From Candidatus Gastranaerophilales bacterium (GTDB lineage: Bacteria > Cyanobacteriota > Vampirovibrionia > Gastranaerophilales > Gastranaerophilaceae), in assembly GCA_944324365.1 (NCBI GenBank), contig CALUWA010000006.1, forward strand, positions 1,113-65,112: a stretch of DNA of 64,000 bases, given 5' to 3'. The position numbers and the translations under genes were made by a program. Positions within the stretch are counted from its first letter, which is position 1; the number at the start of each line of letters is the position of its first letter. The notes beneath the pieces were generated by a model, which searched no databases, was not told the DNA's origin, and was given only the letters and a program-made list of their open reading frames with translations. Shown piece after piece: positions 1-64,000 of the stretch.

Positions 1-630
1 TGCTATTGCTTCTTTAATTTTCAGCATTTCTGAGTAATGAAGTCCTTTGAAGGATGCATTTTGGCTGTTTTTAATATACTTTTTAAACTTCTCCTGTGTT
101 TTGAAATCAAAACCGGGAAGCTTCATATTCATTGAATACCAAAGATAAAATTCCCTAAGCAGCATATAGTAATCTGTTTGTTTGTCGCTTATGATGAACA
201 TCGGTTTGCTTTTAAATCCTATTCCTTGTCCGGTAAGAACATTTACGTAAATAGCTTTTATGCCGCAAAGTTCTGTGATAAATCCTGTGTGTTCGTTTAT
301 TTTTTGTAAAATTGTGTTTGCATTTTTTATTTTATAAACCTTTGTTCCTTGTGCTTCAATGTAATCAATTAATTTTTGCGGGTTGTTGCCTGTTGTTTTT
401 GTAATGTCTTTTACATTGTTTTTTATATTTTCTATGATCTCCAGGGTTTTGGAGTTTAAAGTCATTGTTTCCGTAGACGAGATAATTGTTTTTGATGTTG
501 AATTTGTAAACGTTTTTTTCAACATCTTTTCAAGAGTTTTAGCTCTCATTTTTAATGCAATTTTTATAAAGTATTCTTTCAGCTTTTTCATAAGACCCAG
601 TATAAACCATTCCGGCACAAAAGTTTTCAT
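1..630 (-). CDS. hypothetical protein, 3' end cut by window edge
   Basis: The minus-strand frame is open from ATG (630-628; MKTFVPEWFILGLMKKLKEYF...) to base 1, 210 codons with no stop. It is absent from the ORF track only because it lacks a stop in the window. No family recognised. Confidence 0.5.
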   Translation of the reverse strand, partial: MKTFVPEWFILGLMKKLKEYFIKIALKMRAKTLEKMLKKTFTNSTSKTIISSTETMTLNSKTLEIIENIKNNVKDITKTTGNNPQKLIDYIEAQGTKVYKIKNANTILQKINEHTGFITELCGIKAIYVNVLTGQGIGFKSKPMFIISDKQTDYYMLLREFYLWYSMNMKLPGFDFKTQEKFKKYIKNSQNASFKGLHYSEMLKIKEAIA

Positions 631-717
631 ACGTTGGATGTAATTTTAAATATTAAATTTGTATAAAGATTGTAAAAAATACACTTGCTTTTTGACAACG
701 TTTGCGCTAAAATGTGA

Positions 718-735
718 TTGTGAAATAATTCACGA
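718..735. promoter_or_regulatory. candidate Rex (redox repressor) operator upstream of adhE
   Basis: TTGTGAA-ATAA-TTCACGA inverted repeat about 90 nt upstream of the adhE ATG. It has one mismatch to the TTGTGAA-N4-TTCACAA Rex box. A TTGACA hexamer lies at 692-697. Confidence 0.5.
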
Positions 736-824
736 ATTTACATTTGTATATAAAATCCCCTGAAAGTATGGAATAGCAAAAGTTTTAATGATATAATCAA
801 TTTGTTATAAAAAGGAGAAAAATT

Positions 825-3503
825 ATGACAACAAAAAACAAAAAGACGGTCGATAATTTGGAAAAGGCTTTGAAAAGCTCTTCAAATTCCGTAGAGACTG
901 CCGAACAATTAGAGTTGCTTATTGAAAGAGTTAAGAAAGCTCAAAAGATTTATTCAACTTATACACAAGAACAGGTTGATGCGATATTCAAAGCTGCAGC
1001 AACTGCGGCTGATAAAGCTCGTATCCCGCTTGCAAGAATGGCTGTTGAAGAAACTGGTATGGGTGTTCTTGAAGATAAAATTATTAAGAACCACTTTGCA
1101 TCAGAATATATTTACAATAAACATAAACACGCTAAAACTTGCGGTATCATTAAAGAAGATAAAACAAACGGTATTAAAATTGTTGCTGAACCTCTCGGAG
1201 TTCTTGCAGGTATTGTTCCTACAACTAACCCGACTTCAACTGCAATTTTCAAAGCTTTAATTGCTTTAAAAACAAGAAACGCAATTATCTTTTCACCACA
1301 CCCAAGAGCAAAAAAATGTACAATTGAAGCTGCAAAAATAGTTTTAGAAGCTGCTGTAAAAGCAGGTGCTCCTGAAGATATTATCGGCTGGATTGACGTT
1401 CCTTCTATTGAGTTGTCAAGCCAGTTAATGCAGCACCCTTCAATTGCTTGTATCGTTGCTACAGGCGGCCCTGGAATGGTTAAGGCTGCTTATTCATCAG
1501 GCAACCCGGCACTTGGTGTAGGCCCTGGTAATGCTGCTGCTGTTATTGATGAAACCGCAGATATTAAAATGGCTGTTTCTTCAATTATTATGTCAAAAAC
1601 TTTTGATAACGGTATGATTTGTGCTTCAGAACAATCAGTTGTTGTTGTAGATAAAGTTTATGAAGAAGTTAAAAAAGAATTTATCTACAGAGGAGCTCAC
1701 TTGTTAACTCAGGCTGATGAAAAGAAATTAATTGCTCTTCCTTTCATTGACCCTAAACGCGGCACTGCTCATCCTGATATCGTTGGACAGACTGCTCACA
1801 GAATTGCAGAACTTGCAGGATTTGATGTTCCTCAAACTGCTAAACTTCTTCTTGCGGAAAGACCTTCAGTAGATTGGGAAGATCCGTTCTCAAGAGAAAA
1901 ATTGTCTCCGATATTGACGATGTATAAAGCAAAAGACTTTGAAGAAGCTGCAGAAATGGCTTATGAACTTGTTTCCAAAGGCGGTGCAGGCCATACAGCT
2001 GACTTGTATACTGATACACGTCGTCAGGAAAGAATTGACAGATATGCTGAAAAAATGCCGACTTGCAGAGTGTTGATTAACTCTCCATCTGCACAGGGCG
2101 GTATCGGTGATTTATATAACTTTAAACTTGAACCGTCACTTTCACTCGGCTGCGGTTCTTGGGGTAAAAACGCTGTTTCTGGTAACATCGGCGTTGAAAA
2201 CTTATTAAACTACAAGACAGTTGCAGAAAGGAGAGAAAATATGCTCTGGTTTAAGGTTCCGCCTAAAGTTTACTTCAAGAGAGGTTCAGTTGATTTAGCT
2301 CTCCGTGAACTTGAAGGCAAAAAACGTGCATTTATTGTAACCGACAGATTCTTATTTAACTCCGGTGCAGTTGATAGTATTGTTAATGTATTGGATGATA
2401 TCGGTATTGATCACCAAATCTTCTTTGATGTTAAACCGGATCCTACATTGTCTACAATCAGACAGGCTATGGAAATAATCAAACCGTACGAACCTGATGT
2501 AATTATCGCATTGGGCGGCGGTTCTCCGATGGATGCTGCTAAGATTATGTGGTTGATGTATGAACAGCCTGATACAGACTTCTCTGATATTTCTATGAGA
2601 TTTATGGATATCAGAAAGAGAATCTGCAGAATTCCTGAATTGGGTAAGAAGGCAACAATGGTTGCAATTCCTACAACATCAGGTACAGGTTCAGAAGTTA
2701 CTCCGTTTGCAATTATTACAGATGATGAAACTCACGTAAAATATGCAATCGCTGATTATGCATTAACTCCTAACATGGCTATCATTGACCCTAACTATGT
2801 TGATGGTATGCCAAAAGGATTAACAGCAGCTTCCGGTATTGATGCATTGGTTCACTCAACTGAAGCTTATGTATCATCAATGGCTACAAACTTTACAAAT
2901 TCAAATGCTTTGGAAGCTACAAAGTTAATCTTCAGATATCTTGAAAGATCATACAATGAAGGAGCTAACGATCCTGTTGCAAGAGAAAAAATGCATTACG
3001 CAGCAACAATAGCTGGTATGGCATTTGCAAACGCATTCTTGGGATTGTGCCACTCTATGGCTCACAAACTTGGTGCAATGTTCCACGTACCGCACGGTGT
3101 AGCTAACGCATTGTTATTCAGACAGGTTATCAAGTACAACGCTGTTGATTGTCCGAAAAAACAGGCAATCTTCCCGCAGTACAGATTCCCTAACGCTAAA
3201 GCTAAATATGCTCAAATCGCAGATGAGCTTGGTTTGGGCGGTAAGAATGATGATGAAAAAGTTGAATTATTCATAAAAGCTATTGAAGATTTAATGAAGA
3301 ATATCAACTTGCCATTCTCAATTAAAGAATTTGGTATTTCAGAAGCTGAATTCAATGAAAAATTGGATGAAATGGTTGAACTTGCATTTGACGATCAATG
3401 TACAGGTGCAAACCCGGCTTATCCGTTGATGGAAGATATTAAAGCTATCTACATCGATGCTTACAACGGTGTTGTAAGAGATTATTACAAGACTACAAAA
3501 TAG
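825..3503 (+). CDS. adhE: bifunctional acetaldehyde-CoA/alcohol dehydrogenase
   Basis: 892 aa. N-terminal aldehyde dehydrogenase domain (FDNGMICASEQS catalytic Cys region) fused to a C-terminal iron-containing alcohol dehydrogenase (GGGSPMDAAK; HSMAHKLG). SD is AAGGAG. Confidence 0.95.
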   Translation: MTTKNKKTVDNLEKALKSSSNSVETAEQLELLIERVKKAQKIYSTYTQEQVDAIFKAAATAADKARIPLARMAVEETGMGVLEDKIIKNHFASEYIYNKHKHAKTCGIIKEDKTNGIKIVAEPLGVLAGIVPTTNPTSTAIFKALIALKTRNAIIFSPHPRAKKCTIEAAKIVLEAAVKAGAPEDIIGWIDVPSIELSSQLMQHPSIACIVATGGPGMVKAAYSSGNPALGVGPGNAAAVIDETADIKMAVSSIIMSKTFDNGMICASEQSVVVVDKVYEEVKKEFIYRGAHLLTQADEKKLIALPFIDPKRGTAHPDIVGQTAHRIAELAGFDVPQTAKLLLAERPSVDWEDPFSREKLSPILTMYKAKDFEEAAEMAYELVSKGGAGHTADLYTDTRRQERIDRYAEKMPTCRVLINSPSAQGGIGDLYNFKLEPSLSLGCGSWGKNAVSGNIGVENLLNYKTVAERRENMLWFKVPPKVYFKRGSVDLALRELEGKKRAFIVTDRFLFNSGAVDSIVNVLDDIGIDHQIFFDVKPDPTLSTIRQAMEIIKPYEPDVIIALGGGSPMDAAKIMWLMYEQPDTDFSDISMRFMDIRKRICRIPELGKKATMVAIPTTSGTGSEVTPFAIITDDETHVKYAIADYALTPNMAIIDPNYVDGMPKGLTAASGIDALVHSTEAYVSSMATNFTNSNALEATKLIFRYLERSYNEGANDPVAREKMHYAATIAGMAFANAFLGLCHSMAHKLGAMFHVPHGVANALLFRQVIKYNAVDCPKKQAIFPQYRFPNAKAKYAQIADELGLGGKNDDEKVELFIKAIEDLMKNINLPFSIKEFGISEAEFNEKLDEMVELAFDDQCTGANPAYPLMEDIKAIYIDAYNGVVRDYYKTTK

Positions 3504-3521
3504 TTAATGTAAATAATAAGA

Positions 3522-3555
3522 AAAACCGCTCCGTATTCGGGGCGGTTTTCTTTTT
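3522..3555. terminator. bidirectional rho-independent terminator
   Basis: AAAACCGC-loop-GCGGTTTT hairpin followed by a T run, between convergent adhE and pilin-like A. Confidence 0.6.
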
Positions 3556-3562
3556 ACGGATA

Positions 3563-4720
3563 TTATTTCCAAGGATAGTCGTCTTTGAATGTCCAGCCGT
3601 CACCGGTGAATATTAGGAAACATAATGTAGGAAAGCCTCCGCCATAACTGGACTCTTTGCACATCTCTATAATATCATTTCTTGAAGATATATACATTCT
3701 TGGTAATCTCGGAATCTCAAATTTGCGATTTCCGGTGTTAAATACTGTGGCAATGTCAAAGACGTCACGGCCTACAATATTTGGGGCTTTTTGGCAATTA
3801 ACATCGGTTGTAAATGTTGCAAATTGGTTATTAGACCATAAAGTGATACAAGAGCCGTCTGCCAGTCTAAAGAATGCTCCTCTGGTAATTGAGCCGTCAT
3901 GAAAATATGCATCTTGCCCGTTAAAATTATATGCATGGTATGTATCTGTAAATTTATGAGCTCTGGCTCCGGATGTTCTCAGATACGGCATATAATATTT
4001 TTCTACAAATTCTGTTTGTGTAATTTTGGCCGGTATAGATTCGCCTGTATCCGGATCTGATGATGATATAGGCATATCCCAATATTCCATATCTCCGAAA
4101 TCTTTTACTGCCATTAAATGTGCGTTATATAAAAGAGAATATGTTCTTTTAAGTTGAGTAGCGGTAACAATTTTCTGGTACTTTGCTATAAGCATTGGCA
4201 TTGTCATAGCAGCGACAATACCGATAATGCCAAGGGTAATAAGAACTTCCGCAAGTGTGAAGGCTGCTTTTTCTTTTAGATCGCGGACAGGCTTACGCCT
4301 TCCGCGATGACATGCGGCAGGCAAGATGTACCATAGTTTGTCATCGCGTACTTCGTTGTGCGATCTTTTCTTCTGGATTGCTTCGCTAACTATCGGATTA
4401 TTCGGGTTGTCGCCGGAGTGACGTCCGGCTCCAACTTGCGGGCTGGGGCACTTCGTGCCACGGCACCCTTCCGAAAATCCGACCTCGCAATGACGCCTAA
4501 TGTCATCCTGAACTTGTTTCAGGATCTTACTACCATCGCAATGTGACAATTTGCTTTGGATACTCTTTTCCCGGATTGCTTCACTTCGTTCGCAATGACG
4601 TATGGTGTCATCCTTACAAAGCGAACCGCTGGTTACATTGTCATCCTGAGCGATAGCGAAGGATCTCTTATTTAATGAGATTCTTCGGGCTAAAGCCCTC
4701 AGAATGACAAAAGGCGTCAT
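3563..4720 (-). CDS. type IV pilin-like protein A (prepilin-type N-terminal methylation motif) with repeat-built extended leader
   Basis: KAA|FTLAEVLITLGIIGIVAAMTMP motif (F codon 4261-4259) followed by a 232-aa mature domain ending GDGWTFKDDYPWK; paralog of C. The N-terminal ~153 aa of the track ORF is a translation of palindromic repeats. The frame stays open upstream as far as the G tract at 4819-4830. True initiation is uncertain. Confidence 0.75.
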   Translation of the reverse strand: MTPFVILRALARRISLNKRSFAIAQDDNVTSGSLCKDDTIRHCERSEAIREKSIQSKLSHCDGSKILKQVQDDIRRHCEVGFSEGCRGTKCPSPQVGAGRHSGDNPNNPIVSEAIQKKRSHNEVRDDKLWYILPAACHRGRRKPVRDLKEKAAFTLAEVLITLGIIGIVAAMTMPMLIAKYQKIVTATQLKRTYSLLYNAHLMAVKDFGDMEYWDMPISSSDPDTGESIPAKITQTEFVEKYYMPYLRTSGARAHKFTDTYHAYNFNGQDAYFHDGSITRGAFFRLADGSCITLWSNNQFATFTTDVNCQKAPNIVGRDVFDIATVFNTGNRKFEIPRLPRMYISSRNDIIEMCKESSYGGGFPTLCFLIFTGDGWTFKDDYPWK

Positions 4721-4760
4721 TGCGAAACGCGAAGCGTTGAAGCAATCCAGAAAATTGCAA
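4270..4760. repeat. cluster of GC-rich GTCAT...ATGAC palindromic repeat modules inside the leader region of pilin-like A
   Basis: Modules seen: ATCGCGGA-N13-TCCGCGAT (4280-4308); GTCATCCTGAAC-TTG-TTTCAGGATC (4502-4526); GGATTGCTTC...GCAATGAC (~4573-4599); a 69-nt hairpin GTCATCCTGAGCG...CCCTCAGAATGAC (4640-4708); GTCATTGCGAAACGCGAAGCGTTGAAGCAATCC (~4716-4748). Homologous modules occur at 55562-55632 and 61012-61640. Confidence 0.85.
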
Positions 4761-4818
4761 TACCGGGTTTTAAAAGTGTCTAAAAGGCTGAAACTATCTC
4801 CAAAAGCGGAGAGTCTAG

Positions 4819-4830
4819 CCCCACCCCCCC
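4819..4830 (-). repeat. interrupted homopolymer (G7-T-G4 on coding strand) after the upstream ATG of pilin-like A
   Basis: Plus strand reads CCCC-A-CCCCCCC. It sits 14 codons after ATG 4871-4869 (SD GGAGG 4885-4881). As assembled, the frame stops at TAG 4817-4815. Confidence 0.9.
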
Positions 4831-4907
4831 TGGAGAATATAGGTATAATCAGTGTTTTCAGATTTTAACATTTGATATATCCTCCATAAATTCAAGTATC
4901 TGTTAAT

Positions 4908-4936
4908 ATTTTAACGTGTGTTTCTACATTTTTCAA
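4908..4936 (-). promoter_or_regulatory. sigma70-type promoter of pilin-like locus A
   Basis: Minus strand TTGAAA (4936-4931), 17-nt spacer, TAAAAT (4913-4908), about 35 nt upstream of ATG 4871. Near-identical module at locus C. Confidence 0.6.
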
Positions 4937-5029
4937 TATTAGATTTTTAATTAGCTCTCCAGATGTGTAATTGTATTTATAAAGTTTTGGTTTATGATAA
5001 TATTGTTTTTAAGATAAGGGAGAAATTTT

Positions 5030-5422
5030 ATGAAAAAAAATATTATCATAGTTTTGCTTGTATTGATTTTGCCGATTTTGGCATATATGTTCTTAAGTGC
5101 CGGGTCTGGCAGTGACATGGGGAGTGTAGATGCAAAAACTACAAAACCGCAGATTATAAAATTTACTTCTGCGATGTGTTTAGATTGCCAGACTATGAAT
5201 AAAATAATGAAAGAAATTTATCCGCAGTATCAGGATAGAATTGCCCTAACGGAAATCCATGTTCAGGATAATAAGCCGGAAACTCAGGATTGGATAAAAA
5301 AATACAATGTAACGCTTGTCCCTACGATTATTCTGATGAATTCACAAGGACAGCAGGTGCGTCGTATTGAAGGGGCTGTTGACAGAAATGTTTTTGAAGG
5401 ATACTTAAAGGAGCTTAAGTAA
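5030..5422 (+). CDS. thioredoxin-fold protein (TlpA/ResA-like), membrane-anchored
   Basis: N-terminal hydrophobic anchor and a CLDC (CxxC) motif in a thioredoxin-like context. Translationally coupled to ccdA. Confidence 0.75.
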   Translation: MKKNIIIVLLVLILPILAYMFLSAGSGSDMGSVDAKTTKPQIIKFTSAMCLDCQTMNKIMKEIYPQYQDRIALTEIHVQDNKPETQDWIKKYNVTLVPTIILMNSQGQQVRRIEGAVDRNVFEGYLKELK

Positions 5423-6126
5423 TGCTGAATTATGCGGATTTATTTACGGACGGAGCCAGTATTCCGCTTTTATATCTGATTTCTTTTCTCGGAGGCCTTG
5501 TCGCTTCAATATCGCCGTGTTCATTGGCTATGCTGCCTATAATTATAGGTTATGTAGGCGGATATTCCGATGCAAAGCCCTCAAAAACTTTTATGCAGCT
5601 TTTCTTTTTCATAATCGGTTCTGCAATTGTGTTTTCCGTGATTGGGATAATTTGTGCCGTGACCGGGAAAGTTTTTGTGTCATTTGCAGGAGGGTATTTT
5701 AGTGTAATTATCGCAAGTATTGTTTTAATTATGGGCTTAAAACTTGTCGGTGTGCTTGATTTTGAACTGCCTGTTTTAATAAAGGAAATGCCGAAAAACG
5801 ATGGTACCAGTAATTTTCTTTATCCGATTCTTTTAGGCGGTGTGGTGGCACTTGCGGGTACTCCCTGCTCAACTCCGATATTAGCTGCAATTATGGCTTT
5901 TGCCTCGCTTTCCGCAAGTCTGACCCAATCTGTCATTATGCTGTTTTTGTTCTCTTTGGGACAGGGTTTGATATTGGTGTTTGCCGGTGTTTTAACTTCG
6001 AAACTTAAAACCTGGAAAAATTTTTATAAGATTTCCGATTTGCTTTTGAAATTCAGCGGGATTTTATTAATATTAACGGCATTTTATATTTTTTATAAGA
6101 TTTTTGCGCCTCTGCTTGTAAAATAG
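5422..6126 (+). CDS. ccdA: cytochrome c biogenesis/thiol-disulfide transporter CcdA (DsbD transmembrane domain family)
   Basis: Polytopic membrane protein with the two conserved Cys motifs (ISPCSLAMLP and GTPCSTPIL). Start overlaps the upstream stop (TAATG). Confidence 0.85.
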   Translation: MLNYADLFTDGASIPLLYLISFLGGLVASISPCSLAMLPIIIGYVGGYSDAKPSKTFMQLFFFIIGSAIVFSVIGIICAVTGKVFVSFAGGYFSVIIASIVLIMGLKLVGVLDFELPVLIKEMPKNDGTSNFLYPILLGGVVALAGTPCSTPILAAIMAFASLSASLTQSVIMLFLFSLGQGLILVFAGVLTSKLKTWKNFYKISDLLLKFSGILLILTAFYIFYKIFAPLLVK

Positions 6127-6177
6127 TTCTCTATGTTGTAAAATAGGAATAGATTACAGGATATGTGGAGAAAATAA

Positions 6178-6636
6178 ATGAAAACTTATGAAGGTCAACT
6201 TGTTGTTAGTGATGAAAAATTTTGTATCGTAATTTCAAGATTTAACGATTTTATAGGGTCAAAACTATTGTCCGGAGCTGTTGATGAACTAAGACGCCAC
6301 GGTGTTAATCCGGATAATATTGATATAGTAAAGGTTCCTGGAGCTTTTGAAATTCCTCTTGCGGCATTGAAATTTGCAAAAACCGGCAGGTATAATGCAA
6401 TTATTACGCTTGGAGCAATTATAAAAGGTGCAACAGCTCATTTTGATTATGTAAGTGCGGAGTTGTCAAAAGGAATTGCACAAGTTGGGCTGCAGTGTGA
6501 AATCCCTGTTATCTTCGGGGTATTGACAACCGAAAATATTGAACAGGCTATTGAAAGAGCCGGAACAAAAGCCGGAAACAAAGGCTCAGAAGCTGCTAAA
6601 GCTGCGATTGAAATGGCTAATTTGATGAAATTATAA
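6178..6636 (+). CDS. ribH: 6,7-dimethyl-8-ribityllumazine synthase
   Basis: 152 aa; typical RibH sequence ([12 protein letters not shown]..., [15 protein letters not shown]). Confidence 0.92.
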
Positions 6637-6686
6637 ATAGTTTTCTGCAAGTAATTGGTGTTTATAAGTTATAAGGAGGTAGCGGC

Positions 6687-7580
6687 ATGAGTGACATTAT
6701 TACGGAATACAGAAATGAAAACACGAAGGATATTGATATCCTTCCTACTATTGAAATTGTCAGAAAGATGAACAATGAGGACAAACTTGTTGCTCTTGCT
6801 GTTGAGGATGAAGCGGAGCATATCGCTGATGCTATAGATTTAATCGCAAAGCAGTTTTTAAAAGGCGGCAGACTTTTCTATTTTGGAGCCGGAACATCTG
6901 GTCGTCTTGGTATTTTGGATGCTTCCGAATGTCCTCCGACATTCAGCGTTTCTCCGGATATGGTTCAGGGGATTATTGCAGGCGGTGACAGAGCAATGAG
7001 AAAGTCTGTTGAAGGTGCCGAGGATGATTTTGATCTTGGAAAAGAAGATGCAAAAGTTTTGACTGATAAAGATGTAGCGGTTGTGATTTCTGCAAGCGGC
7101 AACCCTAAATATTTGCTTGGCGTTCTTGCGCAGGCAGATGAAGTTAACTGTAAAACTATAGCTGTTACGTGTAATTCTAAAGGAAGGGTTGCGGAAGAAG
7201 CCGGGCTGGTGATTTGCGCAGAAGTAGGGCCGGAAGTTATCGCGGGCTCCAGCAGGCTGAAAGCCGGTACTGCACAAAAGATGATTTTGAATATGCTTAC
7301 AACCGGTTCTATGATAAAAATCGGTAAGACTTACGAAAACTTTATGATAGATTTGCAAGCAGTAAATGAAAAGCTAAAAGACAGAGCAATAAGAATTGTA
7401 GCACAGATTGCAGATGTAACACATAGTGAGGCCCTTGCAGCACTTTTGAAATGCAATTGGGAAATTAAAACTGCAATTGTTTCTATTATAATGAAAATGG
7501 ATGTTGATACCGCCAGGTCAGAATTAAAAAAACACGGCGGAGTATTAAGAAAATTGATTAAGACAAAACTTGCGGTATAG
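6687..7580 (+). CDS. murQ: N-acetylmuramic acid 6-phosphate etherase
   Basis: SIS-domain protein with GAGTSGRLGILDASECPPTF and the SSRLKAGTAQK motif typical of MurQ. Confidence 0.9.
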   Translation: MSDIITEYRNENTKDIDILPTIEIVRKMNNEDKLVALAVEDEAEHIADAIDLIAKQFLKGGRLFYFGAGTSGRLGILDASECPPTFSVSPDMVQGIIAGGDRAMRKSVEGAEDDFDLGKEDAKVLTDKDVAVVISASGNPKYLLGVLAQADEVNCKTIAVTCNSKGRVAEEAGLVICAEVGPEVIAGSSRLKAGTAQKMILNMLTTGSMIKIGKTYENFMIDLQAVNEKLKDRAIRIVAQIADVTHSEALAALLKCNWEIKTAIVSIIMKMDVDTARSELKKHGGVLRKLIKTKLAV

Positions 7581-7591
7581 GGAGAGAGAGA

Positions 7592-8593
7592 ATGAAATTA
7601 ACGGTATTAGGTGCAGGATGCTGGGGGCTGACATTAGCCTGGCTTTTGACTGATAATTTTGATGAAGTTACGGTTTGGGGCAGAGCGCAGGACTTGTCTG
7701 AAGATTTGATAAACAACAAACACGCCTCTAAGCCGCTTGAAGTTCAGTTGTCTGAGCATGTTGAGGTTACATCAAACCTTGAAAAAGCAATAGAAGGTGC
7801 TGATATTATATTATCGGTTGTAGCAACCTCAGGTGTAAGAGATGTTTGCGAGCACTTGAAAACAGCCGGAATTAAGCCAAATCAAATTCTGGTAAATGCC
7901 TCAAAGGGTATAGAACTTCCTTCCTTGATGAGAATGTCGGAAGTTATTAAAGAGGTTTTGCCTGAACAGAAGCTTGCAATTCTTTCGGGGCCTACATTGG
8001 CTAAAGAAGTTTTGGCGGGTAAACCTACTGCGGCTTGTGTTGCAAGTGATGATATGGCGGCTGCGGAATTCGTTCAGCATGCCTGCAATGTTCCAAACCG
8101 GTTCAGGTTGTATACAAACAGCGATGTTATAGGGGTTGAACTTGGCGGAAGTTTAAAAAACGTTATTGCTATTGCCTCCGGCTTTGCGCATGAGATGAAT
8201 TTAGGCGACAACTGCGCAGGAACCCTTCTTACACGCGGGATGGCTGAGATTGTGAGAGTCAGTATAAACCTTGGAGCGAATCCTTCGACATTATACGGGC
8301 TTTCCGGCATGGGTGATTTGATTGCGACTTGTTCCAGCCCGATGTCAAGAAATTATACAGTCGGTTCAATGCTTGCTAAGGGTAAGAAAGTCGATGATAT
8401 ATTAAAAGAGTTAGGCTCTGTGGCGGAAGGTGTAAAAACATCTAAAGCGATCTGTGAACTTGCAAAAAAACTCGGGATTGAGGTGCCGGTGTCGAATGCA
8501 ATATATGAAGCCGTTTACACGGATATTACACCGCAGGAGCTTTTGTCAAAATTAATGAACAGAAAGTTGAAAGAAGAAGAAAGATACGTTTAA
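7592..8593 (+). CDS. gpsA: NAD(P)H-dependent glycerol-3-phosphate dehydrogenase
   Basis: N-terminal GAGCWG Rossmann motif, GSLKNVIAIA and GDLIATC motifs. Confidence 0.92.
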   Translation: MKLTVLGAGCWGLTLAWLLTDNFDEVTVWGRAQDLSEDLINNKHASKPLEVQLSEHVEVTSNLEKAIEGADIILSVVATSGVRDVCEHLKTAGIKPNQILVNASKGIELPSLMRMSEVIKEVLPEQKLAILSGPTLAKEVLAGKPTAACVASDDMAAAEFVQHACNVPNRFRLYTNSDVIGVELGGSLKNVIAIASGFAHEMNLGDNCAGTLLTRGMAEIVRVSINLGANPSTLYGLSGMGDLIATCSSPMSRNYTVGSMLAKGKKVDDILKELGSVAEGVKTSKAICELAKKLGIEVPVSNAIYEAVYTDITPQELLSKLMNRKLKEEERYV

Positions 8594-9520
8594 ATGAAAT
8601 ATGCTGTCAAATATTTAAAAAATACATTTCATCCTATTACCGTGCCTGATAATATTAAGGTTGAAGAGGGGCAGATGGTTCTTGTAAGAACCGAAAAAGG
8701 AGAAGAGGCTTTAAAAGTTGAGCTTGTAAATTCAAAAGTTGCGGAGCAATGGGCTATGACAAAGGCTGAGCCGCAGGCTTTTCCCGTAATTCGTGTAATG
8801 AACCAGCATGATCTTCAGGTGCTGGAAGATATAAAAAAAGAAGAAGTGGAATCTTTTTTTAAATGTCAGGCGCTTATTGCACAGCATAAACTTGTTATGA
8901 ATCTTGTTCAGTGCAGGATTACTTTTGACAGACGTAAAATTACGTTTTATTATACAGCACCTGAAAGAGTTGATTTCAGAGCACTGCTGAAAGATTTGAC
9001 GCAGGTATTTACACGAGTACGAATTGATTTGAGGCATATAGGAGTGCGTGATGAAACCTCGATACTTGACGGGGTTGGTATTTGCGGCAGACCGTTCTGC
9101 TGTTCTTCGTGTTTGAGAAAGTTTGCCACTATTAACGTTAAGTTAGCAAAAGATCAAGGGATGCCGATTGCTCCCGGTAAGATTTCCGGAACTTGCGGCA
9201 GGTTGTTGTGCTGTCTTACTTATGAATACGCAAATTACATTGATGCTGCAAAAGGTATGCCTCCTATAGGTTCTTCTGTAATGACATCGGAAGGTTTAGG
9301 AAAGGTTTGCTATCTGCAATTCTTAAGTGGTACCGTTGCGGTTAAGATGGAGGACGGAAAAATCAAAGAATTTCCTAAATCCGATATCGAAATGGTTGAT
9401 GCGGATGTTAATGTTGATATTGATATTCCGGCGATTAATGACGCATACGCTGATGATTCAAGCGATATTGATATCAAACAGCTTGAAGATGATAAGAACA
9501 GCTCTACCGGGAATGTGTAA
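8594..9520 (+). CDS. ricT: PSP1-domain protein (YaaT/RicT-like)
   Basis: Cys-rich PSP1 core (GICGRPFCCSSCL ... GTCGRLLCCLTYE). Confidence 0.8.
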   Translation: MKYAVKYLKNTFHPITVPDNIKVEEGQMVLVRTEKGEEALKVELVNSKVAEQWAMTKAEPQAFPVIRVMNQHDLQVLEDIKKEEVESFFKCQALIAQHKLVMNLVQCRITFDRRKITFYYTAPERVDFRALLKDLTQVFTRVRIDLRHIGVRDETSILDGVGICGRPFCCSSCLRKFATINVKLAKDQGMPIAPGKISGTCGRLLCCLTYEYANYIDAAKGMPPIGSSVMTSEGLGKVCYLQFLSGTVAVKMEDGKIKEFPKSDIEMVDADVNVDIDIPAINDAYADDSSDIDIKQLEDDKNSSTGNV

Positions 9521-9685
9521 TTACACATCTTCCGGAATATAGAATTCCGCATTGTTTAAAAGTTCCCGAATGTGCTCGTAGCAGCAGGCATTGTGCGTTA
9601 TCTGCTGGTATTCTCTTACAATGTTTAATACATCATCAACCGACATTTTGATAATTCTGCGCTGACCTTCTATTATTCTAGCCAT
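9521..9685 (-). CDS. small hypothetical protein (54 aa)
   Basis: Best start is ATG 9685 preceded by GAAAGGAAG. The stop abuts the ricT stop (convergent, no spacer). No family recognised. Confidence 0.45.
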   Translation of the reverse strand: MARIIEGQRRIIKMSVDDVLNIVREYQQITHNACCYEHIRELLNNAEFYIPEDV

Positions 9686-9859
9686 ATATACTTCCTTTCT
9701 GTTCAAAAATTTTAACGGCAGAAAATTCAAGAAGCTTTTGCAAAATCAAATATACGGTTTAGAAATTTCTTTTGTGATAATAATGCTAATTTTAAACAAT
9801 TGACGCGTGTTTTAGTATATGGTATAATAACCTTTGTAAGAGAGATAGGAGTTTTAATT

Positions 9860-10285
9860 ATGGCTTTGTGGCAAATTTTTTCAATAATTGCTGTTATTGC
9901 AGTGATATTGGAAATTATTATTCCGTCCGCATTTTTTCTTAATTTCGCGGTTGCGGGTATTTTGACGGCTTTGTTGTCGTTGTTTGTAAACAGCTGGAAT
10001 GCGTTAATTATAGATTTTATTATCTTGTCTTTGCTTTCAATTTGGCTTATTCGTCCTCTGTTATTAAGGCATCGGGATACTAAGGATAATCAAACCGGAC
10101 TTGACGGAAAATATATAGGAAAAACCGCTAAGGTTACGGAAACTGTTACTAAGAATTCAGGTGCGGTCACTATTTATGATGAGAGATGGGATGCAAGGAT
10201 TCAGGATGGCGAAGATATTCCTGCCGGAAGTGAAGTTAGAATTGTAAGAAATGACAGTTTGATTTTATATGTAGAGAGAATTTAA
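9860..10285 (+). CDS. NfeD-family membrane protein (SPFH partner)
   Basis: ATG 9860 after GATAGGAG. Hydrophobic N-terminal half plus a C-terminal OB-like NfeD domain (GKTAKVTETV...RWDARIQDGEDIPAGSEVRIV). Immediately upstream of an SPFH gene, as is typical. Confidence 0.8.
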   Translation: MALWQIFSIIAVIAVILEIIIPSAFFLNFAVAGILTALLSLFVNSWNALIIDFIILSLLSIWLIRPLLLRHRDTKDNQTGLDGKYIGKTAKVTETVTKNSGAVTIYDERWDARIQDGEDIPAGSEVRIVRNDSLILYVERI

Positions 10286-10297
10286 AAGAAAGGATAA

Positions 10298-11278
10298 TTG
10301 GTGTTTATGCTGATTTTAATTTTATTGATTGCGGTCGTAATTTATGTATTTAAGGGTATAATCATTGTTCAGCAGCAGCAGGAAGTGATTATTGAGCGTA
10401 TGGGACGTTATGAAAGAACACTTACTGCAGGGCTGAATTTCATTTTTCCTATTTTGGAAGCACCGCGTGGTATTTTGACAAAGGTTAGCCAAAGAGGTTT
10501 TGACGGGCAGACATATTATTTGTTAAAACAGGCAGATAGGATTGATAAACGTGAGCAGATGTATGATTTTCCTCGTCAGAATGTAATTACGGAAGATAAC
10601 GTTTCGATTACTATTAATGCGTTAATTTATTTCCAAATTATTGACTCAAAAAGTGCGGTATATGAGATCGCGAATTTGCCGGAAGCTATTGAAAAGCTTA
10701 CCCAGACAAATTTAAGAAACCTTGTAGGTCAAATGGATTTGCAAAAAACATTGACTTCCCGTAATACGATTAATACGGAACTTCGCACAATTCTTGATGA
10801 AGCAACAAACAAATGGGGTGTAAAAGTTAACCGTGTAGAAATTCAAGATATTTTCCCTCCTGCTGATATCCAAGCTTCAATGGATAAATTGATGAAAGCA
10901 GACAGAGAAAAAACCGCAACAATTACGGAAGCTGAAGGTTTGAAAGAAGCCGCAATAAGAAAAGCAGAAGGTGAAAAAGAAGCTGCTATTCGTTCTGCAG
11001 AAGGCGAAAAGCAGGCAGAAATTCTGCGAGCCGAAGGTGTTGCTCAAGCTCGTATTATTGAAGCCGAAGCGGAAAAAGAAGCTATTAATAAAATTATTGA
11101 GGCTTTTGCGGATAAAGGACAGCCTGATAAATACCTGATTGCAATGAAATATCTCGAAACTCTTGGTGATATCTCAAAAGGCCAGAATAACAAAGTTGTT
11201 TATATGCCTTACGAAGCGTCAGGAATTCTGGCTTCAGTTGATGGTATCAAGCAAATGTTTGATAAACCGGCAAAATAA
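10298..11278 (+). CDS. SPFH/band-7 (stomatin-like) protein
   Basis: N-terminal TM segment, SPFH core (IIVQQQQEVIIERMGRY...DNVSITINALIYFQI...) and a C-terminal AEGEKEAAIR coiled-coil repeat region. The start could instead be ATG 10307. Confidence 0.88.
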   Translation: MVFMLILILLIAVVIYVFKGIIIVQQQQEVIIERMGRYERTLTAGLNFIFPILEAPRGILTKVSQRGFDGQTYYLLKQADRIDKREQMYDFPRQNVITEDNVSITINALIYFQIIDSKSAVYEIANLPEAIEKLTQTNLRNLVGQMDLQKTLTSRNTINTELRTILDEATNKWGVKVNRVEIQDIFPPADIQASMDKLMKADREKTATITEAEGLKEAAIRKAEGEKEAAIRSAEGEKQAEILRAEGVAQARIIEAEAEKEAINKIIEAFADKGQPDKYLIAMKYLETLGDISKGQNNKVVYMPYEASGILASVDGIKQMFDKPAK

Positions 11279-11304
11279 ACAAATAAATAATATCATATCC
11301 AAAA

Positions 11305-11338
11305 ACAAGCGGGATTTATATATTTCCCGCTTGTTTTG
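11305..11338. terminator. bidirectional rho-independent terminator
   Basis: ACAAGCGGGA-loop-TCCCGCTTGT hairpin plus T run, between the SPFH gene (+) and pilin-like B (-). Confidence 0.6.
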
Positions 11339-11353
11339 TCTTTATTTCTTCTG

Positions 11354-12172
11354 CTAATGATTGCAGGTTCCATTATACTCCCAAGCTCCATAACCAGATG
11401 AGACCCACCATCCCCCGGCATTGACACAGGACTCATAATCCGTACAAAACTGCGGGGTTTCAGCAGAGCATTCCTGAACATCCGCGAGTTCCTCAGAAAT
11501 ATCGTAAAGCTGTCCTCCTTCGCCTGCGAACCTGAATTTAAGAAGGTCTTTGGTCGCAATGTTAGGGTTATTTTTTCCGTTAACATCGACAACAACATCG
11601 AAGGACGAGAAGGTATCATCTGGAATAACGCCGAAAATCATGCCGTCACCTGTTGTGAACATATAGAGCACATCATCCCAATTAAACGGCGACGGAGAGG
11701 CTTTGCCTTCGACGGCGTACGAGTCCGGGAGTCTTTCAGGCTGGAGCCCGTTAACAGAGTCGTTGATAACATTAAATGCATCTTTGTGTTCCTTAGAAAC
11801 GCAGTCTTTGTCTTCCATTTCGTTACACTTAGCCAAGAAAGGAAGATTAGCAACGTTAAAGATTTCGTAGTGCGCCATCATTAATTTATATCCGTTAGCG
11901 ACAATATTTTTGGCTTTTTTAGCCTGAGCCTCGAGAATAAGCTCCTGGACTTTGGTTTGGAGCATAGGCATGGTAAGTGCAGCGACAACACCAATAACGC
12001 CGAGAGTAATCAAAACTTCGGCTAAAGTGAATGCAGTCACATTGTTACGAGGAGCGGCCCCGAAGATATCTTCATACGCAATGTTATCGGATACAGGGTG
12101 AAAACGCTTGCCTAGCTTATGATTAAGTCCCCCCCCCCCCCCGGAGAAATCAGCTATAATTGAGTTTTTCAT
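11354..12172 (-). CDS. type IV pilin-like protein B, G-tract in frame (ON)
   Basis: SD AAAGGAGGA then ATG 12172. Leader is MKNSIIADFS-GGGGG-LNHKLGKRFHPVSDNIAYEDIFGAAPRNNVTA (47 aa), followed by |FTLAEVLITLGVIGVVAALTMP (F codon 12031-12029). Mature domain contains VDVNGKNNPNIATKDLL, related to the DxN(C/G)xxxPNxxG(R/K)D motif of A, C and E. Confidence 0.8.
   Translation of the reverse strand: MKNSIIADFSGGGGGLNHKLGKRFHPVSDNIAYEDIFGAAPRNNVTAFTLAEVLITLGVIGVVAALTMPMLQTKVQELILEAQAKKAKNIVANGYKLMMAHYEIFNVANLPFLAKCNEMEDKDCVSKEHKDAFNVINDSVNGLQPERLPDSYAVEGKASPSPFNWDDVLYMFTTGDGMIFGVIPDDTFSSFDVVVDVNGKNNPNIATKDLLKFRFAGEGGQLYDISEELADVQECSAETPQFCTDYESCVNAGGWWVSSGYGAWEYNGTCNH
12129..12142 (-). repeat. homopolymeric G14 tract inside the leader codons of pilin-like B
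   Basis: 14 consecutive C on the plus strand, translated as GGGGG. The length keeps the upstream ATG in frame with the pilin domain. Confidence 0.95.
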
Positions 12173-12248
12173 AAGTCCTCCTTTGAGAATTACAGTATAC
12201 ATTATAATTTTAACATATTTTAAAAATTTTTCAAGATTGCTTTTAAGT

Positions 12249-12656
12249 TCAGTGTTTTACAGAACAGTCTTTGCATTCTCCGTAAAGTTCAAACTTATGA
12301 CCGGTGATATTAAAGCCTGTTTCATCTGCCAATTTATTTTCCAATTCTTCCAGCGGGCAGCAGTCTATCGGAATCATTTTATGGCATTTTGTACAAATCA
12401 TATAATGCTTATGGGTTTCACGTACAAGTTCATATCTGGCTCTGTTATCATTCAGTGTTGTAGCTTTATTTACAATACCGAGAGTTACAAGTTTTTCAAT
12501 AATTCTGTATATTGTGGACAGCGAAATTTTTGGGATTTCTTCTTTTGCCATATTATAAATTTCTTCTGTCGTTATTGGACAATTCTGATGTTCAAGAATT
12601 TGCAATACCTTATCTCTGTTTTTTGACGCTCTGCAACCTTCTAATTTCTGCCGCAT
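12249..12656 (-). CDS. Fur-family metalloregulator (Fur/Zur/PerR type not resolvable)
   Basis: Winged-helix N-terminus, HKHY motif and two CxxC pairs (CTKC..., CKDC). ATG 12656 preceded by GAAAGGG is preferred over the track's GTG 12671. Confidence 0.85.
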   Translation of the reverse strand: MRQKLEGCRASKNRDKVLQILEHQNCPITTEEIYNMAKEEIPKISLSTIYRIIEKLVTLGIVNKATTLNDNRARYELVRETHKHYMICTKCHKMIPIDCCPLEELENKLADETGFNITGHKFELYGECKDCSVKH

Positions 12657-12752
12657 AATTAACCCTTTCACGATTATTTTAACATAATTTTTAAAAAATA
12701 TAGCAAAATAACTTGATTATTTTTATTTAAGTTGTCTAATTATAAATGCAAA

Positions 12753-12767
12753 TGCAAATCATTTGCA
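12753..12767. promoter_or_regulatory. perfect 7-1-7 palindrome, candidate auto-operator of the Fur-family gene
   Basis: TGCAAAT-C-ATTTGCA, embedded in AAATGCAAATGCAAATCATTTGCAATAAT about 100 nt upstream of the regulator's start. Confidence 0.5.
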
Positions 12768-12835
12768 ATAATAAAAATTGGAGATAAAATTATGCCGATT
12801 CCGAAAATAAGTTCAATAAAAGCAGGTGCTTATGC

Positions 12836-13525
12836 ACAGAGGATAACGTATCTATCACAATTAATGCTTTAATATATTTTCAGATAATTGATTCAAAAAG
12901 TGCGGTTTATGAGATTGCTAATTTGCCGGAAGCCATTGAAAAACTTACACAGACAAACTTAAGAAACCTTGTTGGTCAGATGGATTTGCAAAAGACACTG
13001 ACTTCACGTAACACAATTAATACGGAACTTCGTACAATCCTTGATGAAGCTACAAACAAATGGGGCGTAAAAGTCAACCGTGTAGAAATTCAAGATATTT
13101 TCCCTCCTGCTGATATCCAAGCTTCAATGGATAAATTGATGAAAGCAGACAGAGAAAAAACCGCAACAATTACGGAAGCTGAAGGTTTGAAAGAAGCCGC
13201 AATAAGAAAAGCAGAAGGTGAAAAAGAAGCTGCTATTCGTTCTGCAGAAGGCGAAAAGCAGGCTGAAATCTTAAGAGCGGAAGGTGTAGCGCAAGCTCGT
13301 ATTATCGAAGCTGAGGCAGAAAAAGAAGCTATTAACAGAATAATTGAAGCTTTCGCTGATAAAGGCCAGCCGGACAAATATTTGATTGCAATGAAATACC
13401 TTGAAACACTTGGTGATATTTCAAAGGGTCAAAATAACAAAGTTGTTTATATGCCGTATGAAGCATCCGGAATTTTGGCATCTGTCGACGGTATTAAGCA
13501 GATGTTTGATAAACCTGCAAAGTAG
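12836..13525 (+). pseudogene. 5'-truncated duplicate of the SPFH gene (last 229 codons)
   Basis: Collinear with 10589-11278 (offset 2247). The encoded peptide is identical except K->R. It lacks the N-terminal ~97 codons, TM segment, SD and ATG. Upstream it joins out of frame to a 26-codon ORF starting ATG 12792. Confidence 0.75.
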
Positions 13526-13550
13526 GTTGATAGTATTTATAAGTAAAGAT

Positions 13551-13581
13551 CGGGGTGCACTTATAGGTGCATCCCGTTTTT
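13551..13581 (+). terminator. rho-independent terminator
   Basis: CGGGGTGCAC-TTATAG-GTGCATCCCG followed by TTTTT. Confidence 0.6.
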
Positions 13582-13630
13582 TACATACAAGTTGCTTGAT
13601 AAATATAAAAAAAATGTTATAATAATTCCT

Positions 13631-14230
13631 ATGAGAAGGATTTTATTTACTTTAACTTTAGGGTTGGGCATATTTTTCCACGGAGCTTCGTATGCAGAAG
13701 AGCTGATTGTTCCTGTGCAAATTGATATAAGGTCGTATGACGGAGTTGAAGTTCCGGCAGGGACTTTTATTCCGGTTGCAAGTGCGCAGGAAATTTCAAC
13801 CCAGTATTGCCAGGATGGTTATAAAGTTCGTTTCACTTCAACAAATGACCTTTATATGCATGAAACAAATATTATACCTATTAATACCGCATTTTTAGGC
13901 TATGTGGAAGAAGTTCACGATCCTGTTGTCGGGACAAATGCTTCGATGAAGGTTAAAATCACGAAAATGGTATTGCCTGATGGTTTTGAAATTCCTGTTC
14001 AGGGTTACATTTATACTTCTAATAATAATATGATTGGCGGTGAAATGTCAGCTCCTGCCGAATGGATTAAAATGCCGCATTACCAGGGTAATATCGGTAT
14101 AAATACCACTTTACAGGTTAGACCCGGCCGGACAAGAAAAATGGGAAGTCATGCCGTTATCACATCAGGGGAAGACAGAATTATAATTTTGACGGATCCT
14201 GTGACTGTGACCCATACTTTAACAAATTGA
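13631..14230 (+). CDS. secreted protein with VirB10/TrbI-like barrel signature (paralog family member 1)
   Basis: Signal peptide MRRILFTLTLGLGIFFHGASYA. Core VPAGTFIPVASAQEIST...GYKVRF...IIPINTAFLGYV...MKVKITKMVLPDGFEIPVQG. Confidence 0.6.
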   Translation: MRRILFTLTLGLGIFFHGASYAEELIVPVQIDIRSYDGVEVPAGTFIPVASAQEISTQYCQDGYKVRFTSTNDLYMHETNIIPINTAFLGYVEEVHDPVVGTNASMKVKITKMVLPDGFEIPVQGYIYTSNNNMIGGEMSAPAEWIKMPHYQGNIGINTTLQVRPGRTRKMGSHAVITSGEDRIIILTDPVTVTHTLTN

Positions 14231-14309
14231 CAAATATTCTATATTTATTAAAATATTGTTATTGATGTGTACTATCAGATATGGGTATTTTATCAGAAAG
14301 GGAAGCTTT

Positions 14310-15053
14310 ATGAGCAAAAAATTATTTATATCACTTGCTGTTTTAATGCTTAGTGCTGGAATTTCTTATTCCGCAGAAAATTATAACTATAGTCAAAATG
14401 CAGTAACTCCGGCATATCAGCCTGCAAATTATAACGGGCTGAACCAGTATGCAAACGGAACTTTAAAGGGGAGTGTTATAACCGTTCCGGCAGGTCAAAG
14501 TTTTCCTGCGGTGGTTACTGTTCCGCTGAATTCCGCTAATTTAACTCTTGGACAAAATGTAACATTGGCATTGGGTTCGGATTTTTATTATAATAATAAT
14601 TTAATTGCTCCTGCAGGAAGTTCTATTACCGGAAGTGTATTGGAAGTTTCCAAAGCGAAGCGCGGTAGCATGAACGGAAAATTGTTGATAAGATTTACCC
14701 AGATTGTGACTCCTTATGGAATACAAATTCCTATTTCTGCTGTAATTAAGACCAGTGATAATACGGGAGTACTTATTGGCGGAACTAAAATGGATGTTAC
14801 AAAAGAATATACAAAGGATTTAACGGTAGGTTCCGCTGCCGGAGCTGTGTCAGGTGTTGTATTTGGCGCACTTGCCGGCGGTGATATCGGCAGAGGTGCA
14901 GCACTCGGAACTGCTGTCGGTGCCGGAGGCGGATTGGTTAAATCTCTATGGGATAAAGGAAACGATGTTGATATCCCTGTAAATTCACAGGTTGAAATTA
15001 CCTTAACCCAGCCGATTACTGTAAACCCGGCAATATATAATTCTAATTATTAG
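14310..15053 (+). CDS. secreted protein with VirB10/TrbI-like signature and C-terminal glycine-zipper (paralog 2)
   Basis: ATG 14310 after GGGAAG, with a signal peptide. Core VPAGQSFPAVVTVPLNSANLTLGQNVTLAL...IAPAGSSITGSV...LLIRFTQIVTPYGIQIPISA, then GSAAGAVSGVVFGALAGGDIGRGAALGTAVGAGGG. Confidence 0.6.
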   Translation: MSKKLFISLAVLMLSAGISYSAENYNYSQNAVTPAYQPANYNGLNQYANGTLKGSVITVPAGQSFPAVVTVPLNSANLTLGQNVTLALGSDFYYNNNLIAPAGSSITGSVLEVSKAKRGSMNGKLLIRFTQIVTPYGIQIPISAVIKTSDNTGVLIGGTKMDVTKEYTKDLTVGSAAGAVSGVVFGALAGGDIGRGAALGTAVGAGGGLVKSLWDKGNDVDIPVNSQVEITLTQPITVNPAIYNSNY

Positions 15054-15136
15054 TAATTAGGGTAATAATTTTATTTTTGATTTAGAATAGAATTATAACG
15101 GAAATTGATTAGGGGAAATTTTAATAAGGAAAAACA

Positions 15137-16342
15137 ATGTCAATCTTAGGTAAATACATAGATAACGTAGAAGAGAGAGAACTAGATGATAATAAAGGGT
15201 ATACATTGCCAGCTGTTATGCGTGAGGACCGTGACAGTATTTCAATGGAAAAAGCCTTTGTATTATCAGTTGTTTTGCATATTGTATTTATTATAGCGGC
15301 AGTTAGTCTTTCGTTTTTGTTGACATGGCTCGGAATTATTATTCCGATTTCAAAAAGACCTCAGCCAAAACTTAATGATATTGAATTTGTCTTGGTTGAA
15401 AAAGAAGATACTCCTATAAATAAAAACACTCCATACAGAGCACATATAAATTCACGTGCCGGAGGGCACCACGATCCGAAACAAAAAGTTTCGCTTCCTT
15501 CACCAAGTCCTTCGACTCCGTCTAAGCCGCAGGCAGCTTCTGCTCCTGCCGCACCAAAAAAATCACCAACTCCGGCTCAAAAGCCTAAGACTACAGCAAA
15601 GCCGAAGGCTCAGCAGTCGATATTTGATAAAATTACAAAACCTGTTCAGAAACCAGTTGAAAAGCCTGCACCTGCGCCAAAGGCGCCGCAGGTTGCCAAG
15701 CCGAATCCTCCAACTGCAAGACCTTCGGTTAAGCCTCCAATGACACCAAAAACTGTTCAAAAACCATCATCTGCGTTTAAAGTGCCGGTTCCTTCAGGCG
15801 GAACAAAAAGCGGTACTTATGCTACAGGCCCTGTAAGCGGTTCGGGAACTGCAAACAAGGGAGGTTCTACAGGCGGCTCTTCAACAGGTTCGGGTAAATT
15901 TACACCGGCTCCGGCTTTGGCTCCTACAGGCAATAGTGCCGGCGGAAGCGGAACTAAGCTTGGGCATGGCGGCGGCGGTTCCGGAGGCTCAGGAAATCCC
16001 GGCCCGGGTAATCCTAATGGCAGACCGGGTATTGATGCAATAAGAGAACCGGATTTCGGACCTTATATGAGAGATTTACAGCGCAGAATTAAACAAAACT
16101 GGAACCCTCCTAAAGGAAATGAAAGTAAACGTGTAGTTTTATTGTTCAAGATTGCAAAAGACGGCAGACTGCTTTCATGTTCGGTATTCAAGTCTTCCGG
16201 ATTGCCAAACGCGGATAAGGCAGCTTTGGATGCAGTTAAATTAACCGCTCCGTTTAAACCGCTCCCGGTTGAATATAAGGGCGCAAGTATAGATATCCAG
16301 TTTACGTTTGACTATAACGTATTTGGCGCTACAGGTTACTAA
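15137..16342 (+). CDS. TonB-family energy transducer
   Basis: N-terminal TM anchor, long Pro/Ala/Lys-rich and Gly/Ser-rich spacer, and a C-terminal TonB_C-like domain (RIKQNWNPP...VVLLFKIAKDGRLLSCSVFKSSGLPNADKAALDAV). Confidence 0.8.
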   Translation: MSILGKYIDNVEERELDDNKGYTLPAVMREDRDSISMEKAFVLSVVLHIVFIIAAVSLSFLLTWLGIIIPISKRPQPKLNDIEFVLVEKEDTPINKNTPYRAHINSRAGGHHDPKQKVSLPSPSPSTPSKPQAASAPAAPKKSPTPAQKPKTTAKPKAQQSIFDKITKPVQKPVEKPAPAPKAPQVAKPNPPTARPSVKPPMTPKTVQKPSSAFKVPVPSGGTKSGTYATGPVSGSGTANKGGSTGGSSTGSGKFTPAPALAPTGNSAGGSGTKLGHGGGGSGGSGNPGPGNPNGRPGIDAIREPDFGPYMRDLQRRIKQNWNPPKGNESKRVVLLFKIAKDGRLLSCSVFKSSGLPNADKAALDAVKLTAPFKPLPVEYKGASIDIQFTFDYNVFGATGY

Positions 16343-16378
16343 AAAATGTATTAGATTAAATAATGAGGATTAAACACT

Positions 16379-17020
16379 ATGGAACTTTTATGGAACTCAA
16401 TTAAAATGGATTGGCCGGTATTATTACCGATTCTTATCTGTGCATTGCTTGTTGTACAGGTAGTTATTCAAAGGATGTCTGTTTATAACAAAAACAGACG
16501 TGATATAAACAAGCTTATCCCGCGTGTACAAAAAAAATTAGCTGCTAATGATCTGCAAGGTGTGCAAGATATTGCTGTTCAATGTGGGGGGGTAATCGGT
16601 GAAGTTTTGGAAGAATCTGTCAGAATTTTTTCAGATCAAAGAGAAGGGTTTTCACGTTCTTTCGATATTTCGGCAATGCTTGCGACAAGAAAATTAGAAA
16701 AACATTTGACAATATTAGGTACTATAGGCGGTGTTGCTCCGTTCTTAGGTTTGTTTGGTACTGTTGTCAGAATTTTGTACACATTCCAAGATCTTGCAAC
16801 TCAGGGTAACCAGTCAGCAGCTGTTGCAATGGGTATCGGTTCTGCGTTGATTGCAACGGCTTTTGGTTTGATTGTTGCGATTGTTGCAGTTGTGTTTTTC
16901 AACTCTTTCCAGTCTGTTGTTAAACATTATGAGTATGATTTCCAATTGATAAAACTTTTGTTCTTGAGTTTTGTTGATTCGGAAGAAGCAGCATCTGCAA
17001 AATCTGCTTCAAATGTGTAG
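16379..17020 (+). CDS. exbB: MotA/TolQ/ExbB proton-channel protein
   Basis: Three-TM topology with the conserved GTIGGVAPFLGLFGTV and ALIATAFGLIVAI segments. Confidence 0.88.
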   Translation: MELLWNSIKMDWPVLLPILICALLVVQVVIQRMSVYNKNRRDINKLIPRVQKKLAANDLQGVQDIAVQCGGVIGEVLEESVRIFSDQREGFSRSFDISAMLATRKLEKHLTILGTIGGVAPFLGLFGTVVRILYTFQDLATQGNQSAAVAMGIGSALIATAFGLIVAIVAVVFFNSFQSVVKHYEYDFQLIKLLFLSFVDSEEAASAKSASNV

Positions 17021-17046
17021 TTAATTTAGAGGAATAATTTAGAACA

Positions 17047-17505
17047 ATGGCAATGAGTTCAAAACAGGGTAAACTTTTTACCGAAATAAATATAACACCT
17101 TTGACAGATATCTTTTTAGTACTGTTGATTATAATGATGGTAATTGCGCCGACCTTTCAGTCTATGGATAACTCAATCTCCATTCCTGAGATAAACAGCG
17201 GTATTGCAATAGAGCAGAAGAACGCAATAATTTCCATCACAAAGACAGGACTTATGTATGTAAATGGCAGAGAGATTAATCCGGAAACTCTTGTTGATGA
17301 GTTAACGGCACTCAGACCTACACTCGAAAAACCGGAAGTTGTTGTTAAAGCTGACGAGTCAGTAAAAAGTGCCGAAATTCTAAGAGTTATGGATGCAGCT
17401 CAGGAAGCTGAATTTAAGAAGCTTATTGTTGCGGGTGAACCGTTGAGTAAAAAAGAACAAAAAAATCTTGAAACAGAATCTCTAAAACACAAGAAGGGGG
17501 CGTAA
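17047..17505 (+). CDS. exbD: ExbD/TolR biopolymer transport protein
   Basis: EINITPLTDIFLVLLIIMMV N-terminal signature. Confidence 0.88.
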   Translation: MAMSSKQGKLFTEINITPLTDIFLVLLIIMMVIAPTFQSMDNSISIPEINSGIAIEQKNAIISITKTGLMYVNGREINPETLVDELTALRPTLEKPEVVVKADESVKSAEILRVMDAAQEAEFKKLIVAGEPLSKKEQKNLETESLKHKKGA

Positions 17506-17508
17506 ATT

Positions 17509-17901
17509 ATGCCTGGAGAAAGAAAAACTTTTAACGAAATAAATATTACACCTCTTACAGATATCTTTTTGGTATTGCTGATTATAATGATGGTAATTGC
17601 GCCGTTGTTAGACCAGCAGGGGCTTAATTTGACTGTGCCTGAAAATGTTGCCCAGGAGCAAATGGATGATAAAGAGTCTAAAATTTTGACTGTAAGTATT
17701 ACTGCAGACAACAAATATTATATCCAGGGCGAAGAAATCCAGACTTCTGAATTGGAAACAATATTAAAAACACAGGCTAAAGATTACCCGGATGGTATGC
17801 TGATTCAAACAGACGGTGATGCAACGCATGGTGCGGTTGTTAAAGTTATGGATTCTGCCAGAAATTCCGGTATTACGAGTATATCAGTTTCAGCGATGTA
17901 A
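17509..17901 (+). CDS. exbD: ExbD/TolR biopolymer transport protein (second copy)
   Basis: EINITPLTDIFLVLLIIMMV signature; tandem paralog of the preceding gene. Confidence 0.88.
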   Translation: MPGERKTFNEINITPLTDIFLVLLIIMMVIAPLLDQQGLNLTVPENVAQEQMDDKESKILTVSITADNKYYIQGEEIQTSELETILKTQAKDYPDGMLIQTDGDATHGAVVKVMDSARNSGITSISVSAM

Positions 17902-17923
17902 AATTCTCAAAATTTAATACTAT

Positions 17924-17960
17924 GAAATCAGCATTTGGCTAATTCAAATGCTGATTTTGT
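17924..17960 (+). terminator. rho-independent terminator
   Basis: AAATCAGCATTTG-loop-CAAATGCTGATTT followed by TGTT. Confidence 0.6.
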
Positions 17961-18173
17961 TATATATCTTTATGAAAATTAAAGTTTTTGTAATATTATG
18001 CCGTTGTACTGGAAAAATCAGTGTTTTTTAGCTTTAATAGATAGAGGAGGGCTAGTAATGTAGCTGGTTTTAAATAGTAAATTGTTAATAATTGTTTACA
18101 AATTAGCAATTTTTTATATATTTTATTGTTTATATTATTATACGTATACAAATAAAAATAGTGAGGGATATTT

Positions 18174-21100
18174 ATGTCTAAAAAATTATCGAAGATGAGT
18201 ATCGCAGCTTTAGTTATTGCTTTTTCTGTAGCTACAAGTGCCAGAGCTGGTGATATTACTGGAATTACCGGAGTTGGTGGTGTGTTTGATATTAGTCCTT
18301 CAAGGATTAATGGAGAAGCTGGTCTTAGAGAATATACAAATTTTAGATTAGATCAAGGTGAGGTTGCAAACCTGATTTTTAAATACGGCAATCAAGATAT
18401 TTCAAAATTCGTAAACCTTGTCGATAATCAAATTAATATTAACGGTTTGGTCAACACTGTAAGAAACGGACAATTTTATCCTGGCGAAGCAATATTTGTA
18501 TCTCCAAATGGTATGGTTGTAGGTGAATCAGGTGTTTTGAATGTTGGTTCATTATCTGTTTTGACTCCGACTGCACCGGGTATGAAAATGTTTAAAGATG
18601 GTAAAGCTACATTAGAAGAACTTGGTTACCATGGTAATTCGAATATAACAGTTAACGGTATGGTTCTTGCCCGTAATAATATAGGAATGGTCGCAAGAGA
18701 TTTGACCGTAGGGCCTAATGCTGCTTTAGTTGCCGGCATGGGTACAGGCTATAATACTTTGGTAAATAATTCCCAGCAAGCTTCCGATTTATTTAATCAG
18801 CTTGTAAATACTGGTAAAAATTCAAGCAGTGCAAATATTGAGTTAAGAACATATAACAGAGACGGCGCAGGTACTAACGGTATGAATATCCAAGGCGATG
18901 TTATAAATCATGGTACCGGCGATATTGTTATGATAAACCGCGGCGCAGGATTTAATACATCAGGCGGTCATATAACAGCTCATGGCGGTGATGTTTATCT
19001 TACTAATGGCAATGGAGCAATGAATGTTAACAGTACAGTTTCTGCGGATAGCATTTATATTGCTGGTGGTTCTAATGCCGGTGGTATAAATATTGATTCG
19101 GATTTGTCCGGAAAAGATTTAGTTCAAATTGTTCATAATGGTTCAGGTAATACCTCTGTGGATGGTGATATTTCAGGACAAGGTAACGTTTATATAACAG
19201 AACGTAGTGGAAATTTGGCTATTAACGGTGATATTACAAATGCTAATGGTAATGTTGTTATTGCAAGTAACGGTACAGGTTTGACTATCGGAGATAGTTC
19301 AGTTATTTCAAATAATAATAAAATTCAAATTGCAAATACCGGTAGAAATGGTATTACATTAGATGGCCAGGTTAAAAATTCAGGTAGTACCGCAATTACA
19401 AACCGTTCCGGTAATTTCAACATAAACGGTTCTGTGGAAAACACATCCGGAAAAATGAATATTACAAATACAGGTAATAAACTTACTTTAGGCACTTCTT
19501 CGTCAATTGTCGGCGGCGGAGATGAGTTATTAATCCAAAATACAGGTGCCGGCGGTTTTGAGGCTAACGGTACAATTCAAAATACAGCATCAACCTTCCT
19601 TCAAAATACCAATGGTGCGATGAATGTTAACGGCACAATTACAAATTCCGGCGACGTTCTTTATATAGCAAATACCAGAAACGGTTCAGGTTTAACTATT
19701 GGACAGAATGCCAATATATCAAATGATAATTCTCTCCAAATCCTGAATACAGGTGCTAACGGTATGACAATCGGCGGTACAATTTATAATGACCATAATT
19801 ATGAAAGAGGTACCGCGATTACAAATCGTGCCGGTAATATGGTTGTTAATGCCAAAATAACAAGCAAAGATGGTAATATAAATCTTACCAATGTCGGTAA
19901 TGGCGGTCTGACAATTGGTAACAGTGCAGAAATCGGTTCTGGTAACGGTGAATTGACTGTTCAAAATACTGGTAACGGCGGTTTGACTGTAAACGGTACT
20001 GTTAATAATAAAGGTACTGCATTTGTATACAATAAGACCGGCGATATGAACGTTAATGGTAAGATTGTTAATTCCCAGGGCGGTCTTTACATTACAAATG
20101 ATGGTAATGCAATGAATCTTAATGAAGGTTCTGCAGTCAGAGTAGCCGGCCAAGGTGCAAAACTTAATATTCTTAACCGAGGCGATGGCGGTATGAAGAT
20201 TAGCGGCAATGTTGCAGATACCGGTAAAACTCTTATTACAAACGTAAAAGGTGATTTCGATATTGATGGTGTTATCAGCAACAAATCAGGTCAGTTAAAT
20301 ATTACCAATAACGGTAATAAGTTGACCATAGCAGAAGGTGCCAGCATATCAAACGATACAAACAGAATTTATATAACAAATAAAGGTGCCGGTGGTATGG
20401 ATGTAAACGGCCAGGTTGTTGGTCAGGGGCATATACTTCTTACTAACAGAAATGGCGGCATGAAAGTATCTTCAAATGTTACATCCGGTAAGGCAAATGT
20501 TGTATTAACAAATACCGGGAATGAAGATATGGTTGTCAATGGTACAGTTACCGGACAAAAGGTTACAGCAACAAGTAAAGGCAATGATATGATTCTTGGC
20601 AACACTGAAACTGATCAGGTTGCGATAAACGGTACTCAAAAAGTTGCAATTACTGTTGAAAACGGCAGCCTGAAAAATGCCGGCAGCGAAGCTGATTTAA
20701 TTAAATCTAATGGAAATTTGTTTGTAAATGTTACAAACGGTACAATTGGCGAAGAATCCGCAACCAAAGATTTGACAAAATCAGTAAATGTTAACATTGG
20801 CGGTAGAATTAAAGCCTTTACAAATAACCGTGATGGTTCAAACAATGACTACAGCATAAATATGGCAAGCCAAAATGCCGATATGAATGTTGACAGAATC
20901 AAAGCTGACGGTACATTAAGATTGGATACAACCGGCTCAATCTTAAATGCATCAACTGATCTTGCAAACTATGCAAACGTTAAAGGTACAACACTTCAAT
21001 TATATGCTGATCAATACATCGGTACCGCAGATAATGCATTGCATTTCCGTCAAACAGATGCGTCTCAGAAATCAAATGTGGTTGCAGGCAGAGATGTTAA

Positions 21101-21311
21101 CCTTCACCATCGTGGCGAAGCTGTTGGTGAAAATGTTAACTTTGATACTATCGGCTCTAAAACCGGTAATGTCACTGCAGATATCATCAAAGACGGTGTA
21201 ATTGATAATGTAATTGCTCCGGGATCTATTAATGTTACATCCCGTAGACAGGATGCTAATCTTGAGATTAAAAATCAATCAAATGATACATCATTAATCA
21301 AAGATTACTAA
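18174..21311 (+). CDS. filamentous-haemagglutinin-type (TPS domain) beta-helical exoprotein
   Basis: Signal peptide, then a TPS/haemagglutination-activity region (FVNLVDNQININGLV...AIFVSPNGMVVGESGVLNVGSL). About 800 aa of periodic N/G/T-rich repeats follow (NGxI.N..G...I.N.G.GLTIG). No TpsB gene in the window. Confidence 0.8.
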   Translation: MSKKLSKMSIAALVIAFSVATSARAGDITGITGVGGVFDISPSRINGEAGLREYTNFRLDQGEVANLIFKYGNQDISKFVNLVDNQININGLVNTVRNGQFYPGEAIFVSPNGMVVGESGVLNVGSLSVLTPTAPGMKMFKDGKATLEELGYHGNSNITVNGMVLARNNIGMVARDLTVGPNAALVAGMGTGYNTLVNNSQQASDLFNQLVNTGKNSSSANIELRTYNRDGAGTNGMNIQGDVINHGTGDIVMINRGAGFNTSGGHITAHGGDVYLTNGNGAMNVNSTVSADSIYIAGGSNAGGINIDSDLSGKDLVQIVHNGSGNTSVDGDISGQGNVYITERSGNLAINGDITNANGNVVIASNGTGLTIGDSSVISNNNKIQIANTGRNGITLDGQVKNSGSTAITNRSGNFNINGSVENTSGKMNITNTGNKLTLGTSSSIVGGGDELLIQNTGAGGFEANGTIQNTASTFLQNTNGAMNVNGTITNSGDVLYIANTRNGSGLTIGQNANISNDNSLQILNTGANGMTIGGTIYNDHNYERGTAITNRAGNMVVNAKITSKDGNINLTNVGNGGLTIGNSAEIGSGNGELTVQNTGNGGLTVNGTVNNKGTAFVYNKTGDMNVNGKIVNSQGGLYITNDGNAMNLNEGSAVRVAGQGAKLNILNRGDGGMKISGNVADTGKTLITNVKGDFDIDGVISNKSGQLNITNNGNKLTIAEGASISNDTNRIYITNKGAGGMDVNGQVVGQGHILLTNRNGGMKVSSNVTSGKANVVLTNTGNEDMVVNGTVTGQKVTATSKGNDMILGNTETDQVAINGTQKVAITVENGSLKNAGSEADLIKSNGNLFVNVTNGTIGEESATKDLTKSVNVNIGGRIKAFTNNRDGSNNDYSINMASQNADMNVDRIKADGTLRLDTTGSILNASTDLANYANVKGTTLQLYADQYIGTADNALHFRQTDASQKSNVVAGRDVNLHHRGEAVGENVNFDTIGSKTGNVTADIIKDGVIDNVIAPGSINVTSRRQDANLEIKNQSNDTSLIKDY

Positions 21312-21338
21312 TAGTGCTAACAGTCAATAGCAATAAAA

Positions 21339-21363
21339 AAGGCGGATTTAAAAAATCCGCCTT
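21339..21363. terminator. bidirectional rho-independent terminator
   Basis: AAGGCGGATTT-AAA-AAATCCGCCTT between convergent genes. Confidence 0.6.
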
Positions 21364-21387
21364 TAACTTTTTTATATAGAAAAGTTA

Positions 21388-21924
21388 TTATGAAAAATAT
21401 CTTTTCAATAATCCGTCAAAACCTTTTCCGTGACGAGCTTCATCTTTTGCCATTTCGTGAACTGTGTCATGAATTGCATCGTAACCCAATTCTTTAGCGC
21501 GTTTTGCGATAGCTAATTTACCTTCGCAAGCGCCGTGTTCAGCTTCAGCTCTAAGTTCAAGGTTTTTCTTAGTTGAATTTGTTACAACTTCACCGAGTAA
21601 TTCTGCAAATTTTGCAGCATGTTCAGCTTCTTCGTAAGAATATCTTTTATAAGCTTCTGCAACTTCAGGGTATCCTTCTCTTTCAGCTACTCTTGCCATT
21701 GCAAGATACATGCCAACTTCGGTACATTCACCTGTAAAGTGAGCTCTCAAACCTTCCATTACTTCTTTATCTTCAACTTTACCGTCGCCTACATTATGCT
21801 CGCATGCATAAACCTTTTCGCCGCCGCCAACTTCTTTAAAAGTTGTTGCACCGCATAAAGGGCATTTTTCCGGAGCTTTATCAGCTTCTGTAGACCAACC
21901 GCATACTGTACATACATATTTCAT
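21388..21924 (-). CDS. reverse rubrerythrin (N-terminal rubredoxin-like, C-terminal diiron ferritin-like domain)
   Basis: ATG 21924 after AAGGTGG. CTVCGW...CPLCG at the N-terminus, then ExxH diiron motifs ([18 protein letters not shown]). Confidence 0.85.
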
Positions 21925-21993
21925 ATTTACCACCTTTCTTTTTACCATTTTATTGTATATTAAATTCTTTTATTTGTAAAGTGAGAATAGTTA

Positions 21994-22563
21994 TTATTTT
22001 GTAATATTTCTTAATAAATTTATTACGGTTTCTGTGTCAAGCCCGATTATATTTTCAAGACTGCCTTTGTATGATTTTATGTAATCTTGAGGCATTTCCT
22101 GAATTCCGTAGGACCCTGCTTTATCAAATGGTTTGTATGTATCTATATAAGAGTATATTTGCTCATCGCTAAGCTGTTCAAATTCAACGTAGCTTGTGAC
22201 GGAAGTTTGTTTTAATTCTTTATTTTCGGTATTATAAATTGCAATGCCTGTTACAACCGAGTGCGTTCTGCCAGCGAGGTTTTTAAGCATTTTAAACGCG
22301 TCTTCTCTGTCTTTTGGTTTGCCGAGTATTTTATTATCAAGAACAACAACAGTATCGGCGCCGATTATAATTGAGGGTTCTTTTACAAGCGGAGCCACGG
22401 CCACGGCTTTGTTTACGGCTAAACTCTCTATAAATTCATAAGAAAAATCCGTCCTCGTATGGTCTTCTATATACGGTGACGGGATAATTTCAAAATCGTA
22501 TTTAGTTTTCTTTAGGAGCTCTCTTCGTCTTGGAGAAGAGGACGCCAAAATAATTTTTCCCAT
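21994..22563 (-). CDS. maf: Maf-like nucleoside triphosphate pyrophosphatase
   Basis: ILASSSPRRRELL N-terminus and the GKP...DKAGSYGIQ motifs. Confidence 0.9.
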   Translation of the reverse strand: MGKIILASSSPRRRELLKKTKYDFEIIPSPYIEDHTRTDFSYEFIESLAVNKAVAVAPLVKEPSIIIGADTVVVLDNKILGKPKDREDAFKMLKNLAGRTHSVVTGIAIYNTENKELKQTSVTSYVEFEQLSDEQIYSYIDTYKPFDKAGSYGIQEMPQDYIKSYKGSLENIIGLDTETVINLLRNITK

Positions 22564-22616
22564 AGTTTTTCCTCTTTTTAGATATTATATCTTAAAAAGA
22601 GGAATTTATAAAATCT

Positions 22617-22856
22617 TTAATATGCCCGGTTTGATTTGTTGTATCTTGCATTACGGGCATTGACGGCATAACATGCGATATTAAGCCGCTGTTTCAGCAT
22701 CATCATATTTTTATACATGCTTGCATAATCATTCATTGCGCTCATCATCTTGTTTGGATCGACCATGGATTCCATATCATCGTGGTTGTCAACTTTTTCT
22801 TCTGCGTATTTTTTTACCAATAACTGGTCGATATAGTCTTCAGCACCTATTGCCAT
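22617..22856 (-). CDS. hypothetical small protein (79 aa, Met-rich)
   Basis: Good SD (GGGAGG) before the ATG. No family recognised. Confidence 0.5.
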   Translation of the reverse strand: MAIGAEDYIDQLLVKKYAEEKVDNHDDMESMVDPNKMMSAMNDYASMYKNMMMLKQRLNIACYAVNARNARYNKSNRAY

Positions 22857-23029
22857 AGAGACCTCCCTGTGTTTCCTGTTTTCCTTAACTATGAGAAAGT
22901 ATTAGTATCCTAAATATTCCTTATATATATACTAAGTATTTTATTCCACTAAAATTGCTTGATTTATCATAAATATTAATAATTCTTAACAAAAGAAAAT
23001 GCAGGTATGGGGCGGTTTATAGAACTATA

Positions 23030-23761
23030 TTAAAATCTTCTCACATAATAGTTTTTATCTTGTTTTAATTCCATTTGTGCCGCTTCCAGATCACTATCAT
23101 TAAAGCCAAATGAAAGAATTTTTGCTGTTTTTTCTCTGATTGTATATTCGTTTATATTTTTTGTTTTTAGTAGTATTTCCTTAAGCTGTTCTATAGGAAT
23201 TGCCCGGCAAAAATTATATATAGTTTCAAGGCACCAATATAGTTTGAAAACTTCTTTATTTATTTTATATTTTCCGTCCTGCAGGTCGAATTTTTCTATT
23301 TCGGTTATGAGGCTGTTTGTTTTTTCAATAAGCTTTGGGCAAAAGTACGAACAAAATTCTTTGGAATTTTTTAAGTTTGATATTGCGGATATTGTGTTTC
23401 TGCAAATATTACCGTTTATATCAATAATTGCCTCAAGAAAAATATCGTAGCTTTTTAGATTTTTAAAATATTCAAGAGTTGTTTGCTCACTCATGAATTC
23501 TGCAATGCGCATAGAAACAGCTTCCCTGATTTTTCCGTCCTGCCCTGTGAGATTTTTAAGCAAAATAGCGGCTTCCTCTTGAGAATTTATTGTATCAAGC
23601 TTTAGGGCAGCAATTTGTTTTTGCGGAATATTGCCGTTTTTAAGTAAGTTAATCAGCTCGCTGTGAGAAAAATTTCTTTCAATAAGCTTCAGGGCCTCTT
23701 TAAAATTTTCATCTAAAGTTTCATAGTAAGTGTTATTCAAATTTAATTCCTGATTTACCAT
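23030..23761 (-). CDS. hypothetical protein, alpha-helical (HEAT/ARM-like) repeats
   Basis: 243-aa ORF with helical-repeat-like periodicity. No specific family recognised. Confidence 0.5.
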   Translation of the reverse strand: MVNQELNLNNTYYETLDENFKEALKLIERNFSHSELINLLKNGNIPQKQIAALKLDTINSQEEAAILLKNLTGQDGKIREAVSMRIAEFMSEQTTLEYFKNLKSYDIFLEAIIDINGNICRNTISAISNLKNSKEFCSYFCPKLIEKTNSLITEIEKFDLQDGKYKINKEVFKLYWCLETIYNFCRAIPIEQLKEILLKTKNINEYTIREKTAKILSFGFNDSDLEAAQMELKQDKNYYVRRF

Positions 23762-23855
23762 ACATAATTAATATAGCATAAAATCTAATGTAATTTGCAT
23801 AATATGCAGGTTTAATGTATTATATCGTTAGCAAACACAAATGAGGAGATACATT

Positions 23856-24032
23856 ATGAAAGGTATTGTAGCATTTTTGAAAGATATATTTACTTTTTCT
23901 GATGATAACAGCACAAAAGTCGGATTATCCCAGTTTAAGATGACAAAAGAGTCTGTTCGTCCTGCAGCAAAAAAAGCTGTTAATCAGACCGGAGAGGTTA
24001 AGTTGTCAGATTTAATGCGCAGAAGTTATTAA
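23856..24032 (+). CDS. hypothetical small protein (58 aa)
   Basis: ATG 23856 preceded by GAGGAG. Confidence 0.4.
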   Translation: MKGIVAFLKDIFTFSDDNSTKVGLSQFKMTKESVRPAAKKAVNQTGEVKLSDLMRRSY

Positions 24033-24036
24033 TTTT

Positions 24037-24823
24037 ATGAAAAATGTCTTGTTAAAAAAGAGTTGGATAATATTTTTATCTTGTTTTATTCCAATTTCTG
24101 CAATAAGGAAGCGTTGGCGTGCCAAACATTTGTCTGCTTTGCCGGCAGGACAAGCTGTTGTCAGCTATGGTTTTGGCAATTGTATATTTTTAGTAGATAA
24201 AGGCGGACACAAGCATAAAGTAGAGGAAGTTCCTGGACTTCGTATAATCTAATCTTTCAGGGTTCTAATTCAGTAGTTGAAATTTACGAGCCTTTTCATT
24301 TTAATAATTGCGAATTTGCGGTTGGAAGTAATTCTCAGATTTGTATTCAAAGCACGAAATATAATATAGTTGGATTAACAATGACTCCAATGAACTCTGC
24401 TAAAGTTGCAATAGGCAAAGATTTTTCCTGTATAGGCTGCCATATAGAAAATCATGATGAAAGCGGTTTAAATATTTCTATTGGAGATGATTGTATGTTT
24501 TCATACGGTATAAAATGAGAACAAGTGATGGGCATTCTATATATAATCCTGATACCGGAGAATTGCTTAATAAACCTAAATCAGGGATTAATATAGGAAA
24601 TCACGTCTGGGTAGGTACTGATGTATTTATACTAAAAGATGTATCTATTGCGGATAATACCGTAGTTGGAGCAGGGTCAATAGTGACGAAAGCTTTTACT
24701 GATAAAAATGTAATTCTGGCCGGAACCCCGGCTAAAATAATTAAAACAAATGTGAACTGGTCACGTAAAAATACGGAACACTTTATTAAGGATAAAAAAA
24801 ATAATAATCTAGCGGGTGTATAG
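24037..24823 (+). pseudogene. hexapeptide-repeat (LbH) acyl/acetyltransferase disrupted by two frameshifts
   Basis: Three collinear ORF pieces in frames 1, 0 and 2. The first break is at a TAATC-TAATC tandem duplication (24245-24254). The second is at an A4 run (24512-24515). The C-terminal piece has IGNHVWVGTDVFILKDVSIADNTVVGAGSIV hexapeptide repeats. Confidence 0.75.
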
Positions 24824-25402
24824 TTCTTCTTTGCTAAATTGACGTGAGGTGATATCGTAATTTAGCAAATATTCTAATGCATCTTCCGGAGTAGATGCCA
24901 GGTAGTATAAATCTTTTGCTTTTTTGTTTGCAAATTTTTGGTAAAGGATTTCTTCAAAGAACGCAAAAAGCTTGTCATAAAAACCGTTTGTGTTTAAAAA
25001 GATTATTGGTTTATTATTGTAGCCAAGCTGCTTTTGGACGATAATTTCACAAACCTCTTCCAAAGTGCCGAAACCTCCCGGCAAGGCAATAACTCCGTCT
25101 GATAATTCATCCATTTTTGCTTTTCGCTCTCTCATTCCCGGTGTTAGGTAAAATTCGTCGCAGATATTTGCAGAAACGCCAAAATCATTAAGTTTTTCGG
25201 GCATTACACCATATAATTTCCCGCCTGCTTCTTTTAGCGCTCCGGCACAAGCCCACATTAAACCGAGTTTGCTCCCGCCGTAAACCATATTAAATCCGTT
25301 TTCACCGAGCAGTGTTCCTGTTTTTGAAGCTTCTTTGTAATAAATTTCATCCAGATAATTACAGGAAGATGCAAATATACAAATGTTTGACTTAGTCCTC
25401 AA
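24809..25402 (-). CDS. LOG-family (TIGR00730) nucleotide 5'-monophosphate nucleosidase
   Basis: GGSKLGLM and PGGFGTLEE motifs. Confidence 0.85.
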   Translation of the reverse strand: MRTKSNICIFASSCNYLDEIYYKEASKTGTLLGENGFNMVYGGSKLGLMWACAGALKEAGGKLYGVMPEKLNDFGVSANICDEFYLTPGMRERKAKMDELSDGVIALPGGFGTLEEVCEIIVQKQLGYNNKPIIFLNTNGFYDKLFAFFEEILYQKFANKKAKDLYYLASTPEDALEYLLNYDITSRQFSKEELYTR

Positions 25403-26024
25403 AACTTCCTCCGATGTTGTAATAATGTGAGCAGGCTACTCCGCTTCCATTTTCGGAGCAATCTTCTTTTAGCTGCTGCAAAGATAAATCTTCCCCGAGA
25501 GATTCAATTCTGTCAGCGTATATTTTGGCCCCAAAAATATCTTTTCCCCAGGTGTTTGGAGGTAATATCCCGTTTACATCAAATGTCATTAAAAACAAAG
25601 ACTCGGTTTTATTTGTATTTGGGATATCTTTTATGCCGACAATCATTTTCTTGTCAGTAAAGTAGTAATCCGTAAAATAATAGATACTGTCCTTTCCTAC
25701 TCGGTCACCGTTCATAAATTTTGTATGATAGCGTCTAGTTGCTTTTGTTGTGTATAATCTGAAATATGGCTTAAGAATTTCTCTAAAAAGTTCTTCACGC
25801 TCTTCAGCAGTTTTAGCTCGTCTGAAACTTGTCAGAATTTCCTGTTTTTCCTGCTTAAGAATAACATCCTGCACATAAGTAAGTTTATTGTAGCAATCTT
25901 TCCATTTTGTGATTAAGTTTGCCTGAACTGTTGATTGCAATGATGTCGGAATAAATAATAGCACTGCCGTAAATACTATTAATAATGTAATTGTATATTC
26001 AACACGCCAGCCTGGAAGTTTCAT
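25392..26024 (-). CDS. divergent pilin/pseudopilin-related membrane-anchored protein E
   Basis: Short leader MKLPG then WRVEYTITLLIVFTAVLLFIP hydrophobic helix. Shares the FDVNGILPPNTWGKDIF motif with pilin-like A, B and C (D(V/L)N(C/G)xxxPNxxG(R/K)D(I/V)F). Confidence 0.45.
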   Translation of the reverse strand: MKLPGWRVEYTITLLIVFTAVLLFIPTSLQSTVQANLITKWKDCYNKLTYVQDVILKQEKQEILTSFRRAKTAEEREELFREILKPYFRLYTTKATRRYHTKFMNGDRVGKDSIYYFTDYYFTDKKMIVGIKDIPNTNKTESLFLMTFDVNGILPPNTWGKDIFGAKIYADRIESLGEDLSLQQLKEDCSENGSGVACSHYYNIGGSFED

Positions 26025-26035
26025 AGTCTGCTCCT

Positions 26036-26884
26036 TTATGCCATATCAATGCATTTTTTTTCTTGCATAAGTTTGTCGTATATCCATTCCGGAACAAAGT
26101 TTTTACCGAGAATAATTTGTCCGTTCATAATATTTGGTGCATGAAAATCTGAGCCTCCGGTTACGATAAGTCCTAGATTTTCTGCCATTGATGAGAAATA
26201 TTCGACACAAGCCGGAGAATGTTTTCTGTGATAAGCTTCAATTCCGCGCAGCCCGTGTGTCATTAGTTCTTTAATTAAACTTTCCGCAATGTCAAGATCG
26301 TGTGGATGGGCTATAACCGGAACTCCGCCGGCTTCGTATATTATTTCAACCGCATCTTGAGGTGAAACAGTTTTTCTTGGTACATAAACCGGAGAATCGT
26401 CATGGATATATTTTGCATAAGCTTCTATAACACTGGTTGTTCCGCCTGCATTTGTAATTGCTTTGGCAATATGCGGACGTCCTATACTTCCGCCTTCGGC
26501 TACTTGTTTTTTTATATCTTCAAATTTAATCTTTATTCCTTCTTTTTTGGCAAGCAGGTCTATGATTTGATTTACCTGCTCAATTCTTGCCTTTTGCTGA
26601 ATTTTTAATAACTCCTGGAAATCTTTGTTATTTGTGTCCATCATATAACCAAGAATATGAACTTCGTAATTATTATATAACGTATTTATTTCGACACCTT
26701 GTATAACTTCAAGTTTTTTCCCTGTTTGGTTTATATAGTCTTGTGCCACCTGATACGATAAAATGTTATCGTGGTCAGTAAGTGCAATGACTTGCAATCC
26801 GACATCAATAGCGGTGTCAACTATTTTTTCCGGCGAGAAAACACCGTCGGAAAAATAGGTGTGGATATGAAAATCTGACTTCAT
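26036..26884 (-). CDS. PHP-domain phosphoesterase
   Basis: DFHIHTYFSDG N-terminal metal motif and the GGSDFH C-terminal motif. Confidence 0.8.
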   Translation of the reverse strand: MKSDFHIHTYFSDGVFSPEKIVDTAIDVGLQVIALTDHDNILSYQVAQDYINQTGKKLEVIQGVEINTLYNNYEVHILGYMMDTNNKDFQELLKIQQKARIEQVNQIIDLLAKKEGIKIKFEDIKKQVAEGGSIGRPHIAKAITNAGGTTSVIEAYAKYIHDDSPVYVPRKTVSPQDAVEIIYEAGGVPVIAHPHDLDIAESLIKELMTHGLRGIEAYHRKHSPACVEYFSSMAENLGLIVTGGSDFHAPNIMNGQIILGKNFVPEWIYDKLMQEKKCIDMA

Positions 26885-27702
26885 TGACTTTTTTCCTCTT
26901 CTGTTTCATTACTACTACAAAAAATCCTTTTTATAGCAACAGCATATCCTGTATCCTTATTTACAGCCACTTCTACGGCGTTTATCTGGATACTGCTGCT
27001 GTCTGCTATTTCGTAACGTTCAGGGATACTTGTCAAAAATCTGTTTAATGAAGTTTTATAATCCATGCCGATTACACTGTCTTTTGCGCCGCAAAAGCCG
27101 GCATCTGTAATGTATCCCATATTGTTAATAATACTTTCATCTGCAGTCTGAACATGCGTATGTGTTCCGAAAAATGCAGAACATCCTAAATCTGCGCAAT
27201 ATTTAGCAAAACATATTTTTTCAGCGGTTGCTTCCGCGTGAAAATCTATGATGACTATTGGCGTAATTTCTTTTATCTTTAAAATTTCTTCTTTAACAAC
27301 TTTCCAAGGGGAGTCGACAAGGTTCATAAAGACCTGTCCTAAAAGGTTTATTACACCGATTTTTACCCCGTTGAAATCAAAAATAAAGGACCCTTTGCCT
27401 GCCGTAACTGCGGCTGGATAATTTGCGGGACGCAGCAGTTTAGATGCATTATCAATGTAGTTAAAAATATCTCTTTTATCCCAAATATGGTTGCCTGAAG
27501 TCATACAGTTTATGCCGTATTCGGAAAGTTCATTGTAATTTTTTTCTGTTAACCCGAAACCATGAGAAGCATTTTCGACGTTAGCAATGACAAAATAATC
27601 ACTATAATCCTTAGCTGCTAAAAAATCTCTTATTGCATATCTTCCGGGTTTTCCGACTATATCCCCGAAAAATAATATTTTTATTATTTTATCATCACTC
27701 AT
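26881..27702 (-). CDS. ymdB: YmdB-family metallophosphoesterase (TIGR00282)
   Basis: ILFFGDIVGKPGR, NVENASHGFG, GNHIWD and DFHAEATAEK motifs. Downstream of rny as in Firmicutes. Confidence 0.9.
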   Translation of the reverse strand: MSDDKIIKILFFGDIVGKPGRYAIRDFLAAKDYSDYFVIANVENASHGFGLTEKNYNELSEYGINCMTSGNHIWDKRDIFNYIDNASKLLRPANYPAAVTAGKGSFIFDFNGVKIGVINLLGQVFMNLVDSPWKVVKEEILKIKEITPIVIIDFHAEATAEKICFAKYCADLGCSAFFGTHTHVQTADESIINNMGYITDAGFCGAKDSVIGMDYKTSLNRFLTSIPERYEIADSSSIQINAVEVAVNKDTGYAVAIKRIFCSSNETEEEKSQ

Positions 27703-27768
27703 AATTGCACTCTTATTTTTATTTTATTAAATCTACCCTCTGGTAAAAGAGGGTAGATTAGATATCAT

Positions 27769-29289
27769 TTATTTTGCTATTTCAGTGGTTCTGAATTCAC
27801 GAACAACCGTAACTCTGATTTGACCCGGGTAATCAAGTTCATCTTCTATCCGTTTTGCTACATCGCGGGCTAATCTTTGGGATGCTAAATCATCAAACAT
27901 TTCAGCCTGAACAATAATTCTGACCTCGCGGCCCGCCTGAACAGCAAAGGATTGTTTAATTCCTTCGTAGCTGTTGACGATTTCTTCAATTTTTTGTAAT
28001 CTCTTGATGTAAATTTCAAGGGTATCACGTCTTGCGCCCGGTCTGCCGGCTGATATTGCATCCGCAACTTTGACCAGAACGGCTTCAATAGTATTTGCAA
28101 CAACATCATCGTGGTGTGCTTCTATTGCGTGAATAACTTCAGGGCGTTCTCCATAGCGGGCGGCAAGTTCAACCCCAAGTTGGATATGCGTACCTTCCTG
28201 GGTCTGGTCAACGGCTTTTCCGATATCGTGCAAAAGTCCTGCGCGTTTTGCAACCGCAACGTTTGCTCCGAGTTCTGCAGCCAGCATTCCTGCGATGTGT
28301 CCGACTTCCAGAGAATGTTTTAATACGTTTTGCCCGTAGCTTGTTCTGTAATAAAGACGTCCTAAAGTCTTTATTAGCTCTTTATTTAACCCCATAACGC
28401 CCATATCAAGCGCAGCATTTTCACCTTCTGTCCAAATTTTCTTTTCGATTTCTTCATTGGCTTTTTCAACCATTTCTTCAATACGAACAGGGTGGATACG
28501 GCCGTCTACAATAAGTTTTTCCAATGCAAGTTTTGCAACTTCGCGGCGAACCGGGTCAAAACTTGATAATACTACGGCTTCCGGGGTATCATCTATGATT
28601 AAATCAACTCCGGTTAATGTTTCCAATGCTCGAATGTTTCTTCCTTCACGTCCGATTATACGGCCTTTCATCTCGTCATTAGGAAGTGCCACAACTGAAA
28701 CCGTTGTTTCAACAACTTGTTCTATCATACATCTTTGCATTGTTGTTGAAAGTATTTCTTTAGCTTTTTCAAGTGAGGTTTCTTTTATTTTTGCTTCGTT
28801 TTCACGAATAAGTGTCATTTCTTCCTGAGCCAGGTCATGTTTTAATTGTTCAAGAAGAGTTGTTTTTGCTTCTTCTGCTGTCATACCCGCAATTCGTTCA
28901 AGTTCTGAAGTTTGTCTTTGAACTATTTCTGCAAGGTAATCTTCTTTTTCAAGCAGCTCATCAATTTTTCTTTGAACCTGAAGATCTTTGTCTGTGTATT
29001 CTTGAATTTTATCTTCAAGCATATCTTCACGTTTTGCAAGTTTTGCTTCCTGGCGTGTTAACTCTTGTCTTCTTTCTCTTTCTTCTTCGTTTAATTTTTC
29101 TCTGTCTTCTTGAAGCTCTTCTATTGCTTTAATTTTAGCTTCTTTAAATAAAATTTTCTCTTTCTCTTCTAGTGCGATACGGTCTTTTTCTACACTTTGG
29201 AGAACGGATTTCATCTTGTTGTGTTGTACGAACAACACTGCGACTAATGCTATTACCGCAATAATCGCAAGAATTAATGGAATTCCCAT
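27769..29289 (-). CDS. rny: ribonuclease Y
   Basis: N-terminal TM segment, coiled coil, KH domain ([12 protein letters not shown]) and HD domain (HSLEV...LLHDIGK). Confidence 0.95.
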
Positions 29290-29571
29290 CGAGTATTTAC
29301 CTTATCCTTTTCTATTTTTTTATAATACACACAATGCCCGATACATTTAACCTATCGAGCTCTTATTTAAACAAAAACATTCAAATAATCATCATTGCAT
29401 ATATTTCCAAAAATATTTAACTACTACATCTGCCTATAGCATACCATAATTATAGGTTTTTGTATAGTGAATTTTTATATTTTGATACAAACGGATGAAG
29501 AAATTATTATTTGTTATAATAAAAATTATATGGTATTATGAAAATATGAATATCCTAAGTGGAGAGATAAT

Positions 29572-30738
29572 ATGGAAATTAATGATTTAAGAAAAGAAAA
29601 CGAACTGGTAAATTTATTTTGTAATCTTGCGGAAATACCATCTCCTTCTTTGAAGGAAAAAAATGTTTCGGATTACATAAAAAAATATTGTGATGAAAGA
29701 AATATTTATTGCAAATTAGATGATTATGAAAATGTTTATATCTATATTCCGCCGACAGATGAAACTAAGCAACCATTGGCTCTGTCATCGCATATGGATG
29801 TAATCGGAGATGATTCTCCTGTTGCGGTTTATTTGGATGATAACGGCTTAATCCATGCTAAAGAAAGAACTCTTGGCGCTGACGACAAAGCCGGAGTTGC
29901 AAATGCGCTCTATTTTGCGGATTTTCTTTCAAAATCCGATATTAAGCACGGCGGTTTAGAGCTTATATTTACAAGAGATGAAGAATCCGGAATGTCCGGA
30001 ATACACAATCTTGATTTTGAAATGCTTAAATCCAAATATGTTCTGGTTTTGGATAGTGACAGTTTGGGACAGTTTATGACATCAGGCGCAAGTTATACAC
30101 TTGCTACTCTTGATGTTCACTCTTTTAAAGGCGGACATTCGGGGATTGATATTGCGGATACGACACGTGAAAATGCTGCAAAACTTATTGCGGATTTAAT
30201 ATCAGAGCTTCCGCAGGGTGTTTTCTATTCAGATGAAGACCATAATGTTGTGACTTCATGTAATTTAGGCGGAATATCGGCCGGAGATGTTCATGTTACG
30301 AATATTATTAATACGGACGCTAAAGCTTCGTATTCTATAAGAAGTTCAAGCAGAGATTATGAAGAAGAGTTAAAGAAGCTTATGCGTTTTCAGGTAGATG
30401 ATTTTAATAAACAATACGAGGGTATTGCTCAGGCAACTTTAACTTTTGAAGAACACTTACCTCCGTTTGAAAAATCATGGGATAATTATGTTCCGCAAAT
30501 GTTTGAATATGCGGCAAAATCATGCGGGGTTACTCCGGAAGTCGGCTCATTCCATGCCGGCGCGGAAACTCATATTTATGCAAATAACCTTAACTCTAAA
30601 GGCGAAAAATTTATTCCGTTCCTTGTTGGCCTTGCTGATGTCCATAATATGCATTCTGCGGATGAGGATGTTGATTATAAATCTATGATTAAAGGCCAGG
30701 AAGTTTTAAGAAAATTCTTTGAAGAATTTAATAAATAA
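29572..30738 (+). CDS. M20-family metallopeptidase (PepT/PepD-like)
   Basis: SSHMDV, GADDKAG and TRDEESGMSG metal-ligand motifs. Confidence 0.75.
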   Translation: MEINDLRKENELVNLFCNLAEIPSPSLKEKNVSDYIKKYCDERNIYCKLDDYENVYIYIPPTDETKQPLALSSHMDVIGDDSPVAVYLDDNGLIHAKERTLGADDKAGVANALYFADFLSKSDIKHGGLELIFTRDEESGMSGIHNLDFEMLKSKYVLVLDSDSLGQFMTSGASYTLATLDVHSFKGGHSGIDIADTTRENAAKLIADLISELPQGVFYSDEDHNVVTSCNLGGISAGDVHVTNIINTDAKASYSIRSSSRDYEEELKKLMRFQVDDFNKQYEGIAQATLTFEEHLPPFEKSWDNYVPQMFEYAAKSCGVTPEVGSFHAGAETHIYANNLNSKGEKFIPFLVGLADVHNMHSADEDVDYKSMIKGQEVLRKFFEEFNK

Positions 30739-30750
30739 AAGGAGTGAATT

Positions 30751-31179
30751 ATGAAAAATTTAATCGCTGTTTTATTGGGTTTTGTAATTATTGGCGGAGC
30801 TGCTGCGTTTGCTGTTACAGCTTCCGGGCAGAGTGAAGTTGCTGTTGATGAAACTTCAGTGAAAACTCCGGACAATACTAATTCAGCGCAAGGTTTTGGA
30901 CTGCCTGACGGTTCTATTATTGCAGTTTACCGTAAAATGCAAACTTGTTCGCCTGGCATCAGCAAAACTCTAAAAGTAACGGGGCTTAAAAATGGAAAAT
31001 GCCATTTCTCATTTAATAACTACAGTTGCCAAGTGCCGTTGTCCGTTGCTCAAAAGATTTCATCAAGCGGTATAAAGTCTTTATCCGGAATAGATAATGA
31101 AACTTTGGATAAATATATTCCTGTGCCGGAGTATCTGGAAGGTGTTTTGCAAAATCAGGATTACTGTACTGCAAAATAA
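30751..31179 (+). CDS. hypothetical secreted protein (142 aa)
   Basis: Signal-peptide-like N-terminus (LIAVLLGFVIIGGAAAFA) and four Cys. Confidence 0.5.
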   Translation: MKNLIAVLLGFVIIGGAAAFAVTASGQSEVAVDETSVKTPDNTNSAQGFGLPDGSIIAVYRKMQTCSPGISKTLKVTGLKNGKCHFSFNNYSCQVPLSVAQKISSSGIKSLSGIDNETLDKYIPVPEYLEGVLQNQDYCTAK

Positions 31180-31200
31180 ACAATTCCAAAAGTTATAAAA

Positions 31201-31227
31201 AAAGAGCCTTATAAGGGCTCTTTTTTA
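31201..31227. terminator. bidirectional rho-independent terminator
   Basis: AGAGCC-TTATAAG-GGCTCT flanked by A and T runs. Confidence 0.55.
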
Positions 31228-31228
31228 T

Positions 31229-31882
31229 TTATCCTTCCATAATTTTTACACCTGAGCTTGTGCCAAGGCTGTAGGCTCCGGCTTCAATCATTTTCAATGC
31301 GGTTTCTTTATCTCTTATTCCGCCGGAAGCTTTTACTTTTAAGCCAAGCGGGTTGACTGTTTCAAACATCAGTTTTACGTCTTCTTCTTTTGCCCCGACT
31401 CCATTTTTGACAAATCCTGTTGAGGTTTTCACAAAATCAGCTTTAGCTTCTGCCGCAATTGCGCAGGCTTTTGTTATTTCGTCTTTTGTAAGCAGATCTG
31501 TTTCAAGAATAACTTTAAGCGGAATTTCGCCCGCGGCAATTTTTACGGCTTTAATATCTTCTAAAACGTATTCCCAGTTGTTATCTTTTATTGCCGTAAC
31601 ATTAATGACCATATCAACTTCATCCGCGCCGTCTGCTTTTGCTACGGAAGCTTCAAATGCTTTCACTTCTGTTTTATTTGCACCCAGCGGAAAGCCTATT
31701 ACGGTTACTACTTTAACGCCGGTGTCTTTGAGGGCGTCTTTTGCCGTTTTTACGTAAGCCGGATTAATACATACTCCGCGAAAATCGTATTTTTTTGCTT
31801 CCTCAAATAGTTTGTTTAATTCGTCGCTTGTTGCATCCTGTTTTAACAGGGTATGTTCAATATATTTGTTTAGATTTGTCAT
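31229..31882 (-). CDS. deoC: deoxyribose-phosphate aldolase
   Basis: IEHTLLK..., DMVIN and FVKTSTGF (Schiff-base Lys) motifs. Confidence 0.92.
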   Translation of the reverse strand: MTNLNKYIEHTLLKQDATSDELNKLFEEAKKYDFRGVCINPAYVKTAKDALKDTGVKVVTVIGFPLGANKTEVKAFEASVAKADGADEVDMVINVTAIKDNNWEYVLEDIKAVKIAAGEIPLKVILETDLLTKDEITKACAIAAEAKADFVKTSTGFVKNGVGAKEEDVKLMFETVNPLGLKVKASGGIRDKETALKMIEAGAYSLGTSSGVKIMEG

Positions 31883-31893
31883 AGCTGCTCCTT

Positions 31894-32745
31894 TTATAAA
31901 ATGTTATTTAATATTGCAATACTTGACTCTGCTTTGTTAAGTGTGAAAAAGTGCAGGCCGTCAACATTGTTTTTTATAAGTTCCTGACATTGTTTTGCTG
32001 CAAATTCAATCCCGAATTTTTTCATATCCTCCGAAGATGAACTGTATTTTTCTATGTTTTGTTTCAAATCTTCCGGGATACTTATGTTTGCAAGGGAAGT
32101 CATTTTGTCTACTTGTTTTTTGCTTAAAACTGGCATAATTCCTGCCGCAACCGGAACGGTAATTCCTTTTTGCCTGATAAGTTCTAAATATTTGAAAAAT
32201 TTTTCATTATCAAAAAACAGTTGGGTAAAGATTGCTTCTGCTCCGGCATCAATTTTCCGTTTTAAATTATCAATATCACTATTTATATTTTTTGCTTCTA
32301 TATGTCCTTCCGGATACCCAGCAACCCCGGCCGAAAGGTTACTGTTTGTCTTAATAAATTCAACAAGTTCACTTGCATACTTGAAATCATAGCAGCATAA
32401 ACTTTTATCATCCGGAATGTCGCCTCTTAGTGCCAAAATATTTTCTATGTTATTGTTCTCAAGCGTTTGAATATGCGTTTTGACAAATTCCTTTGAACTG
32501 CAAATGCAGGTAAAATGCGGCATTATATTAGAACCGTTTTGCTGAATTTTTTTTGATAATTCAAAAGAGTTATTATTTTTTCCGCCGGCGCCCCAAGTGA
32601 GAGAAATGAATGCCGGATTAACGGCTTTGAACTTTTTTATTTCTGAAATAAGATTCTGATATTTATCAGGTTCCTTAGGAGGAAATACTTCAAAAGATAT
32701 TTTTTTATTAATATCCTCAATTTTGTAAATTTCTCTTAATTTCAT
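31894..32745 (-). CDS. metF: methylenetetrahydrofolate reductase
   Basis: SFEVFPPK, TWGAGG, ALRGD, GYPEGH and TQLFFD motifs. Confidence 0.9.
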   Translation of the reverse strand: MKLREIYKIEDINKKISFEVFPPKEPDKYQNLISEIKKFKAVNPAFISLTWGAGGKNNNSFELSKKIQQNGSNIMPHFTCICSSKEFVKTHIQTLENNNIENILALRGDIPDDKSLCCYDFKYASELVEFIKTNSNLSAGVAGYPEGHIEAKNINSDIDNLKRKIDAGAEAIFTQLFFDNEKFFKYLELIRQKGITVPVAAGIMPVLSKKQVDKMTSLANISIPEDLKQNIEKYSSSSEDMKKFGIEFAAKQCQELIKNNVDGLHFFTLNKAESSIAILNNIL

Positions 32746-32805
32746 ATTCGGATTATATCATAGATATAGCAAAAAAATTTATTTATTTGCTTTAACAAAA
32801 ATATA

Positions 32806-33690
32806 ATGTTTATTTATCCTCTAAAATTCAAGTCAAATATAACAAATTATAAAAATTCCCGTGCTGCTTCGATAGGGTTTACTTCAAATCCGGCAGTTGA
32901 TACATTTGAAAAAACATCAAAGCCGGAAAGTTTTAATATGAAAGTTTTTAATCTCTATACTTATTCTTATTGTGATAGTGATGTTGCCCTGGATTTGACA
33001 AAACCTCAAAGATTTTCGCTTGTTCATAATTCAAGACACTTATACAAGGATAAATCTCTTGAATTGGACTATAATCCGCAAAGATATGACTATTTGTTTG
33101 ATAAAATCAATAACACAAAATTAAAAACAATGATTCTCATATCAGAAAGCGGGAGGTATAAAACATCTTATCATTTTATGTCTGAAAATCTTGATAAGGA
33201 ATACGGGTATGTAGAACTTTCCAAATGTGAAAATCCAAGAGTGTTTGATACTCCGTATTATGATTTGCTAAAAGATTATCCGGACTTTGATATTGTTGGA
33301 CCGAGAGTTATAGTTGATTATTTGCAAAACTGGGATGACAAGCAAATCGGAAAAATCGGGCATCTTGCAGATAAGTTAACCGTAAAATTTTGTCTTGAAA
33401 ATAATCTGCCGTTGAATATAATATCCGTTGCGGATAAGGGGTCGCATGTAGCTCATTATTTACGCGGGAAACGTTATTTGCCTATTGATAAGGATACATG
33501 CACATACACCTTTTTTAAAGAAAGATATGGTAAAGATGATATTAATGAAATTCTTTCTGAATTAATTCAAAAAGCAAAGCAAGCCGGCGAAAAAGTTAAT
33601 TTGAAAGACTGGGGTACTCAGACCATGTATATGCCAAAAGAACTATGCGAAAAATATTTAAAAGAACTGAAGATGTTTCCTATTCTTTAA
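32806..33690 (+). CDS. hypothetical protein (294 aa)
   Basis: Long ORF with typical codon usage. No family recognised. Confidence 0.5.
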   Translation: MFIYPLKFKSNITNYKNSRAASIGFTSNPAVDTFEKTSKPESFNMKVFNLYTYSYCDSDVALDLTKPQRFSLVHNSRHLYKDKSLELDYNPQRYDYLFDKINNTKLKTMILISESGRYKTSYHFMSENLDKEYGYVELSKCENPRVFDTPYYDLLKDYPDFDIVGPRVIVDYLQNWDDKQIGKIGHLADKLTVKFCLENNLPLNIISVADKGSHVAHYLRGKRYLPIDKDTCTYTFFKERYGKDDINEILSELIQKAKQAGEKVNLKDWGTQTMYMPKELCEKYLKELKMFPIL

Positions 33691-34051
33691 GCGTTAAATA
33701 TCGCCAAAATCTTATAACATTTGAACGGAAATCATTTGGCATAGGTATATCTGCAATTTTGTAGTATTTTTCGTAATTTCTTATGATATTGTCAGGCAGT
33801 TCTTTTCCCTGTTCAAGTGTCTGAAATATAAGAGTGAGATAGTCATCCTGTTCTTCTCTGTAAAGGATATCTCTTCTTCTTATATCTTCATCGGCTTCAT
33901 AATGCAGCAGTGCATGAAATGCCGCCTCGATACTTTTATCTTTCGTCCCCGAGGGAAACAATGTAACGGCATTTCGAACCGATAATTCACCAATCAAAAC
34001 TTTACGGATTAATTCCGATACAAAAACTCTGTACTCTTCTATATTATTCAT
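33680..34051 (-). CDS. hypothetical protein (123 aa)
   Basis: Downstream of, and probably co-transcribed with, the BlaI-like repressor gene. Soluble, with no TM segment or HExxH, so not a BlaR1-type sensor. Confidence 0.5.
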   Translation of the reverse strand: MNNIEEYRVFVSELIRKVLIGELSVRNAVTLFPSGTKDKSIEAAFHALLHYEADEDIRRRDILYREEQDDYLTLIFQTLEQGKELPDNIIRNYEKYYKIADIPMPNDFRSNVIRFWRYLTLKE

Positions 34052-34058
34052 CTTATTT

Positions 34059-34397
34059 TTATTTAATTAAATCAAATTTATTTTCAACAAATCTGATTAA
34101 ATCGGCATAATCTGAATTAAAAAACTGTTCAGCAACTTCTTTTATGCTTTCGGATGCCATTTCATCTTTATCAAGTGCTGCGCTGTAAAAGAATTTTTTA
34201 CCGACTTTATAACGCACAAGAATACTTTTTGTAGTAAGTCTGTCCATAACTGTTTTTATTGTAGTGTAAGCGCGTTCTGTACCATTGGAAGCCAAGTCAT
34301 CTACTACATCCTGGATGGATATGTCTTTCCCGTCATTATTAGACGTTAATTTCCAAATCGAGTTCAAAATGTCTATTTCTAACTTACCACACGCCAT
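34059..34397 (-). CDS. BlaI/MecI/CopY-family winged-helix repressor
   Basis: LEIDILNSIW...AYTTIKTVMDRLTTKSILVRYKVGKKFFYSA matches the penicillinase-repressor fold pattern. Confidence 0.7.
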   Translation of the reverse strand: MACGKLEIDILNSIWKLTSNNDGKDISIQDVVDDLASNGTERAYTTIKTVMDRLTTKSILVRYKVGKKFFYSAALDKDEMASESIKEVAEQFFNSDYADLIRFVENKFDLIK

Positions 34398-34500
34398 ATT
34401 TTCCTACTTTCTTTAAAATAACCTTTTCTAATAACTACTAACATTGTAACATAAAATTTTTAATTTACAACCCATTGTAAAGCAAGATTTTACAATAGTT

Positions 34501-35658
34501 TTAATCAATATTGAATAAATCTTCCTGCTTTTTAAAATTTACTTTTCTTGTTCTTACTTTATCGTTTTTCTTTTTTGTTTTAGCAGATACGTTTTTGTAT
34601 GCATTATCTACGGAAATTTTTGTTAAAGGCTTTTTATTTCTTCTGTCGTAGAAGGTCAGCCAGAATCTTCTGTTAATATTGTCTACTGCAAATGAAATAT
34701 CCCCCACAACTTTTTCGCCCGGTTTTATTTGTTTAAACATTAACTTTGTGTCGCCAAAAATTGAAGGTCTGAATACTGCGTTGTAATCATTTACCAAAGC
34801 TGAATCCAGCCCTGAAAAAGTTTTATCGGACATGTTTGAAATCATTACGGTTAATGTTATTGTATTTGCTTCTCCAAACGGATCCTCTTCGTGTTTTACG
34901 TTTGTAATGGTTATATCAAGCCCCGGATATTTCATTTCATGCTGCATAAGGGCACTGTCTTTGTAAACAGGAAGCGGAACAGATGTGTTGATTTTTACTT
35001 TAATTTCGTCACCAGGAGCGATTAAAACCTCGTGTCCTTTTCTGATTAATGCGGCACCAAGACCTATAGCGCCGCCCAATGCGGCACCGCCCGCAAGAGT
35101 ATAACCTTGAGAGGCGATAGCGGCTTCAAGTCCAAGCCAGTTAAGTGCCAATAATCCTCCAACCGCGCCGCCTGCAAGAGTGTATCCCACATCCTGTGCA
35201 ATAATTTTTGATGTTTCAGCGACAGGGTGAAGTTTTGTAGTCATTTTTCCTTCTATCGGGATTTCTCTTCCGTCAGGTGTTATCAAATAATCAAAATCTA
35301 ACGTTAAACTGGCAGCTCTTCCGAGACGTTTTGCTTCTGTTGTATTGGAAATTCTTCCGTGCGCAAATGTTCCTTTCGGAATTATTACCCCGCTGTCGCC
35401 TTCGACATCGTTTACAACTTCTGCAAAAAACTCATCCCCTTCAATGTTTATATTTGAATCCAAAACTTGTGACACTGTCATATGGATTACGTCGGAACGT
35501 TCCATGTATTCAACTTGCCCCGTAAAAAGTTCGCTCTCAAGTTCTTTTCTTAATTGCTCGCTTTTTTCTGCGTGGCCTTCCAATACCGGCGCCGCGTATG
35601 CCATGGTATTTGTGCCTAAAAATGTTATTAACAAAAATAGTGCAAAAATCCTTTTCAT
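34501..35658 (-). CDS. secreted protein with VirB10/TrbI-like signature and glycine-zipper (paralog 3)
   Basis: Signal peptide. Core GVIIPKGTFAHGRISNTTEAKRLGRAASLTLDFDYLITPDGREIPIEG, then GYTLAGGAVGGLLAL...GYTLAGGAALGGAIGLGAAL. Confidence 0.55.
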   Translation of the reverse strand: MKRIFALFLLITFLGTNTMAYAAPVLEGHAEKSEQLRKELESELFTGQVEYMERSDVIHMTVSQVLDSNINIEGDEFFAEVVNDVEGDSGVIIPKGTFAHGRISNTTEAKRLGRAASLTLDFDYLITPDGREIPIEGKMTTKLHPVAETSKIIAQDVGYTLAGGAVGGLLALNWLGLEAAIASQGYTLAGGAALGGAIGLGAALIRKGHEVLIAPGDEIKVKINTSVPLPVYKDSALMQHEMKYPGLDITITNVKHEEDPFGEANTITLTVMISNMSDKTFSGLDSALVNDYNAVFRPSIFGDTKLMFKQIKPGEKVVGDISFAVDNINRRFWLTFYDRRNKKPLTKISVDNAYKNVSAKTKKKNDKVRTRKVNFKKQEDLFNID

Positions 35659-35750
35659 ATTCAGTATTATACTATTTCAAAAAAATATTGCCAGTTTTTA
35701 ACATTTTTGATAAAATTGGCTTATATAAGAAGCTTAAAAAGGAGTCTTTT

Positions 35751-36071
35751 ATGGAGAAAAAACAAAAACGCTGGTATGATGCGGATCCTGTGCTCAGCAG
35801 AGCAGTTGCGTTATGGGAAAAAGCCGATGAAGAACTACAGACTATATGCGCTGAATATGTTCTTGATAAATTAAAAGATTTCGATTTTAAGATGTCGCTG
35901 GAAGAGCAGTATAATTATATTTTAAGACGCTGGTATGATAAAAATGTAACGGTTTCCCATGCGATGGAATATATTAAAAGAGCTCCGTTTGAGCTGAGAC
36001 ATGAACTTGCGCTTGATATTATTGAATATATTGAGAAAATGGAAGCCGAAAAAGATAAAAATGATTTGTAA
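35751..36071 (+). CDS. hypothetical protein (106 aa)
   Basis: ATG 35751 preceded by AAAAGGAG. The upstream part of the track ORF overlaps the neighbouring promoter region. Confidence 0.5.
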   Translation: MEKKQKRWYDADPVLSRAVALWEKADEELQTICAEYVLDKLKDFDFKMSLEEQYNYILRRWYDKNVTVSHAMEYIKRAPFELRHELALDIIEYIEKMEAEKDKNDL

Positions 36072-36110
36072 ATAATTTGATATTTACAAAAATTTTGCTA
36101 CGATAAAATT

Positions 36111-37808
36111 ATGATTAGGGTATTATTAATATCTCAAAGACCTGAGGTTATAGGAAGGTATGAAGAATTAGTCGGAAAACTCCGTTTTGATTTTGTGTCA
36201 ATGTCGGATGCCGGTTTGATTGCGGACTATCTTTTGGCTGCAGCTAACGAGATTGTTATATTTGACACATTGTCAGGAAATATAGATTTTAAGGGGCTTA
36301 TAAATAAATGTAAGCCTATGTTGGAATCCTCCGCTTTGCTTTTTATTGTTCCGGAGCAATTTTGTGATAGAGAGTTGATAAAACTTGCGAATGGTTTTTT
36401 GTATGACGGAATGTGCGATGAATTAATAGGCGGTACAATCTCTATGAATGTCAGAATGCGGGCATCATTGGAAAAACTTTCTGATACTAACAGGGATCTT
36501 GCAGACAGCAACTACAGATTGAATGCTCTTTATTCTACAAGTTCGCAATTTGCCGGAACATTGGATAAGGAAAAACTTGTTAATTATATGCTTGAGGGAA
36601 TGGATAAGGCATTAAGTTATTCACTCATTCTTACCTTGTCATTTTGTACGGAAGATGAGCCTGTATTATTGATAAATTCTCTTTATGAGCTGTCGCCGGA
36701 ATTAATTGATTCATTAAAACTTCGTATGGTTTTGCATTATAAATCCTTGTTCAAGGAAGATAATCTTCCTTATGCTTTGGATATTGAAACTCTCAAGGTA
36801 AGAAAATTTGTGAAGTATCCCGCAAGCCGTTTTAATTTTACGTTGTTTCAGTTTGATAACATGTTTTCTCCGATATCTCTTGGGGATAACTTTTTCGGGT
36901 GTGTTGAAATTTTTAAGGAAACTCCGTTTTCAACAGAAAATGCCACCTGTTTTCAAACCATAGCACAGCAGGTATCGTTGCCGTTAAAGAGTGCAACTTT
37001 ATATCAGGAGTTAAAAGAAACAAACCATAAACTCGAAAGACTCGAAAGATTAAAATCGGAATTTATTTCTATTGTTTCGCATGAACTTCGTACTCCGTTA
37101 ACTTCTATTAAAAACTCCCTGGATATTATGGGAAGCGGAAAGTGTGGCGAGCTTACTCCTGCTTATGAAAAGTTTTTGTCTATGGCAAAGCGCAATGCTC
37201 AGCGGTTATCTGGGATTATAAACGATCTTCTTGACCTGTCAAAAATTGAAGCCGGCAAGATGGATTACCATTTCAAAGATATGGATATAAATTCCGTTAT
37301 AGAGGATGTAAAAAATGCTCTTTCTGTTTTGGTAAAAGATAAGGGATTAACCCTTATAACAAAAGAAAGTGAGGAACTTCCCAAAATTAACGCTGACTCA
37401 CAGCGCCTCGAGCAGGTTCTCACAAATCTAGTTTCAAATGCTGTTAAGTTTACTCCTGAGGGAAAATCTATTGTCGTAAAATCTGAATTGGTAAATGCAA
37501 AAGATTTAAAATGTGAAGACTGTTTTGCTCCGATTTTAGATAAATTAGAAGGGGAATATATTCTTGTCAGCGTAAAAGATGAGGGTATTGGGATTGCGAA
37601 GGAAAATCTTTTACATGTATTTGATAAATTTGCCCAAATTGAAAACTCTCTGTCGCGTAAAGTCGGCGGCTCCGGTCTTGGATTGCCGATTGCAAAACAG
37701 TTAATAGAAGCACACAAGGGCGCAATCTGGTGTAATAGCGAAGAAGGGCAAGGCACTACTTTTTATTTTGCTATACCGGTTGTAACGGAATTGCAAGTAA
37801 TTAAGTAA
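36111..37808 (+). CDS. sensor histidine kinase (pseudo-receiver/GAF-like N-terminus, HisKA, HATPase_c)
   Basis: H-box SHELRTPL, N-box LTNLVSNAVKF and G-boxes DEGIGI / GGSGLGLPIAK. Confidence 0.88.
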   Translation: MIRVLLISQRPEVIGRYEELVGKLRFDFVSMSDAGLIADYLLAAANEIVIFDTLSGNIDFKGLINKCKPMLESSALLFIVPEQFCDRELIKLANGFLYDGMCDELIGGTISMNVRMRASLEKLSDTNRDLADSNYRLNALYSTSSQFAGTLDKEKLVNYMLEGMDKALSYSLILTLSFCTEDEPVLLINSLYELSPELIDSLKLRMVLHYKSLFKEDNLPYALDIETLKVRKFVKYPASRFNFTLFQFDNMFSPISLGDNFFGCVEIFKETPFSTENATCFQTIAQQVSLPLKSATLYQELKETNHKLERLERLKSEFISIVSHELRTPLTSIKNSLDIMGSGKCGELTPAYEKFLSMAKRNAQRLSGIINDLLDLSKIEAGKMDYHFKDMDINSVIEDVKNALSVLVKDKGLTLITKESEELPKINADSQRLEQVLTNLVSNAVKFTPEGKSIVVKSELVNAKDLKCEDCFAPILDKLEGEYILVSVKDEGIGIAKENLLHVFDKFAQIENSLSRKVGGSGLGLPIAKQLIEAHKGAIWCNSEEGQGTTFYFAIPVVTELQVIK

Positions 37809-38184
37809 ATTCTAAACTTCCGTATGAACTCAGAACACTGAGCGGCACTTCTATTTCGACATTTGTATGGTGCGGGTTTTGGAGGATTACCGTTTTGGTT
37901 TCGGGGTTATAATCTTTAACCGTATAAGCATGAGGAGCATATAAGTCATACTCCAAAAGGGCTGCTCCTTCACGTCCGTTTTCGGTGTGTCCGCCGCGTT
38001 CACAGCTATAAATTACGGTTTTTGATCTGTTGTTATCTACCCATTCACATAGATGCTTGTGATACTGTTTTGGTTTAAAAATTTTTGGAAATTCATGCAG
38101 CAGAAACTGTTTAAATGTTATAGAACTGTTTTTAAGTGCGTCAAAAAATTCTCCTTGCTTTACTATATTCACAGCCGCGTTCAT
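37801..38184 (-). CDS. hypothetical protein (127 aa)
   Basis: ATG 38184 preceded by GAGGAAG. Overlaps the upstream gene by 44 nt. Contains CERGGH ... PHAYTV ... LQNPHH (weak cysteine-peptidase-like His/Asn spacing, unproven). Confidence 0.45.
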   Translation of the reverse strand: MNAAVNIVKQGEFFDALKNSSITFKQFLLHEFPKIFKPKQYHKHLCEWVDNNRSKTVIYSCERGGHTENGREGAALLEYDLYAPHAYTVKDYNPETKTVILQNPHHTNVEIEVPLSVLSSYGSLEFT

Positions 38185-39034
38185 ATTTGTATACTTCCTC
38201 AAAACTTACAGGTTCTTCTGTGTCCCAGGCAATTGGTATTTTACTCATTTCTATTTCTGTAAGCATCATATCTTTTGGTTTTTCTGGCTTATTTTGTTTG
38301 TCTTTATGTAATTTTATTGCAGATTTTGTAAGGTTTGTTAAATTTAAAACTTCTACAGAACCACTTTGTGTAACCAGTTGTTTTTGAAGATTCTTCATTT
38401 CTTCCATGGTTGCCGTACTTAAAACTTCATCCACATAATCACTTATAATCTGTTTAGTTTGCTCTTTACTGTATTTCCCGCGAAGTGAATCAAGCATTGT
38501 GCTTCCAGTTGTGGTTTGTAACACTTCTAAACGCGTCAGTATCATATCTTTTATTCGCTGTGAATTTTGCTCAAAATATTCCCTGCGGGTTAACCGGTGA
38601 TCACGGGCATTGATTAATGCCGTTACTCCGCCCATCTGATACTGAATAACCTTCCAGACATTTTTGCTTGACAGTTTGTCATCTTCCGATTTGCTGCGGT
38701 CATATGCGCCCGTTATTGCCCCAAGATGCTGGCTGTTATAAATATTGTATGCATCGTCAACATTGGCTTGTATTTCATCTATTGCCGCCTGCTGTGCCTG
38801 CTCTTCACTAAAATTTAGCGACATTATCCGCTCTTGTTCGTTTACTTCCGGATGCTCTGGACTAAAATGTTCTACAGCTAAACCTTTCATCATATCCGTG
38901 TAATTCCCGGCTAATAACAAACGCAGTTCGGCCTCGTCCTTTTTCAGCAGCTGAGTGCGCAATGTTTCCAGGTTCGTGCCCGTTACACCACTTCTTACAC
39001 ATATTAAGTTTACTAAATTGTTTTTATCTGTCAT
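38141..39034 (-). CDS. hypothetical protein (297 aa)
   Basis: Long ORF. No family recognised. Confidence 0.5.
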   Translation of the reverse strand: MTDKNNLVNLICVRSGVTGTNLETLRTQLLKKDEAELRLLLAGNYTDMMKGLAVEHFSPEHPEVNEQERIMSLNFSEEQAQQAAIDEIQANVDDAYNIYNSQHLGAITGAYDRSKSEDDKLSSKNVWKVIQYQMGGVTALINARDHRLTRREYFEQNSQRIKDMILTRLEVLQTTTGSTMLDSLRGKYSKEQTKQIISDYVDEVLSTATMEEMKNLQKQLVTQSGSVEVLNLTNLTKSAIKLHKDKQNKPEKPKDMMLTEIEMSKIPIAWDTEEPVSFEEVYKYERGCEYSKARRIF

Positions 39035-39194
39035 TACACACCTTTTACAGTAATGATTTTCTCCTTATTCATACGGCTCTTCCCCTAGAAATCTTTACTA
39101 CTTTCTTGTAAAAAGTTAATAATCTTAACAGAACATAAAAAAATCTCCTAAATTTAAAATAATTTAGGAGATTTTTCCATATTTATAAAATAAA

Positions 39195-40658
39195 TTATAT
39201 ATTAGCTAACTGTTTCCAATAATTATGTGCCTGTTCAAACTGGTATGCCATATTGAACAATTTACCTTCCTGAAGCTGCGGTGCTAATATTTGCAATCCG
39301 ATAGGCATACCATCTTTATCAAATCCGGCAGGTACGCTTATGCCCGGGATACCTGCAAGGTTAGCTGAAATTGTTGCAATATCGGTTAAGTACATCTGAA
39401 GCGGATCAGAAGCTTTTGCACCCAAATCAAATGCTGTATTCGGGCAGGTAGGAGATATCAAAATATCAACTTTTTCAAAAGCTTTTTTGAAATCTTCTGT
39501 AACCAAAGCCCTCATTTGTTGTGCCTTTTTGTAATAAGCATCGTAATATCCTGAACTTAATGCGTAAGTACCAAGCATTATACGGCGTTTAACTTCCGGA
39601 CCGAAACCTTCTGCTCTTGTTTTTGTGTACATTTCCATAAGATTTTTGGCATCAGGAGTTCTGTAACCGTATTTTACACCGTCAAATCTTGCAAGGTTTG
39701 AACTGCATTCTGCTGTTGCAAGAATATAGTATATTCCGATTGAATATTTTAATTTAGGAAGAGAAATTTCAACGATTTCGCAGCCTAAATTTTTGTATGT
39801 TTCAATTGCATTTTTAATTGCTTTTTCAACGTCTTCCGTAAGACCTTCTGACATTAAATCTTTGATAACACCGACTTTTTTGCCTTTTATATCATCTTTT
39901 AAAGATGCTGCATAATGTTCTACCGGTAAATTTAATGATGTGGAATCTTTAGGGTCATGACCGGAAATTACTTCCAAAAGGTTTGCGGCATCTTCTACAG
40001 AACGCGCAAAAGGCCCGATTTGGTCTAAAGATGATGCAAATGCAATAAGACCATATCTTGAAACACGTCCGTAAGTCGGTTTCATCCCTACGATACCGCA
40101 GAATGAAGCCGGAAGTCTTATTGAACCGCCGGTGTCGGAACCTAATGCCAAAGTTGCTTCGCATGACGCAACGCTGGCTGCTGAACCGCCTGATGAACCT
40201 CCAGGAACTTTATTTAAGTTCCAAGGGTTATGAACTTTTTTGAATGCTGAGTTTTCATTTGATGAACCCATTGCAAACTCGTCAAGGTTAGCTTTTCCAA
40301 CAATCGGTACAAGATTATTTAATAATTTTTCCGTAATTGTTGCGTTATAAGGCGATACAAAATTTTCCAAAATCTTACTGGAGGCAGTAGTTTTGGAACC
40401 TACAAGGTTCATGTTGTCTTTTAGAGCAAGCGGAATACCGGCTAAAAGCGGTAAATCTTCCCCTTTTGCAATTTTTTCATCAACTTTTTTAGCTGTATTC
40501 AGGGCAGTTTCTTTTGTCAGAGAATTGAAAGCTCCCAATTTTTCATCAACTTCGTCAATTCTTGCAAAAGCAGCCTGGGTCAATTCAACAGCTGAAATCT
40601 CTTTATTTTTTAATGCCTTACTTTGTTCAGCGGCAGTTTTCTTTAAAAGCTCGTTCAT
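39195..40658 (-). CDS. gatA: Asp-tRNA(Asn)/Glu-tRNA(Gln) amidotransferase subunit A
   Basis: Amidase signature GGSSGGSAASVA...GSDTGGSIRLPASFCG. Confidence 0.95.
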   Translation of the reverse strand: MNELLKKTAAEQSKALKNKEISAVELTQAAFARIDEVDEKLGAFNSLTKETALNTAKKVDEKIAKGEDLPLLAGIPLALKDNMNLVGSKTTASSKILENFVSPYNATITEKLLNNLVPIVGKANLDEFAMGSSNENSAFKKVHNPWNLNKVPGGSSGGSAASVASCEATLALGSDTGGSIRLPASFCGIVGMKPTYGRVSRYGLIAFASSLDQIGPFARSVEDAANLLEVISGHDPKDSTSLNLPVEHYAASLKDDIKGKKVGVIKDLMSEGLTEDVEKAIKNAIETYKNLGCEIVEISLPKLKYSIGIYYILATAECSSNLARFDGVKYGYRTPDAKNLMEMYTKTRAEGFGPEVKRRIMLGTYALSSGYYDAYYKKAQQMRALVTEDFKKAFEKVDILISPTCPNTAFDLGAKASDPLQMYLTDIATISANLAGIPGISVPAGFDKDGMPIGLQILAPQLQEGKLFNMAYQFEQAHNYWKQLANI

Positions 40659-40884
40659 GTTTTCTCCTTAGCTAATTCTCTATTCCAATCCTATGACAAA
40701 CAACGGGTGATGACAAGTATTTATAAAAACTCTTAGCATCTCTTCATAAATCTATTTACAAATTCTAAATCATGTGTCATACTTTAGTTGCAAATATTTG
40801 TAACAAATTATTAAAAATGCGCAAAAATTTTTTTTCAGATGATTTTAACCATCTGAGACATTAAACTAATGGAGTGTAGAAAAT

Positions 40885-41706
40885 ATGTTAACAATTCAAC
40901 CGGGCTTAGTAAACAATTTTAGTCGTAGTCAGGCATTCGGAAACAGAAATTTCCAGCGTTATGCACAAGACGTGGATTTCGTTGATTATGAGGATGTAAC
41001 TGATTTGTATGGCGATAATGCCTCTGATCGTTATGATTTTGATATAAACAGGGAAAAAGAAAAAACTAAAAAAGAACTTGATCTTTGGAAACAGACAAAA
41101 GCTAATGTTGATGCTATTGCAAAATCAACAGAAAATGTCCCGGGAGTAAAGACCGGAACAAAAATCCTTTCCGGTTTAACTGCTGTGGCTATTGGCTGGG
41201 GCGGTTTGAGATGGGGTACCGTAGGTACTTTGGAAGTACTTTCCAAAATGGGTAAATCTGATGCTGCACAAGCTGTAAAAGGTTTCGCTGAAAACTCCGG
41301 GAAATGGATTTCTAAGCAAGCTGACTCACTGAAAAAATATGCTCAGCGTACTGATGTTTATAAGAGTGCAGCCAAGAGAATTTCCGGCTGGGAAAAATCT
41401 TTTGCTGACAGTTCTGTTGGTAAAACGCTTGACGGTTGGAAAAAAGCAATAAATGATAATTCAGCATATAAAGCAGTTGTTAAAGCTAAAGATAATACGG
41501 TTGATTACCTGAGGAAAGTAAATTATAAACGCGTATTTGTCGAAGGCATGGGTGTTGCCGGCGGCGGAACTGCTGCAGTTAATGTTCTTGGCGGCAAAAC
41601 TATCGACGGACGCAAACAAAATGTTGAAGTTGATAATGATGGTAAGTATTATGTAAATGGCAGAGAATATATGTTTGACGAAGGAGATGTTTCAGATGCC
41701 GCTTAA
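40885..41706 (+). CDS. hypothetical protein (273 aa)
   Basis: SD GGAGTG before the ATG. One central hydrophobic segment (GLTAVAIGWGGL). Confidence 0.5.
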   Translation: MLTIQPGLVNNFSRSQAFGNRNFQRYAQDVDFVDYEDVTDLYGDNASDRYDFDINREKEKTKKELDLWKQTKANVDAIAKSTENVPGVKTGTKILSGLTAVAIGWGGLRWGTVGTLEVLSKMGKSDAAQAVKGFAENSGKWISKQADSLKKYAQRTDVYKSAAKRISGWEKSFADSSVGKTLDGWKKAINDNSAYKAVVKAKDNTVDYLRKVNYKRVFVEGMGVAGGGTAAVNVLGGKTIDGRKQNVEVDNDGKYYVNGREYMFDEGDVSDAA

Positions 41707-42175
41707 TGCAATTGGTCCTAAATTTGTAACATTTACAAGCAGTGCAAACGGTACTACAAAGTCAAGTGACGATAATAATAACCGTCGCGAAAACGTCGGT
41801 GCTGCGGCTGCGGCAACCGGTGCTGCAGGGGCCGGTTATTCTGCGACACGCGGAGCTGCTTTTAAAATGTTCAAATCAAGCGAAAATTTACGCGGAACAA
41901 TAAATACAATTGCAGAAGGCGCAAATGTTGTAAATCAGCCTATTAAACAGACAAATTCACTATGGAATGCCTTGAAGGTTAATTACAAACAGTTAAGACT
42001 TGATATCGCAAATTGGGCTAAGGCTTCAAAAATGCCAAAATTTATGAAATCAATGTTTACAGGTAAGCTTGGAGCAATTATTGGCGGCGGTGCTTCTGTG
42101 TTTGTATTTATTACCGGGATTACAGAAGTTGTAGATACTTTTGCAAATAAAGTTAATCCGATGATGAATAAGTAA
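41696..42175 (+). CDS. hypothetical membrane protein (159 aa)
   Basis: ATG 41696 after AGGAGATG, overlapping the upstream stop. C-terminal TM segment (LGAIIGGGASVFVFITGI). Confidence 0.45.
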   Translation: MPLNAIGPKFVTFTSSANGTTKSSDDNNNRRENVGAAAAATGAAGAGYSATRGAAFKMFKSSENLRGTINTIAEGANVVNQPIKQTNSLWNALKVNYKQLRLDIANWAKASKMPKFMKSMFTGKLGAIIGGGASVFVFITGITEVVDTFANKVNPMMNK

Positions 42176-42221
42176 AAGTTTGTATATTGAATAATCAGTA
42201 AAATTATGCTAAACTTCGGTT

Positions 42222-43358
42222 ATGCATAATTTTATTTTAAGGGAATTAAAAACAGAAGATATTCTGACGGGATTAAATGAGATTGGGTTTGATAAATCCT
42301 ATGCTCCAAGAGCGTGTGATAAATATAGTTATAAGAATATAAAGATTTTTGACCTTTCTGTGGCGCAGGCTAATATTCTAAAACAGACTGCATTATCGGT
42401 AGGTGCCGATTGTGCTACAAACCGGGATGTTGTGACCGGCAGAGCGGAAAAATCTGATTGTATACTTGGCGGCAGTGTGGCTCAATTATCAAAAATTGCG
42501 GTGCAGCTTGGACTGCAGCCATTTGGGTTAAGAAATCTCGGACGTGAAATCGAAAGTTTTCTTTCTATTGAAGATGTTCCGGGCACAAAAATTATGGGAA
42601 TTTTAAATCTTACGCATAATTCTTTTTCAGATGGCGGTGAATATGAAAATTTTGAGCAGGCGGCTACTCATCTTATAAAATTAGTTGAGGATGGGGCGGA
42701 TATTGTTGATATCGGTGCTGAATCTACAAAACCTTTTGCGGAGGCTGTTTCTGTAGATGAGCAGCTTTCAAAGTTACTTCCTATATTGGATTTTGCAAGA
42801 GAAAATAATATTGAAGTGCCGATTAGCATAGATACAAGAAGCTCGGAAGTTGCCAGACGCTGTCTGGAAGCCGGAGCTACGGCTATAAATGATGTGTCTG
42901 GGCTTGATTATGATGCGGAAATGGTTTCCGTAATTGCGGATTTTGATTGTCCTGTTGTTATACAGCATTCAAAAGGTATTCCGGAAACTATGCAGATTAA
43001 TCCAATGTATGGAAATTTGATGGATGAAATATTTTTGGATTTAAACCGCCGGATTGAATTTGCGCTTTCAAACGGTGTAAAAAAAGAAAATATAATTATT
43101 GACCCGGGGATTGGTTTTGGCAAAACAAGAGAACATAATTTTGAGATTATAAATCGTATAGAGGAATTAAAAGTATTTGATTGTCCGATATTGCTCGGAT
43201 TATCAAGAAAAAGTCTTTTAAATATGCCGGATGCGGATAATTATACAAAAGATATTTTTACCGTAGCGTTAAATACCCTTGCTGTCGAAAAGAAGGTTGA
43301 TATAATAAGAGTCCACAACGTGAAATTACACAGACAGCTTTTAGATATGTTTAAGTAG
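42222..43358 (+). CDS. folP: dihydropteroate synthase with N-terminal extension domain
   Basis: GILNLTHNSFSDGG, DIGAESTKP, SIDT, NDVSG and GIGFGK motifs. Confidence 0.9.
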   Translation: MHNFILRELKTEDILTGLNEIGFDKSYAPRACDKYSYKNIKIFDLSVAQANILKQTALSVGADCATNRDVVTGRAEKSDCILGGSVAQLSKIAVQLGLQPFGLRNLGREIESFLSIEDVPGTKIMGILNLTHNSFSDGGEYENFEQAATHLIKLVEDGADIVDIGAESTKPFAEAVSVDEQLSKLLPILDFARENNIEVPISIDTRSSEVARRCLEAGATAINDVSGLDYDAEMVSVIADFDCPVVIQHSKGIPETMQINPMYGNLMDEIFLDLNRRIEFALSNGVKKENIIIDPGIGFGKTREHNFEIINRIEELKVFDCPILLGLSRKSLLNMPDADNYTKDIFTVALNTLAVEKKVDIIRVHNVKLHRQLLDMFK

Positions 43359-43456
43359 CATCTTGTTATGCCGGATTATGTAATAATTTGTAAACCGGTT
43401 TGACAGATAGCGGAAAATATTGTCTAATGGATACATAGACTTTGATTAGGTAAGAT

Positions 43457-46400
43457 ATGTACATAAAAGAACTTGAGATAGATAATTTTAAGTCATTTGC
43501 AAATAAATCGGAAATCCCCCTGTTGAAAGGGTTTACTACGGTTTCGGGCCCTAACGGCTCCGGCAAAAGTAATATTATAGACAGTATTTTGTTTGCCCTC
43601 GGGCTTGCAAATGCTAGTGAATTGCGTGCAGAGAACCTGTCGCATTTTATTTCGACTTATACAAAACGTAACGATGCGTTTGTAAAAGTTACGTTTGGCG
43701 ATATGGAGGACGGTAAGGATTTAAGTATTGCAAGGCGTATCAGAAAATCTACTCAAGGGTATGCAAGTACATATTATATTAATGACAGCGTTACGACATT
43801 GACTAACGTGCATGCGATGCTTGAAAAGTACAATGTTACCCCTAACAGCTACAATGTCATGATGCAGGGAGATGTTCAGGGGATTACCAACTGTACTCCG
43901 AAGAACAGACGCAAAATTATAGATGAAATTGCCGGTATTGCAGATTTTGACAGGCGTATAGAACAGGCTACTAACGAGCTTAATGATGTTGAGCAGAGGG
44001 TTGAGCGTTCAAATCTTATTCTTACCGAAATTGAGGGGATGCTTGAGCAGCTTAAAGAAGAAAGAGAAGTTGCAATTAAATACCAGAAGCTTAGAGAGGA
44101 AAAACAGGGGCTTGAAAGCCAGATTGTGAAGGTTCGCTTCTTTGATATTAAACGCAATCTTGAAAAAGCTCATGAAAATATTCTTGAGTTCACCAAAAAG
44201 AAAAAGGAAGAAGAGCTTAAAAATAAGGATTTGGATGAAAAAATCAAGCTTATCCGTAAAAAATACGAAGACATTTCCCAAGAGGTTAAAGAAAAAGGGG
44301 AAGAGCAGCAGATTGATTTGAAAAAGCAGCAGGAAACTTTAAAAGGTGAAATTGATAGAAAACAAAATGCCCTTAATTTTGCTGATAAGCAGATTATGGA
44401 CAACAAGCGTACTGCTGAAAACGCCAGAAACGGTATAGAAACCTTTAAAAAACAAATCGAAGATATAAAGCTTAACATAACATTAAAAATCGAGAATGCT
44501 CAAAAAATTGAGGATGAAATTAAGCAAAAAAATGCGGAGTTAAAGAAAATTCTTGAGGATATGACAGGCTTAAGTTCGACTGCTGAGCAGCATATCGAAA
44601 ACAGAAACCGCTTAAGAAAAGAGCTGGAAGATTTACAAGATAAGGAAAATCAGCTTTTAAAAGAAAAATATCCGCTGGAAAACGAGTTAAAAAATCTTCT
44701 TGAAGATATTGAAGAGGCCAAGAGCAAGCTTGCAGAGTTAGAGGAAATGAAAGCAAACTATACCTCAAACTTTGATTTGAAGAAAACTCTTGTTGAGCAG
44801 CTGCAGAAGGAAATGCAGGAATTTAAAGAAATTCAGCAGTCTGCAATGCATGATTTGGATACCACGAATAATGAAATAAACGATATTAATTATAATATTC
44901 GTATGGCTTACGGAAAATTGTCAAGGCTTGAGGCGCAAAAACAGGTTGCAGCAAGTTCCGGGACAAATATGGCAATTGATACCGTTATGAATGCCAAATT
45001 ACGAGGAGTTCATGCTCCTCTAATGCAGTTGGGAACGGTTGATAAAGAATATTCAACGGCATTGGAAATTGCTTTTGGCGGAAGGCTCGGACATATTGTA
45101 GTTGACGATGAGCATGTTGCATCTGTTGCAATTGAGCTTTTGAAATCCGCAAGAGCCGGCAGAACAACGTTTATCCCGCTTAATAAGGTTGCAAAAGCTC
45201 CTACACGTCTTGCACTGCCAAAAGATAAAGGAGTTATAGATTTTGCAATTAACCTTGTTGATTTTGATGATGAATATGTAAATGCGTTTTATTACGCGGT
45301 CGGCGATACAATTGTTGTTGAAGATATGGAGTGTGCCAAAAGGCTTATAGGTAAATACCGTATGGTAACTCTTGCCGGAGAATTGTTTGAAAAATCAGGT
45401 GCTATTACGGGCGGTTCCGTGAGAAAATCGGGCTTTTCTTTCTCTCAAAATGATGATAACGAGCTTGAAGAATTTAAGCGAAAAGTTAAGGAAATGGAAG
45501 AAAATCTTGGGAAGCTTGAGAATAAAAAGGCTTCACTTGAAGCAAAATTGCAGGATGTACGCCAGAAATATTCCGACTGTATGAGCGAGCATTCAAAAGC
45601 TAAGGTTGAACTTGATAATATGTCAAGAAATTATGAAAACAGCGAGAATATCTTAAAGGAAAAAGCTGATTTTATTGCTCAGGCAGAACCTAAAGTTCAG
45701 GAATTAAACAAAAAACTTGATAAACTTGAAGAAAAAAATCTCGAAGTTAACGATAAAATGCTTGAGGTAAAATCCGGAATTGAAGAAATCGAAAAGCTTA
45801 TAAATGACAAAGATCTCAAAGATTTAAAAGAAAAAACTGAAGGAGTTGAGGCTGAGATTAAGCGCCTGCAATCCAATTTAATGACAACAAATAATGATAA
45901 AAACGATCTTGAACGCAGGATAAGTTTTAACGAGGATTTAATTAAAACGAAACAGGAAGAAATAGAAGAAAAAGAAAAAGCTAACGTTAAGCTTGAAGAG
46001 GACAAGACTGTTTTCAAAGGTGAGATTGAGGAGTTAAATAAAAAAGTTGAAGTTCTTGAAGAACAGATTGCTGTAATTCAAGATAAACTCGGAGAACTTC
46101 TTAAACAGCGTGATGAAATTTCAAATAATATTAATGAGCTTGAAAAAGAACGTCATATAAAATCATCCGATATAGAAAGAATTGCAGAGCAGATTGAATC
46201 TTTCCGGGCACGCAGAAGAGAGCTGGAACCGCAGCTTGATAATGCAAAAAAAGAGCTTGAGGACACCGGTGCTGATATTTCGAAGTTAGAACCTGTAGAG
46301 ATTTCAATTGATGAGATTACGTCTAAAATACAGCGTCTTGATAAAAAAATGACGGAGCTCGGGGATGTTAATATGAGAGCTTTAACCTCATATGACGAAA

Positions 46401-46951
46401 AGCTTGCGCGTCAAAATGAGCTTAAGGAAAGAATAGAGGTTCTTTCAAAAGAGCGCAAAGAAATATTAGAAAGGATGAGCGGTTACGAGCAGCTTAAGAA
46501 AGAAACGTTTATGAAAACTTACAACAACATAAACGAAAACTTTAAGAGTGTGTTCCATCAGCTGTCGGAAGGCGAGGGGGAATTAAAACTCGAAAATCCG
46601 GAAGATCCGCTAAACGGTGGTATGACAATCGAGGCTCAGCCGAGAGATAAAAAACTTCAAAGACTGGAAAGTATGTCGGGCGGAGAAAAATCTCTTACTG
46701 CATTGGCATTTGTCTTTGCTATTCAGCGTTATATGCCGTCGCCTTTCTATGCGTTCGATGAAGTTGATGCTAGTTTGGATACAATGAATGTTGAGCGTAT
46801 CGCCCAAATGGTGCAGGAACAGTCAAAAGATACGCAATTTATAGTAGTTAGTCACCGTAAACCTATGATAGAATCAGCTAATAGAACAATTGGTGTAACT
46901 CAAAAAGAAAAGGGCATCACGAGGGTAACGGGAGTAAAATTAAGAGATTAG
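43457..46951 (+). CDS. smc: chromosome segregation protein SMC
   Basis: Walker A GPNGSGKSN, long coiled coils, hinge domain, signature LSGGEKSLTALA and Walker B FYAFDEVDA. Confidence 0.95.
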   Translation: MYIKELEIDNFKSFANKSEIPLLKGFTTVSGPNGSGKSNIIDSILFALGLANASELRAENLSHFISTYTKRNDAFVKVTFGDMEDGKDLSIARRIRKSTQGYASTYYINDSVTTLTNVHAMLEKYNVTPNSYNVMMQGDVQGITNCTPKNRRKIIDEIAGIADFDRRIEQATNELNDVEQRVERSNLILTEIEGMLEQLKEEREVAIKYQKLREEKQGLESQIVKVRFFDIKRNLEKAHENILEFTKKKKEEELKNKDLDEKIKLIRKKYEDISQEVKEKGEEQQIDLKKQQETLKGEIDRKQNALNFADKQIMDNKRTAENARNGIETFKKQIEDIKLNITLKIENAQKIEDEIKQKNAELKKILEDMTGLSSTAEQHIENRNRLRKELEDLQDKENQLLKEKYPLENELKNLLEDIEEAKSKLAELEEMKANYTSNFDLKKTLVEQLQKEMQEFKEIQQSAMHDLDTTNNEINDINYNIRMAYGKLSRLEAQKQVAASSGTNMAIDTVMNAKLRGVHAPLMQLGTVDKEYSTALEIAFGGRLGHIVVDDEHVASVAIELLKSARAGRTTFIPLNKVAKAPTRLALPKDKGVIDFAINLVDFDDEYVNAFYYAVGDTIVVEDMECAKRLIGKYRMVTLAGELFEKSGAITGGSVRKSGFSFSQNDDNELEEFKRKVKEMEENLGKLENKKASLEAKLQDVRQKYSDCMSEHSKAKVELDNMSRNYENSENILKEKADFIAQAEPKVQELNKKLDKLEEKNLEVNDKMLEVKSGIEEIEKLINDKDLKDLKEKTEGVEAEIKRLQSNLMTTNNDKNDLERRISFNEDLIKTKQEEIEEKEKANVKLEEDKTVFKGEIEELNKKVEVLEEQIAVIQDKLGELLKQRDEISNNINELEKERHIKSSDIERIAEQIESFRARRRELEPQLDNAKKELEDTGADISKLEPVEISIDEITSKIQRLDKKMTELGDVNMRALTSYDEKLARQNELKERIEVLSKERKEILERMSGYEQLKKETFMKTYNNINENFKSVFHQLSEGEGELKLENPEDPLNGGMTIEAQPRDKKLQRLESMSGGEKSLTALAFVFAIQRYMPSPFYAFDEVDASLDTMNVERIAQMVQEQSKDTQFIVVSHRKPMIESANRTIGVTQKEKGITRVTGVKLRD

Positions 46952-46952
46952 T

Positions 46953-47774
46953 ATGAGTACGGCTGTAGTAAATTACAATTTAGACTTACCTGAAATAGAG
47001 AAAACCGCCGAAAACGAAGGTATCGGCATTCTTGTTTCAATGGCTAAAGCCGGCAAAATTGATCCTTGGAATATAGATATTATTGATGTAACCGATAAAT
47101 ATCTTGCCCATTTTTGCTCAATGAAATCCCAGAATTTAAGAATTACGGGCAGAACTTACCTTTTTGCATCGGTTCTTTTGAATATGAAATCAAAAATTCT
47201 TGACGGGGTAGATGTGCTGCAGTTTCAGGATGCTCCGGAAGAAAATATTGAATACGATGATGACGGATTTATTGTGGAATATCCGGAAGATGATATTCCA
47301 ACTGCAAATGCCCAGACAATAGATGATGTGCTGCAAAGACGTACAAGTGTCAGGTTAAACAGAAATCGCGTAGTTACGTTGCGGGATTTGATCCGTCAAT
47401 TGCAGTTTTATGAAAAGTTAGAGCAAAAACAATCCTTAAAACAAGCGCACGAGCGTGCAAAAAACAGAGTTCGCTCATATGCAAGGTTTACACCGGATGA
47501 TATTATTAACCTTGCACACGAAGAATATATTGAAGATTGCGTTTTAAGGTTAAAAGAAAATTTGGTTCAAATTTTTGAACATCAGGATAAAATTGAATTA
47601 AATGAACTTACGCTTCTGGGTATGGATAAGATAAGCGCCTATATTGCGCTTTTATTCCTTAGTGCCGAAACTGATTACGATTTGGAGCAGAAAGAATTTT
47701 ATTCTGATTTATATGTTGTGAGAGGTAATAATGGAACAGCAGAAATCACTGGAACACTTGAAAGCGAGAATTGA
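46953..47774 (+). CDS. scpA: segregation and condensation protein A
   Basis: Position directly after smc and a kleisin-like N-terminus (GKIDPWNIDIIDVTDKYL). Confidence 0.85.
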   Translation: MSTAVVNYNLDLPEIEKTAENEGIGILVSMAKAGKIDPWNIDIIDVTDKYLAHFCSMKSQNLRITGRTYLFASVLLNMKSKILDGVDVLQFQDAPEENIEYDDDGFIVEYPEDDIPTANAQTIDDVLQRRTSVRLNRNRVVTLRDLIRQLQFYEKLEQKQSLKQAHERAKNRVRSYARFTPDDIINLAHEEYIEDCVLRLKENLVQIFEHQDKIELNELTLLGMDKISAYIALLFLSAETDYDLEQKEFYSDLYVVRGNNGTAEITGTLESEN

Positions 47775-48270
47775 GGCTGTTTTATTTACGACAGCTCAGG
47801 CTTTATCAATAAAAGATATAGCAGAAATTCTGGAAGAAGAAGATTTGGAAAAAACGGAAGAAGCCATGTTAGAATTAATTATGGACTATTCTTCACGTCC
47901 GGGAGCACTGGAGATAGATGACGAAAACGGTTATATCCTTCAGGTTAAAGAAGAACATATGGATATTGTGGAAAAGCTTTGTCCGGTTGAGCTTAAACCT
48001 GCGACCCTTCGAACTCTTTCCGTAATTGCTCTAAAGGAACCGATAAGACAAACTGATTTAAAAGAATTACGAGGTTCTACGGCATACGAACATGTTCAGG
48101 AATTGTTGGAAAAAGGATTAATTAGCAGAACAAAAGATAAAAACGGGAGAAGCTATAACTTGAAAACAACTCCAAAATTCGCGGAATATTTTAAGTTAAA
48201 AGGCGATACCCGCTCGTTAGCAAAACTCCTTGAAGTTGATAAGGGAATTAAGGATAGTGTCAGCGACTAA
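47731..48270 (+). CDS. scpB: segregation and condensation protein B
   Basis: Typical ScpB winged-helix repeats (IEAVLFTTAQALSIKDIAEIL...; LSVIALKEPIRQTDLKELRG). Confidence 0.88.
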   Translation: MEQQKSLEHLKARIEAVLFTTAQALSIKDIAEILEEEDLEKTEEAMLELIMDYSSRPGALEIDDENGYILQVKEEHMDIVEKLCPVELKPATLRTLSVIALKEPIRQTDLKELRGSTAYEHVQELLEKGLISRTKDKNGRSYNLKTTPKFAEYFKLKGDTRSLAKLLEVDKGIKDSVSD

Positions 48271-49603
48271 AAAAATTTTATTTGGGATTTTTGTTGTAGG
48301 ATTGTTAGGATTTGCCGTTGGTGTAAATCTTGTGCCTGAATATTATTTTAAATTAGGGATGGATGCTTATGAAAAAGGCGACTATCAGGCTGCGTATAAG
48401 AATTTTTATAATGCCCTTTTAATTGCTCCTTCAGATAACGATTACAGATATTATTATGTTCAAACTCTTATAAAATTTAAACCGTCTGTAAGAATTCAGA
48501 AAGAAATGTTCAGATTTGTAGAGGACGGGAAAGATGACAGTGCGCATGTTGCTGCCGGCATTCAGGTTGCAATGTGGAAAAGTAATATAAATCAGCAATA
48601 TGGTGATAATTATATTGAGCAGGCGCCGATTAATAATCAGATTATGCGCTGGAACCCAAAGACGTTCCCGTTAAAAGTTTTTGTTGATTTGCAGGATGTG
48701 TCTATGGTGCCTGATTATTATAACACCGAGATTACAAGGGCTTTTGGGCAATGGCAGGCATCTTCTGGGTTTTTGGCATTTACGTTTGTGAATGAGCCGA
48801 ATTCGGCGGATATAGTTGTGAAATTTGCTCCGCTCCCAAAAAATAATTGTGATAAGCAGGGCTGCAAGTATGTTGTAGCACATACAATTCCTACAGTGAA
48901 AAAAAATATTTTGAAAAAAATGACTATAACTGTTTATGATAAAGATGCCAACGGAAGTTATTTTTCGGACAGACAGCTTTATAACACTGTTTTGCACGAG
49001 ATCGGGCATGCGCTCGGAATTATGGGACACAGCTACAGTACGGATGATTTAATGTATATGTCAAAAGACGGGGCAGAAAATCCTATGCTTACGCGTTACA
49101 GAAGTGATTTTCAGTATATTTCGATAAAAGATGTTAATACATTAAGGCTTTTATATAATATTATTCCGTCAATAACAAATACTCCTTTGAGTGAGATTAA
49201 TACCGAGAATTTAATATATCCGCCTATTGTTTTTGGAACAACCAAAAATATGAGTACCAAAAAACTTAAAGAAGCTCAGGCTTATATTGAGCAGGCTCCG
49301 AATCTTCCTAACGGATATATTGATTTGGCTATTGCATATGATGAACTCGGGCAGTTTGAAAAGGCTGTTGAAGCTTTGCAGAAGGCATTTAATACATCTC
49401 AATCCGAAATGGATAAGTATATTGTTTTATATAATTATGCGGCTTTGTATTTGAATAATGATAACCCGGAAACCGCATTGCAGTACGCCAAACAGGCACA
49501 GAATATAAATGATACGGAAGAAGTTGCAGATTTAATAAGCAATATTGAACACGCAACCGAAACAAAAACTTCTCCGTTTAAAGGGGTAAAACTTCTAAAA
49601 TAA
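48257..49603 (+). CDS. metzincin-type zinc metalloprotease with flanking TPR repeats
   Basis: HEIGHALGIMGH (HExxHxxGxxH). TPR-like helices at the N- and C-termini, with an N-terminal TM/signal segment. GTG 48257 after AAGGA is preferred to the track's TTG 48230. Confidence 0.7.
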   Translation: MSATKKILFGIFVVGLLGFAVGVNLVPEYYFKLGMDAYEKGDYQAAYKNFYNALLIAPSDNDYRYYYVQTLIKFKPSVRIQKEMFRFVEDGKDDSAHVAAGIQVAMWKSNINQQYGDNYIEQAPINNQIMRWNPKTFPLKVFVDLQDVSMVPDYYNTEITRAFGQWQASSGFLAFTFVNEPNSADIVVKFAPLPKNNCDKQGCKYVVAHTIPTVKKNILKKMTITVYDKDANGSYFSDRQLYNTVLHEIGHALGIMGHSYSTDDLMYMSKDGAENPMLTRYRSDFQYISIKDVNTLRLLYNIIPSITNTPLSEINTENLIYPPIVFGTTKNMSTKKLKEAQAYIEQAPNLPNGYIDLAIAYDELGQFEKAVEALQKAFNTSQSEMDKYIVLYNYAALYLNNDNPETALQYAKQAQNINDTEEVADLISNIEHATETKTSPFKGVKLLK

Positions 49604-49608
49604 TTTCG

Positions 49609-50445
49609 CTAGTATTCGATGTTTTTTAATGCGTTGAAAATTTTGTCCGTAATTTCCTGGATATATTCTTGGGAAACCATTCCGTTAATAACGGCATCAG
49701 CTATCTGGTAAGTCGGGCGGATATATTGTTGTGCGGTTTTGTTTACATCCTGGAACTGCAAATCCGCAGCTGCACCGGTTTTCCCTCTGGTTTCAGCTCT
49801 TCTGTACCAGCGGTCTTTGATTACCTCAAGAGGGGTGTAAACGTAAACTTTTACGTCCATAATATCCCTGACGCCTTCGTTTAGTACGTATAATCCTTCC
49901 GTAAGGACTACTTTTGCCGGATTTTTGATATCTCCGTCCGGGTTGGATTCACAGGTCACAAAATTGTATTTTGGCGAAGTGATGGTTTTGCCTTGCTTGA
50001 GCTCAATTAAATGATTTTTCATTAACTCAAGGTCAATGGCATCCGGAGTATCAAAGCTGAAACCGGTTTTAAATAATTCTTCGTAACTTCCTGCTTCTTT
50101 TAGCTCTTTAGAAGTATCCTTGTAATAGTCATCACAGCGGATAACCGTATAAATACCTTCTTTTTTTTCTTTAACACAGGCTTTTATAGTGTTATCGACA
50201 AAAACGGTTTTTCCGGAGGCGCTTTCGCCGGTAATACCTATAAGAAAAGTCTTTTTCTTTTCCTGAACAACCATACGCGCAATGTTCAGGATTAAATTAT
50301 CGGAAGTTTTCAAAAATAACGGCTGAGCCTGCTTGTTATCTTCTTCCAAAATCTTTTTTAAAGCATCGACAATATTGGATATAATTTCCATATCGTTTCT
50401 GCTTGAATAATAATTGTAGTCCGTCAAATGAAAACTTGTATTCAT
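49609..50445 (-). CDS. uridine kinase/phosphoribulokinase-family P-loop kinase
   Basis: Walker A GITGESASGKT, then the PRK/UDK family pattern DDYY...LTEGLY. Confidence 0.7.
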   Translation of the reverse strand: MNTSFHLTDYNYYSSRNDMEIISNIVDALKKILEEDNKQAQPLFLKTSDNLILNIARMVVQEKKKTFLIGITGESASGKTVFVDNTIKACVKEKKEGIYTVIRCDDYYKDTSKELKEAGSYEELFKTGFSFDTPDAIDLELMKNHLIELKQGKTITSPKYNFVTCESNPDGDIKNPAKVVLTEGLYVLNEGVRDIMDVKVYVYTPLEVIKDRWYRRAETRGKTGAAADLQFQDVNKTAQQYIRPTYQIADAVINGMVSQEYIQEITDKIFNALKNIEY

Positions 50446-50849
50446 GTCTAATCTAATTCCTATAACCAGCTTTTATAATATTGTACTTTAAAGTAAAATT
50501 ATTTTCTCATTATGCTAAATTTTGTAACAAATTTATTAAAATATTAAAGTTTTTTCTTAAGGCGGTCGTAATTTAAATTGTTGATAATAATGGGAGTCAG
50601 AGATGAGTAATAATATGATAGATTTACAATCAATGGAGGGCCGGACAGATATGGAGAGCAATTTGATGGACACAGCATTAGAACAGTTTTTTAACAATGT
50701 ATTGGAATGTGTAATTATTGATGAGAGTGTTTTCTGCGTACAAGAATAGTTTTTTGCTAAAAACAAGAGCCGCCTTGAAATTTTTTTTGTTTTAGGTTAA
50801 AATATCAATACTGATACTAATACAAGACTGCAAAGGTGGTGAAATATAA

Positions 50850-51023
50850 ATGGCAGAAGTTAAAGTTGGCGAAAACGAAAGTATTGAAGTCGCTTTAAGA
50901 CGTTTCAAAAAGAAAATCCAAAAAGCCGGAATTCTTTCTGAAGTTAAAAAACGCGAAAGATACGAAAAGCCAAGCGTTAGAAGAAAACGTAAATCTGAAG
51001 CTGCTCGCAAGAGAAAAGTGTAA
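50850..51023 (+). CDS. rpsU: 30S ribosomal protein S21
   Basis: 57 aa, [59 protein letters not shown] is AAAGGTGG. Below the ORF-track length cut-off. Confidence 0.92.
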
Positions 51024-51044
51024 GATTATGTATATATTCTAAAA

Positions 51045-51072
51045 AAGGACTGATTTAATCAGTCCTTTTTTG
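51045..51072. terminator. bidirectional rho-independent terminator
   Basis: AGGACTGAT-TTA-ATCAGTCCT followed by TTTTTT. Confidence 0.6.
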
Positions 51073-51077
51073 TTATG

Positions 51078-52148
51078 TTATTTTGTTTCTATGTAATTAG
51101 TATTCGGAATATATTGCTGCTGCTGGTTAATATCAATTTTGTTAATGATATTGGCGCGTTTTTTGCGGAAAAGCATATCTACAAACGCCTCCAGTCTTGT
51201 GATAAATCCTGCTTCACCGGTTTGCTCGTCAATTGTAAGGTGCAGGATAGGCTTGTTAAATTGTTTTGCTTTCCTTACTATTCTTTCAATCATCAAAGAA
51301 TCAGGGCCGCAGCCGAATGCGTTAAGCGCAATAATCCCGTCTATTTTGTTATCTTTAAGATAATGTCCGGCAGTTCCGGTCATTTCAAACTCATTTGCCC
51401 AGTATAATTTTTCACCGAGGGCGTTTATGCCTTCCATAGTTTGTTCTTTGGATAATTGAAGCGATGTATACACTTTTACATCCATACTTTCAAGTTTATC
51501 AATAATTTTCATGGAAGTGCGTTCATCAAAAATATTATATCCGTGTGAAACGAGCGCTATTGAAATCGGATATTCTTTTGTATTATTTTCAATGAAAACT
51601 TTACCCTGAAGTGCGTAGTTAATAGCTTTTTTATAACTCATTCCGGATTTGGACATAATGTGGAAATTGTTGTAAGTCCTCCAGCCTGCTTTTGAAGCTT
51701 CTTTAATTTTGTTTTCATCGGTAATTCCGAATGCCGCAGCGGCTTGTTTCAAAAATTCATACAAGCCCTGGTTCTTTTCTGACTTGTCTAATGTTGCTTC
51801 AACCATAGTGAAAGGTTTTTTTACAACGTTTCTGATTAAGTCCGGCAATCCTCTGATTTTAGAGCAGTTATAAATCTTTGGCGCAATAGATTGGATAGAC
51901 GGCACAAAGATTTTATCAATACCTTTATCTATCAGGTTAAGAATGTGGCCTACATAAACTTTAATAGGCAGGCACGTCTCCGTCACAACGAGCGCGGAAC
52001 CGCTTGACATTGTTTGTTTTGTAGTCACATCAGATAATACAATTTTAATCCCCAGAGCAGTGAAAAAACCGTAGTAGAACGGATAGTTGTGATAAAAGTT
52101 CATAGCTCTTGGTATCCCTATAACCATTTCATTATTATTTGCTTGCAT
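51078..52148 (-). CDS. acyl-CoA dehydratase activase-related protein (DUF2229-like)
   Basis: N-terminus IGIPRAMNFYHNYPFYYGFFTALGIKIVLS...TCLPIKVYVGH is characteristic of this family. Confidence 0.6.
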   Translation of the reverse strand: MQANNNEMVIGIPRAMNFYHNYPFYYGFFTALGIKIVLSDVTTKQTMSSGSALVVTETCLPIKVYVGHILNLIDKGIDKIFVPSIQSIAPKIYNCSKIRGLPDLIRNVVKKPFTMVEATLDKSEKNQGLYEFLKQAAAAFGITDENKIKEASKAGWRTYNNFHIMSKSGMSYKKAINYALQGKVFIENNTKEYPISIALVSHGYNIFDERTSMKIIDKLESMDVKVYTSLQLSKEQTMEGINALGEKLYWANEFEMTGTAGHYLKDNKIDGIIALNAFGCGPDSLMIERIVRKAKQFNKPILHLTIDEQTGEAGFITRLEAFVDMLFRKKRANIINKIDINQQQQYIPNTNYIETK

Positions 52149-52371
52149 TATAAGATATTTCTCCCTGTCAGATAATCTTTATTTTACTACCTTTATAATA
52201 CTTCAAAACGGAGAAAAAAGCTATAAATTTGTAACAAAATTTTAATAAAAGGTAATAAAGAAAAGAGAGTATGGAACTCAAGCCATTAACTTACGTTTGT
52301 TGTAATACAAGAGTGCCGGAGTAATGCTTTCTTTTTTGCCTTCTTTTTTCTTTGAGCTAAAGAAAAAAGAA

Positions 52372-52516
52372 TGGTGGCCCCGGCGCGATTGTCTTGGTCG
52401 CTCGCGTGTAACGGCATTCCGTATTTTGCTAATGTGTTTTCAACACAATCGCAAAATAGCTCCAGCCTCAGCTCGCTCCCGCTCGACCGCAATAGGCGTT
52501 CTCATCGCTGCCGGGG
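52372..52516 (-). ncRNA. candidate structured small RNA, copy A (hypothetical)
   Basis: Extended -10 TGTTACAAT (52533-52525). 5' CCCCGGCAGCGAU pairs with 3' AUCGCGCCGGGG (12 bp, one bulge), followed by CCACCA and a T-rich tail. Internal 8-bp UAUUUUGC/GCAAAAUA stem encloses a GUGUU-GAA-AACAC hairpin. No family recognised. Confidence 0.3.
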
Positions 52517-52578
52517 TTATGTTTATTGTAACACAAAGCTTCCTTAGGAATTTTTTCCTTCAAATGTAAAAAAAAGAA

Positions 52579-52723
52579 TGGCGGCCCCGGCGCGATTGTC
52601 TTGGTCGCTCGCGTGTAACGGCATTCCGTATTTTGCTAATGTGTTTTCAACACAATCGCAAAATAGCTCCAGCCTCAGCTCGCTCCCGCTCGACCGCAAT
52701 AGGCGTTCTCATCGCTGCCGGGG
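52579..52723 (-). ncRNA. candidate structured small RNA, copy B (hypothetical)
   Basis: Same as copy A shifted by 207 nt. The 3' end reads CCGCCA. Confidence 0.3.
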
Positions 52724-52785
52724 TTATGTTTATTGTAACACAAAGCTTCCTTAGGAATTTTTTCCTTCAAATGTAAAAAAAAGAA

Positions 52786-52862
52786 TGGTGGCCCCGGCGC
52801 GATTCGAACGCGCGATCTTCGGTTTAGGAAACCGCTGCTCTATCCTGCTGAGCTACGAAGCC
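52786..52862 (-). tRNA. tRNA-Arg (anticodon CCT), CCA encoded
   Basis: Hand-folded cloverleaf: acceptor GGCUUCG/CGGGGCC, D arm GCUC/GAGC, anticodon loop UUCCUAA, T arm GCGCG-UUCGAAU-CGCGC, discriminator A plus CCA. Confidence 0.85.
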
Positions 52863-52868
52863 GTAAAA

Positions 52869-52942
52869 TATGCTTGACGGGAGTCAAACCCGTGACCTTC
52901 GGCTTCGGAGACCGACGCTCTATTCAACTGAGCTACAAGCAC
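52869..52942 (-). tRNA. tRNA-Arg (anticodon CCG), no encoded CCA
   Basis: Hand-folded cloverleaf: acceptor GUGCUUG/CAAGCAU (G1-U72), anticodon stem UCGGU/GCCGA, loop CUCCGAA, T arm ACGGG-UUUGACU-CCCGU. The unusual U56 is matched by a D loop (AGUUGAAUA) lacking the GG pair. Confidence 0.7.
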
Positions 52943-53005
52943 AAATTATAAAATAATTGTACTATAACCCGGTTTATTTTTCAATCATAATTTGCAATAA
53001 TCAGA

Positions 53006-53152
53006 TTATTTGTTCATGACTGCCAATACAACTTCTGCCAGAACTTTACGTCCTTTTTGGGGTTTAAAGTAAATTTCTTTTTTGGTAGGTTCCGGGGCAA
53101 ATTCTGATTTCTGATAATTTATTAAAAATCTCATAAATTCGGGACTAAACAT
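53006..53152 (-). CDS. hypothetical small protein (48 aa)
   Basis: ATG 53152 preceded by AAAGGAGAAAT. MFSPEFMRFLINYQKSEFAPEPTKKEIYFKPQKGRKVLAEVVLAVMNK. Below the ORF-track cut-off. Confidence 0.4.
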   Translation of the reverse strand: MFSPEFMRFLINYQKSEFAPEPTKKEIYFKPQKGRKVLAEVVLAVMNK

Positions 53153-53323
53153 ATTTCTCCTTTAATTTTTTACACATACACCATAATCTAAAAAACTTCA
53201 CATATATAATAAACCACATAATTTGCAAAAATTGTTATTTCTTAATAAAATTTTTACATTCGTTAATATCCCGTAATTTAGTGATATAATAAGTATAAAG
53301 TCGATATATTAAAAGGATAAATT

Positions 53324-53983
53324 ATGAGGCAGACCTCGATTATAGATATAATTTCCCCGATAATGGTAGGGCCGTCAAGTTCGCACACGGCGGGAGCCGT
53401 GCGGCTTGGGCTTTTGGCAAGGAATATGTATAACGGAACCCCGAAAAAAGTTACGTTCCGGCTTTATAACTCTTATGCTAAAACCGGCAGAGGCCATGGC
53501 ACGGATAAAGGGCTTCTTGCCGGATTTTTGGGGCTTGGTGTTGATGATGTAGGCATAAGGAATATTTTTGACCTTGAGATTTCAAAGAATTTTGAGTATA
53601 AATTTGAGTATCTTGAAGATTTTAACAGGCATCCGAATGCTGTGGATTTTGTAATTGAGGGTACTCCAAATATTGTGATTTCCGGAGATTCAATCGGTGC
53701 CGGAGAAGTTGTTATAAACAAAATAGATAATTTTTCTGTAAAACTTAACGGCAAATACAATACGCTTTTGCTGATTTATAAAGATATTCCGGGAATGATA
53801 TCCAATGTAACATCTAAAATTCCGGTAAATATTGCATCTCTGAATTGCGACAGATATGCCAAAGGGGAAGATGCTTCCATGTGTATTGCTCTTGACGGGG
53901 AATTGCAGGAAGATATAATCGCATCTATCAGAAGTTTACCGAGCATTTATATAGTGAGATATATTAAAAAACTTGAAAGTTAA
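53324..53983 (+). CDS. sdaAB: L-serine dehydratase, iron-sulfur-dependent, beta subunit
   Basis: GPSSSHTAGAVRLG N-terminal motif plus a C-terminal ACT-like domain. Confidence 0.9.
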   Translation: MRQTSIIDIISPIMVGPSSSHTAGAVRLGLLARNMYNGTPKKVTFRLYNSYAKTGRGHGTDKGLLAGFLGLGVDDVGIRNIFDLEISKNFEYKFEYLEDFNRHPNAVDFVIEGTPNIVISGDSIGAGEVVINKIDNFSVKLNGKYNTLLLIYKDIPGMISNVTSKIPVNIASLNCDRYAKGEDASMCIALDGELQEDIIASIRSLPSIYIVRYIKKLES

Positions 53984-53985
53984 TT

Positions 53986-54870
53986 ATGGAAAAAAATATA
54001 AATATAAGAACATTTGAAGATTTGTACAACGCTTGCGAAAAATATGAAAAGACTATTTACGAAATTTCACAAGAGCGTGAGGCTGAACTTGCGGAGGTAT
54101 CAATTCCGGAAGTCAGAATAGAGGTTAAGCGCAGTATTGACGCTATGCGCGAGGCTATTCAGAACGGTTTGCATTCCGATAAAATGTCAGTGAGCGGGAT
54201 GTGCGGAGATGACTGCGTACGGCTTCAAAAGGGTTTTGAAAGAAAGCATGCACTATTCGGAAAGTTGTATGAAAAAATTGTGACATACGCGCTTGCAACA
54301 TCTGAGGAAAATTTAAGGATGGGCAAAATTGTTGCGTGTCCGACAGCGGGTTCTTGCGCTATTGTGCCGTCTGTATTGGTTGCGGTAAGTGATAGCCTTG
54401 GGATAAGCGAAAAAGAACAGATTGATGCTCTAATTACGGCCGGTGAAGTCGGAAGGATTATTTCAAACAAGGTTCAATTGGCCGGTGCTGTTGCCGGGTG
54501 TCAGGCAGAATGCGGGGTTGCATCAGCGATGAGTGCCGCTGCATTAACCCAAATGAGGGGCGGAAATGTTAAACAAATTCTCAATGCGGTAGCTCTTGCG
54601 ATGAAGAATTTGTTAGGTCTTACGTGCGATCCTGTATGCGGGCTTGTTGAAATCCCTTGCGTAAAACGTAATCCGTTCCTTGCAATTCATGCGGTCACGG
54701 CATCAGAAATGGCTTTGGCTGGTATAGTTTCTAAAATTCCTCTTGATGAAATTATTGACGCGATGGAACAAACCGGGAAACTTATGTCGCCGATGTTAAA
54801 GGAAAGTTCGGAAGCCGGACTTGCCAAAACCAAGACTGCAATTGAACTTGAGCATAAGCTTGGAATGTAA
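53986..54870 (+). CDS. sdaAA: L-serine dehydratase, iron-sulfur-dependent, alpha subunit
   Basis: Conserved Cys ligand regions (ACPTAGSCAIVP, GCQAECGVASAM, CDPV...EIPCVKRN). Confidence 0.9.
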   Translation: MEKNINIRTFEDLYNACEKYEKTIYEISQEREAELAEVSIPEVRIEVKRSIDAMREAIQNGLHSDKMSVSGMCGDDCVRLQKGFERKHALFGKLYEKIVTYALATSEENLRMGKIVACPTAGSCAIVPSVLVAVSDSLGISEKEQIDALITAGEVGRIISNKVQLAGAVAGCQAECGVASAMSAAALTQMRGGNVKQILNAVALAMKNLLGLTCDPVCGLVEIPCVKRNPFLAIHAVTASEMALAGIVSKIPLDEIIDAMEQTGKLMSPMLKESSEAGLAKTKTAIELEHKLGM

Positions 54871-54874
54871 ATTG

Positions 54875-55702
54875 TTACTTCCACGGATAATCGTCTTTGA
54901 TTTGCCAGCCATCGTAAACTATTATCGCAAAACAAGCTGCTTGTTTGCCTCCATTGTATGTGTGTGTTTTGCAGCCGGAGTTGTTCATTATTTGTTCTCT
55001 AGGAAATGATTTAAACGCATCAAGTCCTGCAATAAATGGTTTTTTGTTGTTCATGTAATATAATTCAAAAATATCAAAAATATCCCTGCCGTATATATTT
55101 GGGCCTTTTTCACAATTTAAATCTGTCGTTAATACAACATACTGATTATTAGACCACAGTGTAAGACAAGAGCCATCGGACATTCTGAAGGAGCTGCCTC
55201 TGCCATGAACATTATCGTATTGAATATCTTGTCCGTTAAAATTGTATGCTTTGTATAATCCGGATTTCTTTTTCTGATGCTGCAGGTACGGCAGATAATA
55301 TCTTTCAAGAAATTCATCATTAGTTATACTTCTTTGGTTATTTTCATCAGTAATCGGGTAGTCCCAGTATATTGAATCCCCGTAATCATTAACCGCCATC
55401 TGGTAAGCATTAGAAAGGAGTGAATAAGTTCTTTTAAGCTGGGTAACAGTCACGAGTTTTTGGTACTTTGCAATTAACTGCGGCAAAGTCATTGCCGCGA
55501 TAATTCCGATTATGCCGAGGGTAATAAGGACTTCCGCTAACGTGAATGCTGCTTTCTTTTTGTCATCCTGAGGATGAAATCCGAAGGATCTCTTGCTTAA
55601 TGAGATTCTTCGGGCTTTGCCCTCAGAATGACGATTGGTGTTCTTCTTACAAAGGAAGCCGCCAATAATCCAAGAAGCATTGTAATGTCGTACCTCAGGC
55701 AC
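54875..55702 (-). CDS. type IV pilin-like protein C, upstream start out of frame (OFF as assembled)
   Basis: KKKAA|FTLAEVLITLGIIGIIAAMTLP (F codon 55546-55544). The mature domain is a paralog of A and ends YDGWQIKDDYPWK. The track start is a GTG without an SD. The frame is open upstream to the G12 tract. Confidence 0.78.
   Translation of the reverse strand: MPEVRHYNASWIIGGFLCKKNTNRHSEGKARRISLSKRSFGFHPQDDKKKAAFTLAEVLITLGIIGIIAAMTLPQLIAKYQKLVTVTQLKRTYSLLSNAYQMAVNDYGDSIYWDYPITDENNQRSITNDEFLERYYLPYLQHQKKKSGLYKAYNFNGQDIQYDNVHGRGSSFRMSDGSCLTLWSNNQYVVLTTDLNCEKGPNIYGRDIFDIFELYYMNNKKPFIAGLDAFKSFPREQIMNNSGCKTHTYNGGKQAACFAIIVYDGWQIKDDYPWK
55562..55632. repeat. 71-nt GTCATCCTGAGG...CCTCAGAATGAC palindromic module inside the leader of pilin-like C
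   Basis: Imperfect long hairpin. Same module as 4640-4708 and 61044-61111. Translated in the pilin frame as HSEGKARRISLSKRSFGFHPQDD. Confidence 0.85.
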
Positions 55703-55788
55703 TCGGGCTTCGCCATCAGAATGACGACATAGCGCGGACTTTAACCTGTCTAAAAGGCTGGAACTTTCTCCAAAAGCGGAGAGCCTAG

Positions 55789-55800
55789 CCCCCCCCCCCC
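55789..55800 (-). repeat. homopolymeric G12 tract after the upstream ATG of pilin-like C
   Basis: 12 consecutive C on the plus strand, starting 14 codons after ATG 55841-55839 (SD GGAGG 55855-55851). The assembled phase terminates at TAG 55787-55785. Confidence 0.95.
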
Positions 55801-55877
55801 TGGAGAATACCGGTATAATCAGTGTTTTCAGATTTCAACATTTCGTATATCCTCCATAATTTCAAGCTTCTGTTAGT

Positions 55878-55906
55878 ATTATAACGTATTTTTTGATATA
55901 TTTCAA
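55878..55906 (-). promoter_or_regulatory. sigma70-type promoter of pilin-like locus C
   Basis: Minus strand TTGAAA (55906-55901), 17-nt spacer, TATAAT (55883-55878). Confidence 0.65.
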
Positions 55907-55917
55907 ATATCAAAGTG

Positions 55918-57360
55918 TTACTGATTGTTCTGCTGCTGTTGTTCTTTTTCCTGCTGTTTTTGAAGTTTTGCGGCTTCTTTTGCCTTTTTGGCTTCTTCAC
56001 GCTGCTGTGCCTTTTTAGCTTTAGCCTCTTGCTGTGCTCGTTTCCTTTGCGCTTCAAGTTGGCGTTTCTCATCTAGTTGTTCTTGCAGGTCGTTATACTT
56101 TTCAACATTTTCATTATTAACCGTAGAACCTTCAAGGCTGTTTCTTAGCTTATAATCCTCTTTTTCACGTTTGAATTGTTCATCTACGGCCTGTAGTTTT
56201 TCTTTCCGTTCTTGTTTCAATTGTTTTACGATAGCTTTATCTTTAGCCTTTTCTCGTTTTGCCTCATCTTTGGCATATTTTTTTTCGGCTTTTTCTTGTG
56301 TTTTTGCAAGTGTATTCCTTACTACTCCATCCTGCACGATTTTAAACCCGTTTGAGGCAACTTCTATACTTCCGTTTTGCAAGGAAATTAATCTTGATTG
56401 TTCGCCTTTTGTATCAATTGTCCAAACCCCGAGAAATATCGGAGTATCGCCCGTATATGCATAAGCTGTTGCTAAAATTCTGTCCGGATTGCCTTTGCTG
56501 AAACCAAGCGGATACAAGTCCCAGCGTTTATCCGTAAGATTTAATCCTTTATATTCTTGCCAGAAATATTCAATCGCGTATCGCAGTTCAACAAGGTCAT
56601 AGGAAGTATGAGTTGTAAAGTCATACACAATTGCTCTGGTTTGCCAGATGCCATCTTCCGAACTGCCTATTTTTTCTTTTACTAACAATTTTTTGCTGTC
56701 TGCTGAAAAATCTATAGGGGTTAAGGTTCTGAATGCCGTGCTGTTTTTGACTTCTTTATCTGTTGAAAGAATTGGCTCCGGATACCTGTTTGCGATATTT
56801 GCTTTCAATATTTTGTTAACTGCGCTGTCGTTATCGCGAAGTGCAATCATAAATAAGTCGCATGTTACACTTTCCGATACCGGATAGTAGTATACGGCCG
56901 GATAAACCATTATGGAAAAATCCGGTGCCGTAATTCCCGGCAAATTTAGTTGGCGGGTTTTATATAAATCTCTGCTGATTGTAAGATTAGGACTTCCCGG
57001 CGGGTCGTTGTATCTTGCAAGTTTATATGTAGGCTGTGGTACGTATTGCATATCGTAAGGCTTTTCGACCTGTGGAATCCCATAATCAATAACGGCTTTA
57101 TCTTTTGGCTGGGATAACATTTCATATTCTTCTACAGTCATAAAGCCGGACGGATTTCTGTCCATAATTTTTCTTCCGTATTCTTCTTTAATACGTTCTT
57201 TTTCAACACGCTTTAAATATTCGGCCTCAATTGTGGCCTGGTCTTTCTTAAAGTCGACGCTGTTTTGAATATTGGTTTTAATTCTGTCCCAGTCAACTTC
57301 TGCCGACACGGAATTTATTGTTAATATTACGGCTGAAAGCAGCAATAATAACTTTCGCAT
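55918..57360 (-). CDS. secreted hypothetical protein with K/E/Q-rich coiled-coil C-terminus
   Basis: Signal peptide MRKLLLLLSAVILTINSVSA. The C-terminal ~130 aa are highly charged and low-complexity. Confidence 0.6.
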   Translation of the reverse strand: MRKLLLLLSAVILTINSVSAEVDWDRIKTNIQNSVDFKKDQATIEAEYLKRVEKERIKEEYGRKIMDRNPSGFMTVEEYEMLSQPKDKAVIDYGIPQVEKPYDMQYVPQPTYKLARYNDPPGSPNLTISRDLYKTRQLNLPGITAPDFSIMVYPAVYYYPVSESVTCDLFMIALRDNDSAVNKILKANIANRYPEPILSTDKEVKNSTAFRTLTPIDFSADSKKLLVKEKIGSSEDGIWQTRAIVYDFTTHTSYDLVELRYAIEYFWQEYKGLNLTDKRWDLYPLGFSKGNPDRILATAYAYTGDTPIFLGVWTIDTKGEQSRLISLQNGSIEVASNGFKIVQDGVVRNTLAKTQEKAEKKYAKDEAKREKAKDKAIVKQLKQERKEKLQAVDEQFKREKEDYKLRNSLEGSTVNNENVEKYNDLQEQLDEKRQLEAQRKRAQQEAKAKKAQQREEAKKAKEAAKLQKQQEKEQQQQNNQ

Positions 57361-57363
57361 AAT

Positions 57364-58029
57364 TTAGACAAGTCCTTCTTTCATTGCCATTGCTGTTGCT
57401 TTGGCGCGTGTTCTTACATATAATTTTTGCAAAATACTATGAACATGTGTTTTGGTTGTAGAAATTGTTATACAAAGTTTTTCTGATATCTGCGGGTTTG
57501 TAAGCCCGTCTACAATTAATGCCAAAACATCCATTTCGCGTTCTGTTAAGCCGTATAAATTTTTGCCGAGTTTGTAGTTAATTTCTCCGCGTCTGCCTTC
57601 CTGAACATTGCTTCTGCGTATATTGGTAAGCACAACCTTTGCAATAGCAGGATCAAGCCATCCAGTACCTTCGCTTACGGCAAGTACTGCAGAAATTGTC
57701 TGCTCAACCGTCGCTCCTTTTGTTATATAACCATCGGCACCCGCCTGAAAAGCATCAAATATATCATTTTCATCTTCTCTTGAGGTGTACATAAGCACTT
57801 TTATGTCCGGATTTTCTTCCTTGATGCGTCTTGTTGCTTCAATTCCGTCAATAGTCGGAAGCCCGATATCCATAATGACAAGATCCGGTCTTAATTTTAG
57901 CGCTTTTTCAACCCCTTCCAGACCATCAACGGCCATATCCGCAATCTCGATATTCTCGTTTTTGCTTAAAACTACGGATAATGCCACGCGTGCCATATCC
58001 TGATCTTCAATAATTAACACTTTAACCAT
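57364..58029 (-). CDS. NarL/LuxR-family response regulator
   Basis: REC domain (VLIIEDQD...DLVIMDIGLP) plus LuxR HTH (LTEREMDVLALIVDGLTNPQISEKLCITISTTKTHV). Confidence 0.92.
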   Translation of the reverse strand: MVKVLIIEDQDMARVALSVVLSKNENIEIADMAVDGLEGVEKALKLRPDLVIMDIGLPTIDGIEATRRIKEENPDIKVLMYTSREDENDIFDAFQAGADGYITKGATVEQTISAVLAVSEGTGWLDPAIAKVVLTNIRRSNVQEGRRGEINYKLGKNLYGLTEREMDVLALIVDGLTNPQISEKLCITISTTKTHVHSILQKLYVRTRAKATAMAMKEGLV

Positions 58030-59608
58030 TTACGACCTGTCTTTCTTCATTAACAACGTTTGTCAGAAGGAAGGTAAACTCACTCCCCTTATTAAGTTTG
58101 CTGTCAAGCCAAATTTTTCCGCCGTGAGCTTCTACAATCTGCCTTGATAAATATAAGCCCAAACCCGTTCCGGTAGAACGTTTTCTGCTTGTTCCCTGAG
58201 AAAATCTGTTGAACAGATGCGGAATATCTTCTTTCGGAATACCGTTTCCGTTATCGACTACGGAAAATATTAAATCTCCGGACTGAGCTTTTGCAATAAT
58301 TTGGATTTCTCCGTCTTTGTTTGTGTAATTTACTGCATTTCCGCATAAATTTATGATAACCCGTTTTAATTCGGCTTTATCTGCCAGAATTTCAACTTTA
58401 TCGTCAATATCACATTCCAATTTGAAAGCTATATTCTTTTTGTCAGCTAAAGGCTTGAGCTCGTCATAACACTGCGTTATCAAATCTTTTATAGGGAAAT
58501 TTGTTTTGCATAGTGTTAATTTGCCGCTCTCAAATCTGTAAACCTCTAGCAATGCATTAACTAGTCCGAGCAAATCTTCGTTGCTTTGGAGCATTGTGGA
58601 AAGCAGTACTCCCTGTTTTTCCTCAACAGGCCCAAGTGAACCGTCAAGGAAAAACTTCAAAGTCTGAATTGCAGCAAGAAGCGGAGTTCTCAAATCATGC
58701 GTAAGTGTCGCAATGAAATCATCTCTTAACCGTTCGGTTTCTTTTTGTTTGCTAACATCACGTATTACACCGACGTATTTTTCCGTATCATCTTCCGTGC
58801 TTATTGCCGCAAAATTAATTTCCACAGGGATTTCTGTTTTTCCAAGGGTGTTTACTATTACGCAGTTTTCAACCAGAACGTCGTTTTTATCTCTATCCAG
58901 TCCGAAAATTGTACCTGATTTGTTATCAAGTGACTGGTTGCCGCTTTTTGTTGTGATATATGCAATTTCCTGAAATTTCTTTTTCTTAAGTGCGGCTTCG
59001 CTTAATCCTGTCATGTTTTCACAAGCCGGATTTGCCTGTTCTATATTGCCTTTTTTATCTATAATAATTATTCCGTCGGCGCAGTAGTTAATTATCCCGG
59101 CAAGTTTGCTGTTAGAAATTGTGAGTTCCTTCGTTCTTTCCGCAACAAGTTTTTCCAAATTGTTTGAATATTCTTCCAGCAGCCCTTTTGCCTTTTCAAG
59201 TTCCGTGATTTTATCTCTTAAGTTCGACAAAAGATGACTTCTTTCGATACCGTTTCTTATATTCATAAGCAAGTCATCGTTATCCCAAGGCTTTTCAATG
59301 TATTTGTATAAGCCAATTTCATTAATTGCCTTTATTGCGTTTTCTTTGTCCGCATAGCCTGTAAGCAAAATCATACTGACTTCCGGGTACAATTCTTTAG
59401 CTTTTGTCAGAAACTCAAGCCCGTTCATTTCAGGCATTAAAAAGTCTGAAATAATTATATCCGGTATATTGTTTTCTATGTATGCTATGGCTTCTTTTGG
59501 GGAATTAAAACAATTCACATTCGTATAGCCCTCAACTTTAAGCAGTGTCTTAAACGCCGAGGTAACCATTTTTTCATCGTCAACTAAAATAATCTGCGCA
59601 TTTTTCAT
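58022..59608 (-). CDS. hybrid sensor kinase (REC-PAS-HisKA-HATPase_c)
   Basis: N-terminal receiver (ILVDDEK...IISDFLMPEMNG), PAS-like segment, H-box THDLRTPL and G-boxes DNGNGI / GTGLGLYLSR. Confidence 0.9.
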   Translation of the reverse strand: MKNAQIILVDDEKMVTSAFKTLLKVEGYTNVNCFNSPKEAIAYIENNIPDIIISDFLMPEMNGLEFLTKAKELYPEVSMILLTGYADKENAIKAINEIGLYKYIEKPWDNDDLLMNIRNGIERSHLLSNLRDKITELEKAKGLLEEYSNNLEKLVAERTKELTISNSKLAGIINYCADGIIIIDKKGNIEQANPACENMTGLSEAALKKKKFQEIAYITTKSGNQSLDNKSGTIFGLDRDKNDVLVENCVIVNTLGKTEIPVEINFAAISTEDDTEKYVGVIRDVSKQKETERLRDDFIATLTHDLRTPLLAAIQTLKFFLDGSLGPVEEKQGVLLSTMLQSNEDLLGLVNALLEVYRFESGKLTLCKTNFPIKDLITQCYDELKPLADKKNIAFKLECDIDDKVEILADKAELKRVIINLCGNAVNYTNKDGEIQIIAKAQSGDLIFSVVDNGNGIPKEDIPHLFNRFSQGTSRKRSTGTGLGLYLSRQIVEAHGGKIWLDSKLNKGSEFTFLLTNVVNEERQVVNG

Positions 59609-59674
59609 AATACCAATATTATAGGATATTTTGCGCCGCCGGACAAATTCGTTACAAAGTTGAAATAATTTGTT

Positions 59675-60598
59675 TTATGAAGCTTTTTCAATTTCGTTCA
59701 TAATTCTGTCGGGGTTAATTGTTAAAGTGCCGCGGTTTTGAAGTGCATTGTTCAAATTTTCAATATAAGAGGCTTTATTTCCTTCATATTTTGCTATTTG
59801 CGCAATATAATAGTATAAATTTCCAATATCCGGGCATTCATTAATTGCGTACATCAGCATATTTTTTGCGTCTTCAAATAACCCCATTTTTGCAAGAATT
59901 TTGGCATAATTTATGTATGCCTGTTCGTCTTTAGGGTTAAGTTCAATTGTTTTATCAAGGTTAAGCGCGACACTTTCGTAATCTTCTTCTTCAAAGGCTA
60001 TCGAAGCAAGATTATAATAAGCCCAGCTGTAATCTGGAGAAATACTCAGAACTTTTTGAAAACATTCTTTTGCTCCGTCAAGTTCGCCCATTTCTCTTAA
60101 AATATTGCCCATATAGAAATATGCATATAAATCGTTGTCGTTTAAGTCGATTGTGTTTTGAAAATTCATCATGGCATTGACAAGATCACCTTTTTTGAAA
60201 TAACAAATTCCGATATTAAAATAGGAGTTTGAATCGTTTGAATCCTGCTGCAAAACTTTTTTAAAACACTTAATCCCTTCGTCATATTTTTGCAATTCCG
60301 TATATACAAGCCCAAGGTTATAAACGGCATCAATTTCCTGAGGTGCGATTTCCAGGCATTTTAGGTAAGCTTCTTGGGCTTTTTTAAATTCTTTTTGCTT
60401 TTCGTATGCTATGCCTAAGTTATAATATATTGCACTGTCGTCAGGAAAGGTTTTTGCAAGATATAACAGGTGCTGTGCCGCTTCTTTCGGGAAACCTGCG
60501 TCTATTAATAATATGGCAAGCTCTCTTCTTGCCTGGAAGTTTTGCGGATCTTCGCGCAGAATTTCTTGTAACTCTTCGATTTTTTCTTCGTTCGCCAT
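59675..60598 (-). CDS. tetratricopeptide-repeat protein
   Basis: About 8 consecutive 34-aa TPR units (AxYNLGxxYxxxGxxxEAxxxFxKALxxxP pattern). Confidence 0.85.
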   Translation of the reverse strand: MANEEKIEELQEILREDPQNFQARRELAILLIDAGFPKEAAQHLLYLAKTFPDDSAIYYNLGIAYEKQKEFKKAQEAYLKCLEIAPQEIDAVYNLGLVYTELQKYDEGIKCFKKVLQQDSNDSNSYFNIGICYFKKGDLVNAMMNFQNTIDLNDNDLYAYFYMGNILREMGELDGAKECFQKVLSISPDYSWAYYNLASIAFEEEDYESVALNLDKTIELNPKDEQAYINYAKILAKMGLFEDAKNMLMYAINECPDIGNLYYYIAQIAKYEGNKASYIENLNNALQNRGTLTINPDRIMNEIEKAS

Positions 60599-61266
60599 AG
60601 TTTAATTTTAACAATACTGCGGCTAAAGTGCAAGTTTTATATTTAGTGCCTGAGGTACGATACTATAACGCTTCTTGGATTATTGGCGGCTCGACCGGCT
60701 CAACGCAGCTCTCGCCTGGACGAGTTTCGCTGCGCTCACTCTTGCCAAAATCTGCTTCGCTGTGCGAGACGCACTATTAGTAGTATTTATTGTTCATTTT
60801 CTCTTTTTTATTGCGAAGAAAAAAGCGGATTGTGAGCGTAGAGTGAAGAGCGTTGCCATAGGGCAATGCTCTGGAACTCGTAATACGCGAACAACCAAGC
60901 AGAGAAAACGAACCAAAAGAGAAAAACACGCAATCGTTTTTTGCGCTGCCTGCGGCATCGCTTTGACCGAATGGATATACGTTCCGTTTGCTTCGCAAAC
61001 GAAATCGTTAAGCGCTGCTAAGGACAACGCAGCGCAATAAATCGTCATTCAGAGGGCGAAGCCCGAAGAATCTCCTTAAATGAGAGATCCTTCGCTAACG
61101 CTCAGGATGACACTAAGAGTCATTGCGAGGAGCTTTGCGACGAAGCAATCCACTAGGTTAAAGCGTATTCTCCTGGATTGCTTCGCTAGCGCTCGCAATG
61201 ACGTAAAAAGTGCTGCGTTGTCCTTAGCAGCGCAGCGTCATGTAAAAGAGGACTGTGGCCTCCCCC

Positions 61267-61295
61267 TTGCAAAATTTGTGAACGTCGTTTATACT
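61267..61295 (+). promoter_or_regulatory. sigma70-type promoter of pilin-like locus D
   Basis: TTGCAA (61267-61272), 17-nt spacer, TATACT (61290-61295), followed by AAAAGGAGGA and ATG 61318. Confidence 0.55.
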
Positions 61296-61348
61296 AATAG
61301 AAAAGGAGGATATAGATATGCAAAAGTCAAGTATAGCGCGGAAACACC

Positions 61349-61358
61349 GGGAGGGGGG
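61349..61358 (+). repeat. interrupted G tract (G3-A-G6) after the upstream ATG of pilin-like D
   Basis: Located 10 codons after ATG 61318. The assembled frame stops at TAA 61369-61371. Confidence 0.9.
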
Positions 61359-61603
61359 TATCTGCATCTAAGTCAGGGCAAGGGTTTGTGCCCGTTTGCC
61401 ATTGCGGCGAGCCTGAGGCTCTACACTATGACGCTGCGCTTCGTGGAATGCTACAATTAATCCAAGAGAAGAGATCGCGGACAAACCTTTGGTTTTCCGC
61501 GATGACATGTGGCTGGCGGAAGGTTCCAAAACCTGTCATCACGCACTTGTTGCGCGATCTATGAATTGCTTCGTCGCAAGCTCCTCGCAATGACGAGAAA
61601 TAT

Positions 61604-62392
61604 TTGCTTAGCAACCCTTTACTGAAAATCCGACCTTGCAATGACAGGAAAAAGAGTTTCTTCGGATTTCATCCTCAGAATGACATAGCAAAGAAAGCGG
61701 CGTTTACGCTTGCGGAGGTGCTGATTACGCTTGGTATAATCGGTGTAATCGCAGCATTGACATTACCCGGACTGCTTGCAGAGTATTCAAAGGTTGTGGT
61801 TGAAACAAAATTAAAAAAATTCTATTCCCAGATAAATCAGGCAGTACAGTTATCAGAAGCAGAGTATGGGGATAGAGCATACTGGCATCTTGGCGTAAAT
61901 ACTCTGGAATTTGATGAGAATGGAAAACCTATTCCGGGTACATCTTCTGTTGAGCAATGGTTTATGAAGTATATAGCTTCTCATATGACAGTAATTAAAG
62001 TTGATTATGATGATAATGCCAGACCAACGTTTTATTTTAAAGATGGTACGGCCTTAAAGCAAATGAATGGTTCTATCCAATCTTCTCATGAGGATTGGAA
62101 TCAGGATTGGATGTTTTATACTTCAAATCCGGAAAAATGTGAAAAGTTATATGGTTCTGAATATAAAGCACGAGGTCGATGCAGTTTTGCATTTATGTAT
62201 TTGACTGTTAGCGATGATCCTGCCTATAAAAATTTGGTAGGTAAAGGATTTGAGCCTTATAAGTATCGTTGGGATGGAACTGTTCGCTATTTTAAGGAAA
62301 GATGTAAAACTCAGCCTGAATACTGCACAGCCTGGATTCATTTGAACGGGTGGAAAATTCCTGATGATTATCCGTTTAAGGTTTCTTATTAA
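61604..62392 (+). CDS. type IV pilin-like protein D (possibly silent or decayed expression site)
   Basis: AKKAA|FTLAEVLITLGIIGVIAALTLP. C-terminus NGWKIPDDYPFKVSY is related to A and C. The track start is a TTG without an SD. The pilin frame is open back to the G tract except for one TGA at 61562-61564. Confidence 0.7.
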   Translation: MLSNPLLKIRPCNDRKKSFFGFHPQNDIAKKAAFTLAEVLITLGIIGVIAALTLPGLLAEYSKVVVETKLKKFYSQINQAVQLSEAEYGDRAYWHLGVNTLEFDENGKPIPGTSSVEQWFMKYIASHMTVIKVDYDDNARPTFYFKDGTALKQMNGSIQSSHEDWNQDWMFYTSNPEKCEKLYGSEYKARGRCSFAFMYLTVSDDPAYKNLVGKGFEPYKYRWDGTVRYFKERCKTQPEYCTAWIHLNGWKIPDDYPFKVSY

Positions 62393-62396
62393 TAAA

Positions 62397-62428
62397 AAAT
62401 CCCCTCTTTTATAAGAGGGGATTTTTAT
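62397..62428. terminator. bidirectional rho-independent terminator
   Basis: AAATCCCCTCTT-TTAT-AAGAGGGGATTT plus T run. Confidence 0.65.
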
Positions 62429-63579
62429 TATTCGTATATCCAACCGTTTGTAAGATCGATTTTTAGAGGTTTAAGCAGTTTCAAATAAACTGTATCTTCA
62501 GGTGTTGCCTCAAGTTGTTCGCCTTTTAATGTTGCTCTTACAAACTTCATAAACCAGTTTCTGTCTTTATGAAGCTCGCCTGTTGCCGCAAATTCCGCAA
62601 CCTGGTCATTGTTTGTTGTGATTAGTGAGTTTTGTAATACTAACACACCGTTTCTGACAAACCATTTGCCGCTTCTTACATCAAGGAGTTGGCCTTTTAG
62701 ATTTGAATTAGCATAAATTAAGATAAATTTTTCCTTTGTAATGTAGTTTTGCGGAACTAATGCAACATACATATCTCCGGACTGAGAAGTTTTTGTTGAT
62801 ACGTATTTTGTAATTTTTACAGGAAATTCCGCTCCGGCAGGAATTGTTCCGACACTTCCCTGAACAGTAGCACCCGGAATAACAAATCCTTCGCCGGTTT
62901 TCTTTCTCATCGCTTCTGCAAGTTTTGCATTAGGATTTAATTTTGCCTGTTCTGTCATATTGTACAAAATAGCTGCAACTTCCGCTCTTGTTGCAGGACG
63001 TTCCGGTTCAAGTTTTACTTCGTCGCTGCCCGGTTTTACAACAATCATGTTTAAAATTTCTGATTTACCGGCAGGAATTAAAAAGCTTGCAGGAATAGAA
63101 TTTGCATCTGCATATTTTTTAGATAAAACTTCTTTTGCTTTTGCTTCGCTAATCTGTTCTGTTGTAAGCGCGTTAACTGCAATTGTCGTTGCTTCTTCTC
63201 TTGAAACGCTGTCTGCCGGTCTGAATTCCGATCCGTCTTTTTCACTTGAGATTAAGTCAAAATATACTGCCTTTTGGATTGAATCGTATGCCCAAAAATC
63301 AGGTGTAATATCTGTGTAAGTTATCGGCTGTGCAATTTTGGTGTGTTCTTGTCCGAGAGCTTTTATTGCCATTGTTGCAAATTCCGCTCTTGTTACATTT
63401 TCATCAGGTTTAAATGTTCCATCAGGATACCCTACAATAACACCTTTGTCTGTTAAATCTTCAATCTGCTTTGCAGCCCAGTAGTCTGTTGCTACATCAG
63501 GAAACTGGAATGCATTTGCCGGCATTAAACAAAATGCGGCTATTGCTGCAGAAATGAAAATTTTGAATAATCTTTTCAT
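62428..63579 (-). CDS. SLH-domain protein with C-terminal VirB10/TrbI-like signature (paralog 4)
   Basis: Signal peptide. Three S-layer-homology repeats (FPDVATDYWAAKQIEDLTDKGVIVGYPDGTFKPDENVTRAEFA...). The C-terminal part reads IPGATVQGSVGTIPAGAEFPVKITKYVSTKTSQSGDMYVAL. Confidence 0.8.
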   Translation of the reverse strand: MKRLFKIFISAAIAAFCLMPANAFQFPDVATDYWAAKQIEDLTDKGVIVGYPDGTFKPDENVTRAEFATMAIKALGQEHTKIAQPITYTDITPDFWAYDSIQKAVYFDLISSEKDGSEFRPADSVSREEATTIAVNALTTEQISEAKAKEVLSKKYADANSIPASFLIPAGKSEILNMIVVKPGSDEVKLEPERPATRAEVAAILYNMTEQAKLNPNAKLAEAMRKKTGEGFVIPGATVQGSVGTIPAGAEFPVKITKYVSTKTSQSGDMYVALVPQNYITKEKFILIYANSNLKGQLLDVRSGKWFVRNGVLVLQNSLITTNNDQVAEFAATGELHKDRNWFMKFVRATLKGEQLEATPEDTVYLKLLKPLKIDLTNGWIYE

Positions 63580-63819
63580 CTTTACTACTCTCCTATATAA
63601 AATAACCCTCCAACATGTTAAATTGAATATTTATTTATCTCAAGTTGATTTAAAGAAATGTAAATGATTATCTTTCAACTTTATAATGATATTTAAAATT
63701 TTTCTGCAAGAGAATATTGTATGTGGTCGATGGGCAGTTTTGCTGATCGAGAAGATATTCAGAGCTTTATAAATAAAAGATTCCTGTTAAGTTTTTGTTA
63801 AAAAATATTAATTATACAC

Positions 63820-63847
63820 TTGCAAAACATCGAACCCGAGTTATAAT
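63820..63847 (+). promoter_or_regulatory. sigma70-type promoter reading out of the window
   Basis: TTGCAA (63820-63825), 16-nt spacer, TATAAT (63842-63847), followed by the palindrome TAGATATAT-AAA-ATATATCTA (63850-63870). No ORF follows within the window. Confidence 0.4.
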
Positions 63848-64000
63848 GTAGATATATAAAATATATCTAATATAAATCAAAAAGAGATAAGATATTAATA
63901 AAAGTAAAGAATCTACGAGAAGAAGCAATCAATATTGAAGAAAAGCATAACGCATGCCGAGTAACAAGGTGTGCGAAGTGAGCAATTAACTACGAGGATT

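Follow-up and report, generated by a model that had tools for sequence, protein, structure and literature searches.

The window, the whole 64,000-nucleotide stretch of DNA that we analysed, is part of a metagenome-assembled genome, and the evidence base used throughout consists of metagenome assemblies. It carries an SPFH/Band 7 gene whose 3′ part recurs downstream as a direct repeat, with a pilin-like gene and a gene for a Fur-family regulator between the two copies. Below, W stands for the window species, R for its resident DNA and D for a sister species of the same Gastranaerophilales genus, of which L133 is a contig. The features of the locus, and what each call rests on, are:

9800-10285, forward strand: NfeD-family gene, in resident (R) DNA (Pfam PF01957 at 1.6e-14)
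10298-11278, forward strand: full-length SPFH/Band 7 gene (Pfam PF01145 at 9.4e-39)
10589-11278, forward strand: repeat copy 1, 690 nt (pairwise alignment)
10829-11016, forward strand: identical core in copy 1, resident-type (the donor species differs at 19 sites, 10846-11005)
11162-11172, no strand: interval of copy 1 in which resident-type gives way to donor-type sequence, this strain's crossover joint (last resident-type site 11161, first donor-type site 11173)
11166-12835, no strand: first part of a donor-derived 2247-bp segment (comparison with L133, where it is contiguous)
11354-12172, reverse strand: pilin-like gene with an N-terminal methylation motif and a poly-G tract (weak PF07963 match)
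12249-12656, reverse strand: Fur-family regulator, 135 aa (PF01475 at 7.9e-27)
12672-12791, no strand: divergent intergenic region between Fur and gene X (100% identical to L133)
12753-12767, no strand: 7-1-7 palindrome TGCAAAT-C-ATTTGCA within that intergenic region (sequence)
12792-12872, forward strand: remnant of donor gene X (comparison of the junction with contigs L117 and L121, where Fur and X adjoin natively)
12835/12836, no strand: novel joint of gene X codon 15 to mid-gene SPFH, equivalent to position 10589 (junction comparison)
12836-13525, forward strand: repeat copy 2, a 5′-truncated SPFH gene (comparison with L133)
13076-13263, forward strand: identical core in copy 2, a resident-type patch within donor-type sequence (site patterns)
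13409-13419, no strand: donor-to-resident switch interval in copy 2, the reciprocal joint (11161/11173 plus 2247)
13526-14230, forward strand: native downstream DNA (the same region lies directly 3′ of SPFH in cassette-free strains)

The full-length SPFH gene is called as 323 aa from an ATG at 10307. The stretch 11166-12835 holds its last 113 nt, an intergenic hairpin, the pilin-like gene, the Fur gene, the Fur-X intergenic region and the first 44 nt of gene X. The pilin-like translation shows the motif FTLAEVLITLGVIG; its match to PF07963 (19.1 bits) lies below the cut-off of 21.2, and matches to ComGC, ComGE and GspG are weak. The poly-G tract at 12129-12142 is G14 in the window and 13, 14 or 16 residues long in other samples. 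The Fur assignment is firm at the family level (PF01475, 94.2 bits against a cut-off of 23.1, with positions 3-121 of 121 matched), while all NCBIfam Fur/PerR/Zur equivalog matches fall under their cut-offs. The genome also encodes a resident Fur paralog (G000:C7:59843-60423), 83% identical to the cassette Fur, and a Fur protein identical to that of the cassette occurs in donor-species contexts; the cassette gene is an extra, xenologous copy. Gene X, which encodes 347 aa when intact in the donor, is reduced here to its ATG plus 44 nt, joined out of frame to the truncated SPFH fragment (SPFH′) in a 26-codon ORF that ends with the TAA at 12870. Copy 2 had been described as promoterless, which does not hold, since it adjoins the complete Fur-X intergenic region, a ribosome-binding site and these 44 nt of gene X in an out-of-frame fusion. 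Within copy 2, gene callers report a 200-aa ORF starting with TTG (12923-13525). The native DNA beyond it contains a terminator-like hairpin (13551-13576) and a gene for a 199-aa secreted protein (ATG at 13631) that heads a TonB-ExbB-ExbD cluster.

Pairwise alignment within the window showed that 10589-11278 and 12836-13525 are collinear and, at a shift of 2247 nt, align gap-free, bracketing an insert of 1557 nt, so that the unit equals the repeat period. Similarity begins exactly at 10589/12836 and ends exactly at the stop codons (TAA and TAG), and the whole 2.05-Mb genome contains just these two copies. They differ at 75 of 690 positions (89.1% identity), 69 of them third, five first and one second codon positions, and they alter a single amino acid, K/R in EAIN(K/R)II. 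No identical run exceeds 188 nt (10829-11016 = 13076-13263), and a difference-free stretch of that length arose in none of 200,000 permutations of the differences. These counts bear out what the preliminary description had said of the repeat. By the Nei-Gojobori method the copies show 73 synonymous differences and one non-synonymous difference, with dS 0.80 (1.66 without the core), dN 0.0019 and dN/dS 0.002, indicating that they diverged as functional genes in two lineages, as had been proposed; the foreign allele proved to be that of the sister species, whose contig L133 is 100% identical to it.

Indeed, L133 carries NfeD, SPFH, pilin (reverse strand), Fur (reverse strand) and X (forward strand) contiguously. 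Up to 11165 it is only 81-87% identical to the window (81% in the NfeD-family gene, 82-87% in the SPFH segments), and from there on identity is 100% across 11166-11353, with one mismatch in 11354-11800, 97.2% in the Fur gene and again 100% across 12672-12835. Two further contigs of species D have Fur beside gene X, namely L117 and L121, the latter from the genome most closely related among those found (G015). In 12249-12835 they match the window at all but one of 587 positions. L133 also shows no differences from copy 2 in its left part (0/240) and its middle part (0/149), against 19 differences in the core and 18 of 113 in the last part. Window 11166-12835 followed by 12836-13412 is thus the L133 stretch from SPFH (10589 equivalent) through pilin and Fur to the X remnant, in permuted order. 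A tandem duplication in place in the W lineage, with the copies diverging afterwards, would produce the direct-repeat topology, and we give it practically no chance: a dS of 0.8-1.7 with a dN/dS of 0.002 would have had to arise in a truncated copy beyond the reach of protein-level selection, each half matches a different extant allele exactly, and identity to another species is 97-100% in the cassette against 81-83% in its flanks.

Site patterns showed that both copies are chimeric. The full-length SPFH gene is resident-type to 11161 and donor-type from 11173. Copy 2 follows the donor at 12836-13075 and 13264-13408, and the resident type both in the core and from 13420 onward. The left part of copy 2, the core of D, the middle part of copy 2 and the end of copy 1, put together, rebuild the L133 allele exactly. 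The preliminary description had taken copy 2 to be foreign and copy 1 native; this stands for the left and middle parts of copy 2, and fails for the last 113 nt, which are swapped so that the copies are reciprocal chimeras. The corresponding simple model (a wholly native copy 1, a wholly foreign copy 2 arriving with the cassette, and a later conversion patch in the core) accounts for the donor-type left and middle parts of copy 2 and for the core as a conversion tract. We nevertheless consider it very unlikely, because the last 113 nt of copy 2 are the cassette-free W allele, 18 sites away from the donor, copy 1 ends with 113 nt that match L133 at 100% and depart from the cassette-free allele at 18 sites, and the intergenic DNA behind copy 1 is donor-derived whereas that behind copy 2 is native.

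The identical core had been suspected to be a later gene-conversion patch, and the comparison with the donor agrees as far as conversion goes: donor-species cores are unlike the resident core at 19-21 sites (19 in L133), and both window copies have the resident version, bordered in copy 2 by donor-type sites at 10828 and 11017 (copy-1 numbering). The core, being resident-type in both copies, is, as judged from these site patterns, a conversion or gap-repair tract. Its limits, one between 10828 and 10846 and the other between 11005 and 11017, are equal in all cassette-bearing strains, suggesting that the patch arose at or soon after integration; gap repair or one early conversion would fit. Among the cassette-bearing assemblies, a donor-type core in copy 2 was never seen.

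The novel joint at 12835/12836 shows no microhomology, is donor-type on both sides and is identical in all cassette-bearing assemblies; in native donor contexts its left side runs on into gene X. One way to obtain such a joint is homology-facilitated illegitimate recombination, reportedly described by de Vries and Wackernagel in 2002, in which a linear fragment anchored on its left in SPFH would have had X codon 15 joined to recipient SPFH at 10589. Like the present locus, that process combines one homologous anchor, which would be the joint in copy 1, with an illegitimate joint lacking microhomology. It predicts recipient sequence past the joint, and hence an all-resident copy 2, whereas here the joint links two donor sequences, the left end of copy 2 is donor-type in every strain, and the 389 nt of the window's copy 2 outside the core that are 100% donor would lack a resident source. 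We therefore regard this route as highly improbable.

We then compared the locus among strains. Five cassette-free conspecific contigs came from five samples (BRZ_E, with a 60-kb contig, ON489, BRZ_RP, ON522 and ON582), and in them NfeD-SPFH is followed directly by the 13631 gene, supporting the earlier proposal, and the synteny expected from it, that the segment between the repeats is an inserted cassette. Their SPFH allele is complementary to the chimeras, copy 1-type to 11161 and copy 2-type from 11173. They represent three or more haplotypes with private SNPs and flanks diverged by 0.3-2%, and their alleles therefore look ancestral rather than like products of excision. Cassette-bearing strains, in comparison, are all identical, NfeD-family gene included, from about 9800 to 15100.

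At least nine independent assemblies, produced by different assemblers, show the duplication with its identical joint, so that for the duplication an artefact of assembly is ruled out; the same arrangement in assemblies from at least nine samples also speaks against the identical core being an assembly chimera, which the earlier description had named as a caution. That W and D reads had been mixed, or that the core is a collapsed consensus, was worth considering for a metagenome-assembled genome, given that D and W share at least one sample (BRZ_E) and that the 188-nt core exceeds common k-mer sizes. Such a chimera is extremely improbable, however: neither 12835/12836 nor the 11-nt switch interval offers shared k-mers that an assembler could use, the structure was recovered by different pipelines and is identical within each mosaic class, and a donor-type core, which would assemble uniquely with its flanks, does not appear in copy 2.

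The strains also differ in mosaic pattern. The pattern of the window occurs in BRZ_IT and ON477 as well, another is common to PT, PN and ON473, and ON547 and GCA_964320235 switch at the core edge (11005-11023). Between the window and ON547 patterns, the stretch 11017/11023-11161 is reciprocally swapped from one copy to the other. One-way gene conversion cannot bring this about; it would take an additional double crossover, another integration event, or an unrepaired symmetric heteroduplex that segregated. These differences suggest that the repeats keep recombining in the strains. Donor, empty site and several recombinant versions were all found in other gut samples.

The alleles identified as donor and recipient, the reciprocally chimeric copies, the novel joint, the unoccupied site and the mosaics of the strains were all observed, and together they lead us to propose, with a probability of about 0.8, that foreign DNA was integrated here by duplicative homologous recombination of the Campbell type and left the repeat as its footprint. 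The donor would have been a 2247-bp stretch of D, from about SPFH codon 98 to X codon 15, whose ends were joined, X-end to SPFH-start, illegitimately and without microhomology, whether by closing into a small circle or in a tandem duplication with this novel joint. The permuted segment would have paired homeologously with the resident SPFH of W, in the ancestral arrangement NfeD-SPFH-13631 gene; the two are 86% identical and share no identical run longer than 23 nt. A single reciprocal exchange within 11162-11172 would then yield the present structure: copy 1 with a resident left part and a donor end, forming a complete functional SPFH gene, the donor cassette, and copy 2 with a donor left part, a resident end and native DNA downstream. 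Conversion or gap repair, at or soon after integration, would have made the core resident-type; the repeats would have gone on exchanging, and the cassette-bearing haplotype would have spread among W strains. The flanking repeats, permuted contiguous donor segment, reciprocal chimeras and empty recipient-type site of insertion-duplication are all found here. Two points speak against this reading: the crossover interval offers 11 nt of identity, very short for RecA-mediated exchange, and the reciprocal swap between the window and ON547 patterns calls for a further event. Because ON547 and GCA_964320235 switch at the core edge, either switch pattern, 11162-11172 or 11005-11023, could be the primary one. 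We infer the intermediate form (circle or tandem-duplication fragment) and the route of entry; no circular or tandem donor form with a donor-type core was found in the metagenome assemblies. The genome encodes ComEC, DprA and MutS, and the first two make entry by natural transformation plausible.

Deletion or loop-out of the cassette between the repeats is plausible, and any ongoing excision would be of this kind. In contigs L154, L155, L157 and L165, SPFH′ has cassette DNA on both sides, an arrangement that unresolved-repeat assembly paths could also give; L165 spans 2229 of the 2247 nt of the unit, and such contigs can be assembly-graph paths. These contigs and the presence/absence polymorphism would suit a dedicated mobile element that targets SPFH through a trans-acting site-specific recombinase or transposase. 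We hold such an element to be most unlikely: the unit encodes only the pilin-like gene, Fur and the 26-codon remnant, no integrase or transposase ORF was found in or near it (window ORFs, profile search), its ends show no terminal (inverted) repeats or target-site duplication, and the switch points vary by strain, anywhere in the homology, as in general recombination rather than at a fixed att core. Less improbable, though still doubtful, is that the unit is a recombinase-free 'hitch-hiking' cassette alternating between free circular or tandemly amplified and integrated forms, which would use half of SPFH, a conserved housekeeping gene, as its attachment sequence, carry a phase-variable pilin and an extra Fur-type gene between strains and species of gut Melainabacteria, and owe the varied switch points to independent re-integrations.

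Campbell-type integration has a laboratory counterpart in insertion-duplication mutagenesis, which is used in Streptococcus. In Neisseria it likewise employs non-replicating circles with an internal or 3′ gene fragment (PMC11658436). The topology is the same as here: the insert comes to lie between direct repeats of the homologous fragment, both copies are reciprocal donor/recipient chimeras, a fragment that includes the 3′ end regenerates one intact gene, and recombination between the repeats can reverse the product. Unlike the laboratory constructs, the natural case involves neither vector nor marker nor replicon, its 'circle' being a permuted 2247-bp chromosomal stretch from another species; pairing was homeologous (86% identity), and the setting is wild populations of an uncultured lineage. 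Neisserial minimal mobile elements, cassettes flanked by conserved genes and exchanged through transformation with homologous recombination, resemble the present case as small cassettes without mobility genes that are present or absent between conserved neighbours through general recombination; they rely on a double crossover in both flanks with no duplication, whereas here one gene serves as the homology and is duplicated. In Streptococcus pneumoniae, natural transformation generates merodiploids, that is, tandem duplications (Johnston et al. 2013, PMC3784515). As here, parts of the exogenous DNA can pair at more than one position, so that homologous exchange, perhaps between sister chromatids, gives rise to a duplication without a dedicated recombinase, and the duplicated copy is left free to change. 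Those duplications span 100-900 kb between IS-derived repeats and arise from self DNA (PMC3784515), whereas the present duplication comprises 690 nt on either side of 1.56 kb of foreign DNA, with a novel joint that the incoming DNA already contained. Finally, interspecies transformation of Bacillus subtilis proceeds across 15-23% divergence, at low frequency and in short segments of identity (PMC6382021). This is RecA-mediated integration at a divergence like that of the present case (14%), although it replaces homologous segments, whereas here the insertion was duplicative.

The locus clearly illustrates, in a natural setting, an outcome of recombination that is already known. At the bench, duplicative integration by a single crossover is done routinely, but in nature it has rarely been documented with all its components, which here are a 100% donor allele, the empty site, the permuting illegitimate joint, the crossover interval and later recombinants. 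For annotation, the 200-aa 'Band_7' ORF of many assemblies is a recombination remnant and no separate family member. In Gastranaerophilales, gut Melainabacteria that are non-photosynthetic relatives of Cyanobacteria, the locus suggests that general recombination alone carries genes across about 14-19% species divergence, that a fragment of a housekeeping gene can serve as a landing pad without gene inactivation, and that short diverged repeats go on exchanging sequence in the wild. With the cassette the genome gains another Fur-family regulator, its second, together with a surface-protein gene subject to phase variation, and the promoter region ahead of the truncated SPFH fragment is probably Fur-controlled, so that this fragment may provide raw material for regulatory or dominant-negative effects.

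The repeat pair lies in a 2.05-Mb MAG of Candidatus Gastranaerophilales (Melainabacteria), in the following setting (window coordinates):

9800-10285: NfeD gene
10298-11278: SPFH/Band 7 gene; its end, 10589-11278, is copy 1 of the repeat
12172 (ATG) to 11354 (stop), minus strand: pilin-like gene, with a G14 tract at 12129-12142
12249-12656, minus strand: Fur-family gene
12836-13525: 5'-truncated SPFH copy (SPFH'), copy 2 of the repeat, between the Fur-family gene and the 13631 gene
13631 (ATG): 199-aa secreted-protein gene (the 13631 gene), heading a TonB-ExbB-ExbD cluster

Copies 1 and 2 are collinear and gapless at an offset of 2247 nt, and the SPFH repeat has no further copy in the genome (genome-wide count, 2). 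They differ at 75 of 690 nt (69 at third, 5 at first and 1 at second codon positions), with K/R as the sole amino-acid change. Nei-Gojobori analysis counted 73 synonymous and 1 non-synonymous substitution (dN/dS 0.002), and gave a dS of 0.80 between the copies and of 1.66 outside the core, the longest identical stretch (188 nt; 10829-11016 = 13076-13263). A difference-free run of 188 nt appeared in 0 of 200,000 permutations of the repeat differences. The similarity stops precisely at both stop codons. Thus alignment, substitution counts and permutation fully bear out the preliminary description of a direct duplication with synonymous-biased divergence and an identical core. In the window sequence, the repeat-cassette unit contains no integrase or transposase gene and has no inverted repeats at its ends.

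Public assemblies were searched by exact-protein look-up, and matches came with the gene callers' ATG starts; look-ups with GTG- or TTG-extended ORFs gave no match in these assemblies. The gene order NfeD-SPFH-pilin-Fur-SPFH'(200 aa)-13631 gene was found in at least nine independent metagenome assemblies, cassette-bearing examples being BRZ_PT, BRZ_IT, BRZ_PN, BRZ_PV, BRZ_LF, ONAT22 6814547, 6814473 and 6814477, GCA_964320235 and ERZ18533889. In five contigs of the same species, from five samples (60-kb BRZ_E, ON489, BRZ_RP, ON522 and ON582), SPFH is followed directly by the 13631 gene, and the 105-nt intergenic region 3' of SPFH is the one found 3' of copy 2 in the window. This synteny among conspecifics upholds the proposal that the DNA between the repeats is an inserted cassette. 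Other species of the genus conserve GpsA-PSP1-orf-NfeD-SPFH and the 13631 gene-TonB block on separate contigs; the decisive comparison is therefore within the window species and with its nearest sister. In those species (contigs L027-L031) the DNA 5' of the 13631 gene-TonB-ExbBD block is homologous to positions 54064-56500 of contig C7 of the window genome (window 13592-18000 compared), which makes the SPFH/13631 adjacency an older rearrangement specific to the window species. We also considered, and rejected, an inversion or translocation that would have brought the two loci together, because conspecifics show this adjacency to be the ancestral state of the window species.

A Fur protein identical to that of the cassette is encoded in contigs of a sister Gastranaerophilales species, hereafter the donor species, where it adjoins a divergently transcribed gene for a 347-aa protein, X. 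For the donor species there are the contigs of G015, the closest related genome found (L004/L033, L023/L121 and L025), along with many others; sample BRZ_E holds both species. One donor contig, L133, carries NfeD-SPFH-pilin(-)-Fur(-)-X(+) contiguously. The window species has its own X-Fur locus in native context (G000:C7:57432-60423, 82-83% identical to the cassette version), so the cassette Fur is an additional, xenologous copy. Cassette-bearing strains thus hold two Fur-family paralogs, each of different species origin.

Window segments compared with donor contig L133
NfeD gene: 81% identity
SPFH 5' part: 82% identity
Copy 1 left (10589-10828): 87% identity
Core: 90% identity
Copy 1 middle (11017-11165): 83% identity
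11166-11353: 100% identity
11354-11800: 1 mismatch
Fur-family gene: 97.2% identity
12672-12835: 100% identity
Copy 2 left: 0/240 differences
Copy 2 core: 19 differences
Copy 2 middle: 0/149 differences
Copy 2 last 113 nt: 18 differences

L117 and L121 (the latter from G015), donor contigs with Fur next to X, show a single difference each from the window over the 587 positions of Fur and the Fur-X intergenic region. The cassette-free allele of the window species gives the mirror image of the donor pattern, with 3 (left), 1 (core), 1 (middle) and 18 (end) differences from copy 1 and 0/113 from the end of copy 2. Moreover, copy 2 left, a donor-species core, copy 2 middle and copy 1 end, joined in this order, rebuild the L133 allele exact to the letter. 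Therefore, 11166-12835 and then 12836-13412 are the window's foreign DNA, and together they make up a single contiguous 2247-bp donor segment, circularly permuted. The switches between resident-type (window-species) and donor-type sequence fall in an equivalent 11-nt interval in both copies, 11162-11172 in copy 1 and 13409-13419 in copy 2. Such a topology results when a donor that is circular, or circularly permuted, undergoes one reciprocal crossover with the resident gene (Campbell-type integration). Since copy 1 remains a complete SPFH gene, the insertion was non-disruptive. The foreign allele, inserted cassette and conversion patch proposed earlier all stand; the architecture is revised, to a reciprocal chimera containing a permuted donor segment and made by duplicative homologous integration.

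At the 12835/12836 joint (marked by a slash), the native donor sequence to the left runs on as ATG CCG ATT ... GCT TAT GC/T CTT GGA, the start of X, and the window reads ...GC/A CAG AGG ATA ACG, which is SPFH from the equivalent of 10589. Comparison of the window with the native donor contexts revealed no microhomology at this joint. Both of its sides are donor-type, and it was therefore formed from donor DNA; it could have arisen when a small circle closed, or when a tandem duplication in a donor-species cell created a novel joint. The donor-type sequence past the joint rules out homology-facilitated illegitimate recombination, under which recipient sequence would be expected there. The 34-nt joint had no match in JGI metagenome contigs, a collection apparently without these gut samples.

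The unit keeps the whole Fur-X intergenic region, the Shine-Dalgarno sequence and ATG (12792) of X and 44 nt of that gene. Copy 2, which had been described as promoterless, is therefore not so: it lies directly behind the Fur-X intergenic region, a predicted promoter region. Between Fur and the start of X is a perfect 7-1-7 palindrome (TGCAAAT-C-ATTTGCA, 12753-12767), 100% conserved in the donor; it overlaps a promoter-like site for the Fur gene (TTGCAA-18-TATAAT, minus strand). X and SPFH' are fused out of frame, which leaves a 26-codon ORF with its stop at 12870-12872, and the first in-frame ATG/GTG/TTG of copy 2 is a TTG at 12923, with no obvious start. Judged by its sequence, copy 2 is best regarded as a putative transcribed remnant.

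Cores of the donor species differ from that of the window species at 19-21 of 188 positions, a level of divergence equal to that of the flanks. Every cassette-bearing strain has a resident-type core in both copies, and in copy 2 this core is bounded by donor-type sites (10828 and 11017, copy-1 numbering), a pattern that marks it as a conversion tract of resident into donor sequence. The limits of the core are equal in all strains, and the tract therefore arose once. It could stem from gap or heteroduplex repair during integration, with ends-in recombination copying the recipient into both repeats, or from a single early conversion event after integration.

Outside the core, the strains are mosaics of resident-type and donor-type sequence.

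Repeat mosaics among cassette-bearing strains (copy-1 numbering)
Class A (window, BRZ_IT, ON477): both copies switch at the 11162-11172 interval
Class B (ON547, GCA_964320235): switch at the core's right edge (11005-11023); copy 1 resident-core-donor, copy 2 donor-core-resident
Class C (BRZ_PT, BRZ_PN, ON473): copy 2 resident-type from 10711, copy 1 resident-type up to 11185
Other mosaics (L130, L155, L156, L163, L165): further small patches

What separates class A from class B is a reciprocal swap of 11017/11023-11161 between the copies. Because the right limit of the swapped segment is just 11 nt of identity, assembler phasing error is excluded as the cause of this difference, and one-way conversion was rejected as its source since it cannot give a reciprocal swap. 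Three routes could have produced the swap: two crossovers between the repeats, formally equal to excision followed by re-integration; two integrations independent of each other; or a single integration event whose symmetric heteroduplex segregated unrepaired. The class B structure is the simpler; class A needs an exchange inside 11 nt. Taken together, the mosaics indicate that the repeats continue to trade sequence with each other.

Across all strains of the window species the cassette (11279-12835) shows 0-2 mismatches, and, repeat mosaics aside, the block from ~9800 to 15100 is identical among cassette-bearing strains, which diverge by ~3% from 15101 on (TonB region). The block looks like one haplotype that has recently spread by recombination, and the data fit one recent integration event, into one resident haplotype, after which the linked block spread. 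Inside the same block, cassette-free strains are 0.3-2% diverged from the window and their SPFH genes have private SNPs, indicating that the cassette-free state is ancestral and that these strains are not revertants. ON582, whose pattern equals ON547 copy 1 left, core and copy 2 right, was considered as a revertant by crossover in the core; this was rejected as unproven, given 9/597 differences from the cassette haplotype in the downstream gene, and ON582 is more likely an independent resident haplotype. Four short contigs of low coverage (L154, L155, L157 and L165) have SPFH' with cassette DNA on both sides, and would be either the junction of a circle or the central copy in a tandem array. 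The unit predicted from the window is matched at 100% identity by L157, and L165 spans 2229 of its 2247 nt; unresolved repeats could yield such contigs. We downgraded the four as proof of a circle or array, because a direct repeat with an identical stretch longer than k gives the same assembly-graph cycle. Excision (loop-out) or amplification of the unit is a prediction, and may occur.

Cassettes that are otherwise identical vary in the length of the minus-strand G tract of the pilin-like gene (12129-12142): G14 in the window, BRZ_PT, BRZ_PN and ON473; G13 in BRZ_IT, ON477 and ON547; and G16 in GCA_964320235. The called pilin-like ORFs (272/282 aa versus 228 aa) track tract length. This variation gives phase variation support at the population level. 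In L133 an 86-nt deletion takes out the tract. The donor species is polymorphic around its own pilin genes: in L133 Fur-X comes after the pilin adjacent to SPFH, in L135 glycosyltransferase genes take that place, and in L117 and L118 Fur-X adjoins pilin-DMT_6. The breakpoints, near 11405-11542 and 12240, suggest recombination between pilin paralogs. Between the convergent SPFH and pilin genes, a GC-rich hairpin (11302-11337; AAAACAAGCGGGA...TCCCGCTTGTTTT), donor-derived and 100% identical to L133, resembles a bidirectional terminator.

The resident and donor alleles are 86.4% identical, and their longest identical run is 23 nt. The genome encodes ComEC (815 aa), DprA and MutS, which would make natural transformation of the window species possible; these proteins also occur in non-competent bacteria. 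We found nothing specific in the literature on natural Campbell-type homeologous integrations. Measurements of interspecies transformation in B. subtilis cover a range of divergence that includes the resident-donor level (PMC6382021), and in S. pneumoniae duplications made by transformation, via alternative or interchromatid pairing, are documented (PMC3784515). Duplicative single-crossover integration is a known kind of event; what is noteworthy here is how complete the natural record is, and that it comes from uncultured gut Melainabacteria.

Follow-up and report, generated by a model that had tools for sequence, protein, structure and literature searches.

A homopolymeric G tract in the leader of a type IV pilin-like gene as a probable phase-variable switch in Gastranaerophilales

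The outer-membrane protein genes of Helicobacter pylori carry CT repeats in the region that codes for the signal peptide. Poly-G translational phase variation is described for pilC1 and pilC2 of Neisseria gonorrhoeae and Neisseria meningitidis (Jonsson et al. 1991, as summarized in PMC5320596), with tracts of G9 to G15 that vary between strains (PMC5320596), and the contingency genes of Campylobacter jejuni carry poly-G/C tracts (reviewed in PMC8355987). We analyzed a stretch of 64,000 nucleotides from a Candidatus Gastranaerophilales bacterium (the window), in which a gene for a type IV pilin-like protein, locus B, holds a run of 14 G in its predicted leader. The Gastranaerophilales are widespread gut bacteria, to our knowledge with no cultured human isolates, and we know of nothing on their surface variation. 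Our search of the literature for phase variation, pilin or homopolymeric tracts in Gastranaerophilales or Melainabacteria turned up no earlier account; the mechanism is a textbook one, in this lineage it is unreported, and there it recurs across a large gene family. We consider it highly probable that locus B is a simple-sequence contingency locus, that is, one subject to translational phase variation by slipped-strand mispairing.

The proposed switch would operate as follows. A sigma-70-type promoter and a strong Shine-Dalgarno (SD) sequence would allow translation from the ATG at 12172, and the ribosome would meet the G14 of the sense strand after ten codons. Slipped-strand mispairing during replication or repair would change the run by +/-1 or more. 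A tract length of 2 mod 3 (11, 14, 17) would join the ATG to the reading frame of the gene that follows, and any other length would bring a stop after 14-21 codons. The full product would be a type IV pilin-like protein with an unusually long leader of 47 aa that holds the Gly run, a junction of the class-III-signal type (A↓FTLAEV, the arrow marking the predicted cleavage), an N-terminal helix of ~50 residues and a beta-sheet head with conserved cysteines. As the tract lies in the part presumably removed by prepilin peptidase, in-frame changes (+/-3) would spare the mature protein, and the tract would be purely an on/off switch. Within the window, locus B would be ON (G14) and the paralogous loci A and C would be OFF. 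With many copies of the module on pilin-like paralogues of the Gastranaerophilales, subunits of surface filaments would be expressed in the gut stochastically and in varying combinations. We infer the slippage mechanism and its rate, and likewise the selective agent, which may be phage or host immunity. The features are collected in Table 1.

Table 1. Features of locus B and of the paralogous switch loci in the window.
Feature	Position	Strand	Remarks
Putative promoter, sigma-70-like	12207..12234	-	TTGAAA / 16-nt spacer / TAAAAT, with TG extension; 10/12 consensus matches
Shine-Dalgarno AAAGGAGGA	12176..12184	-	ATG 3 nt further on; identical in all orthologous loci
ATG (12172-12170) and ten pre-tract codons, MKNSIIADFS	12143..12172	-	from sequence and translation
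G14 homopolymer, sense strand (C14 on +)	12129..12142	-	with the next A encodes GGGGG; ON phase
Post-tract leader: one A and 32 codons, LNHKLGKRFHPVSDNIAYEDIFGAAPRNNVTA	12032..12128	-	Ala -1 at its end; conserved YEDIF motif inside
Phe +1 codon TTC (codon 48), first of FTLAEVLITLGVIG	12029..12031	-	predicted A↓F prepilin-peptidase site between 12032 and 12031
Mature type IV pilin-like domain, 225 aa and TAG	11354..12031	-	predicted N-terminal hydrophobic helix and beta-sheet head; four near-invariant Cys, strain-variable C-terminal loop
Locus C, paralogous switch and pilin-like gene	54875..55841	-	ATG 55841; G12 at 55789-55800; OFF
Locus A, paralogous switch	3563..4871	-	ATG 4871; interrupted tract GGGGGGGTGGGG at 4819-4830; OFF

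The SD, ATG 12172, MKNSIIADFS, the G14 at 12142-12129 and the 47-aa leader all lie at the minus-strand positions given by an earlier, sequence-only reading of this DNA, in one frame with the pilin domain. Locus B is a single open reading frame (ORF) of 272 aa, with the stop TAG at 11356-11354; the tract begins 30 nt past the ATG, and the leader terminates in ...NNVTA↓FTLAEV. The putative promoter is located inside a 77-nt gap downstream of a Fur-family gene. Its function is predicted from the consensus match, the use of the start codon is likewise a prediction, and the TTGAA...TATAAT arrangement is kept across the aligned switch modules. The element AAGGAGGA is found too in the diverged switch modules of two other loci (L022 and L023). 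Both frames other than that of the ATG are closed by TGA within 12143..12172, just upstream of the tract, so that one phase in three is able to yield the protein. When tract lengths were simulated, G11, G14 and G17 gave products of 271-273 aa with the pilin domain, and all remaining lengths gave peptides of 14-21 aa, the two wrong frames reaching a stop 1-6 codons past the tract. The earlier expectation that a slip would truncate the protein after about 15-30 codons was right as to the truncation; the simulated sizes fall at the low end of that range.

The module is common to loci A, B and C and comprises promoter, SD, ATG, ~10 codons, G tract, leader and G/A↓FTLAEV. Simulated tracts of G8, G11 and G14 turned locus C ON (pilin ORF of 320-322 aa), and at locus A a tract 1 nt shorter or 2 nt longer gave an ORF of 435-436 aa that reached the pilin domain. 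The rule that a length of 2 mod 3 is ON at both loci B and C was borne out by the simulation. Their flanks, held to be otherwise different, proved to be homologous in the promoter-SD-ATG-pre-tract segment (67-71% over 55 nt, together with the alignment), and the shared ON phase probably reflects common descent, not an independent rule.

Long G/C runs are exceptional in this DNA. The 64-kb window holds two that exceed 8 nt, C14 (12129-12142) and C12 (55789-55800), both at the same position of pilin-like genes, and the remainder are of 7 or fewer. A G10 pattern gave 8 overlapping matches, none of them outside the two tracts, where 100 dinucleotide shuffles of the window lead one to expect 0.03. 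GGG makes up 16% of the Gly codons in the 26 Pfam-supported ORFs of the window, and five consecutive GGG codons have P ~1e-4 from codon usage alone. The locus B G tract is not a chance feature. We regarded as a hypermutable homopolymer an uninterrupted run of about 8 or more G/C that stands far above genomic background, and the G14 is such a run. A search of the whole window with Rfam returned two tRNAs only, with no RNA family at locus B.

Comparable switches were found in other loci and metagenomes. Within a diverged orthologue group (57% identity, other genomic context) we found G12 ON versus G13 OFF, and a DUF6613 pilin-like gene adjoining that orthologue is G11 ON (251 aa) versus G12 OFF in two samples. 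A metagenome scan recovered at least 120 loci with 129 sites, mostly on human-gut contigs and most of them OFF, and they include ON/OFF pairs whose members belong to the same subfamily; a scan of genome contigs recovered 6 loci only, too few for a count per genome. An SD and an ATG lie 18-60 nt upstream of the tract at 110 of the scan sites (18-36 nt at 107 of these), and the ATG-to-tract distance in the metagenome survey peaks at 27-35 nt, with modes of 30 and 34. OFF alleles account for 95 of the 110 sites, 54 in phase 1 and 41 in phase 2. The scan pattern demanded at least 10 G, leaving out the ON alleles of families with an ON length of 9, and because of this pattern and a bystander sample of only 23 sites the ON frequency is not estimable from the scan. 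Among these tracts of at least 10 G, ON alleles (15/110) are rarer than the expected one third, an observation that we counted against the contingency reading.

The preponderance of OFF alleles bears on the alternative that survives best. If RNA polymerase slipped on the long G run, or ribosomes shifted frame there, mRNAs or proteins in mixed frames would result, OFF alleles would make some protein, and the tract length would tune its level instead of gating it. The tracts are long (G10-G16), other bacteria are known to undergo transcriptional slippage on homopolymers, and OFF dominates the consensus assemblies (95/110 in the scan; about 36 of 46 contigs) while the ORFs are intact and constrained, which residual expression would make easier to explain. 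Yet slippage is best documented for A/T runs, the OFF alleles are spread over both wrong phases, so that no single programmed shift direction rescues them, and the wrong frames of locus B stop almost directly past the tract. We consider such leakage unlikely; it would, moreover, add to a DNA-level switch and not replace it.

A second alternative concerns the start codon. No in-frame ATG, GTG or TTG is present at locus B in the interval from the tract to the conserved leader motif Y-E-D-I-F, and homologues without a tract conserve the motif Y[ED][DN]IF-x7-TA↓F at the protein level. For these two reasons ATG 12172 appears to be the only plausible start. An orthologue at 76% identity has a 40-aa leader and an SD and is devoid of the tract; together with the conserved motif, we count this as evidence for translation of the leader. 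Translation independent of the tract, for example from a GTG three codons before Phe +1 (MTA-FTLAEV), would reduce the ATG and G tract to a short upstream ORF or a 5' UTR element. This GTG is the start chosen by gene callers (MTAFTLAEV) in at least 24 contigs, and the leader substitutions in close orthologues are without a coding signature. We rejected it as the true start and consider tract-independent translation very improbable. No SD precedes the GTG, the codon is missing in the paralogues and in other orthologues (KKAA↓F, NFG↓F, etc.), a 3-aa leader would be atypical, and YEDIF is conserved at the protein level even in distant homologues. The frame from the tract to FTLAEV, furthermore, is open in every allele (for 95 codons at locus C and 163 codons at locus A), and most of the 110 sites conserve a strong SD with an ATG at a distance of 27-35 nt ahead of the tract.

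The contingency reading was set against tract lengths in relatives (Candidatus Gastranaerophilales). Homologous loci were fetched through protein look-ups; when the metagenome collection was scanned for the exact DNA flanks of locus B, there were 0 matches. Sixteen independent metagenome assemblies of locus B carry tract segments of 13, 14, 15, 16 and 17 nt, which cover all three frames; these lengths are those of the assembly consensus, and an Illumina consensus of G12-16 runs may be one base off. Promoter, SD, ATG and leader are identical or near-identical across the 16. Eleven sequences with an identical leader haplotype (10 assemblies and the window) carry G12A, G13, G13A, G14A, G15A and G16A, and those that extend far enough upstream have the promoter and SD in common as well. 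Both main leader haplotypes, that of the window and one found at five loci, contain ON and OFF alleles, indicating that the tract changes are recurrent. This comparison with homologous loci, which the sequence-only reading had suggested, supports its proposal of a slipped-strand tract-length switch that is ON here. Clusters of proteins at 90% identity or higher contain ON forms of 272/282 aa (~10 contigs) versus shortened calls (~36 contigs) with identical mature sequence, the latter starting with MTAFTLAEV, MYEDIF or MGGLNHK.

Could the length differences be errors of sequencing or assembly, in a gene that is constitutive and has a fixed Gly5 linker in its leader? Several contigs are of low coverage (3-6x), and the alleles GGGGTGGGGGGG and GGGGAGGGGGGGG resemble typical homopolymer errors. 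Two contigs (L001 and L017) share their first base, which lies 44 nt ahead of the tract, and a third (L018) is chimeric at the tract; we counted these breaks in favor of an artefact, and as a sign of switching within populations they are only suggestive. Against an artefact, there are five lengths and not a scatter of +/-1 about one value, the identical G14 allele recurs in four independent data sets (the window included), and length polymorphism is seen also at unrelated paralogous loci and in contigs at 65-68x coverage. A functional Gly linker, in addition, would have no need for 100% GGG codons. We judge this explanation marginally less probable still than the alternative start.

Among close orthologues the mature region has 34 variable sites, distributed 3/0/31 over the codon positions, and the 228-aa ORF of the OFF alleles is intact, with the same sequence, in 12 contigs; this indicates strong purifying selection on the mature ORF, with OFF alleles that are not decaying. 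The post-tract leader of the close orthologues has 8 variable sites (codon positions 2/4/2, a sign of relaxed constraint) and neither indels nor stops, a pattern that, with 8 sites only, would fit a weakly constrained cleaved leader and non-coding sequence equally well and is uninformative about coding status. Non-adaptive decay, in which the G run is a mutational hot spot and the OFF alleles are pseudogenes being lost, could draw on the greater number of OFF than ON alleles and on some interrupted tracts (locus A, L007, L013 and the P0014 group), but is about as improbable as an artefact, given that OFF alleles carry no secondary disabling mutations and are under strong purifying selection on the mature domain, that uninterrupted tracts occupy the same codon position across 57%-identity orthologue groups and paralogues, and that ON and OFF alternate within haplotypes. 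Locus B shows what is expected of a contingency locus: a repeat in the 5' coding region with no rescue frames, polymorphism between strains (by assembly consensus) and an intact, constrained ORF in the OFF alleles.

The assignment of the product to the type IV pilin-like proteins comes from several comparisons. The Pfam N_methyl model (PF07963) scored 19.2 bits on locus B, just under its cutoff of 21.2, and TIGR02532 gave no match. Paralogue C passes both (26.5 for PF07963; 19.9 versus a cutoff of 16.3 for TIGR02532), and paralogue D passes TIGR02532 (19.4), with a PF07963 score of 19.9 under the cutoff. The cleavage/methylation motif (G/A at -1, F/M at +1, E at +5, ~20 hydrophobic residues) is present as A↓FTLAEVLITLGVIGVVAALTMP; F48, T49, A51, E52 and P69 are invariant in 60 aligned homologues (F being +1 and E +5), and residue -1 in the family representatives is A in 84 and G in 26. 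Prepilin leaders are typically of 5-30 aa. That of locus B departs from a short basic leader (about 5-30 aa) in its 47 aa and in having no basic residue in the last five positions. Leader length in the family has a median of 30 aa and a range of 4-186, and some members have a canonical MKKG↓F. The AF2 model of locus B (pLDDT 82.5) is lollipop-shaped, with a helix at residues 50-101 followed by beta-sheet; a pilin fold would have a helix of about 50 residues packed on an antiparallel beta-sheet. Its leader part is of low confidence (10-residue block means of pLDDT 43-61; residues 1-27 below 50), with a lone 5-residue helix at 33-37. Foldseek found no match to this model in the PDB below E = 1, and the fold thus yields no functional assignment. 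Variable C-terminal loops are present. Pfam searches of 30 other ORFs of the window turned up ordinary chromosomal genes and no pilus machinery; a set of pilA, B, C, T and D is reported from Gastranaerophilus genomes (PMC5877343). The locus B product is predicted from its sequence to be cleaved at A↓F and to assemble into a filament.

We see an even chance that the promoter, SD, ATG, ~ten codons, G tract and disposable leader form a portable cassette, grafted onto many pilin-like members in gut Gastranaerophilales while some keep canonical leaders of 4-9 aa, and that it creates a large phasome, in which each filament subunit switches independently and most are OFF at any time. If so, no contingency-locus system would have been described before from the sister lineage of the Cyanobacteria or from an uncultured commensal of the human gut, the ON/OFF states of this one could be read straight from metagenomes, it may serve evasion of phage or IgA, and the placing of a switch within a class III leader that is extended and cleavable would be undescribed for pilins. 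Since the state is written in the DNA, those of surface subunits could be scored in existing metagenomes against host, phage load and immune status. The locus also carries a warning for annotation, as the phase of the tract decides which of at least four N-termini gene callers give to one gene and the tract interrupts assemblies, and it offers a test case for the length at which a class III leader still allows processing.

Several known systems invite comparison. The G-quadruplex antigenic variation of the Neisseria pilE type relies on a G4-forming motif that precedes the pilin gene and on silent donor cassettes, whereas the locus B tract is a pure homopolymer within an ORF and has no four-run G4 motif. 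Type IV pilins and pseudopilins (PF07963, TIGR02532) share with the locus B protein G/A↓F-x-x-x-E, the hydrophobic N-terminal helix and the arrangement of helix and beta-sheet, both as predicted for locus B, and C-terminal cysteines. They differ in that the leader here has 47 aa (95-163 aa in the window paralogues), position -1 is usually Ala and not Gly, the head domain of locus B has no significant match to a solved structure, and its HMM scores are sub-threshold. The outer-membrane protein genes of H. pylori likewise have the repeat in the cleaved signal region of a paralogous surface family, where in-frame changes spare the mature protein, but there the repeat unit is a dinucleotide and lies in the Sec signal peptides of beta-barrel proteins, which are not pilin-like. 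In C. jejuni, likewise a gut bacterium of low GC content, long G/C homopolymers are conspicuous against the background, within genes for surface structures or close to them, and multiple independent switches give combinatorial phasotypes (PMC8355987). Its targets, however, belong mainly to glycosylation, capsule, LOS and flagellar modification and are scattered genes without homology to one another, in contrast to one homologous cassette on a single pilin-like family. The closest known system is pilC of Neisseria, with a poly-G tract in the 5' coding part of a pilus-related gene (G12-G16 here) and one phase in three expressed. PilC, however, is a large pilus-associated adhesin/assembly protein with a Sec-type signal and no sequence homology to locus B, where the tract lies within an extended prepilin leader of the class III type, many paralogues carry the module, and the bacterium is an uncultured one of the gut that belongs to the Vampirovibrionia/Melainabacteria. 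Locus B and its paralogues would represent the contingency strategy of Neisseria, Campylobacter and Helicobacter applied to a large pilin-like family.

Locus B, a minus-strand gene for a type IV pilin-like protein with a G14 tract, combines this tract with frame dependence, polymorphism between samples, recurrence of its switch module and constraint on OFF alleles (ON being the tract phase that places the upstream ATG in frame with the pilin domain, OFF the other phases). The best-supported reading, which we consider likely, is that slipped-strand mispairing in a homopolymeric tract brings about translational phase variation of the classical kind. Slippage in the G tract, which we infer together with its rate, would alter the tract length, and the frame shift would gate the pilin-like protein. 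The putative promoter and start codon would be used, a prepilin peptidase would cleave between A and F, and the subunit would join a filament; a selective pressure presumably stands behind the switch. The tract lies in the presumed cleaved leader, so changes of +/-3 nt should leave the mature protein unaffected, and variants of this type are seen as GGG, GGGG and GGGGG in the protein clusters. A leaky rheostat acting through transcriptional slippage, which would be compatible with a DNA switch, is unlikely. Locus B has every feature of an SSR contingency locus that can be read from sequence, and reversible high-frequency switching, the defining phenotype of that class, is predicted for it.

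Re-reading bore out the coordinates and translation that the sequence-only reading had given for locus B, a single ORF of 272 aa. When tract lengths from G9 to G19 were substituted in silico, the full protein (271-273 aa) was obtained at G11, G14 and G17 only, the remaining lengths leading to a stop after 14-21 codons. Both frames other than that of the ATG carry a TGA within the ten pre-tract codons, and an upstream start therefore cannot rescue an out-of-phase allele. Translation independent of the tract, from a downstream start, is very unlikely; no ATG, GTG or TTG lies in frame from the tract to the conserved leader motif. The sole later candidate, a GTG three codons ahead of Phe +1, was rejected as a start: it has no Shine-Dalgarno sequence (SD) and is missing in relatives.

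Features of locus B, its paralogues and their surroundings (window coordinates)
Feature	Position	Strand	Remarks
Promoter, sigma-70-like: TTGAAA, 16 nt, TAAAAT with TG	in 77-nt gap after upstream Fur-family gene	-	sequence match
SD AAAGGAGGA	12184-12176	-	read from sequence
Start ATG and ten codons MKNSIIADFS	ATG 12172-12170	-	read from sequence
G14 tract	12142-12129	-	directly after MKNSIIADFS codons, then A
Post-tract leader LNHKLGKRFHPVSDNIAYEDIFGAAPRNNVTA	32 codons after the A	-	then FTLAEVLITLGVIG
Stop TAG	11356-11354	-	locus B
Variable C-terminus	11354-11430		last ~20 aa of locus B
Locus A	3563-4871	-	ATG 4871; GGGGGGGTGGGG at 4819-4830; OFF
Locus C	54875-55841	-	ATG 55841; G12 at 55789-55800; OFF; 320-322 aa at G8/11/14
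Locus D	61604-62392		DUF6613; without long G tract
REP-like repeats	4639-4709, 55561-55736, 60645-60691, 61033-61112, 61495-61548, 61651-61685
Region ~1 kb upstream of locus D	60600-61700		mostly REP-like repeats
ORF	60675-61040		neighbours ORF 61080-61460, repeat region upstream of locus D
ORF	61080-61460		same repeat region; no Pfam hit
Fur-family gene	12249-12671	-
Band_7/SPFH gene, full	10298-11278
Band_7/SPFH, partial copy	12923-13525		200 aa
Band_7/SPFH repeat pair	10589-11278, 12836-13525
ORF, 1045 aa	18174-21311	+	without Pfam hit
Two tandem 207-nt repeats	within 52344-52943		96% identical
tRNA-Arg(CCT)	52786-52862		adjoins 207-nt repeats
tRNA-Arg(CCG)	52868-52943		adjoins 207-nt repeats

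C and G runs in the 37% GC window reach 7 nt at most, except the C14 of locus B and the C12 of locus C. Matches to a G10 pattern in the window are confined to these two tracts, where shuffles predict 0.03, and the locus B tract is not due to chance. Only 16% of glycine codons in the 26 Pfam-supported ORFs of the window are GGG; five consecutive GGG codons are thus a DNA-level, not a protein-level, feature. In the 71.7 kb of fetched loci, every one of the 21 G/C runs that reach 8 nt or more lies at the 5' ends of such pilin-like genes.

The check proposed with the sequence-only reading, a comparison with homologous loci in related genomes, came out in its favor: conserved flanks enclose tract segments (TCC to CTTAAT) of 13, 14, 15, 16 or 17 nt in 16 independent assemblies. 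The alleles are G12A, G13, G13A, G14A, G15A, G16A, AG13A and two interrupted forms, and the distance from ATG to Phe +1 represents all three phases. In clusters at 90% identity or more, the same mature protein carries at least four different called N-termini (272/282 aa from the upstream ATG, with SGGGGG, SRGGGG or SRGGG; MGGLNHK; MYEDIF; and MTAFTLAEV, most contigs), differences for which the variable segment accounts. Eleven sequences, the window included, share an identical 96-nt leader and, in those reaching far enough upstream, identical promoter and SD; their tracts nonetheless run from G12 to G16. As ON and OFF alleles also occur together in both the window haplotype and a five-locus haplotype, no other site is nearly as mutable as the tract, which has changed recurrently. 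That its length differences are a sequencing artefact is exceedingly unlikely. Two independent contigs, L001 and L017, have their first base at one and the same position, 44 nt upstream of the tract; L018 is chimeric precisely at the tract. Assemblies tend to break here, which may come from tract lengths being mixed in a sample or from poly-G sequencing failure.

Twelve OFF contigs carry one identical downstream ORF of 228 aa, and over the initial 540 nt of the mature region the variable sites number 3/0/31 by codon position. By this pattern the OFF alleles are not decaying, and non-adaptive decay is a most improbable account of the locus. Leader variation among close orthologues (only 8 sites, 2/4/2 by codon position) is without codon bias, which fits a weakly constrained cleaved leader and alone is no proof of translation. 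More distant, tract-less homologues, which keep the motif Y[ED][DN]IF-x7-TA↓F (arrow, junction) at the protein level, are better support for leader translation than this codon-position test. One orthologue of 76% identity has the SD, the start and a 40-aa leader with the tract absent, and is likely a non-switching version.

The pre-tract modules of loci B, A and C, the last two being paralogues in the window, are 67-71% identical over 55 nt; the flanks of B and C, previously described as otherwise different, are so only in part, and given this homology the ON phase that they have in common is probably a matter of shared descent. They align with modules of diverged relatives as TTGAA...TATAAT...AAGGAGGA...ATG...[AT]TATA[GC]C...G tract (alignment A2). 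Locus A opens to 435-436 aa if its tract is 1 nt shorter or 2 nt longer. A second orthologue group (57% identity, neighbours MgtE and ArgS) is ON at G12 in contig L022 and OFF at G13 in L023-L025. The adjoining DUF6613 pilin-like gene, whose promoter is a near-identical copy of the second-group orthologue's, is ON at G11 (251 aa) in one sample and OFF at G12 in another.

A metagenome scan for G10 followed after 42-72 nt by [G/A]FTLAEV returned at least 120 loci (L026-L145), mostly from human-gut assemblies, with 129 sites among the loci listed and several sites per long contig. An SD and ATG precede the tract at 110 of the 129 sites listed, at distances mostly of 27-35 nt (range 18-60, modes 30 and 34). 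ON/OFF pairs, the two members belonging to the same subfamily, include MQNTIIASK..RGGGLDSAGG...AFTLAEV at G10 versus ...RGGGLR-stop at G11, and MSKRSHRASFGGGGNLK... at G11 versus ...GGGVI-stop at G10. The ON phase was found at 15 of the 110 sites listed (wrong phases, 54 and 41), a biased sample rather than an unbiased frequency, the scan admitting tracts of at least 10 G only; the locus B contigs, about 10 ON versus 36 OFF, agree. Population consensus sequences seem to have most module copies in the OFF phase, the state that a multigene contingency family would be expected to show. Survey tract lengths under this pattern are concentrated at two values, G10 with 83 sites and G11 with 38; tracts in the window's species are longer (G12-G16).

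The stretch from tract to pilin domain, 95 codons in locus C and about 163 in locus A, crosses GC-rich REP-like palindromes and, with the tract phase corrected, is open in one frame throughout. Homologous proteins P0010-P0013 and P0039-P0040 have similar 'leaders' of 100-186 aa that translate such repeats (NRHSEGAARRISFDKRSF...). These stretches of loci A and C may be translated leaders or structured 5' RNA. Imperfect REP-like palindromes (for example TGTCATCCTGAGG...CGAAGGATCTC...GAGATTCTTCGGGC) cluster upstream of genes A and C and of D, a further pilin-like paralogue.

The post-leader N-terminus of locus B has a prepilin junction and a hydrophobic helix. Its Pfam N_methyl score, 19.2 bits, falls slightly below the cutoff of 21.2; paralogue C exceeds the PF07963 and TIGR02532 cutoffs and paralogue D that of TIGR02532 only. 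Across an alignment of 60 homologues, F+1, T+2, A+4, E+5 and P+22 never vary, and four cysteines of the C-terminal part are near-invariant. Modelled with AlphaFold from this alignment (pLDDT 82.5), the protein starts with a leader of low confidence (block mean pLDDT 43-61, with residues 1-27 under 50) and continues with a helix of 52 residues (50-101) and a beta-sheet head, so that the predicted shape is the pilin 'lollipop'. Foldseek found no similar solved structure below E = 1, and the head domain is thus uncharacterised. At position -1, 84 of 110 family representatives have Ala and 26 have Gly, and leaders range from the canonical 4-9 aa (MKKG↓F) up to 186 aa (median 30). With the motif present, borderline HMM scores and a leader beyond the canonical length, the predicted product is most safely called type IV pilin-like, or type IV filament subunit-like, and its leader is atypically long. 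The C-terminus occurs in at least six unrelated versions between conserved cysteines (for example VNAGGWWVSSGYGAWEYNGTCNH, VNAGGWWSTPYMDIPGRCN, WDAGGRWITAIPEFCSR, WNAGGTVWGTIYIGDGEYIPNCRF) among orthologues P0121-P0148, which elsewhere are at least 94% identical; contigs L003 and L004 of one MAG begin inside the orthologue, at residue 211. Such a pattern resembles variation of a diversifying or cassette type in an exposed disulfide loop.

The nearest genome records are Candidatus Gastranaerophilales MAGs, and the gene content of the window is that of ordinary chromosome (AdhE, thioredoxin/DsbD, lumazine synthase, GpsA, TonB/ExbB, RNase Y, SMC and two-component systems, among others). No pilus machinery genes were found in the window; pilA, B, C, T and D are reported from a Gastranaerophilus single-cell genome (PMC5877343). 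The Fur-family gene and locus B are flanked by the full Band_7/SPFH gene and a partial copy ~90% identical to its 3' 600 nt, an arrangement suggestive of a duplication associated with insertion or rearrangement of the Fur-locus B segment; it is kept in other samples (L009, L010, L019). In contigs L012 (1-1123) and L008 (1-108), similarity to the window ends just 5' of the locus B -35 element (12238-12240), and an ACT-domain gene and REP-like repeats replace the Fur gene upstream of the cassette; in L004 the downstream context also differs. The promoter-plus-gene unit thus sits in more than one genomic context, which points to a second copy or a strain rearrangement. Elsewhere in the window, the 207-nt repeats, each starting with a copy of the tRNA-Arg(CCT) 3' end (TGGTGGCCCCGGCGCGATT), may be attachment-site duplications left by integrative elements, and the 1045-aa ORF, with four copies of a 36-nt motif (NGNGAMNVNGTV-like) spaced 363-600 nt apart, may encode a repetitive surface protein.

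We found no literature tying Gastranaerophilales or Melainabacteria to phase variation or pilin homopolymers. The mechanism itself is textbook; the interest lies in the host lineage, which is an uncultured gut sister group of Cyanobacteria, and in the family size, the cassette-like switch module and its placement within an extended class III leader. The chances are about even that a portable switch cassette has given rise to a large, mostly silent, metagenome-readable pilin phasome. Among non-homologous parallels to locus B, Helicobacter OMP genes, with repeats in their signal-sequence region, come third. The poly-G contingency genes of Campylobacter (PMC8355987) come second and are likewise not homologous. 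The closest known mechanism, also in non-homologous genes, is that of Neisseria pilC1/pilC2, whose G9-G15 tracts in the 5' coding region vary by strain and gate expression (PMC5320596).

Follow-up and report, generated by a model that had tools for sequence, protein, structure and literature searches.

The repeats behind the tyrT gene of E. coli have reportedly been known since 1978 and the rtT RNA since 1991, the older literature being said to comprise Egan & Landy (1978), Rossi et al. (1981) and Bosl & Kersten (1991). To our knowledge, neither a function nor an origin has been established for RtT to date, and to say of another element that it works like RtT therefore explains little. In finished E. 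coli genomes, the arrays consist of 3.14 copies of a 178-bp repeat behind tyrT/tyrV and of 1.4 copies behind proK, where the arms and the hairpin P1 follow tRNA-Pro. The rttR annotation starts right behind tyrV and stops at the CCA of its first repeat, so that the annotated RNA terminates in the CCA of a copied tRNA end. That RtT exists as an RNA is documented; it has been described as a processing product of the tyrT transcript with a possible tie to the stringent response (bioRxiv 10.1101/2024.07.17.603846).

Here we describe an array from a Candidatus Gastranaerophilales bacterium, a melainabacterium of the gut, located in a stretch of 64,000 nucleotides (contig CALUWA010000006.1) that was analysed as a whole and is called the window below. 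Our preferred reading, which we hold with moderate confidence, is that the array consists of two tandem copies of an RtT-like, tRNA-linked element that would give rise to a CCA-ended RNA by tRNA processing.

Results

A tandem array behind tRNA-Arg(CCT)

Analysis with Tandem Repeats Finder delimited an array at 52363-52804 with a period of 207, 2.1 copies and a 99% match (Table 1). The first-pass annotation had described two 207-bp units with one mismatch, and this was what we found on the minus strand: units A and B differ only at unit position 204 (G vs A), which is the discriminator position of their tRNA-derived end. As had also been noted, a copy of the 3' end of tRNA-Arg(CCT), ATCGCGCCGGGGCC(G/A)CCA, closes each unit and is followed by TTCTTTTTT, as in the tRNA itself. 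The copied segment corresponds to nt 59-76 of the tRNA; a copy of the T-stem 5' strand and of half of the T loop, which each unit contains as well, had been missed. No tRNA-like cloverleaf was detected in the units by ARAGORN or the Rfam tRNA model, whose calls were the two real tRNAs only.

The perfect 13-bp A/T palindrome described at the distal edge of the array was found at 52341-52353 / 52359-52371, with a hairpin energy of -14.8 kcal/mol. The sequence of the distal boundary represents a third copy of the spacer, partial and diverged, and is likely to have been the terminator region of the tRNA operon originally; at locus L017 it was found directly after the tRNA as well, and a similar palindrome lies downstream of the units at loci L043 and L061. 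The reported lack of a nearby integrase held among the scanned window neighbours, which included genes for SMC, ScpA, a peptidase, a PRK-family kinase, a DUF2229 protein and a serine dehydratase; the scanned neighbours were housekeeping or uncharacterised genes, and none was a recombinase. A synteny search via the downstream DUF2229 gene returned relatives at 84-90% identity that had other neighbours and no tRNA there.

Table 1. Positions of the tRNA genes, the two repeat units and their parts in the window.
Feature	Position	Strand	Remarks
Promoter-like site of the tRNA operon	52956..52984	-	TTGAAA, 17-nt spacer, TACAAT; consensus scan, 10/12 matches; 13 nt upstream of tRNA-Arg(CCG)
tRNA-Arg(CCG), CCA not encoded	52868..52943	-	ARAGORN; Rfam tRNA 65 bits
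tRNA-Arg(CCT), host tRNA gene, CCA encoded	52786..52862	-	ARAGORN; Rfam tRNA 61.7 bits
Copied segment of the host tRNA-Arg(CCT), nt 59-76	52786-52803	-	Comparison of ends
Unit A (proximal), 207 bp	52579..52785	-	Spacer and RtT-like RNA module; ends GGGGCCGCCA
Spacer, unit A	52724..52785	-	Unit B equivalent 52517-52578; contains U-run
Small palindrome GGAAAAAATTCC in unit A spacer	52754-52765	-	
5' arm CCCCGGCAGCGAU, antisense to tRNA nt 59-70	52711..52723	-	Unit B 52504-52516; fold
GAGAAC and hairpin P1 (GAACGC / GCGGUC), ends GUCGA	52690..52710	-	Unit B 52483-52503
Conserved rod, 93 nt	52597..52689	-	Unit B 52390-52482; covariance model R1, 107 bits on both units
3' arm of unit A, AUCGCGCCGGGGCCGCCA, copy of tRNA nt 59-76	52579..52596	-	
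Unit B (distal), 207 bp	52372..52578	-	Ends GGGGCCACCA
3' arm of unit B	52372-52389	-	A at discriminator position
Distal boundary	52299..52371	-	A/T palindrome 52341-52371, then TGTATTACAAC at 52299-52309

Anatomy and fold of the unit

Each unit consists of a spacer and a structured RNA module of ~146 nt, for which a partial copy of the adjacent tRNA gene serves as the framework. The module runs from an antisense arm through GAUGAGAAC, hairpin P1 and a ~93-nt rod to tRNA nt 59-76, and in the fold its 5' arm pairs with the 3' arm to form the closing helix of the unit. The minimum-free-energy fold (-55.2 kcal/mol, z = -3.1 vs shuffles) contained both the 12-bp closing helix with one bulge (CCCCGGC-A-GCGAU / AUCGC-GCCGGGG) and the UAUUUUGC/GCAAAAUA stem around a GUGUU/AACAC hairpin that had been proposed. 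The comparison of homologues did not uphold a further hairpin, ACGG-AAUG-CCGU: its third pair shows uncompensated variation (G, U or A), and its GCC pairs instead with an upstream GGC in a helix that has compensatory changes.

The 3' strand of P1 is a copy of the T-stem 5' strand plus the 5' half of the T loop. P1 has one mismatch in the window units and is perfect in the unit of L014; in other units this segment tracks the cognate tRNA allele and T-loop variant. The rod follows position 58 of the T-loop copy (the 58/59 junction), at the very point from which the loop would run on, and contains the box UCGAGCGGGAGCGAG, helices with tandem G.A pairs, a covarying hairpin P2 (52629-52665) and the box GCGAGCGACCAAGACA. 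In the spacer, the extended -10-like TGTTACAAT reported earlier is present in both units (52732-52740 and 52525-52533). It is retained in strain variants as TGTATTACAAT (L012) and TGTATTATAAC (L017) and is absent in L014; its sequence makes it a candidate promoter. The ORFs of the unit span only 21-68 codons, some with TTG starts, and none had support as a coding sequence.

A family of units in Gastranaerophilales

About 70 related copies were found behind 10-11 different tRNA/tmRNA genes, the hosts being tRNA-Arg(CCT/TCT), Tyr, Lys(TTT/CTT), Ser, Leu(CAG/CAA/GAG), tmRNA and perhaps His. A scan of species-representative genomes keyed on one exact 20-mer of the rod gave 35 true loci, nearly all from Gastranaerophilales or Vampirovibrio, plus one viral contig, and a second, independent block supplied 23 metagenome loci; the covariance model R1 gave 54 + 25 matches. 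The family plan comprises a spacer, often with a terminator-like hairpin, an arm, (GAU)GAGAAC, a hairpin, the rod and a tRNA 3' end. An arm antisense to the 3' part of the tRNA occurs in only about half of the units, with equivalents of the 5' arm seen in Tyr, Leu(CAG), Ser and some tmRNA units and in E. coli RtT. Complementarity between the 5' and 3' arms was not significant family-wide in a simple shuffle test, the arm helix being real in some host groups only. The hairpin that copies the cognate T stem and half of the T loop is usually present across the family; its T-stem copy follows the host allele (tmRNA GCGGG, GUGGG and AGGGG) and its T-loop copy the host variant (TTCAAGT, TTCGAGT).

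Comparison with related genomes, which had been suggested as a check, revealed homologues with compensatory changes. In a MAFFT alignment, 12 pairs had changed on both sides, and none of 500 shuffles scored as high. In the model-fitted alignment, 17 of the 26 pairs had changed on both sides and 95% of cells were paired, vs 33-43% in slid controls. On the tRNA strand, G-U pairs outnumbered A-C pairs by 12 to 5. The invariance of GAGCGGGAGCGAGCTGAGGC in the first alignments is partly an artefact, because this string was the search key.

No match to the array was found in plasmid and phage collections by blastn, nor any Rfam family for the unit, down to a single unit at E <= 10. A YrlA (Y-RNA-like) identity was dropped, the YrlA match falling on real tRNAs. 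Hammerhead and other small ribozymes, a permuted tmRNA, a retron ncRNA and a primer-binding site were considered from the sequence and dropped, as were REPIN- or PATE-like DNA hairpins, since GCGAGC/GCGAGC, a pair of conserved segments, would form mismatches as DNA. Two further matches were seen: a weak rod-like one elsewhere in the window (60817-60902), and one of 49 bits within a recG ORF (L066).

Relation to E. coli RtT

We class the melainabacterial unit as a distant variant of the RtT kind. Both elements immediately follow a tRNA gene at its 3' end, share its strand and occur in tandem, and each ends in host tRNA nt 59-76. In the structure line of RF00391, the Rfam model of RtT RNA, as in the window unit, a 5' arm antisense to the tRNA end forms a closing helix and is followed by GAUGAGAAC. 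P1 of E. coli RtT, in which GAAC and a T-stem complement pair with the T-stem 5' strand and GUUC, tracks its host (AAGGUUC for Tyr, GGAGGUUC for Pro), as here. A hairpin with the host T stem repeated in it and GUUCGA at its end, a trait of RtT, was found in the window units with one mismatch. The box UCGAGCGnnAGCGAG stands at the start of the central domain in E. coli RtT and in both window units; TCGAGCGNNAGCGAG gave 62 matches in the 1.35 Mb searched vs 0.02 expected, among them three E. coli RtT copies and both window units. Furthermore, E. coli RtT and the melainabacterial units share a central G+C hairpin and a purine-rich AGCGAC..A segment right before the tRNA copy.

The two also differ in several respects. 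The rod measures ~93 nt here vs ~68 nt in E. coli, with an extra helix and a two-part hairpin here, and the separate UUCGA that lies ahead of the UCGAGCG box in E. coli overlaps with it in the melainabacterial units. In many of the latter, unlike in E. coli RtT, the spacer provides a terminator-like hairpin and a -10-like box of the unit's own. They belong to the Cyanobacteriota (Vampirovibrionia), whereas RtT belongs to the Proteobacteria, and have many more tRNA hosts. RF00391 scored the E. coli copies at 133-137 bits, and its gathering threshold of 45 bits was not reached by the melainabacterial units; searches of the window region, a single unit, six other loci and the L048 unit (160-1000 nt) returned no match at E <= 10. 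When R1 was run on E. coli RtT, it fell inside all five copies tested, on the correct strand, with weak scores of 3.5-12 bits. The case for common descent therefore rests on the architecture and one 13-nt box; the two elements may share an ancestor or, alternatively, may have converged.

Of the three readings offered in the first-pass annotation, a small CCA-tailed RNA gene family is the best supported, both by the homologues with compensatory changes and by the architecture of E. coli RtT, although the link to RtT had gone unrecognised.

Insertion-like behaviour

At tRNA genes the units behave as insertions would, and the DNA next to them is often variable and island-like. A direct repeat is formed by the displaced tRNA 3' fragment and the regenerated tRNA gene, with the duplication starting at T-loop position 59. 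When tmRNA loci were compared between species, the sequence directly after the gene was 82% alike and that after the displaced fragment 61%, the interior of the element being conserved and the distal flank species-specific. In a sister species (L090) and at L091, tRNA-Arg(CCT) has no unit, in a between-species comparison in which the T arm of that tRNA differs. Unit 2 of L049 bears the tRNA-Arg(TCT) end of another species. No neighbouring protein was common to more than 3-4 loci; a large serine recombinase with DUF2924 was present at three (L035, L045, L050), at variable distance, and absent elsewhere.

Such behaviour could be expected of a non-autonomous miniature integrative element (cis-mobilisable-like), put into the tRNA T loop by a recombinase encoded elsewhere, for example in prophages or islands. 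The rod and arms would then be the recombination site, possibly as folded single-stranded DNA mimicking the duplex tRNA gene, and the arrays would arise by accretion. The stretch from the T loop to the 3' end of tRNA genes is a classical integration location, with which the duplication from position 59 to 73-76 agrees (PMC4383910). The conserved interior between species-specific distal flanks, the empty site in the sister species and the foreign allele fragment in L049 are consistent with integration, as are a 0.85-kb ORF as cargo in L049, a type I restriction system by the units in L043, Gabija-like genes in L062, prophage genes in L023 and L030, and the three serine recombinases downstream of units. 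The antisense arm and P1 would also rebuild the duplex of tRNA-gene positions ~49-70.

However, we consider this explanation unlikely. There is no recombinase in or beside the units, nor a neighbour protein that recurs across loci, and a single conserved rod adjoins 10-11 tRNA sequences, which sequence-specific integrases would not permit. The rod splits the T-loop copy, so that there is no contiguous core site. The segments GCGAGC/GCGAGC and GGGAG/CGACC are mismatched in DNA, whereas tandem G.A pairs are possible in RNA; L049:5387 has Watson-Crick GAGGUG/CACCUC in place of GGGAG/CGACC; and the excess of G-U over A-C on the tRNA strand likewise argues for RNA, as does the documented RNA product of E. 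coli RtT (bioRxiv 10.1101/2024.07.17.603846). The earlier suggestion of a miniature integrative element at the tRNA 3' end is thus apt as a description of behaviour, and falls short in that no recombinase is linked to the units.

A wider proposal, to which we give a low probability, is that RtT-like modules form a cross-phylum tRNA-homing class, structure- or RNA-guided and with its enzyme elsewhere, and that in Gastranaerophilales they are the boundaries of a cassette-like accretion. If this were true, the rod would be placed at T-loop 58/59 of the copied tRNA 3' part, an antisense arm would be newly made along with it, and the modules would bound the accretion of defence genes and prophages at tRNA/tmRNA genes.

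Copy number among strains

Six other conspecific contigs with an identical SdhB protein carried one unit, vs two in the window, these single-copy counts coming from short-read metagenome assemblies in which repeats may be collapsed. Because the six carry one unit, we take the second copy to be a strain-level amplification. The variation in copy number about which the first-pass annotation had raised the question was therefore seen (one vs two). Unit A matches the single unit of contigs L013 and L016 at 100% identity; the single copy has G in these two and A in the other conspecific contigs. An array of related units also extends across L058 and L042 in a long-read MAG (OZ007029.1).

That the second copy is an artefact of assembly, and that the true locus has one unit, appears very unlikely. 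The six single-unit contigs would agree with it, and a 207-bp repeat of 99.5% identity is hard for short-read assemblers; against this, the copies differ by one base and both variants occur as a single copy in other strains, tandem arrays of the family are also present in the long-read MAG and in finished E. coli genomes, and short-read assemblers usually merge tandem repeats instead of multiplying them.

There is also very little probability that the units are a functionless relic, in which a displaced tRNA 3' fragment and the arm of a long-lost element were doubled by unequal crossing-over. A displaced tRNA fragment is the usual footprint of integration, and the decayed 3' arms (L033, L038, L032, L076), the truncated units (L012, L030, L041, L047) and the differing copy number between strains are compatible with a relic. 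Yet the sequence and the 26-pair structure, with its 17 covarying pairs, have been kept across many species and tRNA hosts, and the same plan is maintained in E. coli. The idea of an integration scar amplified by unequal crossing-over can accordingly be kept as to the amplification, which fits because other strains have one copy, and not as to the scar, which does not suit a conserved covarying structure.

Scarcely credible is a TnpB omega-RNA-like guide RNA, with a conserved scaffold, a 3' guide of 15-18 nt that equals the tRNA 3' end and the T-loop TTCGA as adjacent motif, that would direct a protein encoded elsewhere to tRNA genes: the layout (TTCGA, ~93 nt, then flank as after TTCGA in the intact tRNA, with no extra junction duplication) and a variable 3' segment that changes with the host tRNA are in keeping with it, but no TnpB, IscB or Cas gene lies beside any of ~60 loci (Pfam and PHROG scans of neighbours in many loci), truncated units are broken off at various positions next to unrelated ORFs, many units have their 3' segment base-paired to the 5' arm, and the intact neighbouring tRNA gene would be a self-target.

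Discussion

For the two window units, read as RtT-like elements, we propose the following mechanism. Transcription of the units would proceed on the tRNA strand, as read-through from the tRNA operon, from their own -10-like box, or both. Through the tRNA-derived 3' end, the tRNA 3'-maturation machinery would set the unit end at the CCA, as in the annotated 171-nt rtT RNA, and this processing would release one stable structured RNA per unit. A CCA-ended RNA is probably released from the unit by tRNA processing. Copy number would shift by unequal crossing-over between the direct repeats formed by the tRNA end and the spacer.

The ~70 copies behind 10-11 tRNA/tmRNA genes constitute a second, deeply diverged branch and provide comparative leverage beyond the enterobacterial copies. 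Constant parts are the UCGAGCGnnAGCGAG box, the tandem G.A helices and the rod; rewritten for each host tRNA are the T-stem copy, the T-loop junctions, the antisense arm and the 3' end. The modules come and go like insertions and often edge variable, island-like DNA. The question of RtT becomes testable in terms of a box-binding protein, release at the CCA and the copying of a new tRNA end in both orientations. At present, Rfam annotation misses such elements outside enterobacteria.

Beyond RtT, the units can be compared with several known systems. Islands and prophages integrated in tRNA/tmRNA genes, including the tycheposons of Prochlorococcus, likewise show a direct repeat of the tRNA 3' part from the T loop, and use the same target set of tRNAs and tmRNA (PMC4383910; bioRxiv 10.1101/2020.12.28.424599). 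A full-text look at the tycheposon preprint (bioRxiv 10.1101/2020.12.28.424599) found no mention of PRE1, a repeat element, non-coding or hairpin. Like the units here, tRNA-integrated islands form arrays whose older members are displaced towards the outside, and are associated with variable and defence DNA. Unlike them, the units have no integrase and are only ~170-210 bp long, their conserved rod adjoins the repeat whatever the tRNA, their T-loop copy is split, and they have an antisense arm.

The attC site of integrons is a structured, imperfectly paired element of ~60-140 nt at the 3' end of each cassette, in an array anchored at a fixed site. The units resemble it in their structured end and fixed anchor and in being either empty or gene-carrying (L049). 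They differ from integrons in having no IntI-type integrase by the anchor, no R/L box consensus and a tRNA gene as anchor, and from attC in their conserved boxes and G.A pairs, which point to RNA. In TnpB omega-RNA and the right end of IS200-IS605 elements, a conserved scaffold is followed by a 3' segment from the flank. The flank-derived 3' segment, the short motif TTCGA at the left and the lack of target duplication at the junction are similar here, whereas the units have no tnpB or tnpA nearby, often have a base-paired 3' segment and are always tRNA-linked. Finally, 3'ETS-leuZ of E. coli is an sRNA that derives from a tRNA operon trailer and is liberated by the enzymes of tRNA processing. 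Although 3'ETS sRNAs, unlike the units here, are short, unstructured and unrepeated and have no tRNA-end copy, the likeness would lie in a trailer-derived RNA that is released by tRNA processing.

Organization of the tandem array

Two tandem repeats, a proximal unit A and a distal unit B, were located behind the tRNA-Arg genes of the window. The first-pass annotation had described two 207-bp units with one mismatch and a tRNA-derived end; this was confirmed, and the one base at which they differ, G or A, was found to copy the discriminator position of the tRNA. Each unit ends with the last 18-19 nt of the tRNA followed by an identical TTCTTTTTT. The fold that had been described proved to be the minimum-free-energy fold (-55.2 kcal/mol, z = -3.1). 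The claim that no integrase lies nearby also held, as Pfam revealed no recombinase among the scanned window neighbours (SMC, ScpA, serine dehydratase, the DUF2229 protein and others with other or no Pfam domains). CCA is encoded by tRNA-Arg(CCT), behind which the units lie, and not by the adjacent tRNA-Arg(CCG). The 48-codon ORF just upstream of the tRNA operon has a good ribosome-binding site and no family assignment; it was called in every conspecific contig and has 49 codons in sister species.

Coordinates of the array and of related features (L-numbers are other contigs or loci fetched for comparison)
Sequence	Feature	Position	Strand	Remark
Window	Promoter-like TTGAAA-17-TACAAT	52984..52956	minus	first in order, ahead of both tRNA-Arg genes
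Window	tRNA-Arg(CCG)	52943..52868	minus	
Window	tRNA-Arg(CCT)	52862..52786	minus	
Window	Unit A	52785..52579	minus	
Window	Unit B	52578..52372	minus	
Window	13-bp A/T palindrome	52371..52341	minus	
Window	DUF2229 gene	52148..51078	minus	~190 bp past palindrome
Window	48-codon ORF	53006-53152	minus	
Window	Interspersed repeats	60600-61700		~1.1 kb
Window	R1 match	60817-60902	plus	21.7 bits
Window	Perfect inverted repeat, 22 nt	61012-61033 / 61212-61233		
Window	Perfect inverted repeat, 17 nt	61119-61135 / 61578-61594		
L012	2-kb replacement	1316-3319		homologous to window ~52150-52660
L035, L045, L050	Serine recombinase loci	L035:5068-6968; L045:3576-6555; L050:449-2352	opposite	two tmRNA genes, one tRNA-Ser gene
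L043	Restriction system and YgjP-like protein	3150-7914		
L049	Three-unit array	5249-6790		
L062	Gabija-like genes	4022-7553		
L066	R1 match in recG ORF	7728-7810	minus	49 bits
L099	E. coli K-12 proK units	NC_000913.3, 3708340-3708615		

Distribution and anatomy of the units

When species-representative genomes were searched with a 20-mer of the conserved part, 38 loci were found, 35 of them true units (nearly all from Gastranaerophilales or Vampirovibrio MAGs), plus one viral contig; a different block matched 23 metagenome loci. R1, a covariance model of the unit's central part, gave 54 and 25 matches in the collected loci, diverged subtypes and tandem arrays among them. Rfam held no family matching these units. 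They lay 130-190 nt behind their host genes, namely tRNA-Arg(CCT), Arg(TCT), Tyr(GTA), Lys(TTT), Lys(CTT), Ser(GGA), Leu(CAG), Leu(CAA), Leu(GAG), tmRNA and perhaps His(GTG). In every host, the 15-18 nt following the conserved ...GACCAAGACA were the host gene's own 3' end, beginning immediately past the T-loop TTCGA (or TTCA/TTCAA).

Directly 5' of the conserved part we found the 5' strand of the host T stem and the first half of the T loop, matched allele by allele: tRNA-Tyr units carry CGGUGGUUCGA, and the tmRNA alleles GCGGG, GUGGG and AGGGG are each matched by their own unit's copy. The split point was identical in T loops TTCAAGT and TTCGAGT. An upstream GAAC plus T-stem complement pairs with the T-stem copy as hairpin P1, and about half of the units have an arm antisense to nt 59-70 just ahead of (GAU)GAGAAC. 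A unit thus amounts to a partial tRNA copy, from about position 49 to 76, that is interrupted past position 58 by a ~93-nt insert and comes with an antisense strand able to pair with both halves.

The insert folds as one long irregular hairpin, in which GGGAG/CGACC and GCGAGC/GCGAGC each contain tandem G.A pairs; at L049:5387 Watson-Crick GAGGUG/CACCUC stands instead of the former. Compensatory changes were found in helix UGAGGC/GCC-GUUA (L038, L049), and covariation was abundant in the two-part hairpin. A MAFFT alignment revealed both-sided changes in 12 pairs, with none of 500 shuffles as high. In the model-fitted alignment, which leans towards structure, 17 of 26 pairs changed on both sides and 95% of cells paired, compared with 33-43% when partners were slid. 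The ACGG/CCGU hairpin proposed in the first-pass annotation was unsupported by the comparison of units. On the tRNA strand, G-U pairs exceeded A-C pairs (12 versus 5), which mildly favours an RNA transcribed from this strand.

Insertion-like behaviour

At tmRNA loci, the 45 nt after the gene (within the element, and comprising a terminator-like hairpin and a -10-like box) were 82% alike between species, whereas the 45 nt beyond the displaced fragment, the 3'-end copy closing the unit, were 61% alike, as expected from insertion into different chromosomes. At three loci (L014, L052 and L059) the copy contains a CCA that is missing from the gene ahead of it. The array in L049, behind tRNA-Arg(TCT), holds three units of three diverged subtypes; the diverged unit 1 has the resident 3' end, unit 2 has that of another species' allele, and a 0.85-kb ORF lies on the opposite strand between units 2 and 3.

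Two tmRNA-type units had defence genes directly upstream: in L043 the R subunit of a type I restriction system together with a YgjP-like protein, and in L062 a Gabija-like set made up of a UvrD helicase and an OLD-family ATPase with TOPRIM. No tmRNA gene was found within several kb of either unit. Ahead of the element, L062, L075 and L084 have a pseudo 3' end that is shortened (GGACTGTTCGCTCCA). Elsewhere, T7-like prophage genes (L023) or an endolysin-like amidase (L030) stood beside a unit, and at three loci a large serine recombinase (Resolvase and Recombinase domains) with an adjoining DUF2924-type gene lay 1-3 kb downstream. No protein recurred generally beside units across the loci compared, and we consider it unlikely that these are mini integrative elements moved by a recombinase encoded elsewhere.

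Variation among strains and species

Proteins flanking the array assign the window to the order Gastranaerophilales of gut Melainabacteria. The conspecific set comprised ten contigs encoding an identical serine dehydratase beta chain (SdhB). A single unit, 96.6-100% identical to the window unit, was found in six of them, so having two copies, as the window does, is a strain-level state; single-copy contigs may be collapsed short-read repeats. An assembly artefact, which would account for the second copy only, is very improbable. Among the variants, L017 has one unit, in which the distal palindrome region has been copied in place of the spacer. In L014 the module (89% identity) lies directly behind the tRNA, without the -10-like box and with a shorter 5' arm, and its tRNA-Arg(CCT) lacks an encoded CCA although the unit's copy has one. 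The L012 unit breaks off after ~123 nt, and 2 kb replaces its distal half and the palindrome; the 667-codon ORF therein, on the opposite strand, had no Pfam or PHROG match. L021 was left out of unit scoring because its contig stops inside the spacer. One sister species (SdhB 84% identical) has tRNA-Arg(CCT) with a different T arm and without a unit, and another (80%) lacks this tRNA altogether.

Other repeats and rod-like matches

A separate stretch of short interspersed repeats, not linked to tRNA, contained short ORFs without Pfam matches and no supported gene. Within it, R1 gave a weak match; the hairpin contained there, GAGCGUUGCC..GGCAAUGCUC, recalls that of E. coli RtT. Parts of the stretch recur at window ~4640-4760 and ~55550-55700. 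Parts are also present in L014 and L085, where the 48-codon ORF lies on one side and the tRNA operon on the other. The L066 match falls inside an 823-codon recG ORF, between the wedge and helicase domains; either an in-frame insertion or an unusual match by chance could account for it.

Proposed working and comparison with E. coli RtT

The comparisons established the structure and conservation of the units, their tracking of the host tRNA, their tandem state and variation, and an insertion-like pattern. By analogy with rtT RNA, the units would be transcribed either along with the tRNA operon or from a -10-like box of their own, and trimming at the tRNA-like 3' end would leave one structured RNA per unit; copy number may change when the repeated tRNA end and spacer undergo unequal crossing-over. 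That units with a covarying fold are a neutral scar is highly doubtful, and a guide RNA is an even more far-fetched reading.

At E. coli K-12 tyrT-tyrV, the 178-bp repeats (3.1 copies) are Rfam RtT (RF00391, 133-137 bits), as is a fourth copy that separates tyrT from tyrV. The order of parts is the same as in the window units: GGGGAAGGAU, antisense to tRNA-Tyr nt 59-68; GAGAAC, then GAACCUU/AAGGUUC repeating the tRNA-Tyr T stem; GA, then UCGAGCGnnAGCGAG; a G+C hairpin, then a purine-rich AGCGAC..A segment; and lastly AUCCUUCCCCCACCACCA. Annotated rttR runs from just past tyrV to the CCA closing AUCCUUCCCCCACCACCA. In the proK units, arms and P1 follow tRNA-Pro (GAACCUCC/GGAGGUUC; 3' arm AUCCUCU...CACCGACCA), and K-12 has one full RtT-like unit there and a second cut after GGTTCGACTCGA. 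The truncated unit adjoins REP-like sequence. Both are unannotated in the K-12 record; 'RtT sRNA' is annotated there in other E. coli records.

The box TCGAGCGNNAGCGAG (13 specified bases), defined on melainabacterial units, was present in three E. coli tyrT copies, with 62 matches over all sequence examined versus 0.02 expected. In each of the five E. coli copies R1 found a weak match (3.5-12 bits), with the two terminal boxes anchoring the alignment. RF00391 yielded no match at E <= 10 among melainabacterial units, down to the single unit. Since plan and box are common to both, yet RF00391 is without a match, we class the window repeats as RtT-like by their architecture and probably also by descent, although the Rfam model does not count them as members. 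The feature is real, and represents a distant variant of the RtT kind, which is known but unexplained. It offers comparative leverage on RtT and reveals such modules, in a different phylum, behind many tRNA genes and often next to variable, island-like DNA.
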